Source of the DNA: a virus
Taxonomy: Duplodnaviria; Caudoviricetes
Virus record (IMG/VR): IMGVR_UViG_3300006879_000012
Span: 1 to 32,538 of that record
Direction: 5' to 3' (one strand)
Length of the DNA stretch: 32,538 bases
Position 1 is the stretch's first letter. Each line of letters begins with the position of its first letter. Positions 1 to 32,538 of this stretch are shown here, in pieces. The translations under genes were made by a program, and so were the position numbers. The notes under the pieces were generated by a model. The model made no database searches. It had not been told where the DNA came from and was given only the letters and a program-made list of their open reading frames with translations.

Positions 1-23
1 CATCGGCTTTCGCCCGGCTTTTG
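1..23 (+). repeat. Variable repeat 3' end / IMH
   Basis: CATCGGCTTTCGCCCGGCTtTTG versus TR CATCGGCTTTCGCCCGGCTcTTG (521-543); the two copies diverge afterwards. Confidence 0.9.
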
Positions 24-31
24 TTTCCTGA
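1..31 (+). CDS. 3' end of DGR target gene (CLec-fold C-terminus ...IGFRPAFVS*), probably a tail fibre/receptor-binding protein; partial
   Basis: The frame from nt 2 reads IGFRPAFVS-TGA(29-31) and matches the TR translation IGFRPAL. A GFR C-terminus is typical of CLec DGR targets. Its tail-fibre position is inferred from P2 gene order. Confidence 0.85.
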   Translation, partial: IGFRPAFVS

Positions 32-54
32 GTCCTGGTTTCTGTCACCTGCTG

Positions 55-72
55 GGCGCGCGTTAGCGCGCC
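55..72 (+). other. DGR target-recognition hairpin/cruciform downstream of VR
   Basis: GGCGCGC-GTTA-GCGCGCC: a perfect 7-bp GC stem with a 4-nt GNNA loop, 23 nt after the target stop, where DGRs carry such hairpins. Confidence 0.85.
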
Positions 73-81
73 GTAATCAAA

Positions 82-411
82 ATGCAAGATTTACGCGTCG
101 CACAGAAAGTGGAGCAAATGATCGAATACGGCTATGCCGCCGTGCGGCACTTCCCGAAAGCGGAGCGCCACGTCATGAGCCAAGAACTGCGGCTGTCCAT
201 GCTGCAAGTGCTGCGCCTGGTCATTGTCTGCGGCAAGCGCTACCACAAAAAGACCACGCTGCGCGATCTGGACGCCGAACTGGAATTGCTGCGGCGCCAG
301 ATTCGCCTGGCACAGACGCTGAAAATCCTGCCCTTCAAGAAATACGAAACCTGGGCGCGCCAGCTGGATGAAATCGGGAGAATGATCGGGTCATGGCTCA
401 AGAAGGCATAG
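82..411 (+). CDS. avd: DGR accessory variability determinant Avd (four-helix bundle)
   Basis: 109 aa, basic; FPKAERHVMSQELR, KKTTLRDLDAELELLR and EIGRMIGSW match Avd motifs; lies between VR and TR. Confidence 0.93.
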   Translation: MQDLRVAQKVEQMIEYGYAAVRHFPKAERHVMSQELRLSMLQVLRLVIVCGKRYHKKTTLRDLDAELELLRRQIRLAQTLKILPFKKYETWARQLDEIGRMIGSWLKKA

Positions 412-422
412 GGTTGGATGCA

Positions 423-543
423 ATGCGCTTCCCGCGTCGCGGTGGCAACCGCAGGAACGGCTCGAATGCCGGCCTTGCCGCGCTGAATCTGAACAATGCG
501 CGCAGCAATCGCAACGTCAACATCGGCTTTCGCCCGGCTCTTG
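423..543 (+). repeat. DGR template repeat (TR) with IMH*; 5' boundary approximate
   Basis: In the VR frame it reads RFPRRGGNRRNGSNAGLAALNLNNARSNRNVNIGFRPA, with 9 AAC/AAT codons. Its 3' end matches nt 1-23. Confidence 0.92.
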
Positions 544-694
544 GGGAAAGGTCAGAAGGCGCGTGTGCCACGGCCGCGCGTCCAGCACAACCCCTCAAAA
601 GGGCATCCAATCCACGGCCAAGCGCCGGAAAACGAACCCATGCCGCGAGGCCAGTAGCCGCGCAGCGGCGGCCGTCTTGCGGCACTTTGCAGCC

Positions 695-1732
695 ATGAAG
701 ACTTACAACCATCTGTTCCCGACCATTTACGCGTTCGACGCCCTGTACGCCGCCTACAAGCGCGCCCGCCGTGGCAAGCGCCATCTGCCGGAGATCCTGC
801 GCTTCGAGAGCAATCTGGAAAGCGAGCTAATCCAGCTGCAAAACGAATTGATCTGGGGCGAGTACCAGACCGGACCGTATCGATTGTTCTACGTCCACAA
901 GCCCAAAAAGCGCCTGGTCGCCGCGCTGCCGTTTCGCGACCGTGTCGTGCAGCACGCGCTGCATGCGGCGCTGGAGCCGATTTGGGAGCCGCGCTTCATC
1001 CACCACAGCTATGCCTGCCGGCCTGGCAAGGGCATGCATGCCGGCGCCGACACGGCGCAAAAGTGGCTGCGCGACATCGAGCGCCATTATGGCAAGGCGC
1101 ACGTGCTCAAGGCCGACGTACGCAAGTATTTCGCCAGCATCAATCGACGCATTCTTTTCCGCCTGCTCGCGCGCCGCATTCGCTGCCCGGGCACGCTCGC
1201 CCTGTGCCGCGACATCCTCGCCTCCTGGCGCCACGGTTTGCCGATCGGCAACCTGATCAGCCAGCTCTGGGCCAATGTCTATCTGCACGAGCTGGACAAA
1301 TTCGCCAAGCAAACCCTGCGCGCCCGGCGCTATATCCGCTATATGGACGACTTTGTCATCGTGCATCCGGACAAGGCGCAGCTGCATCATTGGCGCCGCC
1401 AGATCACCGCCTGGCTGCGCGCCAGCCTCAAGCTCGAGCTCAATCGCAAGACGCAAGTTTTCCCGGTCGCCCGCCGCCATGGGCGGGCGCTGGATTTCCT
1501 CGGCTATCGCATGTGGGCGCATCGCCGACGGCTGCGCCCGGACGCCATCAAGCGCATGCACCGCCGCATGCGCCAAATGCAGGGCCAGTACGCCAGCGGC
1601 GAGATTAACTTTGCCGACATCCGCCAGCGCATCGCCAGCTGGGACGGCCACGCCCGCCGCGCCCACAGCTACGGCCTGCGCCAGCAGCTATTCACCCGCT
1701 ACGCCTTCACCAGGAGCACCCACAATGGCTGA
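695..1732 (+). CDS. DGR reverse transcriptase (345 aa)
   Basis: Starts MKTYNHLF; has PFRDRVVQHA, KADVRKYFASI, GLPIGNLISQ (DGR-specific SQ), YIRYMDDFV and DFLGY; no maturase-endonuclease tail. Confidence 0.96.
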   Translation: MKTYNHLFPTIYAFDALYAAYKRARRGKRHLPEILRFESNLESELIQLQNELIWGEYQTGPYRLFYVHKPKKRLVAALPFRDRVVQHALHAALEPIWEPRFIHHSYACRPGKGMHAGADTAQKWLRDIERHYGKAHVLKADVRKYFASINRRILFRLLARRIRCPGTLALCRDILASWRHGLPIGNLISQLWANVYLHELDKFAKQTLRARRYIRYMDDFVIVHPDKAQLHHWRRQITAWLRASLKLELNRKTQVFPVARRHGRALDFLGYRMWAHRRRLRPDAIKRMHRRMRQMQGQYASGEINFADIRQRIASWDGHARRAHSYGLRQQLFTRYAFTRSTHNG

Positions 1733-2123
1733 ACAACACCACGACGAAGACGCAACCCCGCTCGCCGATACCCGCCGCGCCCAGATTGCCGCGCGGCGCT
1801 ACCGGCAAGAGTGTCGCGGCATCATCATCGCCGGCCTGCGCTACGCCACCGACCGCGCCTCGCAGGGGCGTATTACCAGTGCCGTGCTGGCCGCGCGCCA
1901 GGCGCAGGAGCTCGAGCAGCCCTTCAGCGTGCGCTGGAAAACAGCCGACGGCTGGGCCGAGCTGGATGCCGCCGGCGTCATCGCCTTTGGCAATGCCGCG
2001 CTTGCCTACGTACAGGCCTGCTTCGACCGCGAGCAAGCTCTGCTCGGCGCGCTCGAGGCCGGCACCTACACCGACGCCATGCTCGGCACCGGCTGGCCCG
2101 ACAGCGAGGTGCAGGCGCCATGA
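1725..2123 (+). CDS. DUF4376-like tail fibre assembly/accessory protein (132 aa)
   Basis: RBS CAGGAG at 1711. IAARRY..E..GI, TDRASQ, WKTADGW..LDA and VQACF.RE..L resemble the DUF4376 family found beside fibre genes. Confidence 0.75.
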   Translation: MAEQHHDEDATPLADTRRAQIAARRYRQECRGIIIAGLRYATDRASQGRITSAVLAARQAQELEQPFSVRWKTADGWAELDAAGVIAFGNAALAYVQACFDREQALLGALEAGTYTDAMLGTGWPDSEVQAP

Positions 2124-3460
2124 AAGTCACCGTCACCAATGCCGGCTTCGCCGCCCTGCCCTCCACCGCGGGCGGCGTCAGCGAGCTGCGCCTGGCCGAA
2201 GTCGCCCTCGGCCACGGCCAGGCCGCCAACGACCCCGCCACGACCGCGCTCGAGCACGAAGACACGCGCCTGCCCACCATTGCCGGGCAGGCGGTATCCG
2301 CGCGCGTCATTCATCTGGTGATCCGCGACCAATCTACTGCGGCCTACACCGTGCGCGAGTTTGGCCTGTACACCGCCGCCGGTGAACTGTTCGCGGTCTA
2401 TTCGCAGGCTGAACCGATCATCGAGAAATCGGCCGGCTCGACGCTGCTGCTGGCGCTCGACATCGACTTCGACAACATCGACGTCAGCGAGCTCACATTC
2501 GCCAGCATCGACTTCATCAACCCGCCCTGGTCGACCACGGTCAAAGGCGTGCTCAAAAGAGCCACCACCGCCCTCGCCGAAGGCCTGCGCGACAACACCA
2601 CCGGCATGACCCCGCGACGCACCGCCGATGCCATCGCCGCCTGGCTTGGCGCCCGCAAACCCGGCGCCGACGGCGGGCTCGACGCCGACCTGCTCGACGG
2701 CGAGCACGGCAGCTTTTATCGCGACGCCGGCCACCTGAACAAAGGCACTCTGCCGCGCGCGCGCCTGCCGCACGCCAGTGGCGCCGCCTACGGCGCCGTG
2801 CGCTTTGCCAGCACGGAGCAAGCCAAGGACGGGCGCAACAACAGCCGCGGCATGACTCCGAAACTGGTCGCCGACCTGGTCACGCGCATGCTCAACGAAC
2901 AGCGCAACAAAGACTGGCCCGTCGGCAGCATCTACTGCAACGCCGCCGACAGCACCAACCCCGGCCAATTCCTGCCCGGCACCTGGACGAAAATCAGCGA
3001 AGGCTTTCTCTACCCGCACGGCGCCGCCAGCGCCGGCAGCGTCGGCAGCACCGGCGGCGAGAAAGAAGTCAAGCTAACGGCTGGCCAAATGCCCAAGCAC
3101 ACGCACGGCGCCAGCACAAAAAATGCTGGCGGGCACTCTCACACGCGCGGCAGCATGAATATCACGGGGGCGTTCAGAACGCGCCTGTTCGAGAACGGGA
3201 ACAGAGCGGTATACAGCGCCGGGGGCGCATTTAGAGACGAAGGGAACAGTGGTGACAGCGCATTTAATACACTGGCTGCTGCTGGCGGCCAAGTAAAGAG
3301 AAGTCACACCACCTTTGACGCCCAAAGGTCGTGGTCAGGCAGGACAAGCAACAACGGGAGCCATAACCACAGCGTCACGGTAAACAGCGCTGGCGGCAGC
3401 CAGGCCCACAACAACATGCCGCCTTATGTCACGGTCTACATGTGGCGGCGCACGGCCTGA
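2120..3460 (+). CDS. Second tail fibre protein (446 aa): gpH-like N-terminal anchor, fibre repeats, T4 gp10/gp12-like C-terminal domain
   Basis: ATGA overlap start. Motifs: YTVREFGLYTAAGELFAVYS (P2 gpH N-term type), GLDADLLDG, WPVGSIY...PGTW, GGEKEVKLT..QMPKHTH, HNNMPPYVTVYMWRRTA. Confidence 0.88.
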   Translation: MKVTVTNAGFAALPSTAGGVSELRLAEVALGHGQAANDPATTALEHEDTRLPTIAGQAVSARVIHLVIRDQSTAAYTVREFGLYTAAGELFAVYSQAEPIIEKSAGSTLLLALDIDFDNIDVSELTFASIDFINPPWSTTVKGVLKRATTALAEGLRDNTTGMTPRRTADAIAAWLGARKPGADGGLDADLLDGEHGSFYRDAGHLNKGTLPRARLPHASGAAYGAVRFASTEQAKDGRNNSRGMTPKLVADLVTRMLNEQRNKDWPVGSIYCNAADSTNPGQFLPGTWTKISEGFLYPHGAASAGSVGSTGGEKEVKLTAGQMPKHTHGASTKNAGGHSHTRGSMNITGAFRTRLFENGNRAVYSAGGAFRDEGNSGDSAFNTLAAAGGQVKRSHTTFDAQRSWSGRTSNNGSHNHSVTVNSAGGSQAHNNMPPYVTVYMWRRTA

Positions 3461-3484
3461 CGGGCGCGGCGCTGGCGCCCAACT

Positions 3485-3545
3485 CTGTAACACCCTGCGC
3501 AAACAGCACTAAAAACTAGGCAAACGCGCGCCCGGGCGCGACCAT
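3485..3545 (+). promoter_or_regulatory. Late promoter PF (Ogr-type dyad plus -10-like box)
   Basis: CTGTAACACCCTGCGCAAACAG, then CGACCAT starting 33 nt after the dyad end; same geometry as at 24712 and 31153. Confidence 0.75.
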
Positions 3546-3574
3546 CGGGGCAGAGCCAACCCAGGTATCGCCCT

Positions 3575-4747
3575 ATGCCCCAGGACTTCCACCACGGCGT
3601 GCGCGTGATCGAACTCAACGACGCGCCGCGCCCGATCCGCACGATCGCCACCGCCATCATCGGCCTCGTCGGCACCGCGCCCGAAGCCGCCGCCGCCGAC
3701 TTCCCGCTCGATGAGCCCGTGCTCGTCACCGACATCTACGATGCCATCGGCAAGATCGGCGCCGCCGGCACGCTCAAGGCCGCGCTCACCGCCATCTCCG
3801 ACCAGGCCAACCCGGTCATCGTCGTCGTGCGCGTCGAAGAGGGCGCCGACACCGGCGAGACCACCGCCAACATCATCGGCACGGTCGACGACCAGGGCCG
3901 GAAAACCGGCCTGCAGGCGCTGCTGTCGGCCGAGAACAAGACCGGCGTGCGCCCGCGCATCATCGGCGCGCCCGGCTTCGACGCCGAAGACATCACCGCC
4001 GCCGTCGGCAGCATTGCCGAAAAGCTGCGCGCGTTCGGCTACGCCAAGGCCGTCGGCGACACGGTCAGCGAGGCCATTGCCTACCGCGACAGCTTCGGCC
4101 AGCGCGAGCTGATGCTCATCTACGGCGACTTCACCGCCTTCGACGTCGACGAGGAAGCCACGCGCGAAGCCAAGACCGTGGCCCGCGCCATGGGCCTGCG
4201 CGCCTACATCGACGAAACCGTCGGCTGGCACAAATCCCTGTCCAACGTGCCGGTCGAAGGCGTCACCGGCATCGAGCCCGACATCAGCTTTTCCCTGCAG
4301 CAGACCGGCACCGATGCCGACCTGCTCAACGGCGCCGACGTCACCACGCTCATTCGCCACTCCGGCTTTCGCTTCTGGGGCAACCGCACCTGCAGCGAAG
4401 ATGCCAACTTCGCCTTCGAGACCTACGTGCGCACCGCCCAGGTGCTCGCCGACAGCATTGCCGAGGCGCAGTTCGCGGTGGTCGACTCGCCGCTTTTGCC
4501 GGGCCAGATCCGCAGCATCATCGACAGCGTCAACCGCAAGGGCCGGAGCCTGGTGCGCCGCGGCTACCTGCTCGGCTTCGAAGCCTGGTACAACCCCGCA
4601 GCCAACAGCGTCAATGACCTCAAGAGCGGCAAGGTCTACATCGACTACGACTACACCCCGGTGCCGCCGCTGGAGAACCTCAACTTCAACCAGCGCATCA
4701 CCGACCGCTACCTGCTCGACTTCGCCGAGCGCGTCGCCGCCGCCTGA
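3575..4747 (+). CDS. FI: Tail sheath protein
   Basis: FHHGVRVIE, GVRPRIIGAPG, GWHKSLSNV, GFRFWGNRTCS and DYDYTPVPPLENL are P2 FI motifs. Confidence 0.97.
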   Translation: MPQDFHHGVRVIELNDAPRPIRTIATAIIGLVGTAPEAAAADFPLDEPVLVTDIYDAIGKIGAAGTLKAALTAISDQANPVIVVVRVEEGADTGETTANIIGTVDDQGRKTGLQALLSAENKTGVRPRIIGAPGFDAEDITAAVGSIAEKLRAFGYAKAVGDTVSEAIAYRDSFGQRELMLIYGDFTAFDVDEEATREAKTVARAMGLRAYIDETVGWHKSLSNVPVEGVTGIEPDISFSLQQTGTDADLLNGADVTTLIRHSGFRFWGNRTCSEDANFAFETYVRTAQVLADSIAEAQFAVVDSPLLPGQIRSIIDSVNRKGRSLVRRGYLLGFEAWYNPAANSVNDLKSGKVYIDYDYTPVPPLENLNFNQRITDRYLLDFAERVAAA

Positions 4748-4772
4748 TTCGTCGCCCACCGGAGCCTGATCC

Positions 4773-5288
4773 ATGGCACTACCGCATAAACTCAAAGCCT
4801 TCCAGCTGTTCGTCGACGGCGGCGGCTGGATCAACGAAGTTCCCAGCCTCACCCTGCCGGAGCTCTCGCGCAACCTCACCGCCTACCAGGGCGGCGGCAT
4901 GGCCGGCCCGGTGCAGGTCGACCTCGGCCAGGAGGAAATCGAATTCTCCTGGACCACGCCGACCATGCGCAAGGAAGCCTTCGCCACCTACGCCAGCCCC
5001 GAGCACGATGCCGCCCAGCTGCGCTTCGAAGGCAGCTACGAATCCGACGAAGACGGCAGCACCCTGCCTGTGCGCGTCACCGCCCACGGCCGCTATGCCA
5101 GCATCGGCAGCACCGAGGCCAGCGCCGGCGAAGACAACGAAGGCAGCGAATGGACCATGACCGCCAGCTACTACAAGCTCGAGATCGATGGCAGCGCCGT
5201 CATCGAGATCGACATGGTCGCCGGCACCGTCATCGTCAACGGCGAAGACCGCACCGCCCAGCGCCGCCAGAACATCGGCATGATTTAA
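4773..5288 (+). CDS. FII: Major tail tube protein
   Basis: MALPHKLK, Y.GGGMAGPV.VDLG and YYKLEIDG...EID; follows the sheath gene. Confidence 0.96.
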   Translation: MALPHKLKAFQLFVDGGGWINEVPSLTLPELSRNLTAYQGGGMAGPVQVDLGQEEIEFSWTTPTMRKEAFATYASPEHDAAQLRFEGSYESDEDGSTLPVRVTAHGRYASIGSTEASAGEDNEGSEWTMTASYYKLEIDGSAVIEIDMVAGTVIVNGEDRTAQRRQNIGMI

Positions 5289-5366
5289 CCCGGCAACCGG
5301 CATGCCCGAAGCCGCCCCAGCACGCGCCAGCCGCCTGGCGCACCCCACCCAGAGGAGCAAGCACCC

Positions 5367-5699
5367 ATGAGCGAGTCCGACGCCAGCACCGATCACACCC
5401 CCGCCGCGGCCGATGAATACCGGCAAGTCGAGCTGGAGCGCCCCATCCGCCGCGGCAAGCAAAGCGTGGCCCTGGTCGCCCTGCGCCGGCCCCGCGCCGG
5501 CGAGCTGCGCGGCGTGGCCCTCACCGACGTCATGCAAATGGACGTCGCCGCGCTCGCGCGCGTCATCCCGCGCGTGTCCGACCCGGTGCTCAGCGCCGCC
5601 GAAATCAACGCCCTCGACCCCGCCGACCTGGTGCAGATTGCCAATGAGGTCATCGGTTTTTTGTTGCCGAAGCAGGCACGGCTCGACAGCACGGGCTAA
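5367..5699 (+). CDS. E: Tail assembly chaperone gpE
   Basis: LERPIRRG, LRRPRAGELRGV, LDPADL; RBS GAGGAG; lies between tube and tape measure. Confidence 0.93.
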   Translation: MSESDASTDHTPAAADEYRQVELERPIRRGKQSVALVALRRPRAGELRGVALTDVMQMDVAALARVIPRVSDPVLSAAEINALDPADLVQIANEVIGFLLPKQARLDSTG

Positions 5700-5851
5700 G
5701 CCTGCCCGCGCGCGTCACCGACGCCATGGCCGACCTCGCCCTCGTGTTCCACTGGGCCCCGCGCGACATGGCCCCCATGACGCTCGCCGAACTCGCCGAA
5801 TGGCGCGAAGCCGCGCGCCAGCGCCTGCCCGACCCCGGCCCGCGGGCATGA
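5655..5851 (+). CDS. E': gpE' extension via -1 programmed frameshift at GGT TTT TTG (gpE+E' = 5367-5851)
   Basis: P2-type T6G slippery site at 5657-5663. The -1 frame is open to TGA 5849-5851 and encodes MADLALVFHWAPRDMAPMTLAELAEWR, a GpE'-family motif. Not in the supplied ORF track. Confidence 0.9.
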
Positions 5852-5883
5852 CCCTCGCCCCAAGCGCAGCGCCGGAGCCCTGA

Positions 5884-8094
5884 ATGGCCAAGAAAGAACT
5901 CAACCTCAACGTCTTGCTCGAAGCGGTCGACAAGGTCACCGGCCCGCTCAAGCGCATCCAGGGCATATCCAAGCGCACCGCCGAGGCGCTCAAAAGCGAC
6001 CGCCGCGAGCTCAAGAACCTCAACCGCGCGCAGAAGGAATTCGGCCAGTTCAAGGCCCTGCGCCGCGGCGCCGAGCAGACCCAGCAGGCCCTGGCCGCCC
6101 AGGAACAGGAAGTCGCCCGGCTCACGCGCGCCATCAAGGGCGCCGGCGGCTCCACCAAACGCCTCAACCAACAGCGCAACGCCGCCATTCAGCGCGCGCG
6201 CAAGCTCAAGCGCGAATACGGCGAACAGCAAAGCAAGCTGCAAAACCTGCGCAACAGCATCAGCCAGGTCGCCGGCGCCACCGGCAGCTGGAGCGAACGC
6301 GAGCGCCGCCTACAGCAGCGCATCGAGCAAACCAACAAGCGCATCCAGCGCCGCCAGAACGCGCTGCAGCGCCTCGGCCAGGCCGACCTCGGCGGGCGCT
6401 TCGCGCGCATGACCGGCGAAGTGCGCCGCTTCGGGCGCCGCGCCACGTTTGCGCTCGGCGCCGCCGGCGCCGGCATCTTCGGCCTGGCCAAGAGCGCCGC
6501 GGATCTCGGCGACAGCGTCAGCCTGCTCGCCGAGCAGCTCGGCATGGATGTCGAAAAGCTGCAGGAATACCGCTACGCCGCCGGGCTCGCCGGCATCTCC
6601 ACGCAGAAGTTCGACTCCAACATCGAGCGCTTCGTCAAGCGCCTGGGCGAAGCCGCCAACGAAACCGGCGCCGCCGCCCCCGCCTTCGAAGCGCTCGGCC
6701 TGGACGCCGCCGCCCTCGCCGACATGCTCCCCGGCGAAGCGCTCGAACACGTCGCCGACGCCCTCGCCAACGTCGACAACAAGACCCGGCGCGTGGCCCT
6801 CGCCGCCAAGTTCTTCGGCCGGCGCGGCGTCGCCATGCTCAACATGATCGAAAACGGCAGCGAAAGCCTGCGCACCATGGGCGCGGAAGCGCAGCGCACC
6901 GGCTACGTGCTCGACCACGACGCCGCGCGCGCCGCCGCCGCCTTCAGCGCCAAAATGCACGAGACGCAAATGACGCTCGCCGGCGTCAAGAACACCATTG
7001 GCGTGGCGCTGCTGCCGGCCGTCACCGAGCTCATGGGCAAACTCTCGCACTGGCTGCAAACCAACCACGAGCAAGTGGTCGCATTCGCGCGCACTTTCGG
7101 CGACAACCTCAAGCGCGCCGTGCCCATCATCCGCGACCTGGCCAGCGGCATGTACCGCGCCGCGCGCACCATGGCCGGCTGGATCGGCACCGTCGCCGAG
7201 CTGGTCGGCGGCTTCAAGAACCTCGGCCTGCTCGTCGCCGCCCTGTTCGCCGCCAAGATGATCGCCGCCATCGTCAGTTTCGGCAGCGGCCTGGTCACCG
7301 CCGCCGGCGCCGTGCTGTCGCTCGCCGGCGCCCTGCCCCTGGTCGGCACGGCGCTCAAGGGCATCGGCGCCGCCCTCGCCGCCAACCCCATCGGCATCAC
7401 CATCATGGCCATTGCCGGCGCCGCCTTTCTTATCTACAAGTATTGGGAGCCGATCAAGGCATTCTTCACCGGCCTGTGGGACAAGATCAAGCAAGCCTTC
7501 GCCGCCGCGCGCGACGCCATCAACAACGTCATCACGCACTGGCGCCCGCTGGCGCTGATCAAAAGCGTACTGCTCGGCGGCCTCGGCAAGCTCACGCACG
7601 AGCTGGTGGACAAATTCAAAAGCCTCGGCTCCAGCATCGTCGGCGGCATTGCCAGCGGTATCAAGGGCGCCGCCGGCACGGCCAAGAACGCCGTCACCAA
7701 TGTCGCCAGCGGCACCGCCGGCTGGTTCGCAGACAAGCTCGGCATCCGCAGCCCCAGCCGCGTGTTCCGCGATTTCGGCCTCCACACCATCGAAGGCTAC
7801 CGCCAAGGCCTGCAGCGCGGCCAGCGCCGCCTGCGCCACCAACTCGACACGCTCGGCGGCGCCATCGCCCCCGGCCCCGCCCTCACGTTCGACCGGCGCG
7901 CCCCCGCCACTGCCCCGGCGGCCGCCGGCGGCGCATCTGTCAGCGTCAACTTCAGCGGCGACATCAACATCAGCAGCCGCGAGGAAGCCAGCATGTTCAT
8001 GCACCAGGTGGAAAGCGCTGTCGAGCGGGCCCTGGCCAATGCCGAACGCCAACGCGCCGCCCGCGCGCGCTCGGCCCTGTTCGACCGGGAGTAA
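5884..8094 (+). CDS. T: Tail tape measure protein (736 aa)
   Basis: L.V.LEAVDKVTGP start, long Ala-rich helices, ANPIG..., KLGIRSPSRVF. Confidence 0.95.
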   Translation: MAKKELNLNVLLEAVDKVTGPLKRIQGISKRTAEALKSDRRELKNLNRAQKEFGQFKALRRGAEQTQQALAAQEQEVARLTRAIKGAGGSTKRLNQQRNAAIQRARKLKREYGEQQSKLQNLRNSISQVAGATGSWSERERRLQQRIEQTNKRIQRRQNALQRLGQADLGGRFARMTGEVRRFGRRATFALGAAGAGIFGLAKSAADLGDSVSLLAEQLGMDVEKLQEYRYAAGLAGISTQKFDSNIERFVKRLGEAANETGAAAPAFEALGLDAAALADMLPGEALEHVADALANVDNKTRRVALAAKFFGRRGVAMLNMIENGSESLRTMGAEAQRTGYVLDHDAARAAAAFSAKMHETQMTLAGVKNTIGVALLPAVTELMGKLSHWLQTNHEQVVAFARTFGDNLKRAVPIIRDLASGMYRAARTMAGWIGTVAELVGGFKNLGLLVAALFAAKMIAAIVSFGSGLVTAAGAVLSLAGALPLVGTALKGIGAALAANPIGITIMAIAGAAFLIYKYWEPIKAFFTGLWDKIKQAFAAARDAINNVITHWRPLALIKSVLLGGLGKLTHELVDKFKSLGSSIVGGIASGIKGAAGTAKNAVTNVASGTAGWFADKLGIRSPSRVFRDFGLHTIEGYRQGLQRGQRRLRHQLDTLGGAIAPGPALTFDRRAPATAPAAAGGASVSVNFSGDINISSREEASMFMHQVESAVERALANAERQRAARARSALFDRE

Positions 8095-8097
8095 GTC

Positions 8098-8175
8098 ATG
8101 ATCTACAACTTCAACACCAGCGTACCGCTGCTACTGCTCGCCCTTTTCTGCCCGTTCTTCTGGTGGCTGCCATGA
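8098..8175 (+). CDS. Putative 25-aa hydrophobic peptide MIYNFNTSVPLLLLALFCPFFWWLP
   Basis: GGGAG 6 nt upstream; fills the T-U gap; its stop overlaps the gpU start (ATGA). Confidence 0.5.
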   Translation: MIYNFNTSVPLLLLALFCPFFWWLP

Positions 8176-8624
8176 TGATGGCCTACGGCCTGTTCGTGTT
8201 CCGCCTCGAGACCGCGCCCTACCAGAGCCTGCAGCGGCAGATGCAATGGCGCCACCCGGCCCAGGGGCGCGTTGGCCTGCGCCCGGCGCGCCAATACCTC
8301 GGCCCGGGCGACGACCAGATCACGCTCGCCGGCACGCTGTTGCCGCAGCTCACCGGCGGCCAGCTCAGCATCGAAGCCCTGCGCGCGCTCGGCGATGGCG
8401 GCCGCGCCTGGCCACTCATCGAAGGCACCGGCTACAACTACGGCGCCTACGTCGTCACCGGGCTCAGCGAAGACAAGAGCACGTTTTTCCACGACGGCGC
8501 CGCCAGCCGCATCGACTTCGAGCTGACGCTCGTGCGCGTAGATGGCGACACCAGCGCCGTGCTCGGCACGCTCACCCCGGCCGATGTCGCCAACCTCGTC
8601 ACCCGCTCCGGGCTGGCGTTCTAA
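8172..8624 (+). CDS. U: Tail protein gpU (150 aa)
   Basis: MMMAYGLFVF, WRHP...RVG.RPARQYLGPG, WPLIEGTG, IDFELTL.RVD. Confidence 0.95.
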   Translation: MMMAYGLFVFRLETAPYQSLQRQMQWRHPAQGRVGLRPARQYLGPGDDQITLAGTLLPQLTGGQLSIEALRALGDGGRAWPLIEGTGYNYGAYVVTGLSEDKSTFFHDGAASRIDFELTLVRVDGDTSAVLGTLTPADVANLVTRSGLAF

Positions 8625-9628
8625 TGCCCACGCTCACCGCCCGCCACCACGCCCAGGCGCCCGACTACCGCATCAGCATCGCCGGCCAGGCGATCACGCC
8701 GCGGCTGCGCCCACGCCTGCAGACGCTCGCCATTCGCCAGGCACGCGGCGAGGAGGCCGACGAGCTCACCCTCACGCTCGAGGATGCCGACACCCGCCTG
8801 CAACTGCCGCGCACCGGCGTCACTGTGCAAGTCGAGCTCGGCTGGCAGGGCCAGGGTGTGGCCACCATCGGCGAGTTCATTGTCGACGAGGTCGAGCACA
8901 GCGGCGCCCCGGACCAGGTCCACATCCGCGGGCGCAGCGCCGACCTGCGCGCCGCCCTGCCCGTGCCGCGCACGCACAGCTACGACAACACCACGCTCGG
9001 CGCCATCATCGAAACCATTGCCGGGCGCCACCAGCTCACGCCGACCATCGCGCCCAGCCTCGGCGCGCGCGCCATCGCCCACATCGACCAAACCGACGAA
9101 TCCGACGCCAACTTCCTCACCCGCCTTGGCGAACGCTACGACGCCATCGCCACCATCAAGCAGGCGCACCTGCTGTTTCTGCCCGCCGGACAGGCGCAAA
9201 CCGCCAGCGGCCAGGCCATGCCGCAACTCGCCATCAGCCGCGCCAGCGGCGACTCGCACCGCTACCGCACGACCGACCGCGAGCGCTACACCGGCGTCAT
9301 TGCCTACTACCGCGACACCGCCGCCGCCGAGCGCCAGCGAGTCACCGCCGGCAACACCGAAACCCGCCCCAAAACCCTGCGCGACACCTACCCCACGCAA
9401 GCCGAAGCCCAGGACGCCGCCAACAGCGCCTGGCGCAGCCTGCAGCGCAGCAGCCGCGCGCTGGAGCTCGCCCTCGCCCGCGGGCGGCCCACGCTGGCGC
9501 CGGAAACCCGCATCACGGTGCACGGCTTCAAAGCCGAGATCGACGCCATCGACTGGCTTGCCGTCGAAGTCGAGCACCGCCTCGGCCCCGACGGCTACAC
9601 CAACACGCTCAAGCTCGAGCAGAAATAA
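8624..9628 (+). CDS. D: Baseplate hub / late control protein gpD (334 aa)
   Basis: RGEEADEL.LTL.D, F.VDEVEHSGAPD, HIDQTDESDANFLTRL; TAATG coupling to U. Confidence 0.95.
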   Translation: MPTLTARHHAQAPDYRISIAGQAITPRLRPRLQTLAIRQARGEEADELTLTLEDADTRLQLPRTGVTVQVELGWQGQGVATIGEFIVDEVEHSGAPDQVHIRGRSADLRAALPVPRTHSYDNTTLGAIIETIAGRHQLTPTIAPSLGARAIAHIDQTDESDANFLTRLGERYDAIATIKQAHLLFLPAGQAQTASGQAMPQLAISRASGDSHRYRTTDRERYTGVIAYYRDTAAAERQRVTAGNTETRPKTLRDTYPTQAEAQDAANSAWRSLQRSSRALELALARGRPTLAPETRITVHGFKAEIDAIDWLAVEVEHRLGPDGYTNTLKLEQK

Positions 9629-9779
9629 CCCGCCCGGCCCAGCAGCGCCACGGCGCCCGCCAGCGCGCCGCAGCCGCGCCGCCCGGCTCACCCCACAGGC
9701 CAGGGGCGCGATCGCCCAGCACGCAGCCACACAGCGCGCCGCTTTGTTCCGCGTTTACGGAATTATTTCGCAAACCCCG

Positions 9780-9820
9780 TTGCATTCCGGTTTTTGTTCC
9801 TTATACTAGGAACTGCGGAA
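9780..9820 (+). promoter_or_regulatory. Sigma70-like moron promoter with overlapping inverted repeat (operator)
   Basis: TTGCAT(9780-85)-N16-TATACT(9802-07). The -10 is flanked by GTTCCT/AGGAAC, with outer TTCCG/CGGAA. Confidence 0.65.
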
Positions 9821-9863
9821 GGGCACAGGCCCGCCGCCTATCCGACTCACAAGGAGCGATTAA

Positions 9864-10184
9864 ATGACATACACAGCCCTCGGCATGCGCTTTGCCAGCC
9901 GCGCAGCCGCCATCCGCACGCTAACCGACGACCTTTTGTCGCTCGGCGGGCGCGATCCGGCCCAGGCCAGCAAGGAAGAACGCGTCTACGCGCGCATGCT
10001 CGCCCACATAGCGTTAGCTAATGACGAACACCGACAAAAAAAAAGCCCACCTGCGCCAGGCCGGCGAAGCCCTGTACGGCCAGCACTGGCAAGCCCCGCT
10101 CGCGGCCGATCTCGGCATCAGCGCGCGCAGCGTGCGCTACTGGCTCACGGGCGAACGCAACATCCCCCAAGGCGTGTGGCATGA
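9864..10184 (+). CDS. Hypothetical protein (only the N-terminal ~55 codons look credible)
   Basis: Strong RBS AAGGAG at 9851; the 3' half overlaps the HTH gene in another frame. Confidence 0.4.
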   Translation: MTYTALGMRFASRAAAIRTLTDDLLSLGGRDPAQASKEERVYARMLAHIALANDEHRQKKSPPAPGRRSPVRPALASPARGRSRHQRAQRALLAHGRTQHPPRRVA

Positions 10185-10272
10185 ACTGGCCACACTACTC
10201 AAGCAGCGCGGCCAGCACGCTCTGGCCCTGGCTGCAGAAATAGAATCTCAACTGGGAGCAACCGATGCTTAA
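10021..10272 (+). CDS. Small XRE-like HTH transcriptional regulator (83 aa)
   Basis: GEALYG..WQAPLAADLGISARSVRYWLTGERNIP is a helix-turn-helix pattern. Confidence 0.8.
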   Translation: MTNTDKKKAHLRQAGEALYGQHWQAPLAADLGISARSVRYWLTGERNIPQGVWHELATLLKQRGQHALALAAEIESQLGATDA

Positions 10273-10576
10273 CAAAACCATAGCCAAACTCTGCCTGGGC
10301 GCCGTTGCGGCCAGCTGCGTCACGGCCGCCCCGGCGCAGTCGGCGCAAGAACTGCTGCAGGCAGCCATCACCAAGCAAGGGCGCAGCTGCCCGCAGGTCA
10401 CGGCCATGCGAGGCTTTGCCACCACCGAAGACGGCACCCCGCTGCTTGCCGCCGCCTGCAGCAATGGCGATCGACACGTCGTCAAGCTGCTGCCCGGCGA
10501 ACGGCTGGAGTATATGTTCACGTGCGACGCCATAGAAGCGCGGGCGGACGTGAAGTGTTTTCCGTCTGGGCGGTAA
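10265..10576 (+). CDS. Small exported protein with signal peptide and 4 Cys in the mature part
   Basis: RBS GGGAG; N-terminal basic/hydrophobic segment ending in A-x-A-like sites; its stop lies inside the attC core. Confidence 0.7.
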   Translation: MLNKTIAKLCLGAVAASCVTAAPAQSAQELLQAAITKQGRSCPQVTAMRGFATTEDGTPLLAAACSNGDRHVVKLLPGERLEYMFTCDAIEARADVKCFPSGR

Positions 10577-10628
10577 TGCCGGAGTTCAGCGGTGAGCGTA
10601 GCGGATCCGCTGCAAAGACTTGTTAAAC
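10571..10628 (-). repeat. Integron attC site (58 bp), R' degenerate
   Basis: Minus strand: R'' GTTTAAC, 5 nt, L'' TTTGCAGC, 18-nt core, L' GCTGAAC, 6 nt TCCGGC, R' ATTACCG. Confidence 0.82.
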
Positions 10629-10647
10629 GACGACAGAAGGTAACGGC

Positions 10648-10872
10648 ATGAAGGAGTTAATCGAGAACATACGGGATGCGGCCAAGGATGCGCTTGCCGC
10701 AGAACGGAAATTGGATCGTTTGCATGACGGCCAGATCCGACGGATGCATGACGGCAGCATGACGCGAGCCCAAACGACGACGTACAACGCGCGGGCTTCT
10801 GAGGCAGCGACGCAACTGTCAGCAGCAGAGCGGGAACTAAAGGCGGCATGCAGGAAATACCTGCATGAGTGA
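10648..10872 (+). CDS. Hypothetical helical protein (74 aa), between two attC sites
   Basis: RBS-like GAAGG; amphipathic helical composition; internal LHDG/MHDG repeat; lower GC than the backbone. Confidence 0.7.
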   Translation: MKELIENIRDAAKDALAAERKLDRLHDGQIRRMHDGSMTRAQTTTYNARASEAATQLSAAERELKAACRKYLHE

Positions 10873-10879
10873 TGTTGCC

Positions 10880-10934
10880 GCCCAGCGCCTAAGCTGAGTT
10901 GCGCGCAAGCGTCAACTCCAGCGCACTGTTGGAC
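10880..10934 (-). repeat. Integron attC site (55 bp), R' degenerate
   Basis: Minus strand: R'' GTCCAAC, 5 nt, L'' GCTGGAGT (extra G), 15-nt core, L' ACTCAGC, 6 nt TTAGGC, R' GCTGGGC. Confidence 0.85.
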
Positions 10935-10950
10935 GACCACGGAGAATGAC

Positions 10951-11139
10951 ATGAATGATATTCAATTGAGGTGCCCAAAATGCGGGTTCTCGAAGATAGT
11001 CGACCCCGATGATACCGACCCACCGCATACAGCCGTTGTGGAGCTGCTTTGTCTGAATTGCGAGACAGGAACTTTTGCGGCGCCCCGGTATTTCGACATT
11101 GATGGAAATGAACTTAAACCGGTGTCGCTCAACATCTAA
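10951..11139 (+). CDS. Small zinc-ribbon protein (62 aa)
   Basis: CPKC...CLNC; RBS GGAG; stop inside ATCTAAT (minus-strand A|TTAGAT cassette core). Confidence 0.7.
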   Translation: MNDIQLRCPKCGFSKIVDPDDTDPPHTAVVELLCLNCETGTFAAPRYFDIDGNELKPVSLNI

Positions 11140-11160
11140 TATACGGCAACGGGCGGGCCG

Positions 11161-11847
11161 TCACCCGCCCATCAGGGCCAGCACAATAAGCACGGTCCAG
11201 CCGGCCAGAAAACCCCAACAGAAACTCGGCCAGTGCCAGCGGCGCTGGCCGCTTTGTTTGCGCCGCTTGCCGGATGCCGCGCGCAGGCGCTGCAACTCGG
11301 CCTCATTATGCGCGCCGGTGCGGGCCGCGATCTCTGCCTGGCGCGCCGGGCGCGGCGGCTTGCGCGTCGGCGGTGCCTGCTCGGGCTGTGGCGCGGGCGC
11401 GGCGGCCATGGCCTCGTCCGGCAACTCGCCCAGCTCCAGCAGCGTGACGAACTGCTCCGCATCCAGCACCGTCACTCCGCATTCCTGCGCCTGCGCCACC
11501 TTGCGCGCGCCCGCATTTGCGCCCGTGCACAGGAAATCCAGCGTATCCGACACCGTCCTGCGCACGCGCATGCCCTCGGCCATGGCGCAGTCTTCCAGAC
11601 GGTCGCGCTCGGCCTGTGCAAAGCCGGTGAACAGCACACTCAAATCGCCGCTGCGCCGCGCCGTGCGCAACAGCTCATCGCCGCCCTCAAGCCATTCGAG
11701 CACGCGATCCTTGCGAAAGGTGCGCACCATGCCATGGGCTTCGGAATAGCCGGAAAAGTGCGTGCCTTCGTCGCCGTAGTTGGTCAACGCCTGCTCCTTG
11801 ATCTCGCCGGCGCTGTTCTGATAGATGAAGCGGATTGGTTGTGCCAT
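11161..11847 (-). CDS. WYL-like + BRCT + C-terminal transmembrane protein (228 aa)
   Basis: F.Y.N..GE...RTFRKDRV (WYL-like); VLFTGF...TVSDTLDFLCTGANAGARKVAQA...GV.VL....F (BRCT); hydrophobic C-terminus; RBS GAGGGG. Confidence 0.8.
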   Translation of the reverse strand: MAQPIRFIYQNSAGEIKEQALTNYGDEGTHFSGYSEAHGMVRTFRKDRVLEWLEGGDELLRTARRSGDLSVLFTGFAQAERDRLEDCAMAEGMRVRRTVSDTLDFLCTGANAGARKVAQAQECGVTVLDAEQFVTLLELGELPDEAMAAAPAPQPEQAPPTRKPPRPARQAEIAARTGAHNEAELQRLRAASGKRRKQSGQRRWHWPSFCWGFLAGWTVLIVLALMGG

Positions 11848-11883
11848 GTTCCCCTCGTTGTTCGTGCATGAATGCGCCCGTCA

Positions 11884-12150
11884 TCAGGCCTCGGCCACCC
11901 GCCGGCACAGCTCGCGCAGCAGCTCCTCGTCCAGGCCGGGCAGGCGCTCGAGCAGGTAGCGTTGCTGTTCGCTGAGCTCGCTCGCGCATTGCCCGGCGAG
12001 CACTACGTTGCCATCGCCCACCACGTTGTTGTTGCCCAGAATGACAATGCCCGGCGGGCGCTCGCCCCCGTTGTTGTCGTCGCTGTTGAGAATTGCATCT
12101 TTAACCACGTTTCGTACCTTTTCGCTGATCCCTTCCAACGTCTCCCCCAT
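11884..12150 (-). CDS. Hypothetical protein (88 aa) in repressor operon
   Basis: Fills the gap between repressor and BRCT gene; GNNNVVGDGNVV segment followed by a helical tail. Confidence 0.55.
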   Translation of the reverse strand: MGETLEGISEKVRNVVKDAILNSDDNNGGERPPGIVILGNNNVVGDGNVVLAGQCASELSEQQRYLLERLPGLDEELLRELCRRVAEA

Positions 12151-12160
12151 AAATGGCGTG

Positions 12161-12658
12161 TCAGGACGCGCTGCGCACCAGGCGAATGATGTTGTCGCGG
12201 CTGGGCGGCGTTTGCGCGTCGGCATAAATTTCCACCAGCGTCACGACGAGATGCGCCTTGTTGTCGGGCGTCATGACACGTCCGGTTTCCGCTAGTGCCG
12301 ATTCAATCCCGGCGATGATCGCGGCCAATATATCGGAATCCACCGTGATCTTGGCGGCCGGTAGCGCGGCGGGTTCGGGCCGGCTTTCGCCTGCTTCCTT
12401 TGTGACCCGTTGCGGCTTTTTCGCGCTCGCCGCCGTACCCGATCCAAACATGAGCCAATCCAGGCTTTTTCCAGTCTTGCGGGCCACGATCGCGGCCGCT
12501 TCATACGGCACGCTGCCGCGCGTAATCGCATTCTGAATGGCGTTTGAGCTGTAGCCGACATAGTGCGACATGTCTTTTACGCTGCGCAGACCACACGCTG
12601 TTTTCATCCGTGCAACAACGGCTTTTGGCTCAATTTGGGTTTTTTTGTTGTCCGCCAT
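12161..12658 (-). CDS. CI-like immunity repressor (phage 186 CI-type N-terminal HTH), 165 aa
   Basis: V.RMK.ACG...RGSVPY...TGKSLDWLMFG; divergent from the early operon. Confidence 0.85.
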   Translation of the reverse strand: MADNKKTQIEPKAVVARMKTACGLRSVKDMSHYVGYSSNAIQNAITRGSVPYEAAAIVARKTGKSLDWLMFGSGTAASAKKPQRVTKEAGESRPEPAALPAAKITVDSDILAAIIAGIESALAETGRVMTPDNKAHLVVTLVEIYADAQTPPSRDNIIRLVRSAS

Positions 12659-12669
12659 GAAATAAATAT

Positions 12670-12778
12670 CTCGTATAGGGCTTGCATAAAGACCCGATAC
12701 GGGTTTATGCTCGGCCCTGTCGTTAGTTGTTATTGACAGTCTACACATGAAACACCCCGAACACGTAGCCGTATCGCG
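12670..12778. promoter_or_regulatory. Lysis-lysogeny switch: early promoter and operator-like repeats
   Basis: TTGCAT(12682)-N18-TATGCT(12706). Related 11-mers CCCTATACGAG (-,12670), CCCGATACGGG (+,12693) and CGCGATACGGC (-,12768). Confidence 0.6.
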
Positions 12779-12947
12779 CGCACCCAATGGTTGCAGCGCA
12801 TCCGTACAGGCTCAGGTCACGCCCGAGGAACGGGCGCAGATCCGAGCCCTGGCGTTCGCCGAATCCCGCAGCATGGGCGCCACGGCGCGCTTGCTCATCA
12901 TCGAAGCGTTGCGCGCCCGTGCAAACGGCTCGTGCAGCGCGAATTAA
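12747..12947 (+). CDS. Ribbon-helix-helix DNA-binding protein (Cro/Cox position)
   Basis: VQAQVTPEERAQIRALA..ESRSM...ARLLIIEAL; first gene of the early operon. Confidence 0.75.
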   Translation: MKHPEHVAVSRAPNGCSASVQAQVTPEERAQIRALAFAESRSMGATARLLIIEALRARANGSCSAN

Positions 12948-12959
12948 GGAGTAGTACCC

Positions 12960-13190
12960 ATGTACGCCGACCCGAACCGCGTGCGCGAGCCCTATGCCCG
13001 CCTGCGCCTGGACCGTTACGAAGCCAAGCTCATCGACTCGCTGGTCGAGTACACCGGGCTGTCGCGCGCCGAGCTGGTGCGCCAGCTGGTGCTCAACGAA
13101 GCCATGGATGTGTTGGGGCTGCAAACGTCTCATGCCTGCACCATGCCTTGCTCGACGCGCGAAAGCGCGGGCCAGGACAGTGCCGGTTGA
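12960..13190 (+). CDS. RHH-like phage regulator (MYADP family)
   Basis: RBS AAGGAG; LRLDRYEAKLIDSLVEYTG..RAELVRQL. Confidence 0.75.
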   Translation: MYADPNRVREPYARLRLDRYEAKLIDSLVEYTGLSRAELVRQLVLNEAMDVLGLQTSHACTMPCSTRESAGQDSAG

Positions 13191-13197
13191 GGCCCTC

Positions 13198-13395
13198 ATG
13201 ACGGACGAACTGCACCTGCCGCTCGACCCCGCCCTGGCCGCCCAGCTTGACCTGATCTGCCAGCAATTCCACCTGGAAACACGCGAGGAGGCCGCCGAGC
13301 TGCTGCTCAAGCGCCGCCTCGGGCGCGCTGCGCGGCGCATCAGCCAACGCGGGCGGGCGCTGTACCTCATCCGCGACAAAAAGGGGAAAGCATGA
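13198..13395 (+). CDS. Small RHH-like hypothetical protein
   Basis: RBS-like GAGG; LHLPLD....QLD.I......TREEAAELLL; ATGA coupling to ogr. Confidence 0.6.
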   Translation: MTDELHLPLDPALAAQLDLICQQFHLETREEAAELLLKRRLGRAARRISQRGRALYLIRDKKGKA

Positions 13396-13733
13396 GCAAG
13401 CCATCGCTGGCGCACCAGGGCGCCGAGGCCGCCAGCCGCGCGCGCAAACGCCGCGCCATGCCGTGCCCGCACTGCGGCGAGGCGCTGCGCGTGCGCTATT
13501 CGCAAATGCAGTCGGAGACGTGCCGCCAGGGCGGCATGGAATGCACCAATGCGTGCTGCGGCTGGCGCGGCACGTTTTCCACCACGCTCGATGCCACCCA
13601 CGTGCAGTCGGCGCAGCCGCGCGCCGATGTGCGCATCCCGCTGTCGCGCGCGGCGCGCCGGCGCATGGAGCAGGCCCTGGCGCAGGACGACGCGCGCCGG
13701 GTCCGCGTCGAGTCCAACGAACCGAGGAGATGA
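13392..13733 (+). CDS. ogr: Ogr/Delta-like zinc-finger late-gene activator
   Basis: CPHCG...R.S...S...CTN..CG..F; SA.P...V.IPLS tail. Confidence 0.88.
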   Translation: MSKPSLAHQGAEAASRARKRRAMPCPHCGEALRVRYSQMQSETCRQGGMECTNACCGWRGTFSTTLDATHVQSAQPRADVRIPLSRAARRRMEQALAQDDARRVRVESNEPRR

Positions 13734-13735
13734 CC

Positions 13736-13942
13736 ATGATCGATCTGCAAGAGCTGCAGGCGCACGGCTGGCGCCGCCAGAACCGCCGCGCCGCCTGGCG
13801 CGAACTGCGCCAGGGGCTCGCCGCTGGCCTGCGCCGGCGGCGCCCATTCCTGCGTGCGTGCCTGCACGCGCTGGCCACGCTGGCCACGTTGGCGCTGTGG
13901 TGCGCCTTTGTCTTTGTACTGCTGTATCTGGCCACGGCGTGA
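13736..13942 (+). CDS. Small membrane protein
   Basis: RBS GAGGAG; basic N-terminus and C-terminal TM (LATLALWCAFVFVLLYLA); GTGA coupling to primase. Confidence 0.6.
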   Translation: MIDLQELQAHGWRRQNRRAAWRELRQGLAAGLRRRRPFLRACLHALATLATLALWCAFVFVLLYLATA

Positions 13943-16611
13943 ACCCGCAGCTGCGTGCCGACATCCTCGCCCGACTCACCGGGCCGGACTACCAGGGCGT
14001 GGTCAAGGGCCAGTACGTGCAGCGCATCGCCTGCCCGGACTGCCACAAGCGCGAGGCCTACACCCGCACCGAGAACCCGTGGATGATCTACTGCGGGCGC
14101 ATGGACAAATGCGGCGCTGCCATCCATGTGAAGGACCAGTTCGCGGAATACTTCGACGACTGGTCGGCGCGCTATGCTCCGGTCAACGGTGCCGAGCCAG
14201 CGCCCAATGCCGTGGCCGACGGCTATTTGCGCGACGGCCGCGGCTTCGATTTGCGCCACTGCCGCGGGCACTATACCCAAGAGTACCACCACGACCAGCG
14301 CCTCGACATCGGCAGCCCGACGGTGCGCTTCACTCTGCCCGGCGGCGCCACCTGGGAGCGCATCATCGATGCGCCGTGGCGTTTCGGCAAGAAAAAGGCT
14401 GTGTTCCGCGGCGACTACAAGGGCGATGGCTGGCAGCTGGCCAGCGATGCCGAGCTGGTCGCGGCCGGCGAAGTGTGGCTGGTCGAGGGCATTTTTGATT
14501 GCATCGCGCTCGCGCACCACGGCATCGGGGGCGTATCGGCCATGTCGTGCGTCAACTTCCCGGCGCTGGTGCTGGAGCGTCTCAAGAGCGCGGCGCATGC
14601 GGCCCAGGCCGAGCGCCCCACGCTGGTGTGGGCGCTGGATGCCAACCGCGCCGGGCGCGACTGGGCGAAGAAGCACGCACGCCGCGCCGAGGAGCTGGGC
14701 TGGACGTGTCGCGCGGCGCAGCCGCCCCATGGCCTTGACTGGAACGACCTGCACCAGCGCGGCGAGCTCGGCGAAGATGCGCGCAAGATCTACCGCTATT
14801 ACGGCGATCTGCTCATGGCGCCCTCGCCGGCGGCCAAGGCGCGGCTGATGCACGAGCGCAGCGAACGGCGCGCCTTTCTGTTCGGCTACGACAATCGCAT
14901 GTACTGGTTCGAGCTCGACCAGGCGGCCATGGAAAAGGCCGTCAAGGCGATCACCGGCGAGGCCGGGATGGATGCACAAGTGCTGTCGTCGGCCGAGCGG
15001 CGCGCCGCCATCGAGCAGGCGGCCAAAGTGGTGCAGGTGTGCAGCGCCTACCCCACGGCGCTGTATTACCAGGCCAACGAGATCACCGACGAGAGCTGGT
15101 ATTACTTTCGCGTCGACTCGCCGGGCGGTGCCAGCGTGCAGAACACGTTTTCCGGCGGCCAGCTGTCGGCCAATGCCGAGTTCAAGAAGCGCCTGCTGTC
15201 GATCGCCGCCGGCGCGGTCTGGACCGGCACCGCGCAGCAGCTGGATCGCCTGCTGCAGGAGCAGTTGGCGCGCATCAAAACAGTCGAGACCATCGATTAC
15301 GTCGGCTACACCAAGGAACACGGCGCCTGGCTGCTGGGCGAGGTGGCCGTCGCGCGCGGGCGCCTGCTGCGCCAGACCAAGGAAGACTATTTCAACCTGG
15401 GGCGGCTGCGCCTGAAATCGCTCGCGCGCACGCCGGCGCTCGACATCAACCCGCGCCTGGATCAATTCCAGACCGACTGGCTCGCGCACCTGATCGGCGC
15501 CTGGGGCGCCGATGGCATTGTCACGCTCGCGTTTTGGCTCGGCAGCCTGTTTGCCGAGCAGATCCGCGCCGAGTTCGAGAGCTACCCGTTCCTGGAACTG
15601 GTTGGCGAGCCGGGCACCGGCAAATCCACCTTGCTGGAGTTCCTGTGGAAGCTGTGCGGGCGCATGGACTACGAGGGCTTCGACGCGAACAAGTCGACCA
15701 TGGCCGGGCGCGCGCGCAACTTCGCCCAGGTCGCCAACCTGCCGGTGGTGTTGATCGAGTCCGACCGCGAGAGCGAGGGCGGCGCCAAGCAGCGCCAGTT
15801 CGACTGGGACGAGCTCAAGTCCATGTTCAACGGCCGTGCCGTGCGCTCGCGCGGCGTGCGTACCGCCGGCAACGAGACCTACGAGCCGCCGTTTCGCGGC
15901 AGCATCGTCATCTCGCAGAACGCGGAAGTGCAGGCCGGCCAGGCGATCCAGTCGCGCCTGGTGCACATCAAGGTCGACAAGAGCCGTCAAAGCCGCCAGA
16001 CCAAGGAACACGCCGAAGCCATGGCGCAGTATGGCTGCGCAGACGTGTCCGGCTTCATCCTCAAGGCGGCGATGCAGGAAAAGGCTGTGCTCGGCCTGCT
16101 GCGCGAGCGCTACCAGAGCTATGCCAACTACATCATGGCGCAGGATGCCATCCGCGAGTTCCGCATCGGGCGCAATCACGCGCAAATGCTGGCGCTGGTG
16201 GATGCACTCGGCCCCGAAGGCCTGCAGCTGATCAACGAGGAGCATGTCGCCATGGCGCAAAAGCGCCTGCTGGCCATGGCCATCGAGCGCCAGCGCGCGC
16301 TCAATGCCGACCACCCCGTGATCGAGGAGTTCTGGGAGGCCTACGAGTATCTCGAATCCCTGAACGAGACCGAGCCGGTCGCCAACCACTACGGCAAGGA
16401 CCGCGCCGACGGCCAGATTGCCGTCAACCTCAAGCACTTCGAGGCGCTGTGTGCGCACAACCGCATCGAGGCGCCGCCGGCCAAGGTGCTCAAGCGCTAC
16501 CTCAAGGCCAGCCGCTCGCGCAATTTCATCCAGGCGAACCAGCCCATCTGGTCGCAGATTTCCACCCGTTCCATCCGCTGCTGGATATTCGAAGACCGGC
16601 GCGGCCAATAG
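13939..16611 (+). CDS. Bifunctional DNA primase-helicase (Zn finger + TOPRIM + P-loop), 890 aa
   Basis: CPDC...CGR..KC, WLVEGIFD, WALD, DWND, GEPGTGKS; occupies the position of the P2 A gene. Confidence 0.92.
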   Translation: MNPQLRADILARLTGPDYQGVVKGQYVQRIACPDCHKREAYTRTENPWMIYCGRMDKCGAAIHVKDQFAEYFDDWSARYAPVNGAEPAPNAVADGYLRDGRGFDLRHCRGHYTQEYHHDQRLDIGSPTVRFTLPGGATWERIIDAPWRFGKKKAVFRGDYKGDGWQLASDAELVAAGEVWLVEGIFDCIALAHHGIGGVSAMSCVNFPALVLERLKSAAHAAQAERPTLVWALDANRAGRDWAKKHARRAEELGWTCRAAQPPHGLDWNDLHQRGELGEDARKIYRYYGDLLMAPSPAAKARLMHERSERRAFLFGYDNRMYWFELDQAAMEKAVKAITGEAGMDAQVLSSAERRAAIEQAAKVVQVCSAYPTALYYQANEITDESWYYFRVDSPGGASVQNTFSGGQLSANAEFKKRLLSIAAGAVWTGTAQQLDRLLQEQLARIKTVETIDYVGYTKEHGAWLLGEVAVARGRLLRQTKEDYFNLGRLRLKSLARTPALDINPRLDQFQTDWLAHLIGAWGADGIVTLAFWLGSLFAEQIRAEFESYPFLELVGEPGTGKSTLLEFLWKLCGRMDYEGFDANKSTMAGRARNFAQVANLPVVLIESDRESEGGAKQRQFDWDELKSMFNGRAVRSRGVRTAGNETYEPPFRGSIVISQNAEVQAGQAIQSRLVHIKVDKSRQSRQTKEHAEAMAQYGCADVSGFILKAAMQEKAVLGLLRERYQSYANYIMAQDAIREFRIGRNHAQMLALVDALGPEGLQLINEEHVAMAQKRLLAMAIERQRALNADHPVIEEFWEAYEYLESLNETEPVANHYGKDRADGQIAVNLKHFEALCAHNRIEAPPAKVLKRYLKASRSRNFIQANQPIWSQISTRSIRCWIFEDRRGQ

Positions 16612-16626
16612 CACCCGGAGCAACCC

Positions 16627-16848
16627 ATGATCCACACAAAAAACACCGCCGAGACAAACGACTTCGCCAGCAAGCTCGGCGCTGCCATTGCCGATGCCGC
16701 GCGCCGGCGCCGCGCCGACAAGCTGCAAATGCTGGCGCACAAGGCCATGGGCGCGCATGCCGCCACCGGCGATGCGCGCTATCGCGAGGCCGCCAACAAC
16801 GCCTGCGACCAGGCCGCGCGCCTGGCACACAACGCCGGCGCCCACTGA
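16627..16848 (+). CDS. Hypothetical protein (paralogue of next gene)
   Basis: RBS GGAG; 19/51 ungapped identities with 16874-17116. Confidence 0.7.
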   Translation: MIHTKNTAETNDFASKLGAAIADAARRRRADKLQMLAHKAMGAHAATGDARYREAANNACDQAARLAHNAGAH

Positions 16849-16873
16849 ACCCACACCAACCGAGGAGAGCCCA

Positions 16874-17116
16874 ATGCCCCAACAGGAAGCCACTGCCCGC
16901 ACACCCGCGCGCACCGAGAAATATGCCCGCGTGCTCGATGCGCAGATCAAGCAGGCGCTCGATCGCAACGACAGCAGCCAGCTGCGCCTGCTGGCCGAGC
17001 GCGCCCTGGGCGCCTATTTCGTCACCGGCTGCGCGCGCCTGAGCCACCTGGCCCAGGTCGCCCACCACAGCGCCGACCATGTGCGCCGCCAGCGGAGGCT
17101 GCGCCATGTGCACTGA
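16874..17116 (+). CDS. Hypothetical protein (80 aa)
   Basis: RBS GAGGAG; paralogy with the previous gene supports both frames. Confidence 0.72.
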   Translation: MPQQEATARTPARTEKYARVLDAQIKQALDRNDSSQLRLLAERALGAYFVTGCARLSHLAQVAHHSADHVRRQRRLRHVH

Positions 17117-17450
17117 GCACGACCCGCACGGCACTAGCCAGCACGCGCCCGGCGCCAAGATGGACGCCGACAAGCCCATGCCGCGGCTGGTTCTGCAGGC
17201 AATGCCGCGCGCCCTGCTGGCCGTGGCCGAGATCGGCACCTTTGGCGCGCAGAAATACAGCGAGGACGGCTGGCAGTTCGTGCCCGACGGCATCAATCGC
17301 TACACCGATGCCCTGCTGCGCCACGCGCTGCAGGAGGGCACCGAAGCGCTCGACCCCGACAGTGGCATGCCGCATGCGGCGCATGTGGCATGGAACGCCC
17401 TCGCGCGCCTGGAGCTCATGCTGCGCCAGCTCGACGAGGCCAGGCCATGA
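17106..17450 (+). CDS. dATP/dGTP diphosphohydrolase-domain (DUF5664-like) protein
   Basis: GAK.D..K, V.....FGA.KY...W, RY.DAL.RH, DPDSG.PH.AH.AWN.L. Confidence 0.85.
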   Translation: MCTEHDPHGTSQHAPGAKMDADKPMPRLVLQAMPRALLAVAEIGTFGAQKYSEDGWQFVPDGINRYTDALLRHALQEGTEALDPDSGMPHAAHVAWNALARLELMLRQLDEARP

Positions 17451-17842
17451 CCTACCGCAACCCGTATCAGCGCGCCCGCGTGCGCCAGCCCGCCCTGCCG
17501 ACCGATCGGCGCGGCCCCGACATCGTCATTCGCGACCAGCCGCCGCCCAAGGCCACGCGACGCCAGCACGGCCCGCGCCACATGCCCGACGCGCACCGTA
17601 TCCTGCCCGCCGCGCCGGAGGAGCCCTGGGCCGAGACGGCGATCGACATCACCCGCCTCGACCGGCGCGACCCCGCCCAGCGCCGCCAGATCAACAACGC
17701 CTGGCGCGCGCTCAAGGCCGCCGCGCCGGCCGAAGCCGAACACCTGCGCCAGCTGTTCCCGCAGCTGCGCAAGCACTTCCCGCAAGCCGGCATCGAGGTG
17801 CCGGCCGCAACCCTGGAAGACCCTGAACCCACCGAGGAGTAA
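17447..17842 (+). CDS. Hypothetical protein (131 aa)
   Basis: ATGA coupling; backbone-like codon usage. Confidence 0.6.
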   Translation: MTYRNPYQRARVRQPALPTDRRGPDIVIRDQPPPKATRRQHGPRHMPDAHRILPAAPEEPWAETAIDITRLDRRDPAQRRQINNAWRALKAAAPAEAEHLRQLFPQLRKHFPQAGIEVPAATLEDPEPTEE

Positions 17843-17856
17843 ACCGAGGAGAAACC

Positions 17857-18426
17857 ATGAACAGCAAACGCATCCATATTTCCATCGCCTTTGGCGATGC
17901 CATTCTGCCAGTCATCGACTGCGACGACGGCCACCAGCGCGTGCCGCTCAAGCCGATTGCCGATCAAGTCGGGCTCGACTGGCGCACGCAGAAGCGAAAA
18001 ATACTCAACGACGACTATCTGACCGAGCGTTTGGGCGTGGTTATGGGGGAGGCTAGCCTCCCTCAGATGGCCAAGCTGGGCCTGAAAAAAGACCAATACT
18101 TGATCCGAATGGATCGCGTAACGGCCTTTTTGAACATGTTGAACCCCCGGATGATCGCGGCGCTCGGCAATCAACAGGCCGCCGACTGGCTGAAAGACAA
18201 GCATCGCGAGTGGGACGACGTCCTGCATGCCTACGAAACCAAGGGCGGCGGCGCCAAGAACAGCCAGCACCAGGGCATCAAGGAGATCAAAGAGCTCATC
18301 AACGCCCGCGAAAAGGCGAGCGCGCAGGAAAAGCGCTGGCTCACCTGGCTCATCGCCGCGCAGGCAAGCGAGCTCGGCATCCCCGAACAGCTGCTGGCAG
18401 GCGACCAGCAACAACTGCCGCTCTAG
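17857..18426 (+). CDS. Antirepressor-like protein (P22 Ant N-terminal domain)
   Basis: I.FG...L.V.......VPLKPI...VGLDW..Q..KI; RBS GAGGAG. Confidence 0.82.
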   Translation: MNSKRIHISIAFGDAILPVIDCDDGHQRVPLKPIADQVGLDWRTQKRKILNDDYLTERLGVVMGEASLPQMAKLGLKKDQYLIRMDRVTAFLNMLNPRMIAALGNQQAADWLKDKHREWDDVLHAYETKGGGAKNSQHQGIKEIKELINAREKASAQEKRWLTWLIAAQASELGIPEQLLAGDQQQLPL

Positions 18427-18435
18427 GAGATCACT

Positions 18436-18972
18436 ATGGCTTACCCACAAACCATCAAACGCTCGTCGCCGACGCTGGCCATGGCGCTGCTCGGCATGAC
18501 TCTGTTGTTCGCCGGTCTGCTGGCGCTGGTCGTGTTCCTGCTGCTGCGCCCCGGCGTCTATGGGCACGAACAAATAACCATTTACAACCAGGTGCCTTGC
18601 TGCTGCGCGCAGGCGCGCCAGTGCCCGCTGCCGGCGCAGCTGCCGCTCGGCGCGCCGCCGCCAGACGCCAGCCCGGCGCCCAGCCTGCAGACAGCGCCGC
18701 GTGCCGAGACAGTGCCCGCCGCCCAGGCTCCAGCACCGCCACCGCACGAGCCGGCCGAGCGCACCACCCGCACGCACCGCGCGCCACCGACGCGCACATC
18801 CTGGCTCGACCAACTGCCGCCCTGGCACGACTCGCCCGGCCTCGTGCCGGGCAGCGTCGAGCCCCTGCCCGAGCGCGTCACTCTCGTTGCCGAGCCCGCG
18901 GCCATGCCGCTGTACGCCATCGCCGTGCTCGCGCTACTCGGCCTGGCCGAGCGCCTGCGACGGCGCAAGTAA
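18436..18972 (+). CDS. Pro-rich exported/membrane protein with PEP-CTERM-like C-terminal sorting signal
   Basis: RBS AGGAG; N-terminal hydrophobic helix; ends VAEP + hydrophobic helix + RLRRRK. Confidence 0.7.
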   Translation: MAYPQTIKRSSPTLAMALLGMTLLFAGLLALVVFLLLRPGVYGHEQITIYNQVPCCCAQARQCPLPAQLPLGAPPPDASPAPSLQTAPRAETVPAAQAPAPPPHEPAERTTRTHRAPPTRTSWLDQLPPWHDSPGLVPGSVEPLPERVTLVAEPAAMPLYAIAVLALLGLAERLRRRK

Positions 18973-19006
18973 CCACCCATCAACCCATGCAACACAAGGA
19001 ACACCC

Positions 19007-19246
19007 ATGGCCGACCACGTAGACCAGGGCAACCGCTACGCCCAGCAGATGATCGACCAGGCCATCGCCAACCGCACGCGCTACCGCGGCACCAGCCGCA
19101 CGCACTGCGCCGACTGCGAAGAACCAATCCCACCCGGCCGGCGCCAGGCCGTGCCCGGCTGCACCCGCTGCGTCGAGTGCGAGGAGCTCGCCGGCCGGCG
19201 GCGCGCGGCGAGCGCAACTGATAAACCATACTGGAGCAAACCATGA
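19007..19246 (+). CDS. TraR/DksA C4 zinc-finger protein
   Basis: MAD..D, CADCEEPIP..RR.AVPGCTRCVEC. Confidence 0.92.
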   Translation: MADHVDQGNRYAQQMIDQAIANRTRYRGTSRTHCADCEEPIPPGRRQAVPGCTRCVECEELAGRRRAASATDKPYWSKP

Positions 19247-19578
19247 GCAAGAGGATTACAGCCACGTATCACGACACCGGGCGGCGAGAATGCCCGTATT
19301 GCGGGCACAAGTGGCACGTCGAGGCTGAGGAATACGACGAGCGCGCACGCGCCGAGGAGTGCGACGAATGCGGCAAGGGTTTCTATGCTTACGAGAACAT
19401 TTCCGTGGCGCACGTGGCCCGGCCCGATTGCGAGCTGAACGGCGAGGAGCACGAGTGGGAAACCATGGGGATTGGCAACGGCAAGACGCATCTGTTTTGC
19501 GCCAAGTGCAGCCGGTGCCATCCAGGCATCGTGCCATCGCTGGAGGAATTTTTAGCATCGGAAGGCGAAAACAAATGA
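19243..19578 (+). CDS. Cys-rich zinc-binding hypothetical protein (111 aa)
   Basis: CPYC, CDEC, C...H...CAKC; RBS GGAG; ATGA overlaps at both ends. Confidence 0.7.
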   Translation: MSKRITATYHDTGRRECPYCGHKWHVEAEEYDERARAEECDECGKGFYAYENISVAHVARPDCELNGEEHEWETMGIGNGKTHLFCAKCSRCHPGIVPSLEEFLASEGENK

Positions 19579-19769
19579 AACAGGCAAACGACCCATTCAT
19601 CGGCCCGCGCGGCTACGGTGCCACGGATGCCGTGAGCCGCATCGAGATGGTTGCGCGCTTCGATGCGGCGCAATGCCAGGCGGCGCTGGCCGTGCCTGGT
19701 CTGCAGAAGACTGTGGAGCGCAAGATCCACACGCGCCTGCGCCAGCTCGAGCGCCAGGCACGGCAATGA
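19575..19769 (+). CDS. Hypothetical protein (64 aa)
   Basis: ATGA overlaps at both ends. Confidence 0.6.
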   Translation: MKQANDPFIGPRGYGATDAVSRIEMVARFDAAQCQAALAVPGLQKTVERKIHTRLRQLERQARQ

Positions 19770-20104
19770 CGCCCATCGCCATCACCATCAAGGAGGCGGC
19801 CAGGCTGCTGGCCGTCTCCGAGCGCACGATCCGGCGCATGCTGGACGCAGGCGAGCTGGACGCGGTAAAAATACGGGGCGCGACGCGCGTTTTATATGCC
19901 AGCCTCGAGAATCTATGCCATACAAAAAGAGCGACAGCCCCTACTGGTACGCAAGTTACGTCGACGCGCGCGGCAAAAGAATTAGACGCTCAACTGGCAC
20001 TACGGATCGGCGCGAAGCGGCGGCGCTCGAAGGCAAGTGGCGCGCCGAAGTCCACCAGCAGAAAAAATGGGGCGCATCCCCGCGTTATACCTTTGAAGAG
20101 CTGA
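19766..20104 (+). CDS. xis: Excisionase-family winged HTH protein
   Basis: TIKEAARLLAVSERTIRRMLDAGEL; directly upstream of and overlapping int. Confidence 0.85.
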   Translation: MTPIAITIKEAARLLAVSERTIRRMLDAGELDAVKIRGATRVLYASLENLCHTKRATAPTGTQVTSTRAAKELDAQLALRIGAKRRRSKASGAPKSTSRKNGAHPRVIPLKS

Positions 20105-20946
20105 TCAGCAAATACCTCGCTGCCACGACGAGCAAGAAATCCACCGAGCGCGACGCCTATGCCATCCAGGCGTTGCGCCCTTATTTTGCCGGGCTGGCCA
20201 TTGCCGACATCACCGGCGAGCAGGTGGCAGACTACAAGCAGGCGCGGCTGCAGGAAGTCGCCGTCGGCACGCTCATCAAAGAAATGATCACGTTTTCGGC
20301 AGCGATCAATCACGCCAAAAAGGAGTGGGACTGGCGCCTGCCCAACCCCATTGCCGGGCGCATCCCCGCGCAGCCAAAGGGTCGCATCCGCTGGATCACC
20401 CCGGACCAGGCCGCGCGCCTTGTCGATGCGGCACGCCAAAACAAGCGCGCCCCCCATCTCGCCGACATGATGCTGCTAGCGCTGCACGCCGGCCTGCGGC
20501 ATCGCGAGTTGCTCAACCTCACCTGGAACCGCGTCGATCTCGAGCAGCACCTCATCTACCTGGATGCCGACGATCAAAAAAACGAAGATGTCAGCGCCGT
20601 GCCGCTCAACCGCATCGCCACCGCCGCGCTGCGCGCGCGCTGCGGCATCCACAAGACGCATGTCTTCAGCTACCAGGGCAAGCCCATCTTCTCGGCCAAG
20701 AAATCATTCCGCAGCGCCTGCCGCGCCGCCGGCATCGACGATTTCACCCCGCACGACCTGCGCCACACCTGCGCCAGCTGGATGGTTCAGCGCGGCGTGC
20801 CGCTGACCGCCGTCAAGGAAGTGCTGCGCCACAAATCCATCCAGACCACCCTGCGCTACGCCCACCTAGCTCCCGAAAACGCCCGCGCCGCCGTCGCCGC
20901 CCTCGACTGGCCCAACCCCGAACAGCCCGAGTCCAAGCGCGCTTGA
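19915..20946 (+). CDS. int: Tyrosine integrase (343 aa)
   Basis: GKRIRRSTGT arm-binding region; AGLRHREL, HDLRHT, LRHKS, RYAH catalytic motifs. Confidence 0.96.
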   Translation: MPYKKSDSPYWYASYVDARGKRIRRSTGTTDRREAAALEGKWRAEVHQQKKWGASPRYTFEELISKYLAATTSKKSTERDAYAIQALRPYFAGLAIADITGEQVADYKQARLQEVAVGTLIKEMITFSAAINHAKKEWDWRLPNPIAGRIPAQPKGRIRWITPDQAARLVDAARQNKRAPHLADMMLLALHAGLRHRELLNLTWNRVDLEQHLIYLDADDQKNEDVSAVPLNRIATAALRARCGIHKTHVFSYQGKPIFSAKKSFRSACRAAGIDDFTPHDLRHTCASWMVQRGVPLTAVKEVLRHKSIQTTLRYAHLAPENARAAVAALDWPNPEQPESKRA

Positions 20947-20950
20947 CACC

Positions 20951-21175
20951 GTGACCAAATAGTGACACAAATATGTCCGCCAACGTCCAAATCAGTCACT
21001 TACAGTCACTCCAAGCCACACGACAAAGCATAACCCATTGTATTACCGAATGTTTTACGCGCCCTATGATTTCACACGGCAGGGGTCGCTGGTTCGAACC
21101 CAGCACCGCCCACCAAATCAAGCACTTACAGAGCATTTTTTTAGACTCAAAAGAACAGTGACCAAATAGTGACAC
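20951..21175 (+). repeat. attP arms: 18-bp direct repeats and IHF-like sites
   Basis: GTGACCAAATAGTGACAC at 20951 and 21158; WATCARNNNNTTR matches at 20990 and 21116. Confidence 0.8.
21071..21115 (+). other. attP core: 3' half of tRNA-Val(CAC)
   Basis: TTCACAC anticodon loop, GGCAG, GGGTC, T-arm GCTGG-TTCGAAC-CCAGC, ACCGCCC-ACCA. No 5' half upstream, so it is not a complete tRNA. Confidence 0.9.
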
Positions 21176-21273
21176 GTTTTGTCCGTTTGAGTCCCAATAT
21201 AGGTGCTGCACTAACCGTTGCTATCGAATAACACAAAGTACCGCGCACGCGCCACGCGCGCGGAGAAGCCGCA

Positions 21274-21609
21274 TTAAAAAATTTCGGCGTCGGAAAAGAG
21301 TAATAAAAGTGATGCAATGCCAGAAAATAGCGCAACCAACTGAAACAGCACAACAATACAAACAAAGCAAAAGGTAATAATTAAGTGATGAAAGAGTAAT
21401 ACATTACCTTTTGCAAAACGTGATTTGACCTCAAAACGACCCGTATAAAAATCAACGAGTTACGGCAAAAGGTGATGAATATCACTTTTGCATTACGCGT
21501 TTATTACCTTTTCAAATTTGCCAAAATATACTGGCCTGACAGAAGGTTATTGACGTCTCGCGCGACTCCATCACTATTATTACTCTTTTCCGACGCCGAA
21601 ATTTTTTAA
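21274..21609. repeat. AT-rich region bounded by a 41-bp inverted repeat with internal GTRAT iterons; probable replication origin
   Basis: 21274-21314 and 21569-21609 are reverse complements with 1 mismatch; multiple AAARGTRAT-like repeats; IHF-like site at 21450. Confidence 0.65.
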
Positions 21610-21766
21610 CACCGAGAACGATAAAGACGGAAACTGCGGGTATCCCCTGTAACTATCTGTACTGGAATAGATATTCCAGAAATCAGCCACGCTTAGATTG
21701 AGCAGCCATTCCTGCCCGTTCGCTGGATTGCAGGAATCTTCAAAAACACGACCCGAAAAACTCGCA

Positions 21767-21785
21767 GGCGGGGCGAGGTGGCGAC
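21767..21785 (+). other. P2-like cos (19-nt cohesive end)
   Basis: AAAAACTCGCA|GGCGGGGCGAGGTGGCGAC|TGCGCGC next to the portal 3' end; resembles P2 GGCGAGGCGGGGAAAGCAC followed by TGCGCGC. Confidence 0.75.
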
Positions 21786-21811
21786 TGCGCGCGGTTGCTG
21801 GTGGCGGGCGT

Positions 21812-21838
21812 AAAAAAGCCGCGCCTGGCGGCGCGGCT
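21812..21838 (-). terminator. Intrinsic terminator after portal gene
   Basis: AGCCGCGCC-GCCA-GGCGCGGCT followed by a T-run on the minus strand. Confidence 0.8.
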
Positions 21839-21865
21839 GAGGTGGAGTGGCCTGGCGGCGGGCGG

Positions 21866-22882
21866 TCAGGTTGTGGCGGTTTCGTCGGCGGCGATCTGGT
21901 AGGGACGGAAGGTGATGATTTGCTTGCCGGCAAGCTCGTTGAGCTCCGTGAACTTCTCCTGCAGCGGCACGAGCTCGTTGGCGACGAACACGCGCGCGGA
22001 TTTCTCGACGTCGCCGAAGCCGGCGGTATTCTGCGGGATGATACCCATGAGCTGGGGCGGGATGCGGTGCCCTGCGAGCTGGTCGTCGCGGGTGATGCTC
22101 TTGATGTTGTAGAAGTCGTCTTTGGCGGCGACTTCGGATATGGGGATCAGCTGGATGCCGTCCTTCTTGCCCTTGGGCGAGTACATGAACAGGTTGCGGA
22201 AGTTACCCGGGCCCTTGCTTTCCTTGAGCGCCTCGCGCATGGCGTCGATGTCCTCCTGGTTCTGAGCCGGATCGTTGACGTAGAGGATATAGCCAGCGTG
22301 GCTGCCGTTGAGATAGTAGCGGCGCCGGAACAGCGTCGCGGATTCGCTCAGCCAGGCCGACTGCAGCGCGCCCAGGTAGTCCGGCAGGCCGTAGATGTCC
22401 TGATCGATGTCGGGTTCCATGAAATGCACCACCCGGCCCTTGGGCAGCTCCGCGCTGGCGAGATAATTCGGCGCCCACCAGTAACGATCCGCCTGCGCGC
22501 CGCCGCGGCGCATGTACTTCGCCGCCAGGCGCCGGTACGGCAACTGGCGGCCCGTGCGTGCGCGCATCTCCTCCAGATAGCCGTTGCCGAAGGTCAGGTA
22601 ATCCAGCGCCAGCGCGCGGAAGGTTTCGCGATCCAGCAGGGGATGGGGCCTGAATGTGGAGGCCAGGATGTTGCGCTTGACCTGGATGGCCGAGCCATGA
22701 TGCGCCGTTGCCCGGTACGTCTGCGCCAGCACTCGGAACGACACCGGCGGCTCGTACCACTCATTGGGCGACAGCCACAGCCCTTCGTAGATGATGTCGC
22801 GCAGCGACGTGACCGGCGTCGGCTCGCCGAACGTGAAAGCCTCGGCCTGCGCGGCCTGGGCATGAGTTTGCGTTTCGCTCAT
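21866..22882 (-). CDS. Q: Portal protein
   Basis: FTFGEP, WYEPPVS, YYLNGSHAGYI, SKGPGNFRNLF, HRIPPQLMG. Confidence 0.97.
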   Translation of the reverse strand: MSETQTHAQAAQAEAFTFGEPTPVTSLRDIIYEGLWLSPNEWYEPPVSFRVLAQTYRATAHHGSAIQVKRNILASTFRPHPLLDRETFRALALDYLTFGNGYLEEMRARTGRQLPYRRLAAKYMRRGGAQADRYWWAPNYLASAELPKGRVVHFMEPDIDQDIYGLPDYLGALQSAWLSESATLFRRRYYLNGSHAGYILYVNDPAQNQEDIDAMREALKESKGPGNFRNLFMYSPKGKKDGIQLIPISEVAAKDDFYNIKSITRDDQLAGHRIPPQLMGIIPQNTAGFGDVEKSARVFVANELVPLQEKFTELNELAGKQIITFRPYQIAADETATT

Positions 22883-24666
22883 CCGGAAATCTCCAGCATG
22901 GATTCGTGATTGGTCTCGCCGCCATCCAGCGGCTCGGCATACAGCGCGTGCATGGTCGCCCAGGCCAGCTCGGCATGGCCGGTTTCGCCCGAGCGGCTGG
23001 CGTGATACGTCATCTGCCGGCCGCTCGCGGTCGCGACGCGGCGAATGGCCATGAACGACTGCGCCAGATCCGCCCAGCCGGCATCGAACTCGAAGCGCTG
23101 GCGGCGGATCATCTGCTGCGCCTGCATCACCATCTGCGCCTTGATTTGCGCTGTGTACGTGATGCGCACCAGCGTCGGGAAGAATTTCTCCACATGTTGC
23201 GCCACCCCCTCACCCATGCCCGTGACATCGATGCCGATATGCTCGACATGGAAGCGGCTGCAGCACTCGCGGATGAACGCCGCCTGCGCCTCATAATCCT
23301 GGCCGCGCAGCTTGTGCCGCTCCAGCGCCCGATGCGTGCCGCCCGGCGTCGCGCTCGGCAACACCACCACCAGGCCAGCCCCGTCGCCCTGCAGTGATTC
23401 GCTGCCCGGATCATAGCCCAGCCACACCGGCGCATCGCCCACCGGGCGCGGCGCGAACGGGCGCACGTCATCCCAGGCATCCCAGCTGTCGACCATGCAG
23501 GATTGCATCGTCAGCAGCGGGAACGCCGACAGCGTGTCGTCCACGAACTCGCACTCCAGCAGGTTCGCGAACTCCTCGGCCGAATACTCATTGCGCAGCT
23601 GCTCTAAGTCGAACAAATTGCACCCCTTTGCCAGCGCATCATGCACGGTCACGATCTGGCGCCACTGGCCATCCTCACACGCCCGCCCGCCGGACAGCGC
23701 CGCATGCGACACATCCAAGTCGATATGCTCCGCGCGCGGGCGCCCACGGTTGTACAGCTTACCGGTCCAGAACGGATATGCCTCGTGGCCAATGCTCGAT
23801 GGCGTCGAGATATATGTCTGGCGCCACTTCTTGTGCATCGCCATACCCGACACCACGCGCCGGAACTCCTGGAATCCCTGCACCCAGAAATACTCGTCCA
23901 GATACACATCGCCGTGATAGCCCTGCGCCGTCTTGCTGTTCGTGCCCAGGAAATGCAGCACCGCGCCATTGGTCAGATGGATCGGGCTGCCCTTGAGCTC
24001 CACGTCTGCCGCCTGCTGCACGAGCTGCACGATATAAGTGCGGAAAATATTCGCCTGGGCCTGCGACGCTGACAGGAAGATTTTGTTCTTGCCCGTCTCC
24101 AGCGCATCCACGATCGCCTCGCGCGCGAAATACCAGGTCGCTCCGATCTGGCGCGACTTCAACAGGTTGCGGATGCGATGCCGTTGCCCGGCCGCATACC
24201 ACTCGCGCTGGTAGCCGAACAGCTGGGCATGGAAGGCCTGCGCCACCGCCTCGACCTGGGCCGCGCTCAAATCGTTCTGGCGCCATTTCTTCTCCCGACG
24301 CACGCGCCCGCTGGCATAGCCGCGATTCTTCAACTTCGGGTTCAGATCCGCATTGTTGCCTGTCTTTTCGAACGAGCGCACGCGCGCGATGCGATCCATC
24401 TGCCGCCCGAGCAGGTCGATCTCCTTGAAATCCCCGGCCGTCTTGCGCTCCTTCACGATCAGCTGCACCAGGCGCGCCTCCAGCGCTCCTTCCACCCGAT
24501 CCACCGGACGCGCCTTCTCCCAGCCGTGGCGGCGCCGCCAGGTATAGATCGTCTGCGCCGGGATCTCCAGATACTCGGCGATGTCCGTGACCCGGTAACC
24601 CTGCCAGAACAAATGGCGCGCCAGCGTCAGCGGCCGCGGCGTGTTTTCATCGATTGCCTGCTCCAT
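22879..24666 (-). CDS. P: Terminase large (ATPase) subunit, 595 aa
   Basis: ARHLFWQG, LKSRQIGATWYFAREA, LDEYFW, STPS, GYDP, HAELAWA. Confidence 0.96.
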   Translation of the reverse strand: MEQAIDENTPRPLTLARHLFWQGYRVTDIAEYLEIPAQTIYTWRRRHGWEKARPVDRVEGALEARLVQLIVKERKTAGDFKEIDLLGRQMDRIARVRSFEKTGNNADLNPKLKNRGYASGRVRREKKWRQNDLSAAQVEAVAQAFHAQLFGYQREWYAAGQRHRIRNLLKSRQIGATWYFAREAIVDALETGKNKIFLSASQAQANIFRTYIVQLVQQAADVELKGSPIHLTNGAVLHFLGTNSKTAQGYHGDVYLDEYFWVQGFQEFRRVVSGMAMHKKWRQTYISTPSSIGHEAYPFWTGKLYNRGRPRAEHIDLDVSHAALSGGRACEDGQWRQIVTVHDALAKGCNLFDLEQLRNEYSAEEFANLLECEFVDDTLSAFPLLTMQSCMVDSWDAWDDVRPFAPRPVGDAPVWLGYDPGSESLQGDGAGLVVVLPSATPGGTHRALERHKLRGQDYEAQAAFIRECCSRFHVEHIGIDVTGMGEGVAQHVEKFFPTLVRITYTAQIKAQMVMQAQQMIRRQRFEFDAGWADLAQSFMAIRRVATASGRQMTYHASRSGETGHAELAWATMHALYAEPLDGGETNHESMLEISG

Positions 24667-24673
24667 GGCGCCA

Positions 24674-24772
24674 ATGCTGGCGCATTCCTGCGCGCACATC
24701 AGCCCGCAAAGCTGTAACACCCCGCCACTACAGGCAAAAGGCATTGAGCGCGCCGGCAATACAGCCGACCCT
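24674..24772. promoter_or_regulatory. Divergent late promoters PP/PO sharing one dyad
   Basis: CTGTA-N12-TACAG at 24712-24733; CGACCCT at 24766 (+); CAGCAT at 24679-24674 (-). Confidence 0.75.
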
Positions 24773-24816
24773 GAGCCCAACACTGTACCCAACCCGTGCC
24801 CCAACAGGACAAGCCC

Positions 24817-25626
24817 ATGGCATTCAAACGCGTTGCAACCGAAGGCGCCACCACCGACGGCCGCGAAATCTCGCGCGAGTGGATCGAACAAATGGCCGCA
24901 AACTACGACCCGGCTGTTTTTGGCGCCCGCATCAGCATGGAACACATGCGCGGCATCTTCCCCGACGGCCCGTTTCGTGCCTACGGTGACGTGCGCGCCC
25001 TTAAGGCCGCCGAAGATGCCGATGGCAAGCTGCAGCTGTACGCCGACATCGACCCCACCGACGACCTCAAGCAAATGGTCAAGAACCGGCAAAAGGTCTA
25101 CACCAGCATCGAAGTCGAGCCCAACTTCGCCAAAACCGGCGAGGCGTACCTGACCGGGCTCGCCGTCACCGACAACCCCGCCAGCCTCGGCACCGAAATG
25201 CTGGCCTTCTCCGCGCAGCAGGAGCGCTCCCCGCTCGCCAGCCGCAAGCGCACGCAGACAGCCCTGTTCTCCAGCGCCGCCGAGCTCGCCGGTGCACTCG
25301 ATGCCGACGACCACGACTTCGGCGACACCAAGCCCACGCTGTCCGAGCGCATCGCCGCCCTGTTCAAGCGCAACGAACGCTACGCCGAACGCACCGCTGC
25401 CGCCGGCGACGAATGCCTGCGCGACGAAATCGAAGCCGGCATGCAGCTGTTTGCCGACAAGCATCAGGCCCTGGCCGCGCGCCTCGACGACCTGCCCAGT
25501 GCAGAGGATTTCAGCGCCCTCAAGACCAAGGTCGATGAAATCTACAGCGCCCTCGACAACACCCCGGACCAACCGCCGCGCCAGCCCGCCACCGGCGCCG
25601 CCACCGAGCAACTCACCGACTGCTAA
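24817..25626 (+). CDS. O: Capsid scaffolding/protease gpO
   Basis: RVATEGATTDGREI, QKVYTSIE, YLTGLAVTDNPASLGTE, ends LTDC. Confidence 0.96.
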   Translation: MAFKRVATEGATTDGREISREWIEQMAANYDPAVFGARISMEHMRGIFPDGPFRAYGDVRALKAAEDADGKLQLYADIDPTDDLKQMVKNRQKVYTSIEVEPNFAKTGEAYLTGLAVTDNPASLGTEMLAFSAQQERSPLASRKRTQTALFSSAAELAGALDADDHDFGDTKPTLSERIAALFKRNERYAERTAAAGDECLRDEIEAGMQLFADKHQALAARLDDLPSAEDFSALKTKVDEIYSALDNTPDQPPRQPATGAATEQLTDC

Positions 25627-25659
25627 GCCAGGCCACGCACGACCACACAGGACCAGACC

Positions 25660-26673
25660 ATGCGCAACGACACCCGCGAACAGTTCAACCGCTACATGGC
25701 CCGGCAGGCCCGGCTGAACGGCGTGCCCGAAGGCACCAAGCAATTCACCGCCGAACCCAGCGTGCAGCAAACGCTGGAATCCAAGCTGCAGGAAAGCTCC
25801 GCCTTTCTCGGCCTGATCAACATGGTCGGCGTCGACGAGCAACAAGGCGAGAAGATCGGCCTCGGCATCTCCAGCCCCATCGCCGCGCGCACCAACGTCA
25901 GCAGCAACGACCGCGAGACCACCGACGTCAGCGCGCTCGACGACAATGGCTACGAGTGCAAATCCACCGAGTTCGACACCCACATCACCTGGGCGCAGCT
26001 CGACGCCTGGGCCAAGTTCCCCGACTTCCAGGTACGCCTGCGTGATCAGGTGTTGCGCCGCCAGGCGCTCGATCGCATCATGATCGGCTTCAACGGCACC
26101 GCCGCCGCCAGCGCCACCAACATGGGCAAAAACGAACTGCTCGAAGACGTCAACATCGGCTGGCTGGAAAAATACCGCGCCAATGCCGGCAGCTACGCCC
26201 TCGACAAGTCCGACAATGGCGCCGCGGACTTCACCTACGGCCAGGGCGGCACCTACAACACGCTGGACGCCCTCGTGTTCGATCTCGCCCGCAGCATCAT
26301 CGACCCCTGGTACGTCGACGACCCGCGCATCCGCGTCATCATCGGGCGCGACCTGATGCACGACAAAGAGTTCACCCTGGTCGACGGCTACGACCAGCCC
26401 ACCGAGCGCAACGCCGCCGACATCATCCTGTCCACGCGCCGCCTCGGCGGCTATCCGGCCATCGTCGCGCCCTTCTTCCCCGCCGGCACGGCGCTCATCA
26501 CCGCCCCGGAAAACCTGTCCCTGTACTGGCAGCGCGGCAGCCGCCGGCGCTATGTCGAAGACAACCCGCGGCGCAAGCGCATCGAGCACTACGACAGCTC
26601 CAACGACGCCTACGTAGTCGAAGACTACGGCTTCGGCGTGCTGGTCGAAGACATCAGCGAGTACAGCGCGTAA
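25660..26673 (+). CDS. N: Major capsid protein, P2 family
   Basis: MRNDTR, PSVQQTLE, ALDRIMIGFNG, DVNIGWL, NLSLYWQ. Confidence 0.97.
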   Translation: MRNDTREQFNRYMARQARLNGVPEGTKQFTAEPSVQQTLESKLQESSAFLGLINMVGVDEQQGEKIGLGISSPIAARTNVSSNDRETTDVSALDDNGYECKSTEFDTHITWAQLDAWAKFPDFQVRLRDQVLRRQALDRIMIGFNGTAAASATNMGKNELLEDVNIGWLEKYRANAGSYALDKSDNGAADFTYGQGGTYNTLDALVFDLARSIIDPWYVDDPRIRVIIGRDLMHDKEFTLVDGYDQPTERNAADIILSTRRLGGYPAIVAPFFPAGTALITAPENLSLYWQRGSRRRYVEDNPRRKRIEHYDSSNDAYVVEDYGFGVLVEDISEYSA

Positions 26674-26677
26674 CGCC

Positions 26678-27361
26678 ATGGCCAGCCTCGGCAAGCGCAT
26701 CCGCCAGCGCAAGCGCGCCGCCGCCGCGAACGACTCGCCCGCCGCGCGCCAACGCGCCGACGACCAGCACCAGCTCATGCTCGCCGGGCTGTGGCAGATG
26801 CGCCGCGACCTCAAGAGCATCAAGAGCGTGCAGCGCAAGATCGACTACAAGCGCGAACACGCCCTGCCGCAGCTCGAGGCCTACATCGCCGGCGCGCTCG
26901 AAGCCGCCACCGGCGCCGAAGACCCCGTGCTCATGACCGCCATGGTCTGGCGCTTCGATGTCGGCGACCTTGCCGGCGGCCTCGCCATTGCCCGTTACGC
27001 GCTTGCGCACGGCCTCGCCGCCCCCGACCAATACAAGCGCGACGTCGTCACCATCGTCGCCGACGAAGTGGCCGACCGCGCGCTCGAGCAGCTGACCGGC
27101 GAAGCCCCGCCCACCGGCGCCGCCCTGGCCGAGCTGCAGCGCAACATCGACCAGGCGCATGAGCTCACCGACGCGCACGACCTGCACGACCAAGTGCGCG
27201 CCAAGCTGCACAAGGCCGGCGGCTACGCCGCGCGCGCCGGCGGCGAACTGCGCGCCGCACATACGCAACTGACCCAGGCGCTCGCCTACAACGAGCGCGC
27301 CGGCGTCAAGAAAGACATCGAACGCCTGGAGAGCCAACTCAAGAAACAAACCACCGAGTAA
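26678..27361 (+). CDS. M: Terminase small (endonuclease) subunit
   Basis: LKSIKS...K...K, MVWRFDVGD, DQVRAKLHKA, GVKKDIERL. Confidence 0.94.
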   Translation: MASLGKRIRQRKRAAAANDSPAARQRADDQHQLMLAGLWQMRRDLKSIKSVQRKIDYKREHALPQLEAYIAGALEAATGAEDPVLMTAMVWRFDVGDLAGGLAIARYALAHGLAAPDQYKRDVVTIVADEVADRALEQLTGEAPPTGAALAELQRNIDQAHELTDAHDLHDQVRAKLHKAGGYAARAGGELRAAHTQLTQALAYNERAGVKKDIERLESQLKKQTTE

Positions 27362-27485
27362 TGCCGGCCGGCTGCAACCGGCCCGCCCGAGCGCCACGCG
27401 CCGCCGGGGGCGCGCAGCGACGCGCGCCAGTCATCTCCTCCTGGCGCGCGCCGCTGCGCCCACCCCCGCACCCGCCGAGAGAGCC

Positions 27486-28013
27486 ATGTCTGATTACGTC
27501 GCCTACGACTACAGCTACGACCCCGACCCGCCACCCGCCAATGGCGACAACGGCAACAACGGGAGCGACGACACCACGCTCACAAACGTCGAATTCTGGC
27601 CCGATGTCAGCCTGCAGGATTTTCGCGCCGCCGAGCGCCTGCGCACCGACATCCCCGCCGCGCGCCTGCGCCACGCCCTGGAAGCCGCGCTCGCGCTCGT
27701 CAACCGCCTGCTCACCGACTTCACGCTCGCGCAGAAAAAGGCCGGCGCCGAAAGCCATGCCGACATCGAGCGCACCAGCCTGCAGCGCCAGGACCACTAC
27801 AAAACGCTCTACCTGCGCGCCGTCTACGCCAGCGCCCATGCCGACCTGCTCGAGCGCTACGCCGACTACTCCGCCACCGGCGACACCGGCGGCAGCACCG
27901 GCAGCAGTCGCGCCGACATGTACCAGGACGCCGCCGCCGGCTATCGCCGCACCATGCGCTGGGCCCTGGCCGAGATCGAAGACCGCCCGCACACCACCGT
28001 GGAGCTGATATGA
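27486..28013 (+). CDS. L: Head completion/stabilisation protein
   Basis: FWPDVSL..FR, Y.RAVY, L.ERY.DY.AT, ends TVELI. Confidence 0.94.
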   Translation: MSDYVAYDYSYDPDPPPANGDNGNNGSDDTTLTNVEFWPDVSLQDFRAAERLRTDIPAARLRHALEAALALVNRLLTDFTLAQKKAGAESHADIERTSLQRQDHYKTLYLRAVYASAHADLLERYADYSATGDTGGSTGSSRADMYQDAAAGYRRTMRWALAEIEDRPHTTVELI

Positions 28014-28219
28014 CCACCATCCGCGCCGAACAAGGTGACACCGTAGACAGCATCTGCTGGCGCGCCTTCGGCTACACCGAGCAGGTGGTCGAACAAACAC
28101 TGCAGCTCAATCACGGCCTGTGTGAGCACGGCCCCGTCCTGCCCCAGGGCCAGCCCGTCACCCTGCCGGAGAGCCCGGCCACGCCAGAACAGCCGGAGAC
28201 CGTCAAGCTATGGGACTGA
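28010..28219 (+). CDS. X: Tail protein X (LysM-like)
   Basis: A.QGDTVD.ICWR..G.T, N.GL...GP.LP.G, V.LWD. Confidence 0.95.
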   Translation: MTTIRAEQGDTVDSICWRAFGYTEQVVEQTLQLNHGLCEHGPVLPQGQPVTLPESPATPEQPETVKLWD

Positions 28220-29019
28220 GCCAGAAAACCCTGCGCCACGGCGATCACGGCCCGGCAGTCGAAGCCCTGCAGCAGGCCCTGGCCGCGGCCGGTCACAGCC
28301 CCGGTGCCGTCGATGGCATCTTCGGCCCCGGCACGGAGCGCGCCCTGCGCCAGTATCAGCAGGCGCACGATTTGGTTGCCGATGGCATTGCCGGGCCCCG
28401 CACCTGCGCAAGCCTTGGCGGCGCCGACGCGCCGCAAGCCCTGCGCCAGAGCGATCTCGCGCGCGCCGCCGACGAACTCCAGATCGAGCTCGCTGCCATG
28501 CTGGCCGTCACCGAAATCGAAGCTCGCGGCAGCGGCTTCAACGGCTCGCTGCCCGTGGTTTTGTTCGAGCGCCACATCATGCGCCGCCAGCTCGAAGAAC
28601 ACGGCGCCGATGCCGCCGGGCTGGCGCAGAAGTGGCCCATGCTGGTCAACGAAACGCCGGGCGGCTATCGCGGCGGCACGCAGGAAAACGTGCGCCTCGC
28701 CGCCGCGCGCCACCTGCACAACCTCGCCGGCGCCGAATCCGCCAGCTACGGCCTGTTCCAGATCATGGGCTTTCACGCCACCCGCCTCGGCTGGCGCGAT
28801 GCCGCCCACTTCGCCCGCGACATGGCGCGCTCGGAAGAACACCAGCTGCGCGCCTTCGTGCGCTTCATCCAGGCCGACGAAGCTCTAGCCCACGCGCTGC
28901 GCCACCGCAACTGGACCCGCTTCGCCGCGCGCTACAACGGCCCCGCCTACGCCCAAAACGACTACGACCACAAGCTCGCCGCCGCCTATCGTCGCCACCG
29001 GCGCGCCCTCACCGAGTAA
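28210..29019 (+). CDS. Endolysin: peptidoglycan-binding domain + N-acetylmuramidase (DUF3380-type)
   Basis: DGIFGPGTE..., DGIAGP.T; LFERH, S.GLFQIMGF, FAARYNGP.Y. Confidence 0.93.
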   Translation: MGLSQKTLRHGDHGPAVEALQQALAAAGHSPGAVDGIFGPGTERALRQYQQAHDLVADGIAGPRTCASLGGADAPQALRQSDLARAADELQIELAAMLAVTEIEARGSGFNGSLPVVLFERHIMRRQLEEHGADAAGLAQKWPMLVNETPGGYRGGTQENVRLAAARHLHNLAGAESASYGLFQIMGFHATRLGWRDAAHFARDMARSEEHQLRAFVRFIQADEALAHALRHRNWTRFAARYNGPAYAQNDYDHKLAAAYRRHRRALTE

Positions 29020-29037
29020 AGCCTCACCGAGTAAAAC

Positions 29038-29262
29038 ATGGAAATCATCAGCCTCATCCCCGACTTCGCCCGCATCCTCATCGAGATCATGGGCGCCGCC
29101 GCCCTCATCGTGAAGCTGCTCGCCGAAGCCTGGAAAATCACCCCTGGCACGCCGGACGTCGCCGTGTTCACCCGTACGCAGAAAATCATCCTGCGCATCC
29201 AGAAAGCGCTCGGCCCCGTCGCCGGCGACACCGCCAAGCGCGAACGCAAGAACGACCCATGA
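29038..29262 (+). CDS. Small membrane protein, holin candidate
   Basis: 74 aa with one hydrophobic N-terminal segment and a basic tail; directly after the endolysin. Confidence 0.55.
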   Translation: MEIISLIPDFARILIEIMGAAALIVKLLAEAWKITPGTPDVAVFTRTQKIILRIQKALGPVAGDTAKRERKNDP

Positions 29263-29621
29263 GGCCCGCCATGCACCGCACAACCCGCCTGTCCACCCTG
29301 CTTGCGGCGCTGGCCGCGCTGCTGTTGCTCGGCGCCTGCACCACGGCGCCCAAGAACCCCGAGCAGCTGGTCTACGCCACCTATGCCAGCTACATCGCCG
29401 CCAGCGATGCCACCGCCAACGCGCTGGCCATGGGCAGCATCGACGCCGACCAGGCTGCCGCCATCGAGCAGCAACTCGCCGCCTTGCGCCCGCAGCTCGA
29501 CACCGCCCGCGCCCTGGTCGGCGCCGGCCAACAGCCGCCCCAGGGCACGCTCGCCCATGTCCGCCACGCGCAGCGCATTTTGTTTAACATCCAGCAGCAA
29601 CTGGAGGCCCGCCTTGAGTAA
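29259..29621 (+). CDS. Lipoprotein (spanin candidate)
   Basis: Signal LLAALAALLLLGA|C lipobox; helical mature domain; start at 29259 or 29271. Confidence 0.75.
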   Translation: MRPAMHRTTRLSTLLAALAALLLLGACTTAPKNPEQLVYATYASYIAASDATANALAMGSIDADQAAAIEQQLAALRPQLDTARALVGAGQQPPQGTLAHVRHAQRILFNIQQQLEARLE

Positions 29622-29844
29622 CGCCACCGGCAGCGACACGCTGCACGCCATCCGCGCCCTGAACGCCATGCTCGCCCTCGGCGCCGCCGGCTTGGCCGCC
29701 GCCCAACGCTGGGGGCGCGTCATCCAGCGCGCGCAAGAGGAACAGCGCCCCATCAGCGCCGCCGAATGGGACGCCATCCGCGCCGCCGCCGATCGCAGCG
29801 ACGCCCGCCTCGCGCAAGCCATCCAGGATGCCCGCGAGCAATAA
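29614..29844 (+). CDS. Hypothetical helical protein (TTG start, 76 aa)
   Basis: GGAGG 6 nt before TTG 29614; mildly hydrophobic N-half. Confidence 0.6.
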   Translation: MSNATGSDTLHAIRALNAMLALGAAGLAAAQRWGRVIQRAQEEQRPISAAEWDAIRAAADRSDARLAQAIQDAREQ

Positions 29845-29869
29845 TTGCCGCCCGCCCCGGTCCGCCACC

Positions 29870-30205
29870 ATGAGCCTTGCCCAGCGTATGAGTGACACCA
29901 TCCGCGCTAACATTTCGCTGATCACCGGCATCAGCATGCCGCTCATATTGATCTTTTTAAGCATCATCGGCGGCGTCGTGCTCAAAAACCAATGGGACAT
30001 GGGCCACCTGGTCGGCAGCTACGAGAAAATGGCCGAAGCCGCCAGCCTGCGCCGCGCCGACATCGACCGTCGCCTGGACACCATCCGCGCCGTCGACCAG
30101 GCCCAGCACGACGCCATCCAGGAAAACCGCGACACCATCCGCGACCACACGAACCGCCTCGACGCCCTCGACCAACGCCTGCAGCAGTATGAAAAAGCTC
30201 CTTGA
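29870..30205 (+). CDS. TM + coiled-coil protein (i-spanin or holin-like candidate)
   Basis: ISMPLILIFLSIIGGVVL followed by a heptad-rich tail. Confidence 0.65.
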   Translation: MSLAQRMSDTIRANISLITGISMPLILIFLSIIGGVVLKNQWDMGHLVGSYEKMAEAASLRRADIDRRLDTIRAVDQAQHDAIQENRDTIRDHTNRLDALDQRLQQYEKAP

Positions 30206-30683
30206 CCTGCGCCGCCATCTGCTCGCCGCCGTGCCCGCGCTGCAGGCGAGCCCCGAGCGCCTGCTCACGTTCGTCGAAGACGGCCGCGTCAGCTTTCGCC
30301 GCGGCACCACCTACGACCACCGCTACACCTACACCGCGCGCATCATCGTCACAAACTACCGCGGCGCAACCGATGCCCTCATGCTGCCGCTGCTGTACTG
30401 GCTGTCGGCGCACCAACCCAATGCCAGCGTCGACGACACCGTCACCCTCGAAGCCGAGATCCTCGACAACGACACCGTCGATCTGTCGCTCAGCGTCGAG
30501 CTCGACGAGCGCGTGCAGGCGCGCCTCGACTGCGACCAGGGCACCATCCACGCCCACCACATGACCGCCGCCCACCCGCTGCCGCTGGTCTGCCTGCCCG
30601 AGCGTTGGCAGCTCTACGTCTGGGATCACGTCAACGACGACCAATACCACCTGGTCGCCGAATGGCCCGCCACCAATGACTGA
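30189..30683 (+). CDS. R: Tail completion protein gpR
   Basis: M.K...LR.HL..AVP, PERL.TFV.DG, P.L.WL...QP, E.EIL, L.ERV. Confidence 0.93.
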   Translation: MKKLLDLRRHLLAAVPALQASPERLLTFVEDGRVSFRRGTTYDHRYTYTARIIVTNYRGATDALMLPLLYWLSAHQPNASVDDTVTLEAEILDNDTVDLSLSVELDERVQARLDCDQGTIHAHHMTAAHPLPLVCLPERWQLYVWDHVNDDQYHLVAEWPATND

Positions 30684-31134
30684 CCGCCACGACCTCGACG
30701 AGCTCGCCGAATGGGTCGCCCCGCTCATTCGCCAGCTCGAACCGCGCCAAAGAAAGCAGCTGAACCGCAACATCGCGCGCGACCTGCGCCGGCGCCAGCG
30801 CGAACGCATCAAGGCCCAGCAAAACCCCGACGGCTCGCCCTACGAGCCGCGTAAGCCGCAGCACTGGAAGCAGGGCGCCATCAAGCGCCAGGCCATGTTC
30901 CGGCGCCTGCGCACCGCGCGCTACCTCAAGGCCCGCGGCTTCACCAACAAGGCCGTGGTCGGTTTTACCGGGCGCGGCGCCCACATTGCCCGCGTGCACC
31001 AGTATGGCCTCAGCGCCCCGGTCGAACCCGGCGGCCCGCGCTACCGCTATCCCAGCCGCCGCCTGCTCGGCCACACTAGCGCCGGGCGCGACGACATCGC
31101 CGCCAGCATCCTGCGCCACCTGACGCGTACGTGA
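30676..31134 (+). CDS. S: Tail completion/virion morphogenesis protein gpS
   Basis: LRR.Q..RI.AQQNPDGSPYEPRK, MF..LR, IARVHQYGL, Y..R.LLG. Confidence 0.95.
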   Translation: MTDRHDLDELAEWVAPLIRQLEPRQRKQLNRNIARDLRRRQRERIKAQQNPDGSPYEPRKPQHWKQGAIKRQAMFRRLRTARYLKARGFTNKAVVGFTGRGAHIARVHQYGLSAPVEPGGPRYRYPSRRLLGHTSAGRDDIAASILRHLTRT

Positions 31135-31150
31135 CCGGCACGCCGCCATT

Positions 31151-31219
31151 GCCTGTAACACCCCGACACTACAGGCAAACGCGGCTGTAACCGCGCCCGC
31201 GTTTGCCGATCATGGCCGC
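31151..31219 (+). promoter_or_regulatory. Late promoter PV
   Basis: GCCTGTA-N12-TACAGGC; 27 nt match the 24712 copy with 1 mismatch; CGATCAT at 31207. Confidence 0.8.
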
Positions 31220-31675
31220 ATGGACCGAGTGACCGAGCTGACGCGGCGGCTCAACAACATCATCCGCATCGGCACCATTGCCGCAGTCGACCCTAGCCAC
31301 GCCCGCGCCCGCCTGCGCGATGGCGCGCTGCTCAGCGCCTGGCGGCCATGGCTGGAACTGCGCGCCGGCACCACCCGCAGCTGGAACCCGCCCACCGTCG
31401 GCGAACAGGCCCTGCTGCTCGCCCCCGGCGGCGACCCGGCCGATAGCATCATCCTCACCGGCATCTATCAGGACGCGCACAGCGCCCCGAGCACCAGTCC
31501 CGCGCGCACGCGCACCGAGTACCCCGACGGCGCCCGCGTCGAATACGACCACGCGCACAGCGTGCTCCATGTCCAGACCCCGGGCGACATCACCCTGCAC
31601 GCCGGCGGCGACATCACCCTGCAAGCCAGCGGCAACGTCACCATCAGCGGCCAGCGCGTGGATCTCAACCCATGA
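31220..31675 (+). CDS. V: Baseplate spike gpV (short, 151 aa)
   Basis: N.IRIGTI, W...RAG.TR.W.PPTVGEQ, YPDGA..EYD; ends QRVDLNP. Confidence 0.93.
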   Translation: MDRVTELTRRLNNIIRIGTIAAVDPSHARARLRDGALLSAWRPWLELRAGTTRSWNPPTVGEQALLLAPGGDPADSIILTGIYQDAHSAPSTSPARTRTEYPDGARVEYDHAHSVLHVQTPGDITLHAGGDITLQASGNVTISGQRVDLNP

Positions 31676-32172
31676 ACAGCATCACCTGGACCCCAGCGCC
31701 CGGCCCGCTGTTCACCCTGCCGGAGACCGCCGGCCCCATCAGCTACGCCATCCAGGCCGCGCTCGCCGCCCCCGAGCCCGACGGCAACGGCGCGGGCGGC
31801 ACCCCGCCCAGCATCGAGCGCTACAGCGCCGCCATCAGCCCGGCGCAGACGCTCTTCGATACAAGCGCCAGCGCCAGCGGCGTCACCATCAGCGCCGCCA
31901 GCCTCGCCGGCCTGTTCCCGATCGCGCGCATCGACTATCTGCAGCACGCCACGCTGCACACGATCGACACCTGGGACGCGCTGCCGGCCGGCCCCGCGGA
32001 GCTGATCGCATTCAAGCCCAGCGCCGCGCGCGAGACCGTGTTCACGCTCACCGTCACCGCGCACCTGAGCGATGCCAGCGCGCACCAGGCCGAGTACAGC
32101 CTGAGCGTGCAGCAGGACTGGAGCGCCGGGCGCGAGCGCCTGCAGGAGGAAGTCGATGCCCGCCGCCACTAG
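31672..32172 (+). CDS. Hypothetical baseplate-associated protein, T4 gp5.1-like by recall (166 aa)
   Basis: ATGA coupling to V; TWDALP...FKP...FTLTVT...DWS...L pattern; lies between spike and PAAR genes. Confidence 0.65.
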   Translation: MNSITWTPAPGPLFTLPETAGPISYAIQAALAAPEPDGNGAGGTPPSIERYSAAISPAQTLFDTSASASGVTISAASLAGLFPIARIDYLQHATLHTIDTWDALPAGPAELIAFKPSAARETVFTLTVTAHLSDASAHQAEYSLSVQQDWSAGRERLQEEVDARRH

Positions 32173-32446
32173 ACAGGGCGACACCTGCACCGGCCACGGC
32201 AGCTATCCGCCACGCGCCAACGACCAGGGCAGCCCCAACGTGTTCATCAACAGCACCCCCGCACACCGCCAGGGCGATCACTGGGTCACCCACTGCAACC
32301 CCACACCCTCGTGCCACGACAGCGCCGCGCAGTCGGGCAGCAGCACGGTGTACGTCAACGGCCAGCAGCTCATGCGCATCGGCGACCCCATCGCCTGCGG
32401 CTCCGCCTGCGCCCAGGGCAGCCCCAACGTATTCGCCGGAGGCTGA
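32156..32446 (+). CDS. PAAR-repeat spike tip protein (T4 gp5.4-like)
   Basis: MPAATRQGD.CTGH, GSPNVFIN..PAHRQGD, R.GDPIACG, GSPNVFAG. Confidence 0.95.
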   Translation: MPAATRQGDTCTGHGSYPPRANDQGSPNVFINSTPAHRQGDHWVTHCNPTPSCHDSAAQSGSSTVYVNGQQLMRIGDPIACGSACAQGSPNVFAGG

Positions 32447-32447
32447 C

Positions 32448-32538
32448 ATGGCCGAGATGGACCGCCACACCGGAGACCTCATCGACGACGAGCTCGCCGC
32501 CATCGAGCAATCCGTCACCGACATCCTCACCACGCTGG
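32448..32538 (+). CDS. W: Baseplate wedge gpW/gp25 family, 5' partial
   Basis: RBS GGAGG; M...TG......I.QSV.DILTT. Confidence 0.85.
   Translation, partial: MAEMDRHTGDLIDDELAAIEQSVTDILTTL

Follow-up and report, generated by a model that had tools for sequence, protein, structure and literature searches.

A P2-like temperate phage carries, downstream of its gpD-like tail gene, two small genes that are each preceded by an attC site lying on the opposite strand. In its working the block resembles an integron cassette array, and it qualifies as a CALIN of two cassettes in which gene polarity is reversed; it is neither an array of canonical cassettes nor a complete integron. Its layout—attC pointing against the gene—is common in phage arrays and rare in bacterial ones. 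With moderate confidence, we read the block as a two-unit inverted cassette array of phage type that would have been assembled by an IntI integrase from outside the phage, entered an accessory operon at a stop codon, and partly decayed since.

The phage and its accessory slot

The stretch of DNA analyzed here, the window, is 32,538 bases long and constitutes an entire virus record, about 90% complete. It encodes P2-type capsid, terminase, portal, and tail sheath and tube proteins, along with a gpD-like tail protein, a cI-like repressor, a Toprim primase, a phage integrase and a diversity-generating retroelement. The Avd and reverse transcriptase genes of the retroelement (82–1732 and 1811–3460) adjoin a tail fiber gene. 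Past the integrase gene, at about 20950–21180, a stretch that by eye resembles the 3' half of a tRNA lies between two copies of a short repeat; ARAGORN found no full tRNA there. An intact attP is probable at this position, and the record may therefore be the excised form. Between the integrase and portal genes, at 21274–21609, a 41-nt inverted repeat, 98% complementary, flanks 254 nt of AT-rich DNA and may represent a MITE-like element or a packaging region.

The attC block is situated between gpD, which ends at 9628, and a convergent BRCT-domain gene (11847–11161). The features of this interval are:

9780–9807, plus strand: promoter-like site, TTGCAT–16 nt–TATACT, matching the consensus at 8 of 12 positions; it may drive the accessory operon
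10021–10272, plus strand: helix-turn-helix gene, 83 aa, upstream in the same operon and not attC-bounded; matches PHROG 12690 and 3626 and, weakly, Pfam helix-turn-helix families
10265–10576, plus strand: 103-aa gene from the ORF list, with a signal-peptide-like start, several cysteines, and a TAA stop inside the R' of attC1
10571–10628, minus strand: attC1, at the 5' end of ORF1; R'' GTTTAAC intact, R' ATTACCG non-canonical, crossover at 10577
10648–10872, plus strand: ORF1, 74 aa, a predicted helical hairpin (Atlas model) belonging to a small family in phage contigs
10880–10934, minus strand: attC2, at the 5' end of ORF2; R'' GTCCAAC intact, R' GCTGGGC with its first base intact, crossover at 10886
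10951–11139, plus strand: ORF2, 62 aa, a four-cysteine, zinc-ribbon-like protein of a widespread unnamed family
11127–11133, minus strand: GTTGAGC, an intact GTTRRRY core in the sequence, followed by no hairpin; probable outer boundary of the ORF2 unit
11134–11140, minus strand: ATTAGAT in the sequence, overlapping the ORF2 stop; the third core of the preliminary description and an alternative boundary
11151–11170, strand not assigned: GC hairpin found by folding, with a perfect 7-bp stem and no T tract, between ORF2 and the convergent BRCT gene

Moron slots of P2-like temperate phages, between the late tail genes and the immunity region, are variable and hold small, low-GC genes with a promoter-like site. 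The interval resembles them on all these counts. A preliminary description of the window had noted two lower-GC, single-gene units, and the GC contents of 0.57 and 0.52, against 0.66 for the genome, bear this out; the block ranks among the lowest 2.2% of same-size windows. In distant relatives, the gpD–BRCT interval is empty in one (L187) and filled in another (L185) by a pair of genes whose translations read as HicAB-like, from which we conclude that the interval is a variable accessory slot. Where it differs from these slots is in the attC sites that bound two of its genes: attC is absent from all 60 of the gpD-related P2-like loci compared, which, at 34–53% identity, are too distant for junctions to be mapped. 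No close relative was found with an empty site or with other cassettes. Blastn of the locus against 50,697 phage records returned no close relative, nor did searches by way of the 103-aa gene or ORF2, and the BRCT gene led to a single weak locus. An Rfam scan of 9000–13000 gave one irrelevant match (E 2.1).

Two real but degenerate attC sites

Read from 10934 to 10880, attC2 comprises the R'' GTCCAAC, 5 nt, an 8-nt L'', a 15-nt core, a 7-nt L', 6 nt, and the R' GCTGGGC. The L boxes pair at 7/7 positions in attC2 and at 6/7 in attC1, and extra-helical bases are present in both. When the entire window was scanned on both strands for this anatomy, attC1 and attC2 were the sole matches; dinucleotide shuffles (n = 100) yielded 0.45 matches per window, falling to 0.01 when a short paired core was required. 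A covariance model made here from 38 bacterial attC sites scores attC2 at 33.6 bits (E 6.8e-5) and attC1 at 30.0 bits (E 3.4e-4), with the next match at 8.6 bits. The seed sites were located via an attC1-derived pattern, which makes attC2 the more independent check on this model. The preliminary description had reported two minus-strand elements with full attC anatomy and intact R'' cores, and both points are confirmed; the covariance-model check that it proposed detects the native sites, with no need to restore GTT. Over 52 nt, attC1 is 85% identical to an intact phage attC in L040/L042. A pattern derived from attC2 found 13 viral matches, all due to chance and none matched by the model, and nothing in 401 bacterial genomes. 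What both sites lack is the conserved pairing of GTT in R' with AAC in R'': the R' begins GCT in attC2 and ATT in attC1. They are real attC sites, then, but degenerate ones. The alternative that the two sites are attC of normal orientation read on the plus strand was rejected on spacer lengths and the extra base, compared with bacterial arrays.

The two sites are 251 nt apart on the same strand, and a CALIN is defined by two or more attC sites that share a strand within 4 kb (PMC4889954, PMC9892861). A complete integron has intI, attI and Pc; intI is lacking here, as the preliminary description had it. The phage's sole tyrosine recombinase scores 30.8 bits against a cut-off of 265 (TIGR02249), a result that covers the 50 ORFs scanned in a record about 90% complete. 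The right end, set beside the stretches that precede intI-like genes in the comparison loci, showed no clear likeness to them.

At the outer edge, ATTAGAT had been taken for a third core. The covariance model has no match there, and ATTAGAT pairs with either R'' at 4/7 positions, whereas the adjoining, intact GTTGAGC pairs with the R'' of attC2 at 5/7. GTTRRRY occurs on the minus strand 0.8 times per kb. Judged by this pairing, the third core probably keeps its GTT. With an intact GTTGAGC at 11133–11127 next to ATTAGAT, the claim that all three crossovers have lost GTT is not established, and that each did so by a single transition fails on ATTACCG as well, which departs from GTTRRRY at 4/7 positions.

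The genes of the operon

The preliminary description had placed the genes under a phage promoter. The site at 9780–9807 is no more than promoter-like: a consensus promoter scan of 9600–13000 found no promoters, the site falling below its threshold. The hairpin at 11151–11170 is absent from the terminator list. Neither a family nor a homolog was found for the 103-aa gene, and a word-based protein search returned its own protein alone. Its GC3, 0.77, is nearer to that of the phage core than is that of either cassette gene, and with its TAA stop inside the R' of attC1, it is the likely target flank of the block.

Relatives of ORF1, 35–60% identical, occur in viral and metagenome contigs and share an invariant RAQTTTYNA. 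No attC was found beside any of them, so that mobility as a cassette is no more than a supposition for ORF1. Its Atlas matches score under 0.9, to generic helical-hairpin folds, and tblastn against phages and plasmids found no match. A very long ORF in a further viral contig (L007, about 2971–3165) contains the ORF1 motif as well; judging by this one sequence, the module may also serve as a domain of large proteins. The ORF2 family numbers 167 matches at E ≤ 0.001, itself included, with the cysteines conserved. The Atlas labels ORF2 YmcF-like at 0.95 on just 145 shared features, a lead only, and there is a weak NCBIfam CxxC match below cut-off. Tblastn of ORF2 against phages found no match, its profile over 278 comparison loci found the window's own copies only, as did a word-based protein search with ORF1 and ORF2, and it was not found in bacterial genomes (5, then 401), in searches that had no positive control.

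Both ORFs have Shine–Dalgarno-like leaders, and their plus-strand frames are conserved, as the two families attest; the earlier observation that the credible genes oppose the attC orientation thus stands. In a canonical cassette the gene is co-oriented with the attC top strand and the attC comes after it; here, neither is so. Looking for the two ORFs in integron arrays had been suggested, and no relative of either was found in any bacterial array. PADLOC matched neither ORF to any family at E ≤ 0.1, so the idea that the cargo is anti-phage gains no support. By analogy, the cargo would more likely serve the phage, in host take-over or counter-defense, than defend the host—counter-defense, if anything, because most of the cargo that could be named in comparable phage arrays consists of DNA methyltransferase, Mom-like and Lar-like genes.

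Polarity in phage and bacterial arrays

The attC1 pattern retrieved 34 viral loci, as well as 123 bacterial stretches from 5 of the 64 parts of the genome collection. Six of the viral loci lack AAC and were left out (L013, L014, L021, L026, L027, L028), and duplicate records were removed before loci were counted. Where a strong leader and a start codon stand beside the attC, the polarity of the gene can be called. On this basis 15 viral loci divide into 8 with the gene on the bottom strand of attC, 1 top and 6 uncalled, and 63 bacterial loci into 4 bottom, 20 top and 39 uncalled; among callable loci, that is 8/9 against 4/24 (Fisher p = 2.8e-4). Counted by unique sites, viruses have 15 bottom, 1 top and 17 uncalled, and bacteria 4 bottom, 26 top, 1 both and 67 uncalled. 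PHROG matches adjoining attC in 21 viral loci are antisense in 13, sense in 3 and lacking in 5, a count based on 140 hand-chosen ORFs of 417. The longest ORF per unit, a weaker measure, is on the bottom strand in 33 of 51 phage units (18 top) and in 5 of 26 bacterial units (21 top). The named cargo of the phage arrays consists mostly of DNA methyltransferases, joined by Mom-like, Lar-like, exonuclease and small terminase genes. The largest array, of ten attC sites, is in a 99% complete record without IntI.

Individual loci add detail. In a 132-kb viral record (L031, 325–2054), a restriction endonuclease and methyltransferase pair lies between two attC sites of opposite polarity: a normally oriented cassette inside a phage. 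Elsewhere, attC directly adjoins core phage genes, a small terminase gene in L043 (1226–1869) and an exonuclease VIII-like gene in L034 (1196–2542), placements that fit insertion at the ends of resident genes.

Relation to published arrays

Phage CALINs are already on record. Qi et al. (2023) described 17 of them in 10,705 phages, found methyltransferase cargo to be common, and showed that IntI1 recombined five of the six phage attC sites tested (PMC9892861). Our block resembles theirs: at least two attC on one strand, no integrase, small genes in between, and a phage as carrier; it differs in that its R' cores are degenerate. TJE1, a published phage CALIN that their text calls typical, has normal polarity. 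In another of theirs, MW202573 (L265, 2069–3738), all the annotated genes are antisense to five covariance-model matches by their GenBank strands, four sites scoring 19.8–41.4 bits and one 15.6. The accessible text of that paper does not discuss genes antisense to attC; its Figure 2 or Supplementary File S1 may show them (PMC9892861).

The attC family and anatomy here are those of bacterial arrays and CALINs, so far as the accessible parts of Cury 2016 (PMC4889954) and Nivina 2016 (PMC5027507) describe these. Intact arrays of bacteria and phages alike have complementary cores flanking each unit, and an IntI, if any, at the top-strand 5' end. Two things set the present block apart from the bacterial arrays there described: its genes are on the bottom strand of attC, so that attC precedes the gene, and expression would come from a phage promoter at the far end rather than from Pc. 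Nor is it like other known reversals. In the inverted-integrase group it is intI that is flipped, and in top-strand mis-insertion it is the whole cassette; neither is so here. Promoter-facing cassettes have not been seen in integrons, according to the accessible text of Nivina 2016, a statement that concerns whole-cassette flips (PMC5027507). In the portion available of a preprint by Loot et al. (10.1101/2022.09.11.507474), IntI acting in trans inserts cassettes at secondary GWT (attG) sites in E. coli, giving rise to SALINs and small CALINs. Many CALINs with just two cassettes are a shared trait; the cases there concern bacterial chromosomes and normal cassettes, whereas here the left junction is an ATT on a stop codon. 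A literature search, limited in its coverage of subscription papers, returned no description of inverted cassettes in phages. The accessible text of Cury 2016, Neron 2022, the Darracq preprint and PMC13323075 does not mention the layout either. 

Assembly and exchange of the units

If integrase joined the units of an array, the R'' of one site and the core on the far side of its unit should match. R'' is the perfect complement of the far-side core in 31 of 51 pairs in the other phage arrays and in 18 of 26 in bacteria, and of the same-site core in 5 of the 51; the other phage arrays bear, on these pairings, the apparent signature of integrase assembly. Core complementarity by itself fits cutting at R' and cutting at R'' equally; breakpoints can tell the two apart. 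Two phage loci, L038 and L181, are identical for 1997 nt and first differ 4 nt past the R' crossover base, after which they have different hairpin loops and genes. Homologous exchange could also yield this picture, because the leaders past R'' are alike for ~30 nt.

Of 27 viral records, two encode an IntI above cut-off, which shares the strand of the inverted genes and lies at the array's top-strand 5' end; none of the five records that are at least 90% complete encodes one. The two, both with inverted cargo on the same strand, are L022/L169 (G009), at 412 bits, and L170 (G019), at 347 bits; the match in G019 is spread across two frames.

Other contigs in runs X1–X3, the first two of which may be the source samples, carry near-identical copies of the window's attC2 with other flanks; these contigs are short. 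Among the pieces listed, five start to match attC2 exactly at 10886 and five at 10875–10879, while the others start deeper inside. AAC is intact in one flank, and a purine-rich leader and an ATG stand on the window's gene strand in three right flanks that differ from each other; a single contig has two attC2 copies 226 letters apart. The left neighbor of these copies changes at or near the crossover base, 10886. Contigs that match 10875–10939 also include tandem near-copies of attC2 with other genes, and a variant whose loop is 36 nt longer. A joint that skips ORF1 or ORF2 was not found in four runs, as read from contigs, which drop rare variants.

Wear and mobility

In the window, integration signals are worn. 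Core pairing across the ORF1 unit is 3/7, the lowest of 52 pairs, and because its far core is so poorly complementary the unit is not a clean cassette; across the ORF2 unit the pairing is 5/7 with GTTGAGC and 4/7 with ATTAGAT. GTT is missing from both R' cores, compared with 3/80 sites in other phage loci, the latter an undercount because the covariance model favors GTT. In attC1, the first position is a wobble, and the recombinogenic fold of the bottom strand lies 5.5 kcal/mol above the minimum. In attC2, the first pair is kept, the middle one is a G–T wobble (position 2, bottom strand), and the recombinogenic fold is within 0.8 kcal/mol of the minimum.

How much such changes matter can be gauged from assays of IntI1 in the accessible part of Frumerie et al. 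(PMC2811028). Only the first core base has to match between partners, a mismatch there lowering recombination 1,000–10,000-fold. Recombination falls about 6-fold when one partner has a paired GCT; with the middle base unpaired, the rate dropped from 2.2e-3 to 6e-6. On this basis attC1, with A as its first base and its unfavorable fold, looks now to be a poor substrate for IntI; attC2 is probably still usable, and excision of ORF1 between the two sites seems unlikely. Decay or a non-standard junction would have left most of the array immobile, and nothing indicates that locking was selected. The preliminary description proposed deliberate locking by three transitions, which does not agree with a third core that is probably GTT, a GCT that costs little, and a near-optimal fold in attC2. 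Selection for locking is in any case indistinguishable from drift, which would bring an integrase-free array to the same changes.

Origin of the block

In the reading we favor, the units were likely assembled by IntI supplied in trans from outside the phage. The mobile unit would be the crossover base, the hairpin, R'', a ribosome-binding leader and the gene, cut at R' in the standard bottom-strand reaction. A TAA stop reads TTA on the opposite strand and could have offered IntI a secondary target of the GWT kind. Insertion at this TAA would spare the upstream 103-aa gene and put the inverted cassette in line with the phage promoter, after which attC1 would have decayed to a poor substrate and attC2 probably remained usable. 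One point against insertion is unexplained: the first core base at the left junction is A, not G, which calls for later mutation or an A-type partner. That attC recombination is a route of moron acquisition, as first proposed, is plausible in view of the attC-bounded units and the variable slot; a relative with an empty site, which would bear it out, did not turn up.

The main rival, which we consider unlikely but take seriously, dispenses with integrase at this locus. The block would have been cut from the inverted array of another phage and have arrived by homologous or illegitimate recombination, with the attC sites as passengers and the outer cores there by chance. The 3/7 pairing of the ORF1 unit, the mismatches of ATTACCG to GTTRRRY, the lack of attC in all 60 related loci and the acceptance by the slot of genes without attC (in L185) speak for such a transfer, and illegitimate recombination is a route that Qi et al. 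(2023) raise for phage CALINs (PMC9892861). What it does not account for is the exactness of the edges: on the left, the 6-nt spacer is in register, core positions 2–4 pair with R'', and the whole falls on the stop codon of the upstream gene; on the right is an intact GTTRRRY, against its chance frequency of 0.8 per kb.

Less probable again is the model of the preliminary description, to which we give little credence: host cassettes captured through a host IntI, then locked in by selected loss of GTT at three crossovers, and carrying anti-phage genes. It has in its favor the GTT-less R' cores, as against 3/80 sites in other phage loci, itself an undercount, the absence of IntI from the phage, a first-base mismatch that, going by the IntI1 assays in the accessible part of PMC2811028, would block recombination of attC1 with attC2, and the frequent encoding of defense by integron cassettes (accessible text of the Darracq preprint, 10.1101/2024.07.02.601686). 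Capture from a host fits poorly, however, with a polarity of phage type, bacterial cassettes of the same attC family being mostly of normal polarity, and with relatives of ORF1 in phage contigs with no attC nearby. Locking fits poorly with the intact third core, with a cost of only about 6-fold for GCT, and with drift, which explains the changes equally well; and there is no PADLOC match to suggest defense.

A single A-type insertion strikes us as quite improbable. A two-gene unit whose outer attC began with A would have recombined with an ATT target, leaving the ATTs at 10577 and 11140 as the two scars of this event, between which excision could still take place. IntI1, in the accessible part of PMC2811028, needs equal first bases, whichever these are; ATT stands at both outer positions, ATT cores occur in 2/97 bacterial sites, and attC2 is nearly self-complementary (5/7 plus a wobble), as if never cut. 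Yet the R'' of attC1 ends in AAC, making the first pair a wobble and not the compensated pair of the assays, ATTAGAT pairs with this R'' at just 4/7 positions, and copies of attC2 elsewhere do switch neighbors at 10886. Last, the hairpins could owe their persistence to a role in RNA, as attenuators or as signals for processing or stability, with an attC likeness that is historical or incidental—each is just upstream of a leader and start codon, and stems have persisted while recombination cores decayed—but extra-helical bases, 5- and 6-nt spacers and chained core complementarity are features of DNA recombination, and we regard this as very improbable indeed.

Implications

Integrons are viewed as devices of bacteria and, of late, as repositories of anti-phage genes; attC sites found in phages are taken for rare captures. 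The phage arrays suggest that phages likely keep a pool of swappable cassettes of their own. We put forward, tentatively and with some doubt, that this pool works by integron chemistry in reversed polarity: attC would serve as the 5' leader of the gene, IntI of host or phage would swap the units, stop codons would be the landing places, and a cassette would be silent in a host integron, where it faces away from Pc. Taken alone, the present locus—short, worn, and with no empty-site relative—adds little. It is of value for the attC2 copies that its samples contain and as an instance of the layout in a P2-like phage.

If the polarity is particular to phages and assembly is of the integrase kind, phages would be acquiring and reshuffling accessory genes by the same recombination system as bacteria. 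This would provide a site-specific route of moron acquisition, a searchable marker (attC plus an antisense gene) for candidate counter-defense genes, and a test case for the first making of cassettes. If the proposal is true, phages would maintain a pool for counter-defense and host take-over, and hosts a separate one for defense, with one recombinase serving both, and the locus described here would show the phage pool spreading even to P2-like phages that have no array.
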